In this document: piece by piece, positions 1 to 44,068 of the stretch
Position numbering within the stretch: position 1 is the first letter of the stretch
How the letters are laid out: every line of letters begins with the position of its first letter
From: Leptolyngbyaceae cyanobacterium
GTDB taxonomy: Bacteria > Cyanobacteriota > Cyanobacteriia > Phormidesmidales > Phormidesmidaceae
Assembly: GCA_965263355.1 (NCBI GenBank)
Contig: CBDHHL010000023.1
Span: forward strand, 1-44,068
Direction of reading: 5' to 3'
Length of the DNA: 44,068 bases
The notes under the pieces: model-generated
Told to the model about the DNA's origin: nothing
Databases searched by the model: none
What the model saw: the letters and a program-made list of their open reading frames with translations, nothing else
Translations under genes and position numbers: made by a program

Positions 1-14
1 TGGTCCGCAATGTA

Positions 15-290
15 ATGGCTGGGGATCGCCATATAAAGACTATGGGCGATTGCGGCAGCCACTATCAAGGCAATCAATATCTCGATAGCTTCGCTTCGCT
101 GGATGAACTAATTAATGTTGAGACAGGCATAAATCCGATGGTTTATGAAACGTTGATAAATAACTTTGATGTCAAAATTGAGCCGTGCCCCATATCTGTT
201 GATGCTGACTTTATTGAGCAACAAGCAAAATTGATAGCGGACAGCCAGCCTGATCATATGGCTCATATTGAATTAGTTGAGCATCAGTAA
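15..290 (+). CDS. hypothetical protein (may be 5'-partial)
   Basis: 91-aa ORF at the window edge; no recognisable motif. Confidence 0.5.
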   Translation: MAGDRHIKTMGDCGSHYQGNQYLDSFASLDELINVETGINPMVYETLINNFDVKIEPCPISVDADFIEQQAKLIADSQPDHMAHIELVEHQ

Positions 291-369
291 AAATGCTATG
301 ATTGGCAGCAGCTCCCAATATTGGAAGTATTGAGGGCTGCTTAACCACAAACTTAACGGAAGTAAGTAC

Positions 370-1095
370 ATGGCTAATACAGATATTACCGCATTCAATT
401 GCGATGGAGAATTAGTAGTTGATTCTAGGCTGATTGCAGAACGGCTAGGAATTGATCATTCTAATTTCTTAGAAACTATCGAAAAGCACAGAACCATTGC
501 TACGCAGGCGTTTGGAATTTTCAGGTTTGAAACGGAGAAATTAAATGGGCCGGGACGACGCCCCAAATACTGCCTACTCAACGAAGATCAAGCGACCTTC
601 GTTATGACATTGAGTCGCAATACGCCAGATGTCGTAAAATGCAAAGTCGAACTAATACAAGCATTTTCAAAAGCTAAAGCTGCGCTCAAAGCTTTAGTTC
701 AGCCTACTGAAAATTTAGCAATTGAAGCATGGGTTCTTGACCATCCTCAGCAATGGGAAGAGCACTTTTTCCCAGAATGGAGGGCTGAAGCTGAGCGATT
801 AACCGGATGGCGCTGGAGCTACCGTTGTATGTCAGGCTTCATCAATAAAGCTGTTTACGATTGGATGCCTAAAGCTGTTCTAGACAGGCTGAATGAAGTA
901 AACCCGCAAGATACCAAAGGACGTAGAAAGTCAAAGCAACATCAGTACTTGACAGATGACGCTGATACTCAGGTCTTAAAAGACTATATTCGCACGTCAT
1001 ACGAACTAATGATTGTATGTGGAGAAAAGACAGAGTTTCTTCGACTTATCCGCAATCGACATACAAAAGTAATTCAGCCCTGGTTGTTTGCCTGA
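370..1095 (+). CDS. Rha-family phage regulatory protein with C-terminal P63C-like domain
   Basis: N-term VVDSRLIAERLG...LNEDQATFVMTLSRNT...KVELIQAF (Rha); C-term WEEHFFPEW...VYDWMPKAVLDRLNEVNP...RRKSKQHQYLT (P63C-like). Confidence 0.8.
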   Translation: MANTDITAFNCDGELVVDSRLIAERLGIDHSNFLETIEKHRTIATQAFGIFRFETEKLNGPGRRPKYCLLNEDQATFVMTLSRNTPDVVKCKVELIQAFSKAKAALKALVQPTENLAIEAWVLDHPQQWEEHFFPEWRAEAERLTGWRWSYRCMSGFINKAVYDWMPKAVLDRLNEVNPQDTKGRRKSKQHQYLTDDADTQVLKDYIRTSYELMIVCGEKTEFLRLIRNRHTKVIQPWLFA

Positions 1096-1124
1096 TTAAA
1101 AGAAACTCTCAACAATAAGGAAAA

Positions 1125-1328
1125 ATGAATTTTTTCAACAACAAAAAAGAGACTCGACATCCTGCCTGTAGTGCAAGCGACTGTGCAAATATGGCTAAGC
1201 GTAGAAACTGGCGATTAAAGCGAATCGAGCTACTGCCCAGCGCAAGTTCTCCCAGCGCAATCTTAAAAGTAGATTGTGTTTTCGAAGGTGATTGTCAATT
1301 TTGCAACAACAACAGTGAGGAGGAATAA
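1125..1328 (+). CDS. small Cys-rich hypothetical protein
   Basis: AAGGA RBS; same strand and adjacent to the Rha gene. Confidence 0.6.
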   Translation: MNFFNNKKETRHPACSASDCANMAKRRNWRLKRIELLPSASSPSAILKVDCVFEGDCQFCNNNSEEE

Positions 1329-1333
1329 CCATC

Positions 1334-1759
1334 ATGAAAACTATTTTGTTCTATGCCGACAGTGGGGACGATGCCAAAGACTTTTCTACCTTAGTCACTC
1401 CCACCGGCAGTAAGTCTTTACATAAGCTGATTGAACAGCACTTAGACCCTACTAATGGCCCAGCTCCTAAGTCAGGTTATAGGCTAAGTGAAACGAGCCC
1501 AGATGGGACTCATTGCAGGCAATCCCCCTGGATTGTATATCGCAAGGAAAGCTACGTGCCTGACATACCAATTGGCACTAAGTACATTGAAGTAGTCATA
1601 TGCTGGTGTGATTGGCAGCCATTATCGGATGAAGAAAACCCGTGGATAGAGATTGCTCGAAACTCAGACTTAAGCAATCTTCCAAGGCAAGTTTTGCTTG
1701 ATATGGGCTTATCAGAAGAACAAATTGATTCAGGCGTGTTAGAGCAGTTTAAGCTTTAG
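1334..1759 (+). CDS. hypothetical protein
   Basis: GGAGG RBS upstream; ends before terminator. Confidence 0.65.
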   Translation: MKTILFYADSGDDAKDFSTLVTPTGSKSLHKLIEQHLDPTNGPAPKSGYRLSETSPDGTHCRQSPWIVYRKESYVPDIPIGTKYIEVVICWCDWQPLSDEENPWIEIARNSDLSNLPRQVLLDMGLSEEQIDSGVLEQFKL

Positions 1760-1771
1760 AGCTTAGCGGCC

Positions 1772-1828
1772 ATAAAACAAAAAAACCTCGCTAACCTTTT
1801 CTTGATTAGCGAGGTTTTTTTGTTTTAT
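1772..1828. terminator. bidirectional intrinsic terminator
   Basis: 23-bp perfect inverted repeat ATAAAACAAAAAAACCTCGCTAA / TTAGCGAGGTTTTTTTGTTTTAT between convergent genes. Confidence 0.85.
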
Positions 1829-2085
1829 GCTGCCTTAACTTTACGTTCAGCGCGAATTTCTTTTTTATATCGCTTACAAAATGCCCCGTTAAACTTACGA
1901 AGAGAGTTAAATGCATTGCCATAAGCGATTTTAGCTTCCTGCCAACCGACCATGGCCTTTGTAGATGCAGGTGTTAACCCATTGGCTTCTCTTGGATATT
2001 CGTTAAGTTTTTTGCTAGCTGCTTTTACTTGTTCCTCTAGAACGTTTTTAGCGGCTTTGTCAATGCAATAGTTGCCAGTCAACAT
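1825..2085 (-). CDS. hypothetical basic protein
   Basis: ATG at 2085 (MLTGNY) lies at the same position in the duplicated leader as the ATG at 2650. Confidence 0.65.
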   Translation of the reverse strand: MLTGNYCIDKAAKNVLEEQVKAASKKLNEYPREANGLTPASTKAMVGWQEAKIAYGNAFNSLRKFNGAFCKRYKKEIRAERKVKAA

Positions 2086-2164
2086 AATCTTTTTCTCTCT
2101 CAACTACTCTTCTAATATACCCTCACTCTTTGTCACAATACAACCCCCTGTCATTCATCCGTAC
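2083..2164 (-). repeat. ~80-bp duplicated promoter/leader, copy 1 (copy 2 at 2648-2727)
   Basis: near-identical CTACTCTTCTAATATACCCTCAC...CAACCCCCTGTCATTCATCCGTAC; minus strand reads TTGTAT-N18-TATATT. Confidence 0.9.
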
Positions 2165-2375
2165 GTTTTGCTGCCCTACTTTTCCGCTGTCTAAGCGTTG
2201 CTGCTGACGGGTCATCGACTGGGGGCCTGCCGCCTACGGTTTTTCCTGGGGTATGGCAGCGCTTGCATACGGTGCATTTATACTGTTGTCTGCCTGACTT
2301 CAGAAGTTTGTTCTTTTGGGTCTTTCCTTGACAGTGCGGGCACTGTGGGTTAGGCGTTTTTGGTGTTGGTGACAT
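2151..2375 (-). CDS. InsA-like zinc-ribbon DNA-binding protein
   Basis: CPHC...GRQQYKCTVC plus basic tail GRPP...ATLRQRKSR; no InsB or IS1 ends nearby. Confidence 0.6.
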   Translation of the reverse strand: MSPTPKTPNPQCPHCQGKTQKNKLLKSGRQQYKCTVCKRCHTPGKTVGGRPPVDDPSAATLRQRKSRAAKRTDE

Positions 2376-2413
2376 GGCTGAAAAATAGCCCCATTGCTGG
2401 GGCCGTGGCATCA

Positions 2414-2650
2414 CTAAGATAAAATTGATTTACGCTGCTTACAAAGCTTAACTAGCGTTGAAACTTCAGTCGGGATGATTTCCCAAATTTCTTTTTTTTG
2501 CAAGATGAATTCATCATCCGAATACTGATCCGCTTCCTCTGAGTAAATTGACTCAACAACAGGAGCTTCTAAAAATTCTTTTATTTCTCGCTTCTTTTGA
2601 ACTATCTTTTCGTTTAATCTCTGAAGTCTAGCAATTTCTTGGTCAGTCAT
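2414..2650 (-). CDS. hypothetical protein
   Basis: 78-aa ORF behind duplicated promoter. Confidence 0.65.
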   Translation of the reverse strand: MTDQEIARLQRLNEKIVQKKREIKEFLEAPVVESIYSEEADQYSDDEFILQKKEIWEIIPTEVSTLVKLCKQRKSILS

Positions 2651-2727
2651 AATCCTTGTCTCTCAGCTACTCTTCTAATATACCCTCACCCTTTGTCACG
2701 ATGCAACCCCCTGTCATTCATCCGTAC
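2648..2727 (-). repeat. ~80-bp duplicated promoter/leader, copy 2
   Basis: matches 2083-2164; TTGCAT-N18-TATATT on minus strand. Confidence 0.9.
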
Positions 2728-3025
2728 ATTGGGCATGACTGCCTGGAAAAGTTTTTTCAGTAATTTCTTTTGCCAAAAACTGAACGCAGCTGAAATCCTT
2801 GAATGATAGCGATCGTTTACGAGGGGACAGCTTCACCAGTGCCAGGAACAGACCAAGGCGAGACGATGAAGACTAATACAATAACCCCGTTTATTGCACC
2901 TGGGATGAGTACGACGTTACAGCAAGCGGTTTAAGCGTCAAAAACGCTTTCTAGACTACAAGCAAAATCACGAATGGCTTCGTCGATGTCGCTCGCGGCC
3001 ACTTCCCGGCTCAGCAATGTAACAT

Positions 3026-3262
3026 TTAAGGTTGGTTCATAAAACTCAAGTAAAAATCAATCCCTTCTAATTCCACATAATAAATTTGCACTTTTCCTAC
3101 TTTCTCTTTGCCTGGGATAATTCGTGGATCAATGTTGAGCTCCACCGCATCTAAAATAGCGTCCTTCAAAACGTCATCAGTAACACCATCTGCCACTGAT
3201 GCAAAGACCTTGATGTGCCCGTAGATAGGGATTGTCAATAGTGTCAATAGTTCTTCTTTCAT
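3026..3262 (-). CDS. hypothetical protein (possibly frameshifted, continuing to 2931)
   Basis: 78-aa ORF; the -1 frame after the T5 run at 3052-3056 stays open to 2931. Confidence 0.5.
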   Translation of the reverse strand: MKEELLTLLTIPIYGHIKVFASVADGVTDDVLKDAILDAVELNIDPRIIPGKEKVGKVQIYYVELEGIDFYLSFMNQP

Positions 3263-3338
3263 TTTTTATCAAAAACTCGGCCTACTAAATTACTTTGACT
3301 TGCTGCTGCATCCGCAACTAATCAGTCCAATAAACCCC

Positions 3339-3641
3339 TTATTCCTCAATGCTTTCATTGAGAGTGCTATTTTTTTGGACTAATTCTGGACTATTATTGT
3401 CTAGATGAACCAGTATGGACAAATGAGTTCTCAGCCCCTTGCCGGTCCAGCGGTTTTTAGTGGCCCTACGACTAAAAGCCTCATTAAAGCTTTGCGCCGA
3501 AACATAGCCAAAAACCTTATACAAAGCAGTCCAGCCCCCACGCATTAAAACCCATTTGCTTAGTAATTTGTATGGATTCTCGACTGCATCTAACAGTTGC
3601 TGAGGTGTAATTTCTTCGCTCATGTGCCTCAATAAAATCAT
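3339..3641 (-). CDS. hypothetical protein, possible regulator
   Basis: first gene behind the leftward promoter of a divergent pair. Confidence 0.55.
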   Translation of the reverse strand: MILLRHMSEEITPQQLLDAVENPYKLLSKWVLMRGGWTALYKVFGYVSAQSFNEAFSRRATKNRWTGKGLRTHLSILVHLDNNSPELVQKNSTLNESIEE

Positions 3642-3654
3642 TGATTGCTATCAA

Positions 3655-3728
3655 AAGATAAGCGACTAAAGATAATTTGTCAAGCCCTCAATAAAAGTGT
3701 TGACACTCAAAAATGTAGCGTGTAAATT
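3655..3728. promoter_or_regulatory. back-to-back sigma70-type promoters
   Basis: plus: TTGACA(3700-3705)-N17-TAAATT(3723-3728); minus: TTGACA(3683-3678)-N17-TATCTT(3660-3655). Confidence 0.75.
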
Positions 3729-3756
3729 AGGAGATGTCAATAGATGTTAGAAAGCA

Positions 3757-4119
3757 ATGGCGTTTGTAACTACAAGAAAAGCTGCCCATGGTGTCATCAT
3801 TGCTCAGAAAATTATCAATGATAGGCACCCTATGGAAGATTTTGATTCTTTGCGAGTTGAGGAAGGCTTTGTGCTTGCGTATTCAAATCATTCACGTCGG
3901 TTGTTTAAGGAAATGCGGTTAGCTGCATCGCTAGATGAAAGAACTAAGTTTTTAAGATTAGAAGGTGTTGAGTACAGAGAAGACTGGGCTTTTGGAAAAG
4001 GATATTATTTAGCAGGTTCATTGAAAACAAAAGGATGGAGGGTGGTTAAACGACTGCCTCAATACGCTCAATCTGCATTGCCATTAAATGCTAATTTACC
4101 TGATCGTATTTCTTATTAG
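3757..4119 (+). CDS. hypothetical protein
   Basis: 120-aa ORF after promoter. Confidence 0.6.
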   Translation: MAFVTTRKAAHGVIIAQKIINDRHPMEDFDSLRVEEGFVLAYSNHSRRLFKEMRLAASLDERTKFLRLEGVEYREDWAFGKGYYLAGSLKTKGWRVVKRLPQYAQSALPLNANLPDRISY

Positions 4120-4155
4120 AGACTTAAAAAATAAAGGATTAGCACAGCACAAAAA

Positions 4156-4683
4156 ATGTTCAAACAATTAGAGTTTCATTCTGGTGGCCAGACCGGAGCA
4201 GATAGAGCGGGTTTAGATGCTGCTAGGTATTGCGGATTCAAAACTGGTGGATGGGCCGCCAAAGGTTACATGATTCAAACTTGGTCAGGAGAAAATATAT
4301 CGGATTACTCACTTAAAATGTTCGGCCTCAAAGAATATCCTGAGGCTGGATATCCACCTAGGACAAAAGCAAATGTTTTTGACACAGACTTAACTGTATG
4401 GTTCGGTCGTCAAAATAGCCCAGGTGGAAGGCTCACAATAGGAACTGCAAAAAAACTAGAAAAATTATTGCTAATAAATCCTAGCGCCGAAGAATTAGCC
4501 GATTATATTTGTAGTAATGATGCTGAGAGGGTGAACATCGCAGGTAATCGGCTTTCGGAAAAGAATCCAGATATTTATCTCAAAACATTCAAAACTTTGG
4601 TTGAATCCATGCAAATCTTAAACGGTGCTCAAGGACTACTGCCGTCTTTTGTATGGCAAACAAAATTAGATGTGCTAGACTAG
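4156..4683 (+). CDS. SLOG-superfamily 'putative molybdenum carrier' protein
   Basis: SGGQTGADRAGLDAA...TGGWAAKG...YPPRTKANV..TD...NIAGNR. Confidence 0.85.
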   Translation: MFKQLEFHSGGQTGADRAGLDAARYCGFKTGGWAAKGYMIQTWSGENISDYSLKMFGLKEYPEAGYPPRTKANVFDTDLTVWFGRQNSPGGRLTIGTAKKLEKLLLINPSAEELADYICSNDAERVNIAGNRLSEKNPDIYLKTFKTLVESMQILNGAQGLLPSFVWQTKLDVLD

Positions 4684-4768
4684 AACACATTAAACCCCCT
4701 CGCCGTCTGGCATGGTCACCACCGTCAAAAACGCTCTGAGTCTGAGAAACTTGAGCGTTTTTTGATGT

Positions 4769-5179
4769 TTAAGGAATAAAGTTAACTTCCATTCCGTAAA
4801 GTGTCGCCTTAAGACAGCCCGTATCTCCAGCTGACGACGGCAATTGAAAGCCCATATGAGCATAGCCAGTGTCACCACCAGGGGGATCGATACTCACGGG
4901 TTCTACTGGGCTGCTGAATGTCGGTGGCGTAGGTTCAGGTGTGGGAACTGTAGGCTCAGGATCAGGGATGTCTTTTTCATCTTTCTTTTTTCCACCACCT
5001 TGCGCTAAGCCCGCAGCGCCACTTAACCCGGTTGTAGCTACGGCATAGCCCCCAGTCGTCTCAGCAGCGCCCATTTTGTCAGATACAGCCGATGCAACAA
5101 TTGTGATCGCGCCTAAGGCTAGAGAGCCCGCAGCAATCATCAAAGCTACATAATCATCGCTATCAGTTACGTTCATCAC
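4769..5179 (-). CDS. membrane protein with Pro-rich tail
   Basis: hydrophobic N-terminal segments followed by PDPEPTVPTPEPTPP. Confidence 0.6.
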   Translation of the reverse strand: MMNVTDSDDYVALMIAAGSLALGAITIVASAVSDKMGAAETTGGYAVATTGLSGAAGLAQGGGKKKDEKDIPDPEPTVPTPEPTPPTFSSPVEPVSIDPPGGDTGYAHMGFQLPSSAGDTGCLKATLYGMEVNFIP

Positions 5180-5189
5180 CGCTCACAGT

Positions 5190-5275
5190 ATATCCAAAGT
5201 TGACAGCTTAGCTCTATTCTGGCATTTTCAGGGGATAATGTACTAGTGCGATCGTGTTGAGTTTTATCATGGAAT
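5190..5275 (+). repeat. ~85-bp duplicated methyltransferase promoter/leader, copy 1
   Basis: GTTGACAGCTTAGCTCTATTCTGGCATTTTCAGGGGATAATGT is identical in copy 2 (6119-6204). Confidence 0.9.
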
Positions 5276-5291
5276 AAGGAGGTGATCATTA

Positions 5292-6103
5292 GTGAAGGAA
5301 GATCTAGTTCAACTATTTCAAGGCGAATGCCTTGATGTAATGGGCCAACTAATAGCTGACAAAGTAACTGTAGACGCTATTATTACAGATCCACCTTACG
5401 GTTGAGCACGACCGCTTGCAAATGGGATAGCGTAATCCCGTTTGATGAAATGTGGATGAGATTAAAGAAACTAGTTAAGCCTAATGGGGCAATAGCTTTA
5501 TTTGGAAGTGAGCCTTTTAGTAGTGCTCTTAGGATGAGTAATATTAAAGACTATAAATATGATTGGGTGTGGGATAAAAAACTAGCTGCCAATTTTGCAA
5601 ATGCCCCATACCAACCTCTAAAAGTTACTGAAAATATATTGGTGTTTGGGAAGCATTGTTATTTCCCTCTAAAAAAGAAAGGGAAATTAAAAACAAAAGG
5701 GAGCGGCAATCAGTGGGTGGGAGTGTTCAATAACGGCACTCGCAATGATGGCACTCGCAATGATGAGTATTACCCCACTAATCTTATTCAAGTTAGCAAT
5801 GCGAATAGGATTGACCGACTCCACCCTACCCAAAAGCCCGTTGCTCTCATGGAGTACCTAATCAAAACCTACACGCTACCAGGGGAAACCGTCCTAGACT
5901 TTACTATGGGCAGTGGCAGTACCGGAGTTGCGGCCAAAAAACTAGGTCGTAAGTTTATTGGGATTGAACTAGATACTGATTATTTTGAGATCGCTAAAAA
6001 CCGTATTAATGAAGTATGGGCACCGGGGCAAACAGAGCCTAGCGACAAGAAACCTATTGCAGAAAAAGAGCAGCTAGATATCTGGGATGCATTGGCAAGC
6101 TGA
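5292..6103 (+). pseudogene. beta-class N6/N4 DNA methyltransferase interrupted by 5-nt insertion (pseudogene or recoded)
   Basis: AAGGAGGTGA RBS, GTG 5292, ...GECLDVM...IITDPPYG then TGA 5403-5405; downstream frame TTACKWD...HPTQKP...LDFTMGSGSTG; deleting 5401-5405 restores DPPYGTTACKWD. Confidence 0.85.
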
Positions 6104-6118
6104 ACGGAATCTCACGAC

Positions 6119-6204
6119 ATATCCAAGGTTGACAGCTTAGCTCTATTCTGGCATTTTCAGGGGATAATGTCCTAGTGTGATTGTGCTAAGTTTTGCTATG
6201 GAAT
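6119..6204 (+). repeat. ~85-bp duplicated methyltransferase promoter/leader, copy 2
   Basis: matches 5190-5275 and ends in ATGGAAT, the start of the second MTase. Confidence 0.9.
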
Positions 6205-7310
6205 TAAATCAAGTTATTCAGGGCGATTGCTTGGAAGTGATGGACGGCATCCCTGATAGCAGCATTGATCTAATAGCGACTGACCCGCCTTTTTTTAAGG
6301 TAAAAGGGGGTGGTTCTAAAGGTAAATTCGAGTGGTGGGATCGCGCCTGGGATAATTCAGCAGAATTCTTGAGATGGATTGACCAGCTAGCCGCACAATG
6401 GCAACGCATCTTAAAACCTAATGGCAGCCTGTATTGTTTCGCGAGCACAAAAATGTCAGCACAAGTTGAGGTGTTGTTGAGCGATCGGTTTAATGTGCTG
6501 AATAATATTCGATGGCGGAAGGAACAAGGAAGACATAAAGCATCATGCAAAGAAATTCTTAGAGGCTATTTTCCTGCATCGGAATCAATTATCTTTTGTG
6601 AACATTACGGCGCAGATAACGCAGCTAAAGGCGCAGCAGGTTATCAGGCAAAGTGTGATGAGTTGCGCGGGTTTGTTTTTGAACCGTTGCGAGCGTATTT
6701 GGATGGAGAGAGGACCAAAGCCAAAATTGCACATAGACGAATAATACATATTCTTGGGATGCGGGGGCATGACTCGCATTTTTTTAGCCCTATTCAATGG
6801 AAGTTGCCTCTAGAAGACCAGTACAAAACCCTCCAAGACTCATTCCCCGGTTACTTTCAACGCCCATACGAAGAACTACGTCAGCAATACGAAGAACTAT
6901 GTCAGCAATACGAAGAACTACGTAGACCGTTTATCGTATCGTCAGACGTACCCTACACCGATATATGGGACTTTCCCACAGTGCAAAGCTACCCAGGCAA
7001 GCACCCATGCGAGAAGCCATTGACCATGATGGCGCACATAATAAACGCTAGTTCTAAGCCTAATTCAGTAGTCCTAGATTGCTTTTGTGGTTCCGGCAAT
7101 ACTCTAGTAGCTGCCAAAAAGCACGGACGACATTTTATCGGGATTGATATTGATCCTCATTGGGCAGATGTAGCCCGTGGCAAAGTCGGCAAAGAACAAA
7201 GCTTTGTATCACAGCAGGCTAGATTAGACTGGCTAAAACAACAGACCGCAACACCTGAGGAAGCCCCCAAAAAGCAACAGCTAAGCTTATTGGATTTACT
7301 TGCAAGCTAG
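6198..7310 (+). CDS. beta-class DNA adenine methyltransferase, M.EcoGI/GII-like
   Basis: TDPPFFKVK, LKPNGSLY, LRGYFPASESIIFCEHY, QWKLP, VPYTDIW..YPGKHPCEKP, DCFCGSG; start refined to MELNQ. Confidence 0.85.
   Translation: MELNQVIQGDCLEVMDGIPDSSIDLIATDPPFFKVKGGGSKGKFEWWDRAWDNSAEFLRWIDQLAAQWQRILKPNGSLYCFASTKMSAQVEVLLSDRFNVLNNIRWRKEQGRHKASCKEILRGYFPASESIIFCEHYGADNAAKGAAGYQAKCDELRGFVFEPLRAYLDGERTKAKIAHRRIIHILGMRGHDSHFFSPIQWKLPLEDQYKTLQDSFPGYFQRPYEELRQQYEELCQQYEELRRPFIVSSDVPYTDIWDFPTVQSYPGKHPCEKPLTMMAHIINASSKPNSVVLDCFCGSGNTLVAAKKHGRHFIGIDIDPHWADVARGKVGKEQSFVSQQARLDWLKQQTATPEEAPKKQQLSLLDLLAS
6866..6923 (+). repeat. 21-bp tandem repeat (about 2.8 copies) encoding YEEL(R/C)QQ heptads
   Basis: ATACGAAGAACTAYGTCAGCA repeated in frame. 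Confidence 0.9.
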
Positions 7311-7320
7311 GCATCAATCA

Positions 7321-8085
7321 TCAATCCCCAGATTGCGTCTTTATAACTCCAAAAGCAGTCAACGACACAATAACACCGCTAATCAATTTATTAATCAACT
7401 CAGGGTCAATCCCCAGTAGAACGACTGCAATCAACGCGATTAAAACGCCCAGCACCGTCCAAAGCTTTTTCAATTTCTGCCATGACGTGTAAAGTTGAGC
7501 AATCTTATGATTTTGCTCAACTTCTGCTAATTTCTCTTTTTGATGCTGAGCAGTTAAATATTCTACTTGTTCCTGCAACGCGATCACATCGCCCACTAGC
7601 TGAGAGTTTTCAGCATTTTTAGACTCTAACTGCGACTCCAAATATACGTTGCGAGCACCCATCGTTTTAAGGGGATCAACCTCGTTTTCCCCCTCTAACT
7701 GTTCGCTTTTCAGCCATTGAAACCGGCATTCATATTTAGCCCCTTGAAGCTGAGGAACAATCAATAATTCACGGATGCCAGGATGCAATTTTAGAGGCGT
7801 TTCAATTCGCTTCCCATCATAATAAACGCCTAGCCCGCTTTCAGTCCCGTTGCCATCTTTAATATAGTATTCTCCGTCTGAACTGTAAGTAATAGTGGCC
7901 TGACATCGACTAATGCGTTTCTGAATTAAGGCAGGAGCAATAGCACCAATCCGAATATACGAATCAGCTTCATATACCCCAGGTGATCGACCGATGCGAA
8001 CCGGCACCTGAGCCAGGTTGATTTCATGCGTTAGTTCTCTGTCTCCGCATCGCTCAATTACGCGTGGGCTTAACCATGTATCCAT
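7321..8085 (-). CDS. FHA-domain protein with coiled coil and C-terminal TM helices
   Basis: RIGRS...ISRCQATI...YYIKDG..ESGLGVYYDG; heptad region; two hydrophobic helices. Confidence 0.75.
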   Translation of the reverse strand: MDTWLSPRVIERCGDRELTHEINLAQVPVRIGRSPGVYEADSYIRIGAIAPALIQKRISRCQATITYSSDGEYYIKDGNGTESGLGVYYDGKRIETPLKLHPGIRELLIVPQLQGAKYECRFQWLKSEQLEGENEVDPLKTMGARNVYLESQLESKNAENSQLVGDVIALQEQVEYLTAQHQKEKLAEVEQNHKIAQLYTSWQKLKKLWTVLGVLIALIAVVLLGIDPELINKLISGVIVSLTAFGVIKTQSGD

Positions 8086-8182
8086 TGGAGGTGAAAATAA
8101 TGGGCCGGTCGGTAGATGACCCTAGGTAGCCGTAGAATAGGCTATGAACCGTTATACAGCCTACGTTAACACGATTTGATTT

Positions 8183-8410
8183 GTGTTGATACGGCAAATT
8201 GATATCACCATGCCCCCAACTGACCACCAAGGCGACTCCAAAACGACTGTGATTTTTACTCAAGCGATCGAATCGTTGATAGCTGAATATTGTAATGCAA
8301 CAGGGATAACGAAAGCTGATTTTGTCAGAACAGCAGCCGTACGCTATTTGCAGGATGTCATGGGAATTGATTATGTGTGGGAGAAATTGCGCGGGCATCC
8401 CAAAAAATAA
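8183..8410 (+). CDS. ribbon-helix-helix (CopG-like) regulator
   Basis: KTTVIFT...IAEYCNATGITKADFVRTAAVRYL. Confidence 0.7.
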   Translation: MLIRQIDITMPPTDHQGDSKTTVIFTQAIESLIAEYCNATGITKADFVRTAAVRYLQDVMGIDYVWEKLRGHPKK

Positions 8411-8442
8411 AACCCCCGTGCTCAAGCAGACACAGGGGTTAT
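8410..8442. terminator. hairpin/terminator (U-tract on minus strand)
   Basis: AACCCCCGTG...CACAGGGGTT flanked by A/T runs. Confidence 0.55.
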
Positions 8443-8579
8443 TTTGTAACTATCGAACCGACCTCGTTACTGGATATTGTATCCAATTTTGGTAGCTACA
8501 GATGAACTACCCCACCGTGTAGACGGATAGGGAATTCCGCTTATTTGTTAAAATTAGCGTGAAGCTACTGCGAGAAAAA

Positions 8580-9011
8580 ATGACTATCGATTTTGACACA
8601 TTGACCCCTATTCTTGCAGGCGCGATCGCACCTGCATTGTCCACCGTACTACTAGTGATCAACCCACGGTTAGCACGGACACTAAAAGGATTTATCCCAG
8701 GAATTAATAAATACACTGAGATCGCTAAAACGATTCTCCCCATGATTGATGCAAAGCTGGCTCAACATATTGATCTGGTTGATGGTACTGCTGATGTGCT
8801 GCGCAAAGTAGCCGCTGGTGAAGTCACTGTTCTCGGCATGACATCCCGGATGCGTCAAGTCGCCGGAAAAATCGGTGAAAACCCACGAGAGCTAAAAATT
8901 CTTCTAGATGAGATCGATGAAGAATTCAAAGCCACCGAGTTCAATAAACTGAACAAGAATGGCCCTGTGCAAACATCTGAGTTCGTTTCTGTTGACGCGC
9001 CTGGTCATTGA
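8580..9011 (+). CDS. N-terminally anchored membrane protein (holin-like position)
   Basis: hydrophobic ILAGAIAPALSTVLLVI; upstream of endolysins; last codon altered by IS605. Confidence 0.55.
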   Translation: MTIDFDTLTPILAGAIAPALSTVLLVINPRLARTLKGFIPGINKYTEIAKTILPMIDAKLAQHIDLVDGTADVLRKVAAGEVTVLGMTSRMRQVAGKIGENPRELKILLDEIDEEFKATEFNKLNKNGPVQTSEFVSVDAPGH

Positions 9012-9047
9012 CATGCTCCCCGTGCTGAAGCAGCGGGGATTCTATAG

Positions 9048-10262
9048 CTAAAGGTTCAGCCTAAGCTGCTCCCCTACTAAACGGCTAGACGGTTCAACAC
9101 ACCCTGCCGGAAGCCCGGTCTTACAAGTGCTCCCCTGTCCATTTTTATGCTGTCGTGGGCTATCTCCAGCCCCGACAAAGTTTATATTCTTGGCTGCATT
9201 GCGGTCTCTATCGTGTAGAGCGCCGCAACTAAGACAGCGTATTTCCCGTACAGAAAGGTCTAACTTCCCCCAATGAGAGCCACAGTCAGAGCAATACTGA
9301 CTGGTAGGCTCCCATCGGTCAATGACCCTCACTTCACGGCCATACATGGCTGCTTTCGCTTCCAGCATCGTCCTGAACTCTCTCCAGCCTTGCTGGGATA
9401 TTGCACGGGATAACTTACGGTTTTTCACCATACCCGATACATTCAGGTCCTCTAAGCAGATCACCTGGTTTTCTTTCACCAGCTGCGTACTGAGCTTGTG
9501 GAGGAAATCTTTACGGATATTTCGCGCCTTGGCTTTGAGCTTGGCAACACGTAACCGTGCTCGTTCTCTCCGCTTAGACCCCTTCTGCCTGCGAGACAAG
9601 ACCCGTTGCGCTTTCCTAAGCTTGCGGTCTAGCTTGCTATAGTCTGGCCCTTCTATCGGCTCTCCATAGCTAGGAAAGGCAAACACCTTTATACCTAGAT
9701 CGATACCGATAGAAGGATTTGTTACTGATTCCATGCTGGGCTCAGCTTCTACAACAAAGCTCAGGTAATAATGGTTCTGCCTATCTTTGATGACGGTTAC
9801 AGAACTTGGCTCACTGGGTAAAGGTCGAGACCATTTGGTTTTCACAGTCCCTATCTTTGCCAGGTAAACCTTATTTCCTTTGAGGGAAAAAGCGGTCTTT
9901 GCAAACCTAGCCGTTTGCTTGTTGTCTCTTTTTTTGAACCTAGGAAACTGGATGGGTTTCCCCTTTCGCTTACCCTTGCGGCTATCGAAAAAGTTCTTAA
10001 ATGCCGTCCCTAGATCAATCAATGATTGCTGTAGGGGTACAGCAGAAACATCAGACAACCAGCTACGCTCAACAGTCTTTTTGGCTTGGGTGATACATTG
10101 CTTCGATAGCTCTGTACTCGTCGGCCATTTCTCACCCCTAGGAATGGCCTTGATGGTTGCCAGTGCATCATTCCAAACGACACGGGTGCAACCGAACAAC
10201 TTTGCTAAGTTGGCCTGTTGCTCCTTATTTGGATAGATTCTATACTGGTACCTGAGTTTCAT
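9048..10262 (-). CDS. tnpB: RNA-guided endonuclease TnpB
   Basis: YQYRIYP HTH, GIDLG, LEDLNV, CxxC..CxxC, DRDRNAA; RuvC triad intact. Confidence 0.95.
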   Translation of the reverse strand: MKLRYQYRIYPNKEQQANLAKLFGCTRVVWNDALATIKAIPRGEKWPTSTELSKQCITQAKKTVERSWLSDVSAVPLQQSLIDLGTAFKNFFDSRKGKRKGKPIQFPRFKKRDNKQTARFAKTAFSLKGNKVYLAKIGTVKTKWSRPLPSEPSSVTVIKDRQNHYYLSFVVEAEPSMESVTNPSIGIDLGIKVFAFPSYGEPIEGPDYSKLDRKLRKAQRVLSRRQKGSKRRERARLRVAKLKAKARNIRKDFLHKLSTQLVKENQVICLEDLNVSGMVKNRKLSRAISQQGWREFRTMLEAKAAMYGREVRVIDRWEPTSQYCSDCGSHWGKLDLSVREIRCLSCGALHDRDRNAAKNINFVGAGDSPRQHKNGQGSTCKTGLPAGCVEPSSRLVGEQLRLNL

Positions 10263-10290
10263 TATTTAAGTATACTTGGTCTGAAGCAAA

Positions 10291-10692
10291 ATGGGTGCAG
10301 ATTTAAGGCGGGAAAGGCATAGCGTCACTAACCTGTTAATTCATTTGGTCTGTGTCACTAAATATCGTAGAAAAGTCCTAACTCCCGAAGGGCTTGATAC
10401 CATAGAAGCCGCGTTTAACTCGGTCGCTAAAAGCCTTAACTTTCAGGTGACAGAGTTTAATGGTGAATCCGACCATGTACACGCCCTGATTGAGTACCCA
10501 CCAAAACTGTCGGTGTCTCAACTGGTCAACTCGTTAAAAGGCGTCTCTAGTAGGCGGTATGGGCAAGCTGGGCACCTTAAGCCCTACGGTAGAAAAGCTT
10601 TGTGGAGCCCTAGTTATTTTGTTAGCTCAGTAGGCGGGGCACCTCTGGATGTACTCAAAAAGTACATCCAGGAGCAAGAAAAGCCGTCCTAG
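10291..10692 (+). CDS. tnpA: IS200/IS605 Y1 transposase TnpA
   Basis: HLVCVTKYRR, DHVH (HUH), LWSPSYF, YIQEQ. Confidence 0.95.
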   Translation: MGADLRRERHSVTNLLIHLVCVTKYRRKVLTPEGLDTIEAAFNSVAKSLNFQVTEFNGESDHVHALIEYPPKLSVSQLVNSLKGVSSRRYGQAGHLKPYGRKALWSPSYFVSSVGGAPLDVLKKYIQEQEKPS

Positions 10693-10961
10693 AAGGACGG
10701 GGTTTTAGACCCAAAATTTTGATAAATAGGACAAAAAAATGGGGCCGTTCCCATGGCCCCATAATGTTCCCGTATTGAATTCGACTTCATCTAAATATAT
10801 CTACAGTTTTAATTCTAAAAATCCAGAAAAAAAATACCCCGCAATCCATGAGTTGCGAGGCAGTAGCCGATTAAGGAGAAAACAAGCTGATAAAAACCCC
10901 GCTTTCGATACAATAGTAGCATCAGGGGTCAAATTTGGAAATTGTAGAACAGGAGAAGGCC

Positions 10962-11798
10962 ATGGTTAAAACCTTGACCGCCAAACAGGACACTTGGCTA
11001 CTGAGAATAATCACCCAATCTAGCAAGTTACCTGAAGACCAAAAGATCAAACTGCATGAAGGCGATGTCCTTGAGTTAAACTGGGCCGAAGCTCAACAGG
11101 ACGATGCAGGCACACCAATTGATGAGGGCAACTATGCTCAAGTTTCACTAAAAAGAAAAAAGAAAGAATTTCACAACTGGTTTTGTTTCCTAAAACACGT
11201 CAGTATTGGCGGCACTGATGCGCAGAAGAAGCAAAAGGCAGTCGGGAATACAATCACAACACTTAATGGCGGGATAGAAAACCAGCCCAAACAAATTGTA
11301 AACGCCTACGACTTCAAATTTTCGTTGCCTGGTAGTTCTGGCACCTTTAACATGAGCGCCCCCATTCGCTATGGCAAGGGGAAAAACAAGTGGTATGAGG
11401 CGCTACATTTTGACCCAAAAACAAAATCATGGCGCAAGCCTGCTGATGCTGGCGTTGTAAGTCGAATTGTTGCCCACGATACAACTATTGAAAAATTCAG
11501 GGATGTTATTGCAGAGGCGTATCAAACGACGCCTGAGAAAGTCAGCATTTCATTCAACAGCTGGTATCGCGACCCTGAAACCAACCGTCGTGTAGGCGGC
11601 GCGAGTCGTTCTCGCCATTGCTATGGTGACGGGACGGATTTTCTTGTGTTTATTAACAAAAAACAAATTCCATGCCACAAGATCAACGCGATTTTGCGGC
11701 CATGGTGCATCAGAAACGGCGTGGCCCTAGCGTCTGCCAGTGTGTTTACGCATGGTGACTCTAGGGGTTATTTTGCAGAGTGGAACTACGGATTTTAA
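10962..11798 (+). CDS. peptidase M15-family endolysin
   Basis: AGGAG RBS; SWYRDPETNRRVGGASRSRHCYGDGTD and FTHGDSRG Zn-binding motifs. Confidence 0.8.
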   Translation: MVKTLTAKQDTWLLRIITQSSKLPEDQKIKLHEGDVLELNWAEAQQDDAGTPIDEGNYAQVSLKRKKKEFHNWFCFLKHVSIGGTDAQKKQKAVGNTITTLNGGIENQPKQIVNAYDFKFSLPGSSGTFNMSAPIRYGKGKNKWYEALHFDPKTKSWRKPADAGVVSRIVAHDTTIEKFRDVIAEAYQTTPEKVSISFNSWYRDPETNRRVGGASRSRHCYGDGTDFLVFINKKQIPCHKINAILRPWCIRNGVALASASVFTHGDSRGYFAEWNYGF

Positions 11799-11802
11799 TA
11801 AT

Positions 11803-12540
11803 ATGAAAGTAACATTTTTACAGGATTCATTCCTGAAACACAGGCCAGTCCCCCCTGATCAGCTGGGGGACTACGAGAAAGAACCAGTCAGAGCGGGCGA
11901 ATGGATTAATATAATTGCAGCAAGACCCGAATTAGAGCGTGACAATTTATATATCACGCTTTCACAAGACCCTGGTGAAAAGTTTAAGACTGTTGACGGG
12001 CGAAACTCTGTTTATCTCGTACCCAGCCACACCGACTACGAAGTTGCGGATACTACAGATCCTAATGTGCGTGCTGCAGCAGCGACATACAACCGAATTA
12101 GTGATCAAGGTCTAGAGTTACTAAAGGCTTTCGAAGGCTGCAAGCTTACTGCTTACTATTGTGCTGCAAATGTCCTAACAATCGGTTACGGCAGCACTGG
12201 AAAGCATATTCAAGAAGGCATGACGATCACTCAGGATGAAGCCGACGATCTGCTGCACAAGGATTTGAAGCGCTTTATGCATGGGGTCCAAGAACTGGTG
12301 ACAGTGCCCTTGACCCATGATCAGTTTTCGGCGTTAGTCAGCTTTGCGTTTAACTGCGGGCTTGGCGCGTTGGAGGATTCCACGCTATTAAAGCGGGTTA
12401 ACAACGAAGAATTCGAAGGCGTAGCCGATGCCTTCAATATGTGGGTTAAAGGCGGCAACAAAGTATTGCAAGGCTTAGTACGTCGTCGCAAGTCTGAAGC
12501 CCATCTATTTAATGAAGGAGTCTATAAATCGTTCGAATAA
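11803..12540 (+). CDS. GH24 phage lysozyme (endolysin)
   Basis: FEGCKLTAYYCAANVLTIGYG, QFSALVSFAFNCG, GLVRRRKSE. Confidence 0.92.
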   Translation: MKVTFLQDSFLKHRPVPPDQLGDYEKEPVRAGEWINIIAARPELERDNLYITLSQDPGEKFKTVDGRNSVYLVPSHTDYEVADTTDPNVRAAAATYNRISDQGLELLKAFEGCKLTAYYCAANVLTIGYGSTGKHIQEGMTITQDEADDLLHKDLKRFMHGVQELVTVPLTHDQFSALVSFAFNCGLGALEDSTLLKRVNNEEFEGVADAFNMWVKGGNKVLQGLVRRRKSEAHLFNEGVYKSFE

Positions 12541-12552
12541 TATTCAGTGAAA

Positions 12553-12591
12553 ATTGCCACTGGCATTAACAGTAACAACGCCAGTGGCAAT
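12553..12591. repeat. 12-bp inverted repeat after lysozyme
   Basis: ATTGCCACTGGC / GCCAGTGGCAAT. Confidence 0.7.
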
Positions 12592-12688
12592 GCAACGTAA
12601 AATACAAAATCCATTTTCTGTTTGCCATTAACGACGAGCCTACCGTAACTGATCCCCGTCAAGAAAACCGCAACTATAGGGAAATCTG

Positions 12689-12907
12689 ATGTCTCAAAAG
12701 CAGAAAGAACTATTCACTTCTAGCGTGGCTCTGATTGGCGCGATCGCTTTGTGGTTCGTTAAATTCTCAGTGCTGCAAGCGATCGCCATTATCTGGATGT
12801 TTGCGACTATCTCAATTGCCATTATCAACGCGGGGTTCGACTTGCATGAAGAAAGCATATTCAAAAAATGGGAAGGCGACTTCAAAGAAGAAGAAAAAGA
12901 AAGCTAA
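12689..12907 (+). CDS. small 2-TM protein with charged tail (holin candidate)
   Basis: two hydrophobic segments, highly charged C-terminus, next to endolysin. Confidence 0.55.
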   Translation: MSQKQKELFTSSVALIGAIALWFVKFSVLQAIAIIWMFATISIAIINAGFDLHEESIFKKWEGDFKEEEKES

Positions 12908-12916
12908 AAAGAAAAA

Positions 12917-13114
12917 ATGATCAAGATATTTAATAGGCTCTGGCAACCTATCCTGATAGGTTTTTTGCTAATGCATATCCTAAAAGCTGTCCCACTGTCT
13001 TTTCTGCTACAAGCATTTGGTCTATTACTGGCTCTCGCGTTCACCTTAACCGTTCTGCTATTTTTTGCAGGCGTATTAAGTATTGAAATTGCTAATTGTT
13101 TTCCGCGAAAATGA
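12917..13114 (+). CDS. small 2-TM protein
   Basis: almost entirely hydrophobic; ATGA overlap with lipase. Confidence 0.55.
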   Translation: MIKIFNRLWQPILIGFLLMHILKAVPLSFLLQAFGLLLALAFTLTVLLFFAGVLSIEIANCFPRK

Positions 13115-13902
13115 AGCAATCCCGACTCATCTACCAAGCCCAACTGGCCCACGCTTCTTATCTGCAAAACCCAGCTGGCTTTCTTGAGCACTATAAAAAA
13201 ATAACGATAGAAAATAATGTCGCTTGGTATCTCAAAAGCAAAGAAAAAACAACCATTATTTTTAGAGGCACCGATACCCTATGGTCTGACTGGAAACAAT
13301 CTAATCTAATTTTTTGGCCCCATAAAGAATGCAAAGACTTCAAGGCTCATACTGGGTTTTACGATGGCGCTTTGAAGTTTATGCAGCATTGCCAGAAAGA
13401 ACATTTATTAGATAGCCCATTAGAACTGATTGGCCATAGCCTTGGAGGCGCAATCGCTTTGATGTTCGGCATGATTGCAGCTGACAATGGTTGCCCTATT
13501 GAAAGTATCAGCACGTTTGGAGCACCCAGGGGCATGGATGAAGCCGGGGCCGATAAACACCGGGCATTAGGCCTAGAAAGTAAAACTTGGCAGGTCCGCA
13601 ATGGGTCAGACCCTGTGTGTAGAATTATGCTGAGCTTCGATACAACCAAAAAAGTACTAGACCTAATCGGCTTAGATGTCAGAGTCGGTGCATCACATCC
13701 ATGGTGCCACGAAATAATTACGAACCATCAGACGGGAAAAATCATAGAAAGCCCTGACGAATGGCAAAATGTCAGGGCCAAAGAGCCTGACACAGTAACT
13801 CGTATCGAAAAGTTTGCCTCAGCGATCAAGGGGCTGACCGCTGAGGCTTTCATAGTTGATGACCATATGATTTGGAACTATATCAAAGGACTTGGAGGTT
13901 GA
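13111..13902 (+). CDS. class 3 lipase (alpha/beta hydrolase)
   Basis: IFRGTD, AHTGFY, IGHSLGGA, TFGAPR, DPVC, DHMIWNY. Confidence 0.9.
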   Translation: MKQSRLIYQAQLAHASYLQNPAGFLEHYKKITIENNVAWYLKSKEKTTIIFRGTDTLWSDWKQSNLIFWPHKECKDFKAHTGFYDGALKFMQHCQKEHLLDSPLELIGHSLGGAIALMFGMIAADNGCPIESISTFGAPRGMDEAGADKHRALGLESKTWQVRNGSDPVCRIMLSFDTTKKVLDLIGLDVRVGASHPWCHEIITNHQTGKIIESPDEWQNVRAKEPDTVTRIEKFASAIKGLTAEAFIVDDHMIWNYIKGLGG

Positions 13903-14099
13903 TTTTGAAGGCGAATATCACAATTCCAGTGGACTCAGCTGTACTTGAAAAGGCTAGGCAGCTGGGGATCCCAGTGCAAGATTTACTAAGAGACGAAATA
14001 TTAGCGGCAGCCGATAAAGTTCTACTGCCATTAATTGGAGAATATGCGGCTAATTGCGATCGTACTGACTATGTTCCAAGCTGGGCTAAGCGACGTTGA
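13872..14099 (+). CDS. small hypothetical, possible RHH/CcdA-like
   Basis: NITIPVDSAVLEKARQLGI; start uncertain. Confidence 0.4.
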   Translation: MELYQRTWRLILKANITIPVDSAVLEKARQLGIPVQDLLRDEILAAADKVLLPLIGEYAANCDRTDYVPSWAKRR

Positions 14100-14331
14100 G
14101 TTGCTTCATATGTTTGCCACGTTCATCACTGGAAACGACGCCTCTTTGCCCTATCCAATACATCAGTTGTCCAGTCGTCACAGCTCCATTTTTATCACGG
14201 GCAAACTTAAGATGACTACGGACGACACGAACGGTGATTTCAAGCTCTCTGGCAATTTTTTTATTATACCAGCCCTTGCTAATGAGCATAATAATCTCAT
14301 ACTGCCTAGGCGTTAATACTACTGGTTCCAC
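14086..14331 (-). CDS. LuxR-type HTH regulator
   Basis: LTPRQYEIIMLISKGWYNKKIARELEITVRVVRSHL. Confidence 0.8.
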   Translation of the reverse strand: MEPVVLTPRQYEIIMLISKGWYNKKIARELEITVRVVRSHLKFARDKNGAVTTGQLMYWIGQRGVVSSDERGKHMKQLNVA

Positions 14332-14504
14332 AAATTTCCCCTACGGCAAAACATTCAAACAAACAATACGACACATGCGAGATTCGCGGTTGTTATCGTC
14401 TTTGTCCCTCGGCAAACATCCATGCCCATACAAGGCGGAACAAAGCTTTATCGCCTGCATACGCTCGCCATTTTTTATTGATTTCATTTTGGCGAGCAAT
14501 TATT

Positions 14505-15179
14505 TTAATTTCTTCTGGACAGTTCACGCTTAGTTCCTCTCAAGTATTGTTTAGCTTTATTGATTTCCCCGTTAAATAACAGGGCAAAAACATAGTCTTT
14601 CTGACTTTCCCTTAACACTTGATATTCCAAGATGTCGGCATATTCCAAGCCAGCAAACGGGGAAACTTCGCGAATTGGGTCTTGTCTAAAAATTCTTGGT
14701 CTAGAATATATCTCTGTTTGAATTGTCCGTTGCCTATTGCTTTTGAACCATAGCTTTCTGACCAGCTCAGTCGCATGAAAATCATAACGGCCTGAGCCAG
14801 ACTCTATTAACTTTAGCCTTATAAGTGCATCACGGACCCGCTGATTCATAGGAGTGTGCATAGTCAAGAAACTCTCGAATTCTCTAGCCTGAATATCAGT
14901 TAGTAACTCAAACGCTGTTTCGATTAATTCAACCTCAGTAAATGGTTCAAGTTTTTTATACTTCATCCATATTTCACGGACTCCAGGGGCAAGCTCATTG
15001 TCTTCTATGAGCAATCCAGCCCGACGGAATGCGCTTAAAACGGCACCTGATCGAGACGGCGGCAGAACATGGCCCCCACCCTGGCAAATCATATTTAAGA
15101 TCTTGGTTCTAATCTTTCTGGACTGTTCGTATTTTTCAACTTCGTTCTTAATTTGTTCTAATGTCCATTCAGCCATCAA
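14505..15179 (-). CDS. hypothetical protein
   Basis: 224-aa ORF overlapping the stop of the upstream MTase. Confidence 0.65.
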   Translation of the reverse strand: MMAEWTLEQIKNEVEKYEQSRKIRTKILNMICQGGGHVLPPSRSGAVLSAFRRAGLLIEDNELAPGVREIWMKYKKLEPFTEVELIETAFELLTDIQAREFESFLTMHTPMNQRVRDALIRLKLIESGSGRYDFHATELVRKLWFKSNRQRTIQTEIYSRPRIFRQDPIREVSPFAGLEYADILEYQVLRESQKDYVFALLFNGEINKAKQYLRGTKRELSRRN

Positions 15180-16216
15180 ACCGCCAGCTCCAATAAACTT
15201 TTTTGCTCATATTTGCCCAACGTAAAATCACCCCCGAATTCCCAAAACCCCTCAACAAACTGATCGTCTCGACTATTGCCGTTAATCCCGTTGTTGCCCC
15301 CAGTCAAAACGCTAAGAGGTGTTAACCGCCAATCACGGCCAAATTTATTTATCCGTTCAATCGCGTCACACAATGGGTCTGAAATATAATTAGTCATCAC
15401 AACCCGTTCAATTCGAGGGTTAGCCAACAGCCTTTCTAGCGTGCTAACAATCAAATCAAACAACTCAATTCCCTGTGGGTCACCATGGCAAATGTAAGAC
15501 GGTGTTAATGCCCCTGTCCCCCGTCGTCCCGGTCTAGACCCTTTCGGCACCCAATAAGGTGCATCATGCAAAGCGATCGCCTTGCCAGTAAAAGAAAGTT
15601 CAAAACTATCAATACAAGCATGGGCGTCATTAGAAAAGTGAAGCCTCCAATCAGGGCCAAACCAAGGCATCTTATAACCCCAGCCATCATTCAAGGACTC
15701 AAGTAACTCTGGCGATAATTGAGGTTCATTTTTCACAAACCCAGACTTTTTTTTGAGGCTGGCTACCTTATCTCGACTCTCTTTTACGTTTAATCGCCCC
15801 TTAGTATTCGCCCTGAGGCAGCTCATAAACGTGAACTCGCGAATCAACAGAGATGCGGCAGCAAGTGTTACACAGTCGCTTGTATCCTTAGTATCAACAA
15901 TAGCTTTAAGGTTTTCGTAAACAACCTTTGGCCCCTTCGAGAGCACTTCTTTAGACCAATTATTAATAGTCTTCTCTACTTGCTGCCTTAAACTGTCATC
16001 TTGCCAGCATCGATAAACTATCTGGACAACAGGATCTATATCAGCCACGAAAGCCCGCTTAACAATTCCGTTGCCGAGCATCCAATGACTGAAGTGGCCA
16101 GCACAGGCAAAAGGTTCAATGCTGGCATCATAAACATACCGTCTATCCCATACAGGATACTTAACGCGATCTTTTTTGCTACCAGGGGTGGGGAATAAAC
16201 CTGTTTTCATGACCAT
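15176..16216 (-). CDS. divergent Dam/D12-class (alpha) adenine methyltransferase
   Basis: FPTPGSK, IEPFACAG, ADID, HDAPY (DPPY variant), VMTNY. Confidence 0.7.
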   Translation of the reverse strand: MVMKTGLFPTPGSKKDRVKYPVWDRRYVYDASIEPFACAGHFSHWMLGNGIVKRAFVADIDPVVQIVYRCWQDDSLRQQVEKTINNWSKEVLSKGPKVVYENLKAIVDTKDTSDCVTLAAASLLIREFTFMSCLRANTKGRLNVKESRDKVASLKKKSGFVKNEPQLSPELLESLNDGWGYKMPWFGPDWRLHFSNDAHACIDSFELSFTGKAIALHDAPYWVPKGSRPGRRGTGALTPSYICHGDPQGIELFDLIVSTLERLLANPRIERVVMTNYISDPLCDAIERINKFGRDWRLTPLSVLTGGNNGINGNSRDDQFVEGFWEFGGDFTLGKYEQKSLLELAV

Positions 16217-16269
16217 TTCAAAAAAACAAGACAGCAGAGGCCATGACGACCCCTGCATCAAACTAACTA

Positions 16270-17451
16270 TTAAATAGCGGCTGGCTGAGGAGCCTTAGAA
16301 TTCTCAGCAAGACGAGCCTTGATGCCCGCAACAAAAGAACTTTGAGAAGATTCAGGCAAACGTAAACGACAAATAACTCGCTTGTTTTTGTTCTTCATCT
16401 CTTCAATCCTATCAATAGAAAGGATCGCAGGGGCATCAATGCTTAATTGAGTAGTAGAGCCCAAAAGCACCCGTTTAATATAAGTATTGCCATTGATCGT
16501 CTTCTCAGAGCCATCAACAATGGCATAAATTTCAACCCCATCACCAAACTTGCCCTGAGTCTTTTTGTAACCAACTACCTTATATTCAGCCTCAGGGGTA
16601 AGCTCGGAAAGCTTCATGTAATTGCCTCCCGTCAGCTCAAACTCATGCCCATTGACACTAAGTTTTTTGCCTTCCTTGGAAACGGTTAGTTCTTCAGCGA
16701 ACCAACCATTTTCATCAATAGAAAACTTTGCCCAATCTTCTTTATTGCCTGGTGCGTAAAAAAGCACTGGTTTTTCACCGATAGCACCTAAGATAGATCC
16801 GTAAAATTCACCTTCTTTGTCTCTCTTGGGAACCCATTTAATATGGGCAAACTCAATATCTGAACCGTCTTCTACATCCCCCCACTTGATTCTTTCCTCA
16901 CCTCGCAACAAAAACCCAGTAAGTTTTTCAGGCGTATTTGCCATAGATAAACGAGCACTAACGAGTTTTCGCCCATCTTCAGAGCGATGCTCATACTGTA
17001 AGCGAACAGGGCAAACCAACGCATATCCAGATGGATCTAAAATCAGCGTGTCATCGCCTAAATTAAGCGCGTACAAATCGCTAGGAAATACAGTTTCATT
17101 AGGGATGACAAATCGCTGCTGTCCCCATCTGACACAAATCCCGTCTTCATAAGCGTAAACAGCAGGTGTGGCTAAATAACCGCCATTATCATTGTTTACA
17201 AAAACGCAAGTACAGCCATCTGGATTGTACTCAGTAAAACCCAGCTTGCTGCAAAGCTGGTTAAACGCCTCACGAATATCTTCCGGCAAACTCTGATCTG
17301 GAATGTCAATTTTATCTTCGCTAATCCCAGCACTCAATAACTCTGTCTCAAGGTCCATTAACCTTTGAGTAAGATTGATGTTTGGTGCAATCGCAGTTGC
17401 AGTAGTTTCAACAGCTTGAGTGCTAGAGCCTTTCTTTTGAAATCGAGCCAT
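16270..17451 (-). CDS. hypothetical protein (possible ssDNA-binding protein)
   Basis: long ORF divergent from primase, beta-rich C-terminal half; function is a guess from position. Confidence 0.6.
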   Translation of the reverse strand: MARFQKKGSSTQAVETTATAIAPNINLTQRLMDLETELLSAGISEDKIDIPDQSLPEDIREAFNQLCSKLGFTEYNPDGCTCVFVNNDNGGYLATPAVYAYEDGICVRWGQQRFVIPNETVFPSDLYALNLGDDTLILDPSGYALVCPVRLQYEHRSEDGRKLVSARLSMANTPEKLTGFLLRGEERIKWGDVEDGSDIEFAHIKWVPKRDKEGEFYGSILGAIGEKPVLFYAPGNKEDWAKFSIDENGWFAEELTVSKEGKKLSVNGHEFELTGGNYMKLSELTPEAEYKVVGYKKTQGKFGDGVEIYAIVDGSEKTINGNTYIKRVLLGSTTQLSIDAPAILSIDRIEEMKNKNKRVICRLRLPESSQSSFVAGIKARLAENSKAPQPAAI

Positions 17452-17526
17452 AATAATAAATTCCAATTTTTGAACATCGAGTTAGGGCAAACGTGGCATC
17501 GAACCGCCCTAAACCTTACAAGTACA

Positions 17527-17590
17527 ACACTAAAAAATACAATCAAGTTTGTCAAGGGGCTTGACAAAAAAGAAAAAATACAGCCATGCT
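17527..17590. promoter_or_regulatory. divergent promoters with palindromic -35 pair
   Basis: TTTGTCAAG-GGG-CTTGACAAA (17548-17568); minus TTGACA-N17-TAGTGT. Confidence 0.6.
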
Positions 17591-17653
17591 TGTAAAGCAA
17601 TGCCATTATATAAAACGCAGCAAATATAATGGGCTTCCTGGAATTTAATAAAT

Positions 17654-19903
17654 ATGAGTGGATTAGGAGCTGATTTTGGATGGAAATCAATACGCAAGTT
17701 TATTCCCGAGCTGCCCGAGCAGCACTATCTAGAAGCCCATCACGTTAGTCATTTAGCAGAAAGCGGTATAAGTCCCAGTGCTGCCCTAGTAGCTGGCATA
17801 TTTAGCGCTGATGCTGCCTTAGCTAGAACGCTCACAGGCCACGGTAGAGCCGGTCTGATATTCACTTATTTCACGATTGACGGCAAAGATGTATATCGAT
17901 GGGGGGATGATAGCAGGCCATTTTTTAGACTCAGGCCAGACAACCCGCCAAGCCCAAAATGCACATATCTGTCCCCAAAAGGGGCGCCCCCACGGATTTA
18001 TTTTCCGAGAGTGGCTAACAAAGTCGATTTTACTAAGCTTTCAGGCCTTAATCTAGCCTTAACAGAAGGCGAGAAAAAAAGCCTACTGGCAACACTCTGT
18101 AATATTCCATGCATAGGGATTGGAGGGGTTTACAGTTACAAGACTGGCGATAGAGACGAATGGGGCAACCGTGCTTTAGGATGCCTGGTTGATGAGATTG
18201 ATCTTAGATCCGCGCAAAACTTAACCATAGTTTTTGATAGCGACATCACCCACAAACATCAGGTTGCTAGGGCCATCAAAGCATTGGCTGGAAATTTAAT
18301 AGAGGCTTATCATCAGCTCGAAATAGACGAGACATGTTCTAATGAGCGAGCGCCTACCCGAACACTAGCATTAGCTAAAAAGCTAAAATATGCACTGCTT
18401 CCAACACGGTTGAAGCTTAGTAATGAAAAAAAGACCAAAAAACTAGGCTTAGATGACGCAATTATGCTATTGGGCGAATCGCCAGTAAAGGAATTGTTAA
18501 GACATGCATTGCCATTAGTAAAATGCAAGTGGGAAGACAAATCATTAGATACTGAGTGCCTGTTTGCGGCTGAACCATTGGGAGACGATGCCCACAAAGA
18601 TACTCCTATTAATAAACAGCATCATGTTAGGGGGTTAATCAGTTGGCTATCCTTGCATGGGATTTATGCCAATATCCCTGATTATTCAAAACGTCAATAT
18701 TATCCAGAAGGTGTCTGGAAAGACGTAGGCGAGGAAGCCTGGAAATTACTTTCCGAACAAATAGCTGATGCCCAGCACTGGCTAAATAGGAAGCGTGCGA
18801 TCGCGGCGCAAGAACTTAGATTTGTAGAGAACAAGACCCGATTAAGTAAAGACCAATTTGACCAACCGCATCTACTAGGATTTATTAATGGAGTGCTGGA
18901 GCTTAATAAAAAAGAGCTTATTCCACATTCTCCTCAAAATTATATTACTCAGACATTAGGATTTTCATATGACCCTGAAGCCCAATGTATCCAATGGCTA
19001 ACCTGGCTAAATTGGATATTCGAAGATGATGAAAAGTGGCCAGAGATTATTCAAGCCCTTATTCGTTGGACGATCACGCCTAAAGAAAAAGGTCCCTATC
19101 CCATTCATATATGGCCTGTTCTAATTGGCCCAGCTGGCATCGGTAAAGGGACATTTTTAAGTGTGTTAACGCAGCTAGTAGGCGAAGGCAGTTATGCCGC
19201 CTGGAATTATCACAACGTGAATGACGCTCGCGGCATGAACAGTATGTCCGGCAAACGAGCTTGTTTTGCAATGGACCTTAAAGGCGAATTGGGCAGTCAG
19301 GCAGTTGGAAATATCAACTCAATCTGTGTCAACGAGCCTCTAGACGTAGAAGCTAAATATAAAGACAAACGAACCGAAGAGTTCAAAACTGTCTTATGGG
19401 CAGCCATGAACCAGCCGATCAAGTCCAGGGCAGCTGACCAAGAAGGACTTAGTAGGCGAGTACTATATATCCCATTTAGCCGCAAACCCGCCGAGATCGA
19501 TACTGAGCTGGCCAACAAATTAAAAACTGAGCTACCAGGAATATTTAATTGGGCTTGGGCTATCTCCCTAGATGAAGCAGTGGAAACACTAAAAACCCAC
19601 CTCAAGTCTGAGGAGAACATAGCATTACAGCAACGTCACTTGGCAGAGTCAAATACTGTCTACGAATGGATGGAACATCTAGAACTATCCGTTGCTCAAA
19701 CTCAGATAATTAGTGTCTGGTACAATCGTTATAAAGAATGGGTACTTAACACAGGCTGCAAACCATTAAAAATGAGAAATTGGAAAAAATACATCCTTGC
19801 CGCCGGGGCCGAAACTCAGAGGAAGACAGGAGAAGGCATCCCGCTAACACTACCTCCCCTAAAAGACGTTGACATTAGAAAAATGCTAGGACTATTCAAC
19901 TGA
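17654..19903 (+). CDS. phage/plasmid primase-helicase (DUF3854 Toprim + D5_N + SF3 helicase + C-terminal winged helix)
   Basis: LTEGEKK, IGIGGV, IVFDSD, GLDD; GFINGVLEL..PHSPQNYIT..YDPEA; GPAGIGKGT; ELPGIFNWA. Confidence 0.9.
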   Translation: MSGLGADFGWKSIRKFIPELPEQHYLEAHHVSHLAESGISPSAALVAGIFSADAALARTLTGHGRAGLIFTYFTIDGKDVYRWGDDSRPFFRLRPDNPPSPKCTYLSPKGAPPRIYFPRVANKVDFTKLSGLNLALTEGEKKSLLATLCNIPCIGIGGVYSYKTGDRDEWGNRALGCLVDEIDLRSAQNLTIVFDSDITHKHQVARAIKALAGNLIEAYHQLEIDETCSNERAPTRTLALAKKLKYALLPTRLKLSNEKKTKKLGLDDAIMLLGESPVKELLRHALPLVKCKWEDKSLDTECLFAAEPLGDDAHKDTPINKQHHVRGLISWLSLHGIYANIPDYSKRQYYPEGVWKDVGEEAWKLLSEQIADAQHWLNRKRAIAAQELRFVENKTRLSKDQFDQPHLLGFINGVLELNKKELIPHSPQNYITQTLGFSYDPEAQCIQWLTWLNWIFEDDEKWPEIIQALIRWTITPKEKGPYPIHIWPVLIGPAGIGKGTFLSVLTQLVGEGSYAAWNYHNVNDARGMNSMSGKRACFAMDLKGELGSQAVGNINSICVNEPLDVEAKYKDKRTEEFKTVLWAAMNQPIKSRAADQEGLSRRVLYIPFSRKPAEIDTELANKLKTELPGIFNWAWAISLDEAVETLKTHLKSEENIALQQRHLAESNTVYEWMEHLELSVAQTQIISVWYNRYKEWVLNTGCKPLKMRNWKKYILAAGAETQRKTGEGIPLTLPPLKDVDIRKMLGLFN

Positions 19904-19932
19904 ACTACAAACATCGAAACAGACAACTACAC

Positions 19933-19967
19933 GAGCGCTTCAGGCCACCAAACCTGAGGCGCTTTTA
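19933..19967 (+). terminator. intrinsic terminator
   Basis: AGCGCTTCAGG...CCTGAGGCGCT followed by T run. Confidence 0.75.
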
Positions 19968-19969
19968 CT

Positions 19970-20780
19970 TTGGCCAGTATCGACCGCTACAACCAGTCCT
20001 AGAGCCAGCAAAACAAAACTGCCGCCGCTTCCCCCCTCACCCTTTCCTAGAACGAGGGGACCTAAGAAAAGCTTAGCGATGTATCAAATGACACCAAGTA
20101 GGCTGTCTTCATAAAACTCTGGTTGAGTGTGCCAGTTGATAGTGATTTGTAGGATTAGTGGTAGTTAAGCCCAAAAAGTGATCAGTTTTTTCACAAAAAT
20201 CATTAGTAAATCCCTAGGAATTTCACTAAAACTTGAATTTTGAAATCCTTTTATATCAATGGTTTCAGCGATTTTTTTATCGAAATGGCCATTTTTTGGC
20301 TCAAACTTTCTGTTTTCTATGGGAGTGCTCCTTATCTATGCCCTATTAGCCTCTATCTATTTCTAAAACAGAAAGTTTGAAATTGAAATATATAAAATAT
20401 TAGAGTATAGAAAACGCTGCAATGTATATATAGCAAGGGATGCAGCCGACAAAAAGCACTTGAAATAACTATGAAATAACTACTGAAAAGCAGTGAATTA
20501 GTAGGTGAAACCCAGTGATTTTTTGAATGCTTTTTTGCAGAATCCAGGGGGTTAATGTCTGTTAAATAGAATCTAAGTTTTACCCAAAAACTATAGTACT
20601 GATGCACTAAAGCTAAAAAGCGCTGAAACCCGCATTCTGTCGTTAAATTTGCTTTTTAGTGTGCCAGTTGTTCTAATTTTTGCTTTTGAAGGACCTCTTA
20701 CTGGCCTGTCAGTGGCGTTTATTTTTTGTCAAGTGTCTTTACAGGTGTGGTTGTGGTTGCTATTATTGTGGTTGTAGAGA
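19970..20780. other. probable replication origin
   Basis: ~800-bp non-coding AT-rich region after primase; direct repeat AGTGTGCCAGTTG (20126, 20658); inverted GGTTTCAGCG/CGCTGAAACC (20261, 20621); switch from A/C-rich to G/T-rich. Confidence 0.55.
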
Positions 20781-20786
20781 TTTTGG

Positions 20787-22598
20787 ATGATTTGTATGGT
20801 TAGCGAGTTGGTCGTTAGTCCTGTGAGAGCGACTAGTTCGCTTTCTTCTTTGCGTGTTGCTGATGAGAAAAAGGTTGGGACTGCCTTTGAACGTTACTTT
20901 TCCGATCTAAAGCCTCAACAAGCTGTGATGGTTAGAGAAGTGCTTGAGTTTATTATTGACGGTCATCAATATATGGGCCGTATTGATGGTCGAGCAGGAG
21001 CAGGCAAGAGCTATTGTGTGGGCCGCATCGTCCAAGCTTTGATCGATATGGGCGTTGTGCAAAACATAGTTGTTTGTGCTCCTACTCATCAGGCAGTAGC
21101 AGTGGCAGGGGGTTATCTAGGGGGTTTGAAAATACCGAAAGGCACGCTTCACCGGATGATGGGGCTTCGAGCGAAGCGGGTTAAATTTTTGCCTGCAGAC
21201 CAACGTAAGCTCGATCTTTTAGCTTCTCAAGCTGATGACCTTAGTGAAGAAGAGGAAAAGAAGCTTAGAGACTTGCGTAGTAAACAGATAGCTGCAAGCC
21301 AGCGAATGAAGCGGTTTGAACCCAGCGGCAAGATTCCAACTGAAATAGTTAACGCCGAGTTACTTATTGTGAGTGAATGCGGCATGGTTAGCCAACAGCT
21401 ATGGGATTTGTTAGGCCGATTGCGTGACTTGCCAGGGATGCAAAAAAGAGATCCTAAGATTGGCCCCTTACAAATCTTATTTGAGGGTGACTTGGCGCAG
21501 TTAGCCCCAGTTGGTGAAATAGAAAGCTTGACGGGCAAGGTTAAATCATTCTCCCCGCTTACAGAGCCTGTCAGATACGACGGGAAAATCCTTGAATATG
21601 CTCATATGGTCTTAAATTCTGACGACTATATGATGGCTCATTATCGCATCTCAGAAGATGATACGTTTTTGCGGATGTCTGAGCCAGAAGTATTGGATTC
21701 TGTTGGGGATTTGCTTAAAGATGGTACTGATATTAGGTTTCTGGCATCCAGCAATAAACGAGTTGATGAGCTAAATGCCAAGGTTCGATTTGCATTGAGT
21801 GGTGAGGAGGGCTTGAAACGGTTCTACCCAGGGGATCGAATGCTAACCCGTACAGCAATTGAGCGTGGGAATTCTCCCCATTATTTAATTGCTAGTGGTG
21901 GCATGAACTCGGTCATTCAGATAGGCACTAGTACATTGCTCAACTTGAAAGAACAGATTAAGCCTGATGATTGGGCTTGCTTAGGGTGGAAGTTTGGCGA
22001 GCCTTTATCTTTTGAAAAAGCTATTAAAGGAACTGATGAAGAGGTACTTGTGGCTGAAAGCTTGTTCCAACACACGTCAGTCCTAGGCACAACATACCAT
22101 CGGCAATTGTTTACGTATTCTTTGGCTGGTGAAAGTGACGCAGCTGCAGGCGTTGTAATGCTGCTAGATCCTATCCAAAAGTCTCAATACGATGAAGAGG
22201 TTGCCTTGCTTTATAAACTGGCTCAATCATCGCATTCAAGTAGCAATAAAACCACTAGAGGCAGTAACGGCAAGTACTCACAGCAAGTATTTGACCGTCT
22301 AAGGATGAAAAATTGGTTCAAATGGGCTGATGGGTCTAACATTTCGGAGTTTCAGTTCAAAGAGATCCGAAAGCAACTATGGAAAGATTATTTTGCCCTT
22401 CATGATTTTGTAGACGACATCACCCTGGCTTTCGCTAGTACGGTTCATAAAATCCAGGGCGGATCAGCTGAGTGCATTGTGATTGACGGTAAGACGATAC
22501 TGCAAAACCGTCGTTATAAAGATGACACTTGGGATTCTAAAAAAGTTTTGTATACAGCGGCTACCAGGGCAAGAGAGCAACTAGTTTTCATGCTGTAG
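20787..22598 (+). CDS. SF1B Dda/RecD-like helicase
   Basis: GRAGAGKS, APTHQA, TLHR, GDLAQLAPV, STVHKIQG, LYTAATRAR; Walker B reads SECGMV. Confidence 0.85.
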   Translation: MICMVSELVVSPVRATSSLSSLRVADEKKVGTAFERYFSDLKPQQAVMVREVLEFIIDGHQYMGRIDGRAGAGKSYCVGRIVQALIDMGVVQNIVVCAPTHQAVAVAGGYLGGLKIPKGTLHRMMGLRAKRVKFLPADQRKLDLLASQADDLSEEEEKKLRDLRSKQIAASQRMKRFEPSGKIPTEIVNAELLIVSECGMVSQQLWDLLGRLRDLPGMQKRDPKIGPLQILFEGDLAQLAPVGEIESLTGKVKSFSPLTEPVRYDGKILEYAHMVLNSDDYMMAHYRISEDDTFLRMSEPEVLDSVGDLLKDGTDIRFLASSNKRVDELNAKVRFALSGEEGLKRFYPGDRMLTRTAIERGNSPHYLIASGGMNSVIQIGTSTLLNLKEQIKPDDWACLGWKFGEPLSFEKAIKGTDEEVLVAESLFQHTSVLGTTYHRQLFTYSLAGESDAAAGVVMLLDPIQKSQYDEEVALLYKLAQSSHSSSNKTTRGSNGKYSQQVFDRLRMKNWFKWADGSNISEFQFKEIRKQLWKDYFALHDFVDDITLAFASTVHKIQGGSAECIVIDGKTILQNRRYKDDTWDSKKVLYTAATRAREQLVFML

Positions 22599-22654
22599 CA
22601 AAAATCACGGTGCATCAGTTTAGTTCAAGTAATTTAGTTAGCGAGTTTTAACCC

Positions 22655-23083
22655 ATGGCATTCCAAAAACCAAAAGCAATTCAAATTTGGAAAGAAGGTG
22701 AGTCAAGCCTTAATTTTTATGCAACATTCGAAGATTTTTTGAGCATTTTACCTAAAGAGCTGGTGGACGCTTACAAGCTGAATGATATTGATAAAGCATT
22801 ATCTTATTTTGTTATTGGGGCAAGTGATGACCACGATCACATTGTTTTGAATGATGCTTTTGAATGGGCGTTAAAACGCTTGACACCTAACTCAAAGCCT
22901 TGGAATCAGCTTGTTTGGCACCTTCGCAGTAATGGGGCCTATGTGTCGATTGACGGGCAGATTGTTTGTGATCAATATGCGCAATTGAAGTTTGACATCA
23001 AGTATCAGCTAGATATTCATGAAGTAACTGGCATGCAAGCCGTTCAAGTGCTTGCTCAATTAATTCAAGAACTCAGTATTTAA
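22655..23083 (+). CDS. hypothetical protein
   Basis: 142-aa ORF in replication operon. Confidence 0.65.
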   Translation: MAFQKPKAIQIWKEGESSLNFYATFEDFLSILPKELVDAYKLNDIDKALSYFVIGASDDHDHIVLNDAFEWALKRLTPNSKPWNQLVWHLRSNGAYVSIDGQIVCDQYAQLKFDIKYQLDIHEVTGMQAVQVLAQLIQELSI

Positions 23084-23122
23084 CTAAAGTAATTCAAATC
23101 AAACAAGAAAAGGCTAAAAGTT

Positions 23123-23935
23123 ATGACCATAAACACTTCCAACGACAATAACGATTCCAATATCGTTCGCAGCTTTAACCAGGTTGATATCTGGCAAAAG
23201 CGAGAAGATGGGTATATCAATCTCAATCAGATGTCTCAAGCCACAGATAAACGGATAGACAACTGGCTTCGCTTACAGTCAACTAAAGAACTCATTGATG
23301 CCTTTGATACTGAAAATGCTTCCTCAGATTCAAGGGAGCAATCCCCAGCCTTGATAACCATCACTAGTGGTATTAAGGGACAGCGTGGAGGTGGTGGGAC
23401 ATGGGCACACCCTGATATTGCTATTCAATTTGCAATGTGGTGCAGCCCAGCATTTGCCCTGCAAGTTAGCAAGTGGGTTCGTACTTATATGACTGAAGGC
23501 CGATTGGAGGCTGAAGAGTCAATTCCAGCTCATGAACTTAAGTTCATTAAGATGGTTGAGCAAATCGAAGATGTTTTTCCAAAGGACTGCGCCCAATCCC
23601 GAGACCTTAAGCACCGAGCTGCACTAATTTGTTATCCAGAGTATGCATGCGCTCAATTGATTGCAGAAGATAATCGTAAAAAGTACATTATCAAACGAAA
23701 GCGTGAATTACAGGCGCGCAGTGTTGAGAACTGGCTGGCAAGCCTAGCTTTGATTAGAAGCCAACAAAAAACAATTTCTAAATGGTATCAAAGCTATAGA
23801 GAATGGTGCTTGCAAGAATTCGACATGGTTCCATTGGCCATGTACAAGTGGAAAACTTATTTGATTGATAATGAATTCGCTCAAGTCCTGAAAAAAACAG
23901 GTGCAGGTATCCCACTAGAAATCTTTCCTGTATAA
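23123..23935 (+). CDS. KilA-N domain protein fused to primase-like C-terminal domain
   Basis: DGYINLNQM...NWLRLQSTKELI...GTWAHPDIAIQFAMWCSPAFALQV; last ~70 aa align with primase C-terminus. Confidence 0.85.
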   Translation: MTINTSNDNNDSNIVRSFNQVDIWQKREDGYINLNQMSQATDKRIDNWLRLQSTKELIDAFDTENASSDSREQSPALITITSGIKGQRGGGGTWAHPDIAIQFAMWCSPAFALQVSKWVRTYMTEGRLEAEESIPAHELKFIKMVEQIEDVFPKDCAQSRDLKHRAALICYPEYACAQLIAEDNRKKYIIKRKRELQARSVENWLASLALIRSQQKTISKWYQSYREWCLQEFDMVPLAMYKWKTYLIDNEFAQVLKKTGAGIPLEIFPV

Positions 23936-23937
23936 CC

Positions 23938-24297
23938 ATGCCTCACCAATTAGAACTACCCTTAACCCGTCGTTCTAAAACCAAATGCACTGCCTCATCG
24001 GATGCCATCATCCCAGGCTTAGACGCTAGCCTATGTCGCTGTGATTATTGTCTAACTCGTTCTGATGGCATTTGGTGGGTAGATGTCGACCAACGGCTTG
24101 ACTGCCTCAATAAGAAAAAGCATAAAATCCCTTACTTAATTGAGGTATATCGTCGTCAAACCGTTGGTGTGGGCCACGACGACGATACAAAAGAAACAGA
24201 AGCTCAAAATGCGAAACGTAAGCACGCACAATGGGCCGGTCAAAAGTTCAAACAAACTAATAAATCATGTCAGCAACAACAATTACTAGACCAGTAA
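23938..24297 (+). CDS. hypothetical Cys-containing protein
   Basis: CRCDYC; in operon. Confidence 0.55.
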   Translation: MPHQLELPLTRRSKTKCTASSDAIIPGLDASLCRCDYCLTRSDGIWWVDVDQRLDCLNKKKHKIPYLIEVYRRQTVGVGHDDDTKETEAQNAKRKHAQWAGQKFKQTNKSCQQQQLLDQ

Positions 24298-25805
24298 CAG
24301 AACCAAAGTTCAGCTCTTATCCTTATCCTAAGGAGGGGGCCACAGGTGCCGAGTGGCGAGCTTGGCTAGAAGGAATGGTTGGGGATCTTTGGCATGACAT
24401 CGCAGTTGAATTAACCCCCCTATTAAATAATGTGCAAGTTGAGCGATTCCCAGTTGAATTTATCCCAACATTTGCCGAGGTGGGCGGCAGTGGTTGGTCT
24501 CGTCTTGATGAGGGCAGCTGGCAATGCATTTCCCCTGATGACCTGCCTGCAACCATGGTTCTCGATGTTGAATCCATTGAATTGCAAGCATTCACGGCAA
24601 ACGCTGATATAGACGCATGGTTGCCCTGCCTATGCATTTGCTATGGGGCCGACGGTTACTGGTACGCATGGCAAGAGCAAAACCCAATGTATTGCTGGAC
24701 GGAAACTAAGCGGCGTACTATTCCGTTCCCAACTGGTTGCATCATAATCACTCAGAACGGCGCTGCCCATGATTCGCAATTTCTTAGTAGTTCTTATGCC
24801 GAGTATGGACCAGAGCGTTGTCTATTTATAGATGTGATGGCCCTGGCAATGCTTGTCAGAGGTGTGCATAAAGAACAGCGATCGCAGTATGAGAAGTACA
24901 AGGTTGCGATCGCTAATGGTAAGCCTGCTCCCGATTGGGTAACTCAGGCATCCGACATGGATCTGGCCAGCTTAGCTAGTGACGTACTGGGAATTGAGAT
25001 TCTGAAAACAGTTGGAGGGGAAGGGCCACAGACGCTGTTTGAATATTGTGCTCAAGATGTCTGGATAACCCTTCGATTGTTTCAAGAACTATGGCCACTG
25101 GTTGCGAATATCTATTGCCCCAGTCCAGTAATTTTGTATGGCATGGCGGCAACGACTGGGCTTAGATATCCGGTTGGTGATTGGCAAGAACTTGTTTCGT
25201 ATATAGAAACTGAATACGAAAAAGCCAAAAAAATTAAGCCTAGCAAACGAGATTCTAATGATATTGCTCTAGTCAATTGGGGCAAATCACATTTGCGTAC
25301 ATTTCGCGATGGATACAGCGTTAACGGCATGACCAATATGGGCTTTAACCCTGCTCACGATGTATCAGGGATGCCCAAAAGCACCATCTGGAGTCATCAC
25401 TGGATGATTCGGCAATTTTTAATTACTGGAGTTAGTGATCAGCCGACCACTAGTTACATGCTGTTTGAAGCTAGGGTTCCGATGCCGATTATCCCAGGGA
25501 ATGCATTAGCTAAGACATTAGCCAGCCAGCCGAACATTAAAACGCATTTTGCTAAGCCCCCTGAGCCAGTGAAAGCCAACAAAAAAGCTAAGGCTGATTG
25601 GCTGCAATTAAGACCATTAACCGATGCTATGCATGTCATGATCTGCCTGATTGACTGTTTTTGTGAAGAGTACGAAATTGACGGGTTTCTTGCAATCCCA
25701 GGGCTAGAAACATTGTGGTACGCCGTCGACTCTGCTCAGGAAAAAGAATTTCAAGAATGCATCGCTAAAGCTCAAAGTTTAGTTTACAAATTGATGGCTG
25801 ATTGA
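24267..25805 (+). CDS. DNA polymerase gamma-like 3'-5' exonuclease with degenerate polymerase remnant
   Basis: GWSRL, VLDVE (ExoI), QNGAAHD (ExoII), FIDVMAL, YCAQDVW (ExoIII), CPSPVILYGM; C-term resembles Pol-gamma motif C region but reads GLETLWY. Confidence 0.8.
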   Translation: MSATTITRPVTEPKFSSYPYPKEGATGAEWRAWLEGMVGDLWHDIAVELTPLLNNVQVERFPVEFIPTFAEVGGSGWSRLDEGSWQCISPDDLPATMVLDVESIELQAFTANADIDAWLPCLCICYGADGYWYAWQEQNPMYCWTETKRRTIPFPTGCIIITQNGAAHDSQFLSSSYAEYGPERCLFIDVMALAMLVRGVHKEQRSQYEKYKVAIANGKPAPDWVTQASDMDLASLASDVLGIEILKTVGGEGPQTLFEYCAQDVWITLRLFQELWPLVANIYCPSPVILYGMAATTGLRYPVGDWQELVSYIETEYEKAKKIKPSKRDSNDIALVNWGKSHLRTFRDGYSVNGMTNMGFNPAHDVSGMPKSTIWSHHWMIRQFLITGVSDQPTTSYMLFEARVPMPIIPGNALAKTLASQPNIKTHFAKPPEPVKANKKAKADWLQLRPLTDAMHVMICLIDCFCEEYEIDGFLAIPGLETLWYAVDSAQEKEFQECIAKAQSLVYKLMAD

Positions 25806-25881
25806 GCGAAAAATCTAAATAACCCTTTCACAGCATGGGTTTGACAGATCTTGGGAAAAAATTTGATGTTTATATTTTTGT

Positions 25882-26736
25882 GTGATAGTGAACAACCTAA
25901 TTATTGTTGATACGTCTGTGATCGCCTTCCAAATGTCGGCCCAGATTGACAAGGCAGGCCTAACCGAAACTAATGCTAAAGTTTACGCCTACATGGCGGC
26001 AGAATGGGTTAATTCACTAGGCTGGATTCCCGCGTTGCAATCAACTGGTAAATGCGTTTGGGCAATTGACTCTAAGCCCTACTGGCGTAATCAGCTATTC
26101 CCCGATTACAAAGCAGGCCGCAAACCTAAACCCGCATCATTCCATACTGCGATGGAGGGCATATTAAGCAGCAGTGCTTCTTTGATTGATATAAAATCAC
26201 AAGAAGCCGACGACGTAGCCGCTGCTATTGTTCGGCTATGGCTAGATAGCAGCTCAGGATTGATCGATCAAATCTATTTGGCTACCGTTGATAGTGACTG
26301 GCATGGGTTAGTCCAAAACCCTGATATTTTTTGGTTAAATACTCGCAACCACCCTCCACGCGTTCGAAGTCGAGAAGAGATATTTAATTGGCTTTGCAGC
26401 AAATGGAACCAGCAATCTAAGAAACGTCAGAAATGGTGGGCATTGCCTAGCTATCAATCATTTAGATGTGATGATGTTTGGCGATGGAAAATAGCAGTCG
26501 GCGATAAAGCCGATAACTTAAGCGATGGTTCAGCAAAATACTTAATTGATTTACTGCGACCTCCCAAACAATTTGATATCCTAGAATCAAAGGAATCTGT
26601 AAATACTATTTACAGAGGAGTAAATTTAGCAAGTAAGCCTGATTTGAGCCTTGCTCATGAATGTAAGCAGGGTATGTTGTCACTAGGGGCACTTCCCCCC
26701 ATCGAAATAATTAGCCTGAAAGTTTTAGTTTCATAG
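25882..26736 (+). CDS. 5'-3' exonuclease / flap endonuclease (T5/T7 gp6/PolI N-terminal type)
   Basis: IIVDTS, DSKPYWRNQLFPDYKAGRK, EADDVAA, DSDW, GDKADNL. Confidence 0.9.
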   Translation: MIVNNLIIVDTSVIAFQMSAQIDKAGLTETNAKVYAYMAAEWVNSLGWIPALQSTGKCVWAIDSKPYWRNQLFPDYKAGRKPKPASFHTAMEGILSSSASLIDIKSQEADDVAAAIVRLWLDSSSGLIDQIYLATVDSDWHGLVQNPDIFWLNTRNHPPRVRSREEIFNWLCSKWNQQSKKRQKWWALPSYQSFRCDDVWRWKIAVGDKADNLSDGSAKYLIDLLRPPKQFDILESKESVNTIYRGVNLASKPDLSLAHECKQGMLSLGALPPIEIISLKVLVS

Positions 26737-26746
26737 TTTAACGGCC

Positions 26747-27100
26747 ATGAGAGCATCAACGCAATATAAACAAAGATTATCAGAGCTGCTATCGAAAAAG
26801 ATACTTAAAGCAGCTGGAATTGATGCAACGGTTCGAGACCTAAGCGATCGCTGCGATGGACTAGCAAGTCATCAAACAATTGCGGCTTGGCGTTCTGGCA
26901 ATTATGTTAAGCAACTAGACGACTTTTCTTTTCAGGCATTAGAAAAGATTTTGGCCCATAGAGGGCTAAAGGCTCATGAAATTAGCTACTATCTTGAGCA
27001 TGGTGTTTGGCTAGAGAAAAAACAGTCCAAAAGGCTAGGCAGCCTTTGGCAGAAGCGAGAGCAGATTAATCAATCAATTCAACAGTTTGCGGCAATTTAG
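26747..27100 (+). CDS. hypothetical, possible HTH DNA-binding protein
   Basis: TVRDLSDRCDGLASHQTIAAWRSG. Confidence 0.55.
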   Translation: MRASTQYKQRLSELLSKKILKAAGIDATVRDLSDRCDGLASHQTIAAWRSGNYVKQLDDFSFQALEKILAHRGLKAHEISYYLEHGVWLEKKQSKRLGSLWQKREQINQSIQQFAAI

Positions 27101-27102
27101 TA

Positions 27103-27131
27103 TTGACAGATTTGGAAATAACATCCATAAT
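27103..27131 (+). promoter_or_regulatory. sigma70-type promoter
   Basis: TTGACA-N17-CATAAT; similar TTGACAGATCTTGGGAAA at 25841. Confidence 0.65.
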
Positions 27132-27160
27132 TGGAATTGAACACTTTCCAAAAAAGGAAA

Positions 27161-27367
27161 ATGACACTAAAAGAAAAAGGCAGTGACTCCTGGTCTATTT
27201 TTCTGCCAGGTAAAGCTTACCAGGGCTGCATAGAGCTTAATTGGAATCCTGTTATCACAAGTAAGTATTGCCTTGACTTGGGGTACTCAAACCATCAGAC
27301 GTTGTATTACGGCAGTTTCGAACAGTTGTCTAAAAAGGCGGCTGAAATTCTTTGTGAGCGTACATGA
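27161..27367 (+). CDS. hypothetical protein
   Basis: AAGGA RBS then ATG 27161. Confidence 0.55.
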   Translation: MTLKEKGSDSWSIFLPGKAYQGCIELNWNPVITSKYCLDLGYSNHQTLYYGSFEQLSKKAAEILCERT

Positions 27368-27614
27368 TTGTCTTTCGGCGCTTGCTAACCCTGGCCGACT
27401 AGAGGTTATGCAAGTGCTGAAAAGACAAGGCGTGCTCACTAGCGGCGAGGTTGCGATCGCCTTAGGTGTGCATCATCCTACGGCTTCTAGGCATTTGAGG
27501 CAGTTAGAAGCTGCGGGTCTTGTGACTGGTGTAAGACGGTCGAGTTTCGTCGATTACACCAGGAATGAGCATGGCATTAGAGAGTTTATTAAACAACTAG
27601 CAGAGGAATTGTAA
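27354..27614 (+). CDS. ArsR/SmtB-family HTH regulator
   Basis: ALANPGRLEVM...EVAIALGVHHPTASRHLRQLEAAGLV..RRSSFVDY. Confidence 0.85.
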   Translation: MSVHDCLSALANPGRLEVMQVLKRQGVLTSGEVAIALGVHHPTASRHLRQLEAAGLVTGVRRSSFVDYTRNEHGIREFIKQLAEEL

Positions 27615-27937
27615 TGAAAAACGAATGTATTGATCTGGCTGATAAGTTGCGTCAAATCAGATTAGATGTTTTAGCGACATCTAATTTAATTGCTGGCATT
27701 AATAAAGCGATGTCACTAAAGCTTACTGAATTAAGCCAGGAAGTTAATAGTGATAAAACGTTAAAAAATGCAGACGCTCGCAAAGCTGCATTAAGCCATC
27801 TAACAAGCACAAATGAAGAGTATATCAATTTCGACGCTGAATTGTGTCAAAAAAATAACGAAAAAGCTCTTCTAGAAATTGAAAAACAACATCTTTCAGA
27901 TCTACTGAAAATACATTTGGCTTTTTCTGATCAGTAA
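27614..27937 (+). CDS. coiled-coil hypothetical protein
   Basis: TAATG overlap with upstream gene; DKTLKNADARKA. Confidence 0.65.
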   Translation: MKNECIDLADKLRQIRLDVLATSNLIAGINKAMSLKLTELSQEVNSDKTLKNADARKAALSHLTSTNEEYINFDAELCQKNNEKALLEIEKQHLSDLLKIHLAFSDQ

Positions 27938-28207
27938 AACGAATAGGAGTTGTAGTAGTGGATCAAGTTACATATTTTCAGTCTGAAGACGGTTTTTGGA
28001 CTTGGAAGACAAAGGTTTTAGTATCTGACCGATGTTTCGCGACTCACGAAGAAGCGATCGACGATTATCAACAACAAAAGGAGTTAGTAGCATGTTAAGT
28101 CTTTTTCTGCAGATAGGGATCGTAATTTTGGTCGCATCCCTTGTATTAACTGCTTTGTATATTGCTCTTTGGCCAAGGATTGATGTTTATTGCGAGGAAG
28201 ATGACCG

Positions 28208-28393
28208 ATGAATACTTCAAAGATTTTGCGAGTGGTTGAAATTAATGGCAATAACACTGTGCTTGAAGATATAACAATTATTTCAACTGAGCATTTCGCA
28301 AGCTTGTGCAGCATTCCTCAAGTAGGCAAGTCATACTTTATTACCATAAATGATTTGAATGTGGTTGTAGATATTCAGGAAGTAACAGAATAA
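28208..28393 (+). CDS. hypothetical protein
   Basis: GAGGA RBS, 61 aa. Confidence 0.45.
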   Translation: MNTSKILRVVEINGNNTVLEDITIISTEHFASLCSIPQVGKSYFITINDLNVVVDIQEVTE

Positions 28394-28423
28394 CCTTAGT
28401 CGCTGGGCTCAATGCCCAGCATT

Positions 28424-28519
28424 GCGCTCTTAGTTCAATTGGTAGAACACCCGCGATCGCCTGATTCTAGATTAAGGCATCAACACGGGAGGTTGTAGGT
28501 TCAAATCCTGCAGAGCGCT
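28424..28519 (+). tRNA. tRNA-like RNA (tRNA-Trp-like body) with ~23 extra nt in the anticodon arm; CTA at arm tip
   Basis: acceptor GCGCTCT/AGAGCGC, D-arm GTTCAATTGGTAGAAC, stem CCCG/CGGG, variable AGGTT, T-arm GTAGG-TTCAAAT-CCTGC; no encoded CCA. Confidence 0.8.
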
Positions 28520-28574
28520 TTCTCTGAAAAAGGAGAAATTGACAATAGACCAGTTTTAGAAATTGGAGTTGATT

Positions 28575-28775
28575 ATGGCGATTCAGGCATGGCAACCAAA
28601 AGAAAGAAGGCCAATTAATAAAAAGCTTTTGACGGCTACTAGGCCGACCCTGCCGACAGGGTTAAGCAAGCAAGAAAAAATTGATTTGTTGATGCCTGAT
28701 TTAGTTGATCAACTTCAAGGCGTTGATGATGAGACAAAAATGAAAATCTTGCAAGCGTTAAATAACCATGGCTAA
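28575..28775 (+). CDS. hypothetical protein
   Basis: GGAG RBS then MAIQAW. Confidence 0.55.
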   Translation: MAIQAWQPKERRPINKKLLTATRPTLPTGLSKQEKIDLLMPDLVDQLQGVDDETKMKILQALNNHG

Positions 28776-28959
28776 AGTCCTTAGTTCTAAAGAATGGCAA
28801 CAGTTTGTGATCAAAACGATCGCTACAGCCACAGAGCCAACGGCGCTAAACCTGGCAATCCGTCAGTATGCAGCCATAACAGGTATGCCGGTCAAAACTC
28901 AAAAACAACGTGAAATCGTTATTTCAAAAGCAATGGGGGAATATCTTGGAACGCTGTAA
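28768..28959 (+). CDS. hypothetical protein
   Basis: overlaps upstream gene end. Confidence 0.55.
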   Translation: MAKVLSSKEWQQFVIKTIATATEPTALNLAIRQYAAITGMPVKTQKQREIVISKAMGEYLGTL

Positions 28960-29110
28960 ACGAAGGAATTCATGGAAATATTAAGCAGTCTAATTGCAGA
29001 TAGAAGCATAGATTTAGCGCTTGCGGAAGCGGCTAAAAAAGCTCAAAAACAATCAGGTGTATCACGAGAAAAATTGTTATTGGAAATGTTCGGCAAGAGT
29101 AGTCAAGATT

Positions 29111-29245
29111 ATGAAGCAGAAGCTGCAGACGTTCAAGTTCAAAATAAATAATGGTCCAACGGTTGAATACGTTTACCAAGATTATGATCAAGCATTGAGA
29201 GAGGCAAAAGCCGATAATCCAGGGGCGACGGTGACTGTGGTTTGA
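29111..29245 (+). CDS. small hypothetical protein
   Basis: MKQKLQTF...ADNPGATVTVV; its 3' end is duplicated downstream. Confidence 0.45.
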   Translation: MKQKLQTFKFKINNGPTVEYVYQDYDQALREAKADNPGATVTVV

Positions 29246-29333
29246 AATCTTCCCATGTACGCGTGGGTTTGTCTCCAGGTGCAACAGTGACTGTGGTGAG
29301 TAAGATTTGAAATCTTCCCATGTACGCGTGGGT
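29218..29333 (+). repeat. tandem duplication containing 28-bp perfect repeat with palindromic core
   Basis: TTTGAAATCTTCCCATGTACGCGTGGGT at 29241-29268 and 29306-29333; preceding 24 bp also duplicated. Confidence 0.9.
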
Positions 29334-29372
29334 GATGTGACAGTAACATGTGCCACTTTCTTGAAAAATCCC

Positions 29373-29401
29373 TTGACACCCATGTGCACATGGGATATTA
29401 T
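29373..29401 (+). promoter_or_regulatory. consensus promoter with perfect 16-bp operator palindrome in the spacer
   Basis: TTGACA-CCCATGTGCACATGGG-A-TATTAT. Confidence 0.85.
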
Positions 29402-29407
29402 ATACAT

Positions 29408-29642
29408 ATACCGCAAAGGGGAGCGGACATTGAGGCGATAAAAAGCCGATTGAACCTGCGGGGCACCGCTCCCCTGAGGCTATCGGGACACCAAATCTGG
29501 CAGAGGTGGATAAATTAAAACGGCCAGTCGTCAGTGCGGTTACAACTGGGGTCAACAGCGTACGGCCCATACAAACCCGCTAGAAAACCCCGTGAGGCAG
29601 TCTGAGAGGACAATGGCCCTCACGGGGTTCTCTTTTGCTTTT
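29408..29642 (+). ncRNA. putative structured non-coding RNA (~230 nt)
   Basis: between strong promoter and terminator; stem AGGGGAGCGG/CCGCTCCCCT; no convincing sense ORF. Confidence 0.45.
29586..29642 (+). terminator. intrinsic terminator-like hairpin
   Basis: AACCCCGTGAGG / CCTCACGGGGTT then T-rich tract. Confidence 0.65.
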
Positions 29643-29657
29643 TGCGGCATATCGGAC

Positions 29658-29837
29658 ATGAGAAAAGACACACGATTTCAGCCAGAAGGGAAAAATGTAG
29701 CTGCAAAGGCGAGTCAGTCTGTCGGAATTCGTTTCCCGGTAGAAATCATCGAGGCTTTGCAGGCTGTTCCCGGTGGTAGGCAGGAGTATATACGGAAAGT
29801 TGTTTTGGATGCGTTAAAAGCCGATGGCTTGATCTGA
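29658..29837 (+). CDS. RHH/CopG-like small DNA-binding protein
   Basis: SVGIRFPVEIIEALQAVPGGRQEYIRKVVLDAL; similar to 42810-42983. Confidence 0.7.
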   Translation: MRKDTRFQPEGKNVAAKASQSVGIRFPVEIIEALQAVPGGRQEYIRKVVLDALKADGLI

Positions 29838-29857
29838 CCTGGCTACTATTAAAGTTT

Positions 29858-30121
29858 TTGATGAAACTTATATTTTGTCCAAAATGCGAAGACATCAGAG
29901 CTTTGGCCTATGAACTTCGTTATTGCTCCTGTGCCAGCTCTTGGGGTTACTATCGACGCGATGGACTAAACGCTGTTATTGGTGGTAAGGCTATCCCGTT
30001 GGGGTTAAATAATCAAAGCTTCGTTAAGGCACTCAAAAATAGGCCAGCGCAAGGTCTAGGCCAACGGTTTGAAGCATTCGTTATTCCTGAAAATTGTCCT
30101 ACATTGATGGATGAAGGCTAA
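29858..30121 (+). CDS. zinc-ribbon hypothetical protein
   Basis: CPKC...CSC. Confidence 0.65.
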   Translation: MMKLIFCPKCEDIRALAYELRYCSCASSWGYYRRDGLNAVIGGKAIPLGLNNQSFVKALKNRPAQGLGQRFEAFVIPENCPTLMDEG

Positions 30122-30348
30122 AGCTTTACATTCAGCCATTCGATCGCGCGATTCGCAGCCTCTTTGTCTGACGCACGGTTGCCAAACTCTTTAAGTGTTT
30201 GCTGCAGCTTCGTTCCCTGAATGATGGGGAATTTATTTAATAAATGTTCTCTACAATCTGCATCGTCATCTTTGGCCAATGCATCTAAAGTGTTGATGCA
30301 TGAGCGCACCGCAAAGGTGGTAAATAAGTTGCTTCAGGTCGTCTTCAT

Positions 30349-30567
30349 TCATTTGGCTAACGGCAAATCTACCAGGTTCACCCAATCACTTGGGTCAAAG
30401 TCAGCATCTTCTGCCTTAATAAGGCGAATCATCAGCGAGCCACCCTGGGTCTCTAGCACCAAAGATAGACCGTTGCCCCCAAATAATTCATCCAGATCCC
30501 TTAGAAACGCTTTGAGCCATAGGTCTTGTATTTCTTGAGTGATTTGCTGCTTACTCATCTTTCCCAT
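30349..30567 (-). CDS. hypothetical protein
   Basis: 72-aa ORF in leftward operon. Confidence 0.55.
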   Translation of the reverse strand: MGKMSKQQITQEIQDLWLKAFLRDLDELFGGNGLSLVLETQGGSLMIRLIKAEDADFDPSDWVNLVDLPLAK

Positions 30568-30878
30568 ACCTCCGAGATGATTCTGTTCTCTCTTCTAGTC
30601 AAGAATCCCGTGCTCCTGGTTTCCTCCAGTGTCGTCAACCCACTAAGCACATCCCCAGGCAGCAGGCACTCGCCAACCAAGACATTGGTTTCAGTGACCT
30701 GGGCCTCTACGTCAGTCCCAATCAGTTCGCTTAAACAAGACGCAAACGCCCAGATGAGCCCCCTCTGGGTTGAGCTGGCGCTGATTGTTAGGCAGCTGTT
30801 GCTTTGACGCAACACGATCTCTAACTCGGTTGAGTTCTCAGTCGATTCAATGCTTAATTCGTGCAGTGTGTGGAGCAT
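30555..30878 (-). CDS. hypothetical protein
   Basis: 107-aa ORF in leftward operon. Confidence 0.55.
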   Translation of the reverse strand: MLHTLHELSIESTENSTELEIVLRQSNSCLTISASSTQRGLIWAFASCLSELIGTDVEAQVTETNVLVGECLLPGDVLSGLTTLEETRSTGFLTRRENRIISEVWER

Positions 30879-30975
30879 GGGTTATATTTCTGTCGATAAA
30901 CGGATAATCGGCAACTATACTGCCGCATAGTTGCATCACAAAGATGGTAAATAAGTTGCTTCAGATCGTCTTCAT

Positions 30976-31341
30976 TCATGATTCGATATTTTCCCAAAAA
31001 TTAGTGCAAGTACTACTGATCAACGACAAAGCAGCAGTTGTAGCTGAAGCATGACCGTCGGAAACTGCGCTTAAAATTTTTGGTTCTTCTGATGAGTCTA
31101 TTTGTGGTAACGGCTGCTCAAGTATGCATCTAACTACATACGGTTCGTCTTCTTCAGTGCTAGGAGAATATTCAAACAAAATAGACCAGCCCCTAGCTGT
31201 GCAATAGCGAATAATGCCATCAAATAAAGCCCAGTGCTCTAATGGTTCGTCTACACCTGGAATATCAGCAGCTGAGATTAACTGCAGATCGTCGTTGACC
31301 TGATTCAATATTTCACTACGTGTTGCGGTTTGTCTCGTCAT
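30976..31341 (-). CDS. hypothetical protein
   Basis: GGAG RBS, 121 aa. Confidence 0.6.
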
Positions 31342-31460
31342 AGCTCTCCATGCTGTGGGCCTTCGTCCTCATAACGATCCGGTTCATCCTCTGGCGATCC
31401 CATGAGAAAGACGCCCCCAGGAATACTCACTAGTTGTAGTATTAAGCTGTCATTTTTCAT
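31338..31460 (-). CDS. 40-aa micro-ORF equal to the N-terminal fragment of an FGE-sulfatase domain
   Basis: [40 protein letters not shown]; not in ORF track; ATGA-coupled to the next gene. Confidence 0.7.
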
Positions 31461-31632
31461 TTTCTCGTGGATGTGACGCGACATTATCTAAATACTTTTG
31501 ATACTCGGAACTATACAGATAATTCCTGAGCAACGTGATCGCTGCTGATGTTGGCGAGTCGACCCCAGCCAACGTCATATAGGAACGAATAGCGGCGGCC
31601 ATCCCTGGATCGATTATGCCTTGGATGCGCAA
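31450..31632 (-). CDS. RHH-like small protein (start uncertain, next to IS end)
   Basis: [38 protein letters not shown]. Confidence 0.5.
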
Positions 31633-31666
31633 AGTCTTGTCAGGTTCATTGCTAACCCTTTGACAA

Positions 31667-33056
31667 ATGAAGCTCCCCCACCTTAAAGAGGATGGGGGTG
31701 TCTTATGCTAACTTGAGGTTATCCCTAACCCACAGGTCACATAAGCAAGCCCAGCTTCCGGGCTTCCGTCTAGAACTTTTGCTAGAGCGGAACTCACGAT
31801 CCTTTCGGTCAGTGAGCTTAAGAATTCCTCTAGCTGCGATGTTTTGACTCCCATTGAGGTCGCAGTTATACCGCTTGCCAGAAGAAAATTTTGCTAAAGC
31901 GTAGTTTTTAGAGTCACGCTTCACGACTCCAGAGCCATCATAAGCAAGCTTCGAAGTGTAGGCGGCAACGATATCTATGACTTTGCCACCAAGTTCCTTC
32001 CACTTCATTTCGGTATAATCGCGAATCTTGCTTTTGAGCCATCCGTGGAACCGCTGACGGAGGTTAGAGCGCTTTTTGCCGCCCTTAGGTTTCCATCCTT
32101 TTAAGTTCTCAAAGACAATAGCTTCAGAGTTGTGGTCTTTGGCTATGTTAACTATTCGCCTAGAAACGATGTGGCCAATCTGGGTGTTGATGTTCCGACA
32201 TTTACGATAGGTGTTAGAGCAAAATCCTTTATGGAGTTTGCCGCCTTTCCCCATCGTCTTGTTGGCTCTCATTGATACAGACTTTAGGCGTTTGTCACGA
32301 CGGTCTATGTCTCTTCCAGGGTGAATAAATTCACGATAGATTACAGTACCGCAATGGGTTACGACTGAAACTGTAGCTGTAGTATTTATTCCAAGGTCTA
32401 CAGCAACCACATTTTTGTCAGGGTTCCGCTTTACTGGCTTGCAATGAAACGGAACCGATAAATGACATGACTTAGCATTGAGAATGAGTGACGGTGACAG
32501 CATTTTGTTACCTGCTATCTCATGGCGATCCCTAAGCCCTGTGATTTGAACCATCGTCCAAACCCAATCAGACCCGGTGAACACCTTGATCTCAACCTTG
32601 TCTAAGCCATGCAGCTTGTAGCACTGCCCTTTGTGCAGCGCTGGATAGCACCCAGCATCAGGGTTTAGCAATGGGGGTTTAGCATCTCGACGTTTGCGAG
32701 ATTGCCCGCAGTGCCAGTCACGATACCGGGTCATGTAGCTACTAACCTGGCCAATCGCGAAAGTGATAGCGGCTCTACGGTAGTAGCTGGGGAACTTATG
32801 AAACACCCGGTTGATTTGCGGGTATTTCACGTCTGGGCGGTTGCTGGTTGCGTGCATTAGACGCTCAACCGCTGATGTTCTCTCATCTGCCGTGAGCGGT
32901 GCTAGCTCTGGCCAGTGCGTAAAGACAATACCCACTAAATACCGACACACACGACGATAGATCTTAATCGTTTCACCAAACAGCAGGCGCTGTTCAGTGG
33001 TTGGATTAAGCGTCCATTTGTCGGTACGGATGATTTTTGTGGGTTTTTTCATCTTC
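31667..33056 (-). mobile_element. tnpB-only IS200/IS605 (IS1341-type) element
   Basis: right-end hairpin CCCCCATC/GGTGGGGG then AGCTTCAT; CCAT at left junction; no tnpA; ends inferred. Confidence 0.65.
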
Positions 33057-33058
33057 AT
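31703..33058 (-). CDS. tnpB: RNA-guided endonuclease TnpB
   Basis: AVDLGIN, IVFENLK, YTSK, YNCDLNGSQNIA; Zn-finger Cys absent. Confidence 0.9.
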   Translation of the reverse strand: MKMKKPTKIIRTDKWTLNPTTEQRLLFGETIKIYRRVCRYLVGIVFTHWPELAPLTADERTSAVERLMHATSNRPDVKYPQINRVFHKFPSYYRRAAITFAIGQVSSYMTRYRDWHCGQSRKRRDAKPPLLNPDAGCYPALHKGQCYKLHGLDKVEIKVFTGSDWVWTMVQITGLRDRHEIAGNKMLSPSLILNAKSCHLSVPFHCKPVKRNPDKNVVAVDLGINTTATVSVVTHCGTVIYREFIHPGRDIDRRDKRLKSVSMRANKTMGKGGKLHKGFCSNTYRKCRNINTQIGHIVSRRIVNIAKDHNSEAIVFENLKGWKPKGGKKRSNLRQRFHGWLKSKIRDYTEMKWKELGGKVIDIVAAYTSKLAYDGSGVVKRDSKNYALAKFSSGKRYNCDLNGSQNIAARGILKLTDRKDREFRSSKSSRRKPGSWACLCDLWVRDNLKLA

Positions 33059-33093
33059 GGCATTGTTATGGCTATACTCTCCATCCTAAAAAA

Positions 33094-33405
33094 TTAATCA
33101 CGCAACCCTTTTTCTATTGCGGCGATCGCTTGAGAGATTTCAGCATTATCACCAACCTTTTCCTTTATCACTTCTAGTGCTTCAGCCATCGCCCCTTGAC
33201 GTTGAATAAGCTTTTGCTGAACTAATTGTTTGTTTTTTAGCTCTAATCCCTTCGCAATTTCAGATTTATAGATTCTTAACCCCCTAAGAATTATTTGTCT
33301 AATTAATTCAGCTGGCGATATTTCGTCGTTAGCGTCAGCCAAGTCATCTATTTCTTTCCAGGTAGATGCCATAAGAGTGACGGAACGCTTTGCAGTATCT
33401 GCCAT
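33094..33405 (-). CDS. RHH-like regulator with coiled-coil tail
   Basis: KRSVTLMASTWKEIDDLA...SPAELIRQIILRGL; divergent from the membrane/ATPase cluster. Confidence 0.6.
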   Translation of the reverse strand: MADTAKRSVTLMASTWKEIDDLADANDEISPAELIRQIILRGLRIYKSEIAKGLELKNKQLVQQKLIQRQGAMAEALEVIKEKVGDNAEISQAIAAIEKGLRD

Positions 33406-33576
33406 CGCTAAACCAATAAGTTACAGCTTTAGAGTAGCAAATTATTCAAAGGATACCACAGGGTTGATGAAGGGGGGCCAACGTATCCCCATGGGGTTGT
33501 CATAGGGGCGTACAATGATTATACTTTAGTTGCACTTGTTCAGAACTTGTGCAGGGGTTGTGCAAGGTTTGTGGTT

Positions 33577-33879
33577 ATGTCGGTTCAAGCATGTGACGCC
33601 GAGGTTTTGGAGGAGCCAGGGCTGTTTAGCGAAGAACGCTATACGCCTAGGCAATTCAGAGTAACTGTGTCTGAAGTGGTTGGCCGTCGTGTATGCCGTG
33701 ACACGTTCAACTCTTGGCGTTATCGCCTCGGCATTGAGGTTGATGACGATGGATGTTATGGACGCGAAGAAGTGTTGCACCTGTTGGGATACCTGGATTT
33801 CAGGGCTAAGACGGGATGCACTCTGAAGCAATATTTACTTTGGAAAAAGGGCGAATTTACGCCCGCAATGGTTAGTTAG
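33577..33879 (+). CDS. hypothetical, possible DNA-binding protein
   Basis: RVCRDTFNSWRYRLGI; first gene of rightward cluster. Confidence 0.5.
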   Translation: MSVQACDAEVLEEPGLFSEERYTPRQFRVTVSEVVGRRVCRDTFNSWRYRLGIEVDDDGCYGREEVLHLLGYLDFRAKTGCTLKQYLLWKKGEFTPAMVS

Positions 33880-33902
33880 TTACCTAAAAGGAGACTCTAC
33901 AG

Positions 33903-34361
33903 ATGGCTATCAAGGATAAAACCACAGAAGACAATCAGGGCAAGGGTTTTAGCGGCTCTGACTCTGCCAAGGCGCCCACAGGAGACCAGCCTGTAGACAC
34001 GGGTCAAATGGTCAAGGTTATTCAGAATAGTGCAGTACAAAAGGTTGTCAACCTGGTTCAACAGGCCGACGCCACCTTTCAGGAGTTAGAGGCCGCTGGG
34101 GCAGACGCTATTCTTGCCCGTGAATCACAGGTAGCTGTGAGGGTTTTAGACAGAGTGACCGCTGGGGTTATAGCTCAAGCTCAAGAAGACGTAATCCCTA
34201 ATGCACAAGGGCTTCAGCGTCAGTTAACACAAGCGCTGTTTGAGGTTAACCGTACTGAGGCTTGGCGGACTTGTACGCCGTCTGAGATGGCATCTAGCCA
34301 GCTTTTATTTGGCAGCCCATCCGATGTAATGAAAAGCGCAAAGGCATTGCCAGGGGCTTAG
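33903..34361 (+). CDS. hypothetical protein
   Basis: AAGGAG RBS, 152 aa. Confidence 0.7.
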   Translation: MAIKDKTTEDNQGKGFSGSDSAKAPTGDQPVDTGQMVKVIQNSAVQKVVNLVQQADATFQELEAAGADAILARESQVAVRVLDRVTAGVIAQAQEDVIPNAQGLQRQLTQALFEVNRTEAWRTCTPSEMASSQLLFGSPSDVMKSAKALPGA

Positions 34362-34460
34362 ACAATATCCAAGATATCCAAGATGCCTTAGACAGCTAGA
34401 CACCTTTATTTCCAGTATGTCTAGCTGTCTAAGAGAAATCCAAGATATCTAAGACAGCTT
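34357..34460. repeat. 16-bp perfect inverted repeat flanked by ATCCAAGAT direct repeats
   Basis: CTTAGACAGCTAGACA (34387-34402) / TGTCTAGCTGTCTAAG (34418-34433). Confidence 0.85.
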
Positions 34461-34464
34461 ATTT

Positions 34465-34920
34465 TTGGTAAAAAAAATGGTCATAAAAACATCTTGGATA
34501 TTATTGCTAATCGGAGTGGGCCTACCTGCTGCGTTAAGTTCTCAAGATATTTCAGAGAACTGGAATAATGCGTCTGAAATTAGAGAGCAGCGAAAAATTC
34601 AGGCTAGGCAAGACAGACAGGCCGCAATGCACGCTACTCAAGCTAAGCAAGACTCAAAAATTGCATTAACTAGGGTGAAGGCTGGCTGCGTGCCAGTGGT
34701 GGCCAAGTCAACTTTTAAGCAAACTCATCTAGCTGAAGGGGTTGAAGTAATTGCCTCACGCGATAGCACGATCCCACTAGGGGACGGTTCGCTGATTTGC
34801 ACAAGATTAGGGGATACAGCAGAAATCTGGGGCGGTCGCGTATCGCAAGTAAAGCGGATTGCACCAGATGACGTTGATTCATATCTCGATTATTTTTCTA
34901 AACAACCTGGAGCTCATTGA
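34465..34920 (+). CDS. membrane-anchored/secreted protein
   Basis: N-terminal hydrophobic helix, helical linker, two-Cys domain. Confidence 0.65.
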   Translation: MVKKMVIKTSWILLLIGVGLPAALSSQDISENWNNASEIREQRKIQARQDRQAAMHATQAKQDSKIALTRVKAGCVPVVAKSTFKQTHLAEGVEVIASRDSTIPLGDGSLICTRLGDTAEIWGGRVSQVKRIAPDDVDSYLDYFSKQPGAH

Positions 34921-35609
34921 TTATGAAAAAAAATTCACGACAAGCAAGTGACATCGTAACTATTGTTTTTTGGTCATTAGCTTCAGCCGTACTACTGGTC
35001 GTTATATGGATGAACCTAGAGCCATGGTTTGCGCTAGGTGCTGACTTTACAGCAATGATTAATAAAAATCTTCTAATTAGGCTTGCTGATTGGCTGGTTG
35101 GTGGGAAGGCTGGCAAGGTGCTCGCGTTCGTCTTTTTCTTTATTACCTTTCAACAATGCAAGAAAAAGCCTTGGTTGGCCGTTTGGGCTGCAATGTGTGG
35201 TTTAGTTCTTTTGCTGAACCCAAACACTTTAATTTCTGCAATCGCCGAACTGGTTGGATTCATTTTTTGGAGCTGGATTCAAGTTGTTCAAGCTGCCCCA
35301 TTAATTTGCAAGCACAGCATTGCAGGGACAAACCGTGAGTGGCTGAAAGAACTTAGGAATTATCGGATTGCAGCTTACTTGATCGAAGCGATCGCGTGCT
35401 TCATCAAGTATCCTCCATACGCTGGTGGTGATTTTAGTCGGCTATTAAGTGATTTAACGAATGGGTTTTTCCTAGACCCTGGCCTTTGGAGTTGGCCGAA
35501 TTTCTTTTGGGCGATCGCAACAATGGCTGCTGTTGAGCTGACTATTCACTTCTTACTTAAGGCTGCTGTAGCTGTACGGGTTACACGGGTTACGGGGGCA
35601 GCAGCATGA
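34917..35609 (+). CDS. polytopic membrane protein
   Basis: 5-6 hydrophobic segments; overlaps both neighbours. Confidence 0.7.
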   Translation: MIMKKNSRQASDIVTIVFWSLASAVLLVVIWMNLEPWFALGADFTAMINKNLLIRLADWLVGGKAGKVLAFVFFFITFQQCKKKPWLAVWAAMCGLVLLLNPNTLISAIAELVGFIFWSWIQVVQAAPLICKHSIAGTNREWLKELRNYRIAAYLIEAIACFIKYPPYAGGDFSRLLSDLTNGFFLDPGLWSWPNFFWAIATMAAVELTIHFLLKAAVAVRVTRVTGAAA

Positions 35610-37261
35610 GCGAGATCGTCAAGTTCAAGGACTCTATTCAGTTTGAAGATGATTTACATTCCCCAACCTTGGGGAATGTAATCAAAGACGACACGGTATT
35701 GATGGGCACATGGGCATCTTTGGCGATTGGTTCATTCCTATATCTGCAACCTTTTGGGCTTATATCGTTGATTGCGTTGGCCTATTTAGGCTATCGAGAT
35801 GTCAGGGCAACATCTAAAAAGCAAGCCGATAATGATGCCAAGGAAGAAAAGCATGAGTTAGCTCAGGCGATCATTGAGCAAGAAGAGGAAACTCTGATAA
35901 GTAAATTTGAGAAATTGCAGACAGAACTGCAATATGCCGATAAGCCCGTAATAGAAATAGAACCGCAATTTGTTGATAACCCATGGGTTAAAAAAAACTT
36001 AGGGAAGTATGAAGGGGATGTATACGCATCTCCTGAGGATAAGGCAAACGACCAGGTAGCCCAAGCTAGGTTTAGAGCCCCTAATGTTAGTGAGCTATTG
36101 CAGCTCCCTATAGCTGAAAGGGCTGAAAGCTTATTAGAATCACTGGCATTGTCTGGATGTGACCTAAGAGACTTGTTGCATGATTCAATTGTGGCGGTCA
36201 CTGGCGAACAGCAGTCTGGGAAGTCAACACTGTTAGTTATTTTGTCGATTTTTGAGACTGCGTTGCTGGACAAGAAAGTCCACTACGCGACTACGGATAG
36301 CGATGTTTATCCGTTTAAGTTCGCATCTGTTGTAGATTCGGTTGAAGGTTACCGGGATGAAGTGAAAACGGTTTCACAGTTGACCAAGGGCAAGGCGTCT
36401 GATCAGTCTTGGCTGTTTGATGAGTTGACTAGGCAAGACCGTGAGACGATTTCACAACCTTTATGGAACCAACTATTGACCGGATTTGTTAAAACCAGAG
36501 CACATGCCCGGTTAGTTATTCACGGCAAAACTCTGCCAGCCATGGGGGTTCCTAACGGTTTCAATGAGCAAGCTAAACAGGAGGCAACTATTTTAAGAGC
36601 TAAGCGTATGTCTGAAACTGTAGCCGTTAGCGAACGGCGTAAATTAGCCCATGGAGGTCGCTACCCCAGCGGGCAATATACATACTTAGAAATGGACTCA
36701 GATAATAAACTTAGCGATTCAAAAGACACCTTAACTTTGCCTGACTGGTTGCAATTCGAACTTAATGATGAAGGTTTGCCGTGTTATGTGAGATCGGTGC
36801 TGGCATATTTCCCTGAATTACAGGGGCAAGTCGAACCACGGTCTTGTCAAGCAGTTGCAGCGGTTCCCGTCGCTGATAACTCTATTGATTCGGCTAGACA
36901 GCAGTTAACCGCTCTTTGGGAAGGGGCCACAACCATTGCGCATCCCAGCAAAGACGAGGTTGACTTAGAAGAAAAAGAAATTTGTGATAATACTGAACGA
37001 TTCGCCTATGTGGTCGTAAAGTATTTAAGCGATAGGCAGCTTAATAAAACAACGTTGGCCCAGCTCCTAGCTAATTGTTATGAGCTGAAAAAGCATCTAA
37101 AGCTGAACAGCCATGATGAAAACATCAGGGCCAAAGGTCGTGAGACTGCGAAGATCCTAACTAAAAAAGCTGGCAAACTTAATCTATTAAAGATTGAAGA
37201 ACGCGGCCAAAGCATTAATATTTGGCCGCCAGATGAACCGCTGTTTGGAGTCGCCAGATGA
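35606..37261 (+). CDS. membrane-anchored P-loop ATPase (FtsK/VirD4-like architecture)
   Basis: two N-terminal TM helices, VAVTGEQQSGKST Walker A, WLFDE Walker B, LVIH. Confidence 0.65.
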   Translation: MSEIVKFKDSIQFEDDLHSPTLGNVIKDDTVLMGTWASLAIGSFLYLQPFGLISLIALAYLGYRDVRATSKKQADNDAKEEKHELAQAIIEQEEETLISKFEKLQTELQYADKPVIEIEPQFVDNPWVKKNLGKYEGDVYASPEDKANDQVAQARFRAPNVSELLQLPIAERAESLLESLALSGCDLRDLLHDSIVAVTGEQQSGKSTLLVILSIFETALLDKKVHYATTDSDVYPFKFASVVDSVEGYRDEVKTVSQLTKGKASDQSWLFDELTRQDRETISQPLWNQLLTGFVKTRAHARLVIHGKTLPAMGVPNGFNEQAKQEATILRAKRMSETVAVSERRKLAHGGRYPSGQYTYLEMDSDNKLSDSKDTLTLPDWLQFELNDEGLPCYVRSVLAYFPELQGQVEPRSCQAVAAVPVADNSIDSARQQLTALWEGATTIAHPSKDEVDLEEKEICDNTERFAYVVVKYLSDRQLNKTTLAQLLANCYELKKHLKLNSHDENIRAKGRETAKILTKKAGKLNLLKIEERGQSINIWPPDEPLFGVAR

Positions 37262-37295
37262 GGCCAAACAAAAATGATGAAACGCATGCGAGGCG

Positions 37296-37487
37296 ATGAT
37301 TAAAATGGATATTTTCTTAGTTGGCTTAATAGCCATGGCTATCATGGCGATAAAAAACAAAGTAAGAAAATTGCTTTTTTTGCAAGAACAAGTGGATGAA
37401 TTAAATAAACAAGTGAACATCTTGGAAAATCAAACCAAACGATTGGAAACTTTAGAGGAGATTGTAGTTAATCGTGAAACGCTATAG
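37296..37487 (+). CDS. small TM + coiled-coil protein
   Basis: hydrophobic N-terminus, heptad tail. Confidence 0.55.
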   Translation: MIKMDIFLVGLIAMAIMAIKNKVRKLLFLQEQVDELNKQVNILENQTKRLETLEEIVVNRETL

Positions 37488-37490
37488 AAA

Positions 37491-37763
37491 ATGATCGAAA
37501 TCGCAGACGCAACAGATGATGAAATTTATTACCCTTGTGGTTATTTTGAATCTTTAGAAGAAGCAAATGCTGCCATAGACTCTTATTTTCAAAAGCACGG
37601 CATGCCACCGAATTTTGAGGTCACAGACGGATTCGTGATTAAGCTTGAATTTAGGGAATTGCCTATTGGTTTGACGACTTCAAAGACCGTAGTCTCTCGA
37701 CGCATTTGGACGGAAGAATACGATTCAGAAAAAGATATCTATTACTGGCATGAAAATACTTGA
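37491..37763 (+). CDS. hypothetical protein
   Basis: 90-aa acidic ORF in operon. Confidence 0.6.
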   Translation: MIEIADATDDEIYYPCGYFESLEEANAAIDSYFQKHGMPPNFEVTDGFVIKLEFRELPIGLTTSKTVVSRRIWTEEYDSEKDIYYWHENT

Positions 37764-38190
37764 TTCTAATCGCACTGGCCATGTTACAGCCGAGATCGCT
37801 GTCGGTTGCGGCTTGCTTGGAGGTGCAATCGTTCTAAACTTGCCTTGGCAATTTTTCGTTACTGCCGCAATTATCCCACTGTGGGAGCTGTGGGGAACAT
37901 GCGACAATGATGTAAACTCTAGAAGTCTTAAAAAAGGCCGTTGGTATCGTCGTTTTTGGGTGTGGTGGTGGAAGAGTTACGCGCTAGCCGTTGCACATCG
38001 TTCAAGGTTTAGCCATTCAATTATTCCTGGAACAATTATCAGATTGATTTTTAGTGGCTGGGTTTTCTTTTTAGTGTGCAAACCTGGCCTATTAATTGCA
38101 TTGTCTGTCTTGGCTGGATGCGTGATAGCGGATTGTGTTCATATGCTTAAAGATGGATACTGGCCTCAAGAAATGTTATTTGGGAGATGA
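37750..38190 (+). CDS. DUF2227-like metal-binding membrane protein
   Basis: GH...DND..SRS...WWWKSY...HRSRFSHSIIPGTIIRL...ADCVHMLKD. Confidence 0.7.
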   Translation: MKILDSNRTGHVTAEIAVGCGLLGGAIVLNLPWQFFVTAAIIPLWELWGTCDNDVNSRSLKKGRWYRRFWVWWWKSYALAVAHRSRFSHSIIPGTIIRLIFSGWVFFLVCKPGLLIALSVLAGCVIADCVHMLKDGYWPQEMLFGR

Positions 38191-38194
38191 AATA

Positions 38195-38746
38195 ATGAAA
38201 ATAGTTGTAACCAGCCAAAGTCAACACAAATTACCAGTAGTTGAAGAATGGGTTCATTCCTTTGAATGGGGGAAAGAAATTGAAGTCATAGGCTATAAAA
38301 CCCCGACCACGATTGAGCAACCTGTGGGCATTCCACAGGGAACAGACCTTTGTTTTGAAAGGGCTGATTATTTAATAGAAAAAGATTTAGTTCAAAAAAC
38401 AGATATTATCATCTCAATTGAAAGTGCTTTAGATATTAATTGGGACAAAAAGACTGCAGAAGATTTACCATTTATTGGGATAATGACAGGGATTGGGACA
38501 GCTTGCCTAATTAAGTCAGGCGTTAGATTACCTATTCCTAACGAGTATTTTTACTGTGTAGAAGAGGCGAGGGATCGTGGTTTTGATAGCACGACGTTTG
38601 GTCAAGTGTTAGAAGAAAAGACGGGCATTAATAAAACAGGCTGGCAAAAAGAATTGACTGGTGTGTCCAGAAAAAAACAAATACTAAAATCGTTGGATGA
38701 AATCCGGCTTAACGTTCGTTCATTAGTGCTAAGGATTGGAAAATAA
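38195..38746 (+). CDS. YjjX/DUF84-like non-canonical purine NTP phosphatase
   Basis: IVVTSQSQHKL, EQPVG, ERA, ISIES, TFGQV, LTGVSRK. Confidence 0.6.
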   Translation: MKIVVTSQSQHKLPVVEEWVHSFEWGKEIEVIGYKTPTTIEQPVGIPQGTDLCFERADYLIEKDLVQKTDIIISIESALDINWDKKTAEDLPFIGIMTGIGTACLIKSGVRLPIPNEYFYCVEEARDRGFDSTTFGQVLEEKTGINKTGWQKELTGVSRKKQILKSLDEIRLNVRSLVLRIGK

Positions 38747-38748
38747 TT

Positions 38749-38931
38749 ATGACACCTATTTTCTTGAATTCGAATTCAATTAAGCTCATGGCTGAATGCC
38801 GTGATGCTGCTGAAAGAATCGTCTACAGACTGGATGAATGCGACATCGCAAATCGCACCAAAGAAAAAGATCAACAGGTTCATGAAGTGATGCTTGCTTT
38901 ATTCAACGCGCAAATCAACAAAAACAAATAA
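38749..38931 (+). CDS. hypothetical protein
   Basis: 60-aa ORF following NTPase. Confidence 0.5.
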   Translation: MTPIFLNSNSIKLMAECRDAAERIVYRLDECDIANRTKEKDQQVHEVMLALFNAQINKNK

Positions 38932-39058
38932 TTCGCACCGACCACCTACGATCGCGCCGTCCGACCGAATACAAAGCCAGTCGCCACCACTGCCGACAAA
39001 CCAAAATAAGTCTTTTTTAAGAAACCTGCATTGCCTGACTATCCTGTGGCGATGCAGG

Positions 39059-39325
39059 TTACTTTTTACGATTACCTGTGGCATTAGAAAATTTTGCTTT
39101 TTTGCCAGTGGAGTGGTTAATCCAAAAATATCGGCTGAACAAATCCCAGCCTCCGATAGCAAACCCGTCCTGTAAAATCCCATCATCTGAATAAGCAGGC
39201 TTGCCTAGTTCAGCCAAAGCCCATAGGTTGATAGACTTTTGAGCTGGAATACTGATACGCCGATCCCGGCTAAGAACTTCGTCGACCTTGCTCAGCGCGA
39301 TCGTTTTCGCAATTTTTTGAAACAT
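39059..39325 (-). CDS. hypothetical protein
   Basis: 88-aa ORF; overlapping alternatives exist. Confidence 0.4.
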   Translation of the reverse strand: MFQKIAKTIALSKVDEVLSRDRRISIPAQKSINLWALAELGKPAYSDDGILQDGFAIGGWDLFSRYFWINHSTGKKAKFSNATGNRKK

Positions 39326-39468
39326 CGGTAGTTATTAATGCACGACTGTTAAAGCATTCACAATTTTGACCGCAACATCCGGATTTGTATTTTGCATGAC
39401 AATTATTACCAGTGCCAAAATTAAAAAACTAGGCTAATATCCAAGCAAAGCCGTAAATTACTATTTGG

Positions 39469-40728
39469 ATGCAATCAGTAGTTTTCTGGAATGGTTTTAT
39501 GAAGGGTGCGAGTGAGATCGTGCCCCATCTCCCACCCGGCAAAGATATTTACGCTTTTGCCGAAGTCCAAGCAGGCGAAGATATAAGTTGGCTCGAAGAA
39601 CTCTATAGGCTTTCCGGCAGGCACTACCAGGCGTACAGCCAGCCGTATGGGAGCCAAACGCTGGCGATATATGTTGCCGACACAGTTAACGTTTTAGAGC
39701 ATCAAGAACTCAATAACGTTAACTGCGACGGTAAAGGCAGGGCCAGTATTGCACTGCACTTAAAGCCTGAAGCTGGAGACGACTTCTGGATAGTTGTTGT
39801 TCATTTGCGTCGTCGCAATCGAATGGCAAGGGCTTGTGAAGCGGTCAGGCTTAGAAATTGGATGCTGACTAAGCCGCGAGTGGTTGCAATTGGTGATTTT
39901 AATTTAGATATTGAGAGCAGGGAAGGCGGCAGTCGTGATCCTGCTTTTTACAAGCTTGTTGGAGGGGATATTGATTGGATTCGTCCCCAAAATAGAGAGC
40001 AGCCAACGCATTGTTCCCGGCATAGATCATTATTGGATCTAGTTTTTGTGCGTGGGTTGCAGGGGACTGCACAAACCAGCGATATCCCGTGTAACAAGGC
40101 CGAGAATCCATCGGATCATCGGTGGATCGAGTTCAAACTAGAAGGTAAGAACATGGGCAAAACGAAAAATTATGGTGGGGGTTACTCCACCAACCAGCGT
40201 ATTGGCAACCTTGAAAATATGTTCGGCGAGCTTCGAGATATTCTTGAAGACTTTAAGCAAAAACCAAGTGAACAAAAGAGTGAACCAGGATTTGATTGGA
40301 AAGAACTGCCATTGTTAGCTTGGCTATATGTTCAAGCTGCTTTCGGTGCAACGATTAAAATTATCCAGTCTATCGCCGTTGCAGCACTTGAACTAGGCCG
40401 CACAGTTGCCAGCATTTTAGGTTTCACAATTTTCTTATTGGCTGGATTGTTCGTTCTAATCACAGGAAGCAAATACTTTCAATATGGCCTAGGTCGTTTA
40501 GGGATTGTCAACCATGCAGACTCAGACCAGCCAGACCCGCCAAACTATGCAGCCGAAACCGCAGGAGATGCGACTGCTGCTGTTGTTGAATGGGTTAGTG
40601 GGATTAATGTTTATGGCAGTGACCGCGATCGTAGTCGAGCAGTTGGGAACGATGAAAGCGCAGACTCAGGAATGGCTGAAGAACCGCGTAATGTCGAAAT
40701 CTCAGGACTAAAAGAAGATCTTTCATAA
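39469..40728 (+). CDS. EEP (DNase I-like) nuclease domain fused to a membrane domain
   Basis: FWN, AEVQ, VVHL, IGDFN, LDLVF, PSDH; then TM segments and acidic tail. Confidence 0.75.
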   Translation: MQSVVFWNGFMKGASEIVPHLPPGKDIYAFAEVQAGEDISWLEELYRLSGRHYQAYSQPYGSQTLAIYVADTVNVLEHQELNNVNCDGKGRASIALHLKPEAGDDFWIVVVHLRRRNRMARACEAVRLRNWMLTKPRVVAIGDFNLDIESREGGSRDPAFYKLVGGDIDWIRPQNREQPTHCSRHRSLLDLVFVRGLQGTAQTSDIPCNKAENPSDHRWIEFKLEGKNMGKTKNYGGGYSTNQRIGNLENMFGELRDILEDFKQKPSEQKSEPGFDWKELPLLAWLYVQAAFGATIKIIQSIAVAALELGRTVASILGFTIFLLAGLFVLITGSKYFQYGLGRLGIVNHADSDQPDPPNYAAETAGDATAAVVEWVSGINVYGSDRDRSRAVGNDESADSGMAEEPRNVEISGLKEDLS

Positions 40729-40749
40729 GGTTTGCTAGGGAGTCTAGAT

Positions 40750-40785
40750 CAGCCTGTTATCCTATGGGTAGCAGGCTTTTTTTTG
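40750..40785 (+). terminator. intrinsic terminator
   Basis: AGCCTGTTATCC...GGGTAGCAGGCT + T run. Confidence 0.75.
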
Positions 40786-40790
40786 TTGTA

Positions 40791-40997
40791 ATGGCGAATC
40801 TTTCAGACATTCCAAGCGAACGGCACGAACTAGCCCTTAAGCTGGGCTATCAGTTTGATCCTGAAACGGGCGAATATCTCGGCAGATATCGAAAAGGCGT
40901 ATTTCAGCCCCCTGATGAAATGCCGTTGCCAGAGTTCCCTGAGGCAGCACTGAAAAGCGGAAAGCCAACGGGAAGGCATCTTAGGGTTTTGATCTGA
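40791..40997 (+). CDS. hypothetical protein
   Basis: MANLSD...; follows terminator. Confidence 0.5.
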   Translation: MANLSDIPSERHELALKLGYQFDPETGEYLGRYRKGVFQPPDEMPLPEFPEAALKSGKPTGRHLRVLI

Positions 40998-41007
40998 TTA
41001 ACAATGC

Positions 41008-41044
41008 AAAAACCGCCCTACCTTAACTGGCTTGGGCGGTTTTG
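41008..41044. terminator. bidirectional terminator
   Basis: AAAAACCGCCC...GGGCGGTTTTT. Confidence 0.8.
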
Positions 41045-41046
41045 TT

Positions 41047-41223
41047 TTAGGTTTCTAGAATTAACTTTTTAATTAATTCATCAATAGCAGCGGATTTGTT
41101 CCGCTGCTCATTCAGCCACTTTGCCGCCTCAGGGGACAGCATAAACGGCCCCACCCGTTTTGTGCGCCCAGAGGGCTTGCGGCCTGCCCCCTGTCGCTTG
41201 CCTCCGTGCCCCTTCTTAGGCAT
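41047..41223 (-). CDS. 58-aa AT-hook-like + RHH DNA-binding protein
   Basis: MPKKGHGGKRQGAGRKPSGRTKRVGPFMLSPEAAKWLNEQRNKSAAIDELIKKLILET; not in ORF track. Confidence 0.7.
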   Translation of the reverse strand: MPKKGHGGKRQGAGRKPSGRTKRVGPFMLSPEAAKWLNEQRNKSAAIDELIKKLILET

Positions 41224-41410
41224 TGGCGATTATTTCACCAGGCTCTACGTATTCCGCCAAGTGCCCCTCTAATGTGTAGCCGTTGTAGGGCTTCCCGCTC
41301 TCCCCGGTGAATGCTTCCTTATCATTAATAGAGCAGAAACGAATCAGGGCATTCAGCAAACGACCTTGGTCTTCGATGTAGATGCGGTCTTGGTCAAACG
41401 AAACTCTCAT
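41216..41410 (-). CDS. hypothetical protein
   Basis: GAGGA RBS behind consensus promoter. Confidence 0.65.
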   Translation of the reverse strand: MRVSFDQDRIYIEDQGRLLNALIRFCSINDKEAFTGESGKPYNGYTLEGHLAEYVEPGEIIANA

Positions 41411-41426
41411 AAATCTTCCTCATCAA

Positions 41427-41464
41427 CTTGATTACATCATAAACAATCAAGATGATGCCGTCAA
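41427..41464 (-). promoter_or_regulatory. promoter with operator-like inverted repeat
   Basis: TTGACG-N17-TATGAT; CTTGATT...AATCAAG brackets the -10. Confidence 0.75.
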
Positions 41465-41528
41465 GCGATTGCGGATTAATTTGACTTGGAAGAGCCGTTC
41501 TCTAATTCCTACCCAAATCTGTACAGAC

Positions 41529-42752
41529 CTAGACAAGTCTACCGTTACAGTCTTTGGTGATTAGTTCCTGTTTCATAGCTGACCTAGCATGACTACTAGG
41601 GGTCATCACAGCTCCACAGGCCACAACGGTAGAACTTACCGCTGGAATTGGCTTATCTGGGTGCCAATTCTTGATGTTTATTGCTGCATTTAAATCTCTA
41701 TCTATTTTTGTTCCGCAATCAGGGCAATGATAGACACGTTCTTTTAGCGGCATTTTGTGCCGATGATTATTGCAGCCTGAGCAAATTTGAGAGCTAGGAA
41801 ACCAGCGATCAATAATCACTAGCTCACTTTGAAACTTCTCACACTTGTATTCAAGCTGTCTTTTGAACTCGTATAACCCAGCATCAGCAATAGCACCCGC
41901 TAACCGATGGTTCTTTAAGAATCCAGATACATTCAAGTCCTCAATCTTCACTGTGCTGTGGTTCTTAGCTAAGTGAGTAGTGAGTTTATGAATCGCATCT
42001 TTACGGATATTGGCAATACGTTGATGCAATTTAGCGAGTTTACGAACAGCTTTTTTCCGATTGCTAGAACCTTTCTGTTTACGACTTACAGACCGCTGCA
42101 ACCGTTTTAACTGCTTAAGGTGCTTACGGTAAGCTTTCGGGTTTTCAGCCTCAGTGCCATCGCTTAGGACGGCTAAAGACTTTAACCCTACATCCACACC
42201 AACATCGGGTCTATCGCTAGCGACTGTAGGTTGTTCAACCTCAACCTTGATAGCAATAAACCAGTCATCAGCAGCACGGCTGATAGTGCAATTATGGGTA
42301 GCTGCTATAGGCAACTCCTCAGACAGCTTTATCCAACCGATAGTAGGCAGCTTTACCCGCTTACCGTCAGTGCAAATCTTAGGCTTAGCTTTAGTTCCAG
42401 ATTCAAGGTAAAAGCTATCTTTAACGCCTTTCTTCTTAAACCGTGGCTGCTTAGATGTCTTTTTGAAACACCTATCCCAAGCTTTTCTAAGGTCTTTAAG
42501 TGCCTGCTGAGGGGCATTTTTATTACTGAGGTAATACCAAGGATTATCTGATTTAACCTCAGCAACTAAACGCTTATGCAAGTCAATAGCACTAGGGACT
42601 TTAACCGACTTATCAGACTCCCGTTGCTTAAGTACATCCAAGACAACGGCATTAGCCCAGTTATAAGCGTGTCGTGCTGTGCCTGCATGTTGAGCAAACA
42701 ATGACCGCTGCTTGTTATTTGGCTCTAACCGTGTTTTGAATGAAAGAAGCAT
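41529..42752 (-). CDS. tnpB: RNA-guided endonuclease TnpB (IS607-type)
   Basis: MLLSFKTRLEPNNKQ, GVDVG, IEDLNV, CSGC..CPDC, IDRDLNAA; start refined to 42752. Confidence 0.93.
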   Translation of the reverse strand: MLLSFKTRLEPNNKQRSLFAQHAGTARHAYNWANAVVLDVLKQRESDKSVKVPSAIDLHKRLVAEVKSDNPWYYLSNKNAPQQALKDLRKAWDRCFKKTSKQPRFKKKGVKDSFYLESGTKAKPKICTDGKRVKLPTIGWIKLSEELPIAATHNCTISRAADDWFIAIKVEVEQPTVASDRPDVGVDVGLKSLAVLSDGTEAENPKAYRKHLKQLKRLQRSVSRKQKGSSNRKKAVRKLAKLHQRIANIRKDAIHKLTTHLAKNHSTVKIEDLNVSGFLKNHRLAGAIADAGLYEFKRQLEYKCEKFQSELVIIDRWFPSSQICSGCNNHRHKMPLKERVYHCPDCGTKIDRDLNAAINIKNWHPDKPIPAVSSTVVACGAVMTPSSHARSAMKQELITKDCNGRLV

Positions 42753-42809
42753 ATCGACCTTATCCGTGTTACATTTACTGGTATACCAGATAATGATGAG
42801 GCTTGACAA

Positions 42810-42983
42810 GTGCCTACAGAGAAATTTAAGCCAAATGAAAAGACTGCTTACGACAGAACACCGGTACAAGTTAAGGTATTGCCTGGTGTTAGAGAAAAAC
42901 TAAAAGCTATCCCAGGATGGCAGAATCTACTTAGGCAGAAAATCGATGAAATAATATCTGGACAGTCGGATAGTTTTGTCTAG
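42810..42983 (+). CDS. 57-aa RHH-like DNA-binding protein
   Basis: MPTEKFKPNEKTAYDRTPVQVKVLPGVREKLKAIPGWQNLLRQKIDEII...; not in ORF track. Confidence 0.65.
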   Translation: MPTEKFKPNEKTAYDRTPVQVKVLPGVREKLKAIPGWQNLLRQKIDEIISGQSDSFV

Positions 42984-43076
42984 TTATGGGTAGGAATTAC
43001 CGAACAGTTAACCACCCTCTTCCAACCGCAAGTTAAACTGTGCTAGGGTGGGCTGTAACCTTTAGAGGAATAAGCC

Positions 43077-43280
43077 ATGCCAAGAAAAAAAATAGGCGTC
43101 GCCCAGTGGGGGTGCTCGCTGCCAGAAGAAGCTAGAGAAGGTCTCAAGGAAGTACTCAGAAACCTTGACTGCCTATACAATGGGCAGCCAAGCTTAGGGG
43201 TTTTCTTGACGAAAATATGGAAAGGAGAACTAGTCATCTCAAAAAAAGTTAAAGTTCCCATTGACGACAATAACCTTTAG
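43077..43280 (+). CDS. small putative DNA-binding protein
   Basis: GAGGA RBS, MPRKK; flanked by two copies of TAACCTTTAGAGG. Confidence 0.6.
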   Translation: MPRKKIGVAQWGCSLPEEAREGLKEVLRNLDCLYNGQPSLGVFLTKIWKGELVISKKVKVPIDDNNL

Positions 43281-43290
43281 AGGTTATCGT
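43261..43290 (+). promoter_or_regulatory. promoter with palindromic operator
   Basis: TTGACG-N18-TATCGT containing ATAACCTTTAGAGGTTAT; second copy at 43056-43068. Confidence 0.65.
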
Positions 43291-43319
43291 TAAAACAGTT
43301 AAGGCGAAGGAGCCGGGAA

Positions 43320-43586
43320 ATGACTACTCAATCATTAGTTTTGGAAGCAAGACAATATTTTTCTGAGGAAAAACATATAGATTCAATAATTTCCAGTATT
43401 GAACGGCTTGTGGCCGATACAGACTGGGAAAATGTACCTGATACAGACGGCGAATATGGATATGAATCCTGGGTTGAACTGTCCTATGGACAGCCAGGGG
43501 ATTTAGAGCCTGAGCCGGTCGTTGTTTTTTGCATTTGCTCCAACGCGCCTGGGTGCATTACTGCAAAAACCTATAGATACCTGTAA
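43320..43586 (+). CDS. hypothetical acidic protein
   Basis: AAGGAG RBS; starts MTTQS. Confidence 0.65.
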   Translation: MTTQSLVLEARQYFSEEKHIDSIISSIERLVADTDWENVPDTDGEYGYESWVELSYGQPGDLEPEPVVVFCICSNAPGCITAKTYRYL

Positions 43587-43593
43587 GGAACAT

Positions 43594-43803
43594 ATGATTA
43601 TGGATAATGAATTGCAATGCCGCATCACCCGCGCAGCTGTCACTTACTTCCATTGTCAGTCTTGGCAGATTGACGCCATCTATAGTGATGGCGAATGGTA
43701 TTTGTACCTTGCCGACGTTGCAGCAGGCACAACGGGAGAGCCCGAGCTAATCAAGTATAGGGTAAATGATGGTTTCGCGTTTGAACTTAGTGAGTTGAAT
43801 TAA
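43594..43803 (+). CDS. hypothetical protein
   Basis: AAGGA RBS. Confidence 0.6.
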   Translation: MIMDNELQCRITRAAVTYFHCQSWQIDAIYSDGEWYLYLADVAAGTTGEPELIKYRVNDGFAFELSELN

Positions 43804-43824
43804 AAAAATAAGGAGCCGAAAAGC

Positions 43825-44052
43825 ATGACTACTCAATCATGGGAAACAGACAAGCAAGCCTATCTCTCTCGGGCTGGGCTCGATAAGAGGTGGGTGTTTT
43901 ATGAGAACTTTATGGAGCTTACGGACTCTGAGTTCGCAACTTTGGTTTCGTTCTGCGATCCAGCAGAAAGACGGCTTACAGCCGTCTACGAAGGATCACA
44001 TTTCTCTGTTGGCAGCTACGAAAGCACAGCAATCCAGCGATACAATTTTTAG
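43825..44052 (+). CDS. hypothetical protein
   Basis: AAGGAG RBS; starts MTTQS with the same leader as 43320. Confidence 0.65.
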   Translation: MTTQSWETDKQAYLSRAGLDKRWVFYENFMELTDSEFATLVSFCDPAERRLTAVYEGSHFSVGSYESTAIQRYNF

Positions 44053-44068
44053 ATATTTCTAGATACTC

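Follow-up and report, generated by a model that had tools for sequence, protein, structure and literature searches.

The window analysed here, by which we mean the whole stretch of 44,068 nucleotides from contig CBDHHL010000023.1 of a Leptolyngbyaceae cyanobacterium (assembly GCA_965263355.1), carries on its forward strand a DNA methylase gene that is divided over two open reading frames by exactly five nucleotides. ORF1 (5292..5405) starts with GTG at 5292 and runs for 37 codons to the catalytic DPPYG, which is followed by a TGA. ORF2 (5408..6103) begins at the predicted resume codon ACG and encodes, in 231 codons, TTACKWD..., a variable middle, HPTQKP and the SAM-binding motif FTMGSG. The junction (5388-5428) reads ...GAT CCA CCT TAC GGT TGA GC ACG ACC GCT TGC AAA TGG GAT, where GGT (5400..5402) is the predicted take-off glycine codon and TGAGC (5403..5407) is the coding gap, composed of the stop TGA (5403-5405) and the predicted landing triplet AGC (5405-5407), which share one letter. 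ORF2 matches Pfam N6_N4_Mtase (PF01555), and both the catalytic DPPY and the SAM-binding motif of that family are present, divided over the two ORFs. The original prediction of an exact 5-nt split at DPPY-G is thus confirmed, its placement of the insert at 5401-5405 being equivalent to 5403-5407. Its description of both halves as otherwise intact is also borne out: there is no second lesion in 268 codons, and a Shine-Dalgarno-like AAGGAGGTGA (5276..5285, forward strand) precedes ORF1. Removal of the five nucleotides restores the junction of two intact relatives, P0006 and P0128, whose N-termini are nearly identical to that of the window gene. A TTG at 5402-5404, in frame with ORF2, overlaps the stop.

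The split gene is preceded by a 94-nt element (5182..5275, forward strand) that is 87% identical to 6111-6204, located ahead of a second, uninterrupted N6/N4 methylase with a DPPF motif (6198..7310, forward strand). Both copies end in ATG GAA T. The first continues as ATG GAA TAA (5269..5277, forward strand), likely the stub of an original MELNQ-type start and a candidate 5' junction of a replaced N-half, and the second as ATG GAA TTA at 6198; intact relatives of the MELNQ type are P0005 and P0127. Loose read ends suggest further copies of this element elsewhere in the population, and at 5230-5234 a variant present in all three sequencing runs continues into sequence resembling the ends of the IS200/IS605 elements of the window, likely an insertion into the upstream element. 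TnpB-type genes are found at 9048-10692, 31703-33058 and 41529-42869, one of them with TnpA. The second methylase contains three tandem 21-nt copies (YEELRQQ-like) at 6866-6928, and additional intergenic elements are duplicated at 2093-2167/2656-2730 (75 nt) and 30306-30352/30933-30979 (47 nt). Positions 24267-26736 encode a DNA polymerase-like exonuclease and, as a gene of its own, a 5'-3' exonuclease, and Pfam recognised no polymerase domain in the window proteins scanned; a promoter scan returned 3 sites vs 4.8 expected. Since its genes include a primase, a helicase, exonucleases, a lysozyme, Rha and KilA-N, the window appears to belong to a phage-like element, and a cyanobacterial host is indicated both by 13 copies (0.4 expected) of GCGATCGC, which we take to be HIP1, a cyanobacterial mark, and by the TnpA, whose best match (72%) lies in a Chroococcidiopsis plasmid.

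The nearest proteins (P0003-P0013 and P0123-P0129) constitute a mosaic clade with common ends and exchanged middles: three N-termini, at least seven middles and two C-termini occur in shuffled combinations, and several middles coexist in the same samples. In the window methylase the mosaic joints lie at 5455/5566-5579 to 5817-5822. Among 16 clade members, known as protein sequences, 9 start after DPPY, and their C-halves are complete and carry five or more different middles; the other 7 are intact, and in two of them the N-terminus is almost that of the window gene. Close DNA relatives of the clade gave no match in IMG/VR, and in plasmids only short, distant ones.

The gap is a property of the DNA and not of this assembly. 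It is present at 5403-5407 in the contigs of all three runs (two samples of one study, possibly the source), and these contigs show no difference from the window over 5288-5421 at a depth of 154-238, as far as assembled contigs, in which rare variants are invisible, can tell. An assembly error is therefore rejected, and the gap is neither unique to the assembly nor absent from the contigs built from the reads, which had been named in advance among the grounds for abandoning the idea. A low-depth allele in the runs (records 6 and 14) has the same gap with another downstream part, and the only gap-free contig (record 4) represents a diverged gene with 13 other differences.

Stop-led gaps recur at this codon in many relatives. 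Among 80 viral loci picked by similarity alone, three carried a gapped gene. A scan whose pattern allowed 1-26 extra bases and did not require a stop gave 10 matches in genomes, 62 in viral contigs and at least 122 in metagenomes (33 of 64 parts scanned; about 250 estimated). Among the matches listed, 156 distinct cores had extra bases, and in 148 of them a stop directly followed the glycine codon, which rejects chance as the explanation and supplies the recurrence with varied sequence that had been proposed as a check. Every out-of-frame core (71/71) begins with a stop, the eight cores without one are in-frame inserts of 3 or 6 nt, and inserts of 1-2 nt, although allowed, were not seen among the 156. 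For the comparisons below, these matches were pooled with those of a scan that required the stop, all scans carrying a TACKWD requirement; in the resulting 183 gapped genes, which are related, so that neither counts nor gap strings are independent events, and which were sampled differently from the intact controls, all three stops are used (99 TGA, 49 TAG, 35 TAA). Gap length ranges from 4 to 12 nt over all three frames, 9 and 6 nt being commonest, with 88/183 in frame. The very string of the window, TGAGC, also occurs in the HIP1-rich loci L103, L110 and L130, where the N-half is a different one and the helix is strong. In a FastTree phylogeny of 108 gapped and 131 intact rows, whose reading is limited by mosaicism, the state changes 19 times (79 when shuffled), and starred branches force at least 8 changes; the gapped state is therefore clustered without forming one clade.

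Some loci fall beside this main set. In other methylase subfamilies, of the FMGK and VLNK types, a stop-led gap follows D[P/L]PYG in L109, L170 and L197 (duplex z -4.0, -6.7 and -2.4; L197 with a nuclease upstream) and is also present in L099 and L119, where the helix is not significant. Six further pattern matches are chance-like or ambiguous. In the HIP1-rich L237, L245 and L257, which have 4-nt gaps, the third base of the take-off codon and that of the last triplet vary in concert (GGA/GAA, GGT/GAC).

Both halves of the gapped genes are under purifying selection, as had been asked of a functional gap, with the evidence standing at the level of the family. In 37 disjoint gapped pairs of equal gap length, dN/dS was 0.14 in the N-half, 0.08 in the first nine post-gap codons and 0.11 in the C-half; the same three parts gave 0.19, 0.04 and 0.07-0.10 in 17 intact control pairs. 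Closed C-halves reach at least 199 aa in 120/127 cases. The dS of the gapped pairs was 0.34 in the N-half vs 1.1-1.8 elsewhere, as expected from RNA constraint together with a cassette moving onto different C-halves, with the selection of pairs contributing. This purifying selection excludes general inactivity of the gapped genes.

The gap sequences follow a rule that concerns their last triplet. Among the 91 distinct strings of take-off codon plus gap, 72 end in GGN, 15 in HGN and 4 in a triplet lacking the middle G; no string has an earlier GG within the gap, and the inner gap bases are poor in G (13 of 378). The HGN endings have C or T at the third base in 14/15 cases vs 34/72 for GGN (Fisher p 0.001), and each of the 15 follows a GGY take-off codon, so that these HGY landings fit the two-of-three re-pairing predicted for tRNA-Gly(GCC). 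The window, with GGT and AGC, is such a two-of-three match, and AGY landings are found in 29/183 gapped genes. Unmatched take-off and landing is also frequent in the family, with GGC or GGT to GGA in 52/148. Because the gaps fall in all three frames, the mechanism that crosses them has to be independent of frame, and no single shift or readthrough rule will serve.

A long-range hairpin accompanies the gap. Its predicted duplex has z<-3 in 116/155 gapped vs 1/72 intact genes, and the best pairing register is exactly 109 nt in 105/157 genes. In the motif, CCC is used by 136/183 gapped vs 10/73 intact genes and GGY by 167/183 vs 22/73, preferences that we attribute to pairing with an arm in the N-terminal extension. 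In a covariation set of 116 genes, aligned in register through four nearly invariant positions, the P/L codon has its wobble base paired in 99% (C-G 64, G-C 20, T-A 17, A-T 10) vs 51% after shuffling. RNAalifold, given 30 hand-chosen rows (one of them, L155, mis-cut), returned the long-range helix alone. In the helix alignment, with the L155 row included, 93% of cells are paired, 38 with two-sided change, a level reached in none of 500 shuffles; measures that count pairs or pair types do not exceed shuffles, and slid controls gave 37-52%. The helix ends at the 5' edge of the gap.

In the window itself this helix is weak, with a duplex z of -0.4, a fold z of -2.09 (8/200 shuffles as good) and four contiguous pairs. 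The predicted 5' arm (5292..5305, forward strand) covers the GTG start region at the distance usual in the family, about 110 nt ahead of the take-off codon, in a register of 110-112 nt and not 109, and the predicted 3' arm (5387..5399, forward strand) consists of the D-P-P-Y codons; pair probabilities are about 0.5-0.84. The Shine-Dalgarno-like AAGGAGGTGA is an alternative partner of the DPPY codons, with a probability of about 0.4 in two of three folding windows. An arm placed on a start codon preceded by a Shine-Dalgarno sequence is found in 13 genes, most of those with 5-nt gaps included.

The gap is also linked to a nuclease gene. A protein of 190-220 aa with HTH, NUMOD3 and HNH matches (Pfam/PHROGs) ends about 130-230 nt before the take-off codon, and its gene is upstream in 46/83 dereplicated gapped loci with at least 1 kb of upstream sequence vs 2/60 intact ones; both of these intact loci also contain a gapped gene. 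In 36/58 cases the nuclease is preceded by a methylase 5' stub that ends at or just before DPP/DLP. At the level of the family, therefore, a nuclease gene occupies a fixed site of a conserved gene of which empty alleles exist. Whether the stub is the original 5' end of the host gene received 20/30 cases for and 9 against (p 0.096). In L031, L083, L087, L282 and L406 the stranded stub is in frame, or nearly so, with the nuclease gene and may supply its start. The nuclease had no match in plasmids and three, none T4-like, by tblastn in 50,697 phage records; a Foldseek search with its model (pLDDT 90.5) gave no match at E<=0.001 and only weak HNH domains. The window holds no nuclease of this HTH-NUMOD3-HNH (A1) type. 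Two features are suggestive of a former cassette there: the ATG GAA TAA at 5269-5277, at the very place where the second element copy begins a MELNQ gene, and, in a variant seen in all three runs, the 30 letters before 5273, which read GSVDISELI-stop by hand translation, like the stub-to-nuclease junctions.

Cultured phages carry the same parts. Geobacillus phage vB_GthS_PK3.6 has GGT TAA C GGC, an arm on the start codon (duplex z -3.2) and no nuclease; its methylase is annotated as gp63 and gp64, and the split is not mentioned in the accessible portion of the paper on this phage (PMC10459684). Vibrio phage VnaP retains the stub, the nuclease and a decayed N-half and has lost the C-half, and Pseudoalteromonas phage H101 has the nuclease with no methylase after it. 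In Geobacillus phages PK3.5 and PT9.1 and in Brochothrix phage BtpYZU01 the methylase is annotated as a single gene. The L394 and L388 stretches gave no match in a blastn search of phages.

Taken together, these sequence patterns suggest that ribosomes probably cross the stop-led gap by a short programmed translational bypass, taking off from the glycine codon and landing on a glycine-like triplet that follows closely. In the window, the ribosome would pause at GGT, where the peptidyl-tRNA-Gly is paired, with TGA occupying the A site; codons emerging from the ribosome would re-pair with the arm about 110 nt upstream, favouring forward sliding; the tRNA would re-pair at AGC through two of three positions, and decoding would resume at ACG to give DPPYG-TTACKWD. 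That pairing of mRNA at the exit side may drive forward sliding has been proposed in the accessible part of bioRxiv 10.1101/2024.12.09.627546, and it is by analogy that we infer the same driver for the methylase gap. The miniature hop first proposed for this site (glycine take-off, stop, near-cognate AGC) is in this way the best-supported reading, recurrence and selection being as it predicted, and it stands as a candidate drawn from comparative data. The purpose suggested with it, the limiting of a toxic methylase, was not supported. What accompanies the gap is an HNH endonuclease cassette, and this association suggests that the gap arose as a protection from self-cleavage. Most likely the gap is borne by a homing cassette and crossed by a short bypass, cleavage and immunity being proposed by analogy with MobA. 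The mobile unit would consist of an HNH homing endonuclease plus a replacement methylase 5' half with its hairpin and gap; it would insert at the DPPY motif, stranding the 5' half of the host gene, and the gap would spoil the nuclease target in the cassette's own copy.

For the window the hop is probably inefficient, given the absence of a nuclease and the weaker signal. Its copy may hop poorly or be decaying, with the nuclease lost, a weaker hairpin and an AGC landing, and it may be dispensable, with the near-identical N-terminus present in the intact alleles P0006 and P0128 and a second methylase next door. A stronger version holds that the family hops and that the window copy is a decaying remnant making little or no enzyme, its nuclease gone, its hairpin eroded and its landing degraded. 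The weak helix, the AGC landing, the missing nuclease, the adjoining intact methylase, the intact sister alleles and the decayed example of VnaP all fit with this, but we consider it unlikely: the 268 codons have no second lesion, the gap sits on the high-depth allele of three runs as well as on the diverged allele with another middle (records 6 and 14), the clade proteins that start after DPPY, known as protein sequences, keep their full C-halves over at least five middles, and neither the AGY landing nor the layout with the arm on the start is peculiar to this gene.

Could the two ORFs instead yield two polypeptides, an N-piece of 37 residues and a C-piece whose translation restarts at the TTG, which together form a split enzyme, with the hairpin serving translational coupling? 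Split methylases are known, PK3.6 is annotated in this manner, the TTG is in frame with ORF2, and a start codon lies in the 30 nt ahead of the resume codon in 49/183 gapped genes. We nevertheless regard this as improbable, because 134/183 have no ATG, GTG or TTG in that interval and 90/183 have a stop of the downstream frame inside the gap, even though the nine codons after the gap are as constrained as their dN/dS indicates; moreover, no Shine-Dalgarno sequence lies ahead of the TTG, and the landing rule would be left unexplained.

Two further possibilities are very improbable. (i) The hairpin could guide removal of the gap from the RNA, as a micro-intron, by cutting and joining or by a transcriptional skip; alternatively, a minority of DNA molecules could lose it. 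The GG..GG ends would permit seamless excision and the helix does end where the gap begins; however, no stem continuing across the gap was found (dG -4.5 vs -3.9 shuffled), the lengths vary from 4 to 12 nt, the sole gap-free run contig is a diverged gene with many other differences, and the leading stop of all out-of-frame cases and the third-base rule of the HGN endings are signatures of translation. We know of no bacterial splicing of introns so short. (ii) In-frame gaps could be read through as extra residues and out-of-frame ones overcome by +1/-1 shifts, or all gapped genes could be inactive scars. That 9- and 6-nt gaps are commonest, that nearly half of the gaps are in frame and that natural hops are rare would agree with such a patchwork; against it, all three stops are used, one hairpin serves every length, two of the genes with a downstream-frame stop (L031 and L220) have out-of-frame gaps in which this stop stands just before the landing triplet, a -1 shift in the window would lack cognate re-pairing, and inactivity as a general state is excluded by the selection described above. 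Origins of the extra bases other than a homing cassette were also rejected: they do not repeat their neighbours, as a 5-nt target-site duplication would; a remnant of an IS200/IS605 right end, considered because the gap reads CTCAA on the minus strand, which we likened to the right-end motif, and because three TnpB elements lie in the window, is inconsistent with gap sequences that vary widely in the family; and the gaps do not end in G, as opposed to a group I intron remnant.

Short bypass over a stop, to which we now return, has well-studied counterparts, described here from the accessible parts of the sources cited. The methylase gap works like the MobA/gene 60 system of T4 without being a member of it. 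Common to both are an HNH endonuclease inserted in a conserved enzyme gene, as in the MobA / gene 39-gene 60 cassette (bioRxiv 10.1101/2022.08.31.505936 and 10.1101/2024.12.09.627546), a new N-terminus borne by the element and in part homologous to the host gene, a stop-led gap that follows a glycine codon at the 3' edge of the element, a structure on the 5' side of that gap, and persistence of the gap once the nuclease is lost; in MobA/gene 60 the insert prevents self-nicking and remains when the nuclease has gone (bioRxiv 10.1101/2022.08.31.505936). The differences are as clear: (i) the host gene is a PF01555 methylase instead of a Topo2L gene; (ii) the gap is 4-12 nt, with no room for a mini-SD, vs 20-50 nt (50 nt in T4 gene 60 itself); (iii) one helix spans about 110 nt, where gene 60 has a take-off tetraloop stem; and (iv) landing is often a two-of-three match, whereas in gene 60 homologues one tRNA reads both take-off and landing. 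The synthetic stop-hops of E. coli (PMC5009743) and the 10-nt bypass in the terminase of Streptomyces phage Hau3 (PMC10732093) are likewise short hops over a stop or hungry codon, with a matched or near-matched landing and a glycine context; in contrast to these synthetic or rare-UUA cases, the methylase gap is natural and selected, occurs in many host groups and has a covarying helix, a linked nuclease and true stops. The byps of Magnusiomyces mitochondria (PMC5009743) are also inserts ignored in translation, with imperfect take-off and landing and two-of-three pairing, but the methylase gap involves bacterial ribosomes, one fixed site and a stop occupying the A site. Once joined, the two halves would make an ordinary beta-class N6/N4 phage DNA methyltransferase (PF01555, phrog_67), with DPPY first, a variable middle and HPTQKP and the SAM-binding motif last, and the window gene departs from such methylases in the interruption at its catalytic motif.

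According to the accessible part of a 2016 review (PMC5009743), bypasses like that of gene 60 but short had long been presumed to occur in nature, and the natural bypasses listed in the portions of the literature at hand are gene 60 and its homologues, Streptomyces phage terminases and yeast mitochondrial byps only. We found no description of the stop-led methylase gap in a search of main texts, few of them from subscription journals, nor in the accessible parts of PMC5009743, PMC10732093, PMC3711429, PMC10885494 and PMC4190342, and the string 'methyl' is absent from the text of bioRxiv 10.1101/2022.08.31.505936. The unexplained split C5 methylase and HNH-linked odd start of Corndog, reported in the part of PMC4351075 available, are a different case.

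We propose that the methylase gaps quite probably represent a second, independent and widespread family of natural programmed bypass. In hundreds of phage methylase genes, ribosomes would skip a stop-led gap of 4-12 nt under the action of a helix whose span is fixed at 110 nt of coding sequence; the genes would be disseminated by an HNH homing endonuclease of their own, and the bypass would persist once that enzyme is gone. Where the helix lies over the start codon, as in the window, ribosome spacing and enzyme dose would also depend on it. If this is true, the 91 distinct gaps under one fixed helix make both the landing rules and the proposed driver, zipping at the exit side, testable in small reporters, and in PK3.6 a cultured carrier of the gap is available. 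It would also mean that cassettes combining a nuclease with a bypass have more than one origin, and that activity is probable for many phage methylases at present labelled fragments or pseudogenes.

Follow-up and report, generated by a model that had tools for sequence, protein, structure and literature searches.

Some RNAs with the shape of a tRNA are recognized by RNase P and RNase Z and are not normal decoders, as in the case of the pseudo-tRNA tRNA-Other of B. cereus and of mitochondrial tRNA punctuation. We know of no bacterial machinery that removes short inserts from phage tRNA genes. Inserts of this kind are described for the tRNA genes of Lak megaphages, which carry conserved "enigmatic" short introns (Devoto et al. 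2019, PMC6784885). A different type of small insertion is represented by SDR5, a 21-nt small dispersed repeat (SDR) described as inserting between the third and fourth bases of HIP1 (PMC4390886, PMC13756078, PMC5861425); in the available parts of PMC5861425, SDR repeats are reported only from Nostocaceae. No cyanophage tRNA with an extended anticodon arm appeared in the titles or abstracts searched.

During the analysis of a 44,068-nt stretch of DNA from a Leptolyngbyaceae cyanobacterium, designated here as the window, a tRNA-like gene was recognized at 28424-28519. As in the available description of the Lak introns, a phage-borne tRNA gene is interrupted at the anticodon region by a short insert with no recognized ribozyme, and the insert is kept in close relatives, which here are close variants of the same sample set only. 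For the Lak introns, the eukaryote setting of tRNAscan is described as giving a tRNA type and an anticodon, whereas no excision from 28424-28519 gives a canonical stem-loop, and removal of the insert yields no clean typed tRNA. The host of Lak is described as Prevotella, whereas the host here is a cyanobacterium and the insert abuts HIP1. The gene thus differs from the known phage tRNA genes with short non-ribozyme inserts by the link with HIP1 and by having no recoverable anticodon. It resembles SDR5, as described in the available text, in that its insert is of similar size (23 vs ~21 nt) and can be read after the GCG of a HIP1-like site with the full HIP1 regenerated, a likeness by description and not by consensus sequence. 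Like tRNA-Other and mitochondrial tRNA punctuation, to which it has no sequence relation, it is predicted to keep the parts recognized by RNase P and RNase Z.

The preferred reading, with a probability of roughly 0.45, is that this is the tRNA gene of a phage-like element, which has a Trp-type body and was disabled by a 23-nt palindromic insert at a HIP1-like site, while RNase P and RNase Z likely still excise its RNA. The body of the gene consists of the following parts:

28424..28519, + strand: tRNA-like gene, 96 nt including the discriminator T at 28519 (Rfam RF00005, minimum-energy fold)
28424..28430 with 28512-28518, + strand: acceptor stem, 7 bp, GCGCTCT / AGAGCGC (sequence, Rfam, fold)
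28433..28448, + strand: D arm, GTTC-AATTGGTA-GAAC (Rfam, fold)
28495..28511, + strand: T arm, GTAGG-TTCAAAT-CCTGC (Rfam, fold)

RF00005, the Rfam tRNA model, matches 28424-28519 on the + strand with 53.4 bits (gathering score 29, E 8.1e-09) and is covered as a whole (1-71 of 71). It is the sole Rfam match at gathering score in the 44-kb window. All stems are present, with 7 of 7 acceptor pairs, the conserved bases of the D and T loops are in place, and U8, A9, and a 5-nt variable loop (AGGTT) can be read in the sequence. The intact acceptor, D, and T arms reported in the initial annotation are therefore confirmed, as are the discriminator T and the absence of an encoded CCA. The outcome with tRNA finders is divided: the Rfam tRNA model matches, while default ARAGORN over the same 44 kb calls no tRNA. 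Default annotation misses a real tRNA-shaped gene here. A body that is real and complete, yet rejected by default ARAGORN, agrees with a disabled gene, although its freedom from decay does not. Other RNA families were rejected. ARAGORN called no tmRNA in the window, and a Rfam scan to E 10 gave YrlA (RF02553), a Y RNA-like family, only 15.3 bits of the 69 needed (E 7.3), with Hrs12 and the remaining families far under threshold. At minimum energy, the 96 nt fold into a cloverleaf whose anticodon arm is long (-32.3 kcal/mol, z -3.0, 2 of 200 shuffles as good), and this z-score says little on the extra helix because the tRNA body carries it.

The identity signals of the gene do not agree with each other. 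In a comparison with the 68-80-nt class I tRNAs among 386 ARAGORN calls in retrieved loci, an arbitrary and non-cyanobacterial set, the top three bodies were all tRNA-Trp(cca), matched at 43-44 of 56 positions; within the limits of this set, the Trp-like body proposed earlier is upheld. The 5' part, comprising the D arm, is 92-96% identical over 23-25 nt to annotated phage tRNA-Trp genes by blastn against phage records, and the 3' part resembles T arms in the tRNA-Pro and tRNA-Ile genes annotated in phages. The bacterial Trp determinants are G73 and C34-C35-A36 (Table 1, PMC9976931). Relative to canonical tRNA-Trp, the likeness thus lies in the D arm and the overall body, while 28424-28519 has no CCA in a 7-nt loop and has U73 and G1-C72, not G73. 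A bacterial tRNA-Trp identity was rejected on the T at 28519 and the missing CCA anticodon loop, the body alone being Trp-like. The acceptor end consists of U73, G1-C72, C2-G71, and G3-C70. These constitute the full acceptor part of the bacterial Gly set, which additionally includes C35-C36 (Table 1, PMC9976931); no loop shows C35-C36, and the body is not Gly-like in the ranking. The RNA thus combines a Trp-type body with non-Trp identity positions. Such a conflict between the body and the U73 and G1-C72 of its end, where bacterial Trp has G73 and CCA, is consistent with a disabled gene.

The anticodon arm carries the unusual part of the gene:

28450..28489, + strand: extended anticodon arm, CCCG (28450-28453) and CGGG (28486-28489) around 32 nt (28454-28485) (Rfam, fold)
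28453..28460, + strand: HIP1 octamer GCGATCGC, at the 5' edge of the insert (motif count)
28459..28478, + strand: 20-nt quasi-palindrome GCCTGATTCTAGATTAAGGC, core of the insert (sequence, fold)

The count of 32 nt instead of 9 between CCCG and CGGG, noted at first from the letters, is borne out by the RF00005 alignment. In the core GCCTGATTCTAGATTAAGGC, 16 of 20 positions fit the palindrome, and a direct ATC repeat borders it (28456-28458 and 28479-28481). Because ATC is present on both sides, five junctions are equivalent as the place of a 23-nt insertion, GCG^ATC being among them, and the SDR5-like junction is ambiguous by 4 nt due to the same repeat. In the preferred reading, a small palindromic insertion at a HIP1-like site most likely created the insert, read as GCG^[23 nt]ATCAAC. 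That the insert abuts HIP1 and can be read with the SDR5 junction favors this origin, while the restriction of SDR repeats to Nostocaceae in the available description counts against it. A second copy of the insert was found neither in the window (<=3 mismatches) nor in IMG/VR, and PLSDB plasmids gave 3 weak matches, none of them cyanobacterial. The dispersed copies that characterize SDR5 are thus not seen (1 copy in 44 kb, 0 in IMG/VR, 0 cyanobacterial PLSDB matches); this also speaks against the preferred reading, and mobility of the insert is not demonstrated for this reason.

In the minimum-energy fold, the arm consists of CCCG/CGGG, a 1x4 internal loop, GAU/AUC, a bulged C, GCCU/AGGC, four weak pairs, and a CUA triloop, and the extra helix, which is short and has interruptions, contains 4+3+4 Watson-Crick pairs in addition to wobbles. 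The CTA at 28467-28469 is at the tip, as described initially. The TT-CTA-GA loop drawn around it holds only in part: UU-CUA-GA is an alternative pairing of near-equal energy, ~11 pairs too far from the tRNA body, and the minimum fold closes to the triloop. The helix had been taken as a continuation of the anticodon stem whose pairing suggested selection rather than decay. The 32-nt insert folds with -7.1 kcal/mol (z -1.89, 13 of 200 shuffles as good) and the 40-nt arm with -10.8 kcal/mol (z -1.88, 8 of 200), values within reach of shuffled sequence, so the extra helix alone is not compelling and the conclusion of selection from pairing is not sustained. A hairpin matched by 13 of 200 shuffles is what is expected of an unselected small palindrome, and in this respect the preferred reading is favored.

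An antisense role of the arm was also considered and rejected. The primase gene has a 12-nt match (18045-18056) and the ORF downstream one of 11 nt (28687-28697), and both are at chance level because their alignment scores of 24 and 22 fall inside the range of 21-29 from 20 shuffles.

It is likely that the tRNA-like RNA is unable to decode codons. The features of a functional decoder, namely a 5-bp anticodon stem, a 7-nt loop, U33, and a purine at 37, are not found together. Excision of 23 nt in any placement, inspected by hand, leaves the loop GAUCAAC or CAUCAAC, with A33 and never U33 and with a C.A mismatch at 31-39. The intron mode of ARAGORN offers only tRNA-Leu(CAA), in which a 25-nt insert at 31/32 is removed to leave a 4-bp anticodon stem, U33, and C37, on a class I body that lacks the long variable arm seen in bacterial tRNA-Leu. 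A canonical decoder is not recovered by any contiguous excision, since the 23-nt cuts give A33 and the ARAGORN solution gives a 4-bp stem with C37. The statement of the initial annotation that the unprocessed arm is too long for normal decoding agrees with established tRNA geometry and with the lack of a recoverable canonical anticodon loop. These excision products, with A33 in one case and the 4-bp stem of Leu(CAA) in the other, fit a disabled gene.

The same excisions bear on the possibility that the insert is a hairpin mini-intron, removed by a double-strand RNA nuclease and an RNA ligase of the host or the phage to give a working tRNA. The Lak introns (PMC6784885), conserved and unexplained in the available description, provide a precedent, the ARAGORN product has U33 with anticodon CAA after removal of 25 nt, and the length of the insert is unchanged in natural variants. 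That product, however, combines a 4-bp stem and C37 with a Leu anticodon on a class I body, every 23-nt excision gives A33, and the helix to be cut is the short, interrupted one described above. No Rfam intron family was matched, and RNA ligase, RtcB, kinase/phosphatase, and RNase III families were unmatched among the scanned ORFs of the 44-kb window. We regard a mini-intron as distinctly improbable. The protein-spliced intron proposed initially is likewise weakened, because no contiguous excision gives a 5-bp stem with U33; the archaeal/eukaryal type at 37/38 was rejected, as the ARAGORN insert is at 31/32, there is no canonical loop, and no endonuclease family was matched among the scanned ORFs. 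A group I intron of the cyanobacterial tRNA-Leu and tRNA-fMet type, which measures ~200 nt or more, was rejected for an insert of 23-25 nt with no Rfam intron family to E 10.

Amber decoding through the CUA tip, one change from Trp CCA, is not supported by codon usage in the window. All three stop codons are in ordinary use among the ORFs >=100 aa (TGA 25, TAA 24, TAG 18). An amber or opal suppressor, or recoding, was rejected as freeing any one stop lengthens ORFs about equally. The ordinary use of stops and the unmatched RNA-repair families among the scanned ORFs are both in line with a disabled gene.

The gene is located in a 181-nt gap (28394-28574) between two small ORFs on the same strand, and the following features surround it:

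27273-27614: ArsR-type HTH gene, 0.8 kb upstream of the tRNA-like gene (family match)
28208..28393, + strand: upstream small ORF, 61 aa, no family match, absent from some sample variants (ORF list)
28402..28420, + strand: 5' hairpin GCTGGGC/GCCCAGC, 7 bp with a 5-nt loop, 3 nt before the tRNA-like gene (fold)
28575..28775, + strand: downstream small ORF, 66 aa from the ATG at 28575, with GGAG ahead of the start (ORF list)

Upstream is a replication/early module that encodes a D5-type primase-helicase, a Dda-like helicase, a KilA-N protein, a PolA-like exonuclease-domain protein, a 5'-3' exonuclease, and the ArsR-type HTH protein. The rest of the window contains a Rha/anti-repressor gene, two endolysin-type genes, DNA methylase genes, three TnpB genes, and one IS200-type TnpA gene. 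HIP1 occurs at 13 sites, where 0.30 are expected and none of 100 shuffles reaches 13. The surroundings are a phage-like replication/early region rich in HIP1, a cyanobacterial motif.

Several genes and repeats in the window deserve separate mention. The PolA-like protein (24267-25805, + strand, 512 aa) matches the exonuclease domains of family A and mitochondrial-type polymerases and no polymerase domain; a search of 5.8 billion proteins gave it only 5 relatives at E<=0.001, of which two come from cyanobacterial MAGs. The three TnpB genes (OrfB_IS605 / Cas12f-like TNB) and the IS200-type Y1 transposase gene fall within 44 kb at 9048-10692, 31703-33058, and 41529-42869, and their nearest plasmid copies are ~65% identical. 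A circularly permuted YpsA (SLOG) family protein is encoded at 4156-4683 on the + strand, beside two N6/N4 DNA methylase genes. Interleaved with a 24-nt direct repeat at 29218-29297 (88% identity, 56-nt spacing) are two GC-rich hairpins of nearly the same sequence, CCCATGTACGCGTGGG and CCCATGTGCACATGGG (29252-29267 / 29379-29394), the second of which is inside a near-consensus promoter-like site at 29373-29401.

The hairpin directly 5' of the tRNA-like gene, already seen in the initial annotation, is strongly supported: it folds with -15.7 kcal/mol (z -4.60), and none of 200 shuffles is as good. It is present in one copy in the window and no U-run follows it. The tRNA-like gene would be co-transcribed with the neighboring ORFs, because it is on the same strand as both of them and no promoter-like site lies between. 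Neither a sigma-70-like promoter nor a terminator-like site adjoins it. This co-orientation and the lack of a nearby promoter-like site accord with the preferred reading. Since the acceptor, D, and T arms are intact, RNase P and RNase Z would likely still excise the RNA. Cleavage by RNase P at G1 would leave the upstream mRNA ending in 28402-28420, a stable and protective 3' hairpin, and cleavage by RNase Z after U73 would be followed by CCA addition. This processing would yield a stable, non-decoding RNA of ~96-99 nt, whose arm length and irregular loop the ribosome would not accept.

tRNA genes are common targets of integration, which favors a reading at the level of DNA. The quasi-palindrome in a copy of a tRNA gene could be an att-like recombination site or an operator, with the ArsR-type HTH protein encoded at 27273-27614 as one candidate binder. 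The core is palindromic at 16/20 positions, and the surrounding region is a recombination hotspot among the sample variants. Yet no integrase or recombinase family was matched among the scanned ORFs of the window, both halves of the tRNA are present with 7 of 7 acceptor pairs, unlike an att remnant, and the locus is inside a row of co-oriented genes and not at the end of the element. It is highly improbable that the insert serves as such a site.

Natural variants of the gene were obtained from three DNA runs of one study that contain the stretch. The contigs of these runs represent a mosaic population of the element. The three diverged variants have 1, 3, and 5 listed differences in the 96 nt, and all of them keep the insert with no indel listed:

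First variant: 28497 A>G
Second variant: 28489 G>A, 28491 G>A, 28497 A>G (the contig differs at 5 sites over 28422-28540, three given here)
Third variant: 28458 C>A, 28462 T>G, 28473 T>C, 28489 G>A, 28503 A>G

The sites have the following positions in the fold:

28458: the bulged C of the arm
28462: U-A pair in the insert broken
28473: G.U to G-C
28489: first C-G pair of the arm broken
28491: in the variable loop
28497: A-U to G.U in the T stem
28503: purine to purine in the T loop

The arms of the variants still fold, with -9.0 to -10.8 kcal/mol. Changes number 4 in the 64 nt of the body and 3 in the 32 nt of the insert, and those in the insert comprise one that breaks a pair, one from G.U to G-C, and one at the bulge. 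These variant sites are too few to indicate constraint or covariation.

The hairpin and the tRNA-like gene form a unit that is present behind at least three upstream sequences, namely a joint at 28396, a loose end at 28401, and the form of the window itself. Joints upstream of the unit connect 27937 to 28396, with 19 other letters between, and 28213 to 28372, and the small ORFs upstream are swapped or missing in variants (27937-28571). A further joint from 28199 to 28571 hints at forms that lack the unit or have it replaced. The ORFs neighboring the gene diverge by ~8-10% among the sample variants. The keeping of the unit behind different upstream sequences may reflect retention by selection.

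This persistence counts against the preferred reading in two respects, the insert being kept without indel in three diverged variants whose arms still fold, and the unit being found behind at least three upstream sequences. Both observations, like the undecayed body, favor the reading that the RNA is a selected non-decoding tRNA mimic, which the phage would keep, with its lengthened arm, for a job off the ribosome. Candidate jobs include a sponge for a tRNA-targeting defense nuclease or a tRNA-binding enzyme, an amino-acid carrier, and a mark cut by RNase P and RNase Z that separates and stabilizes the neighboring mRNAs. The intact body, the strong hairpin directly 5', and the acceptor end equal to the bacterial Gly set are compatible with this, and the changes in the body at 28497 and 28503 are compatible with the structure. 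However, the insert hairpin is not above chance, the variant sites are too few to reveal constraint, and both 28489 G>A and 28462 T>G break pairs. Scans of 18 proteins against PADLOC and of ORFs against Pfam matched no gene for defense, for a tRNA nuclease, or for an aminoacyl transferase. The lack of a homolog outside the sample also weighs against a mimic, which we consider somewhat unlikely. A more specific form of the idea is that a cyanobacterial phage keeps a purpose-built mimic with a Trp-type body, a glycine-type acceptor, an arm longer by ~11 pairs, and an anticodon-like UUCUAGA loop, which would be excised by RNase P and RNase Z from an early transcript and act off the ribosome as a chargeable carrier or a decoy for defense nucleases that target tRNAs. 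This is quite unlikely.

The importance of the locus depends on the reading. If the gene is just a disabled one, it is a small curiosity, which would indicate that tiny HIP1-linked palindromic insertions can hit cyanobacterial phage tRNA genes, and it serves as a warning to annotators that default tRNA finders miss such a gene. Should the insert be excised, or the RNA serve a purpose, the locus would add a cyanobacterial case to the unexplained short inserts in phage tRNA genes. The locus is compact, comprising ~160 nt with the strong 5' hairpin.

No homolog of the tRNA-like gene outside the sample was found in any collection searched. The DNA pattern gave 2 loci in IMG/VR, both unrelated tRNA neighbors, and 4 loci in genome_contigs, none cyanobacterial, and the exact pattern of the 5' half gave none in IMG/VR. 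A loosened pattern over 8 of 64 parts of metagenome_contigs returned at least 118 loci, swamped by tRNAs with a long variable arm (class II). When a 129-nt query was compared by blast with 124 retrieved loci, 8 T-arm matches of 23-24 nt and nothing longer were obtained. Blastn of the 96 nt gave 16 phage records and 4 plasmid records, of which none covered >=80% (0/16 and 0/4). The neighbor proteins had no relatives in IMG/VR, and tblastn in phages and plasmids also gave none.

The plasmid tRNA clusters of Nostoc sp. C052 and Calothrix NIES-22 were considered as relatives and rejected, since their similarity is limited to the T arm. The Rfam tRNA matches in these clusters are of ordinary length (71-90 nt). 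The cluster of Nostoc sp. C052 pC052_G includes, directly after a tRNA-Trp(cca), a tRNA with the amber-reading anticodon CTA that ARAGORN labels "Pyl" (locus positions 2438-2509). The aligned gene on plasmid4 of Calothrix brevissima NIES-22 (locus positions 2415-2486) has CTT, a one-base anticodon difference from CTA.
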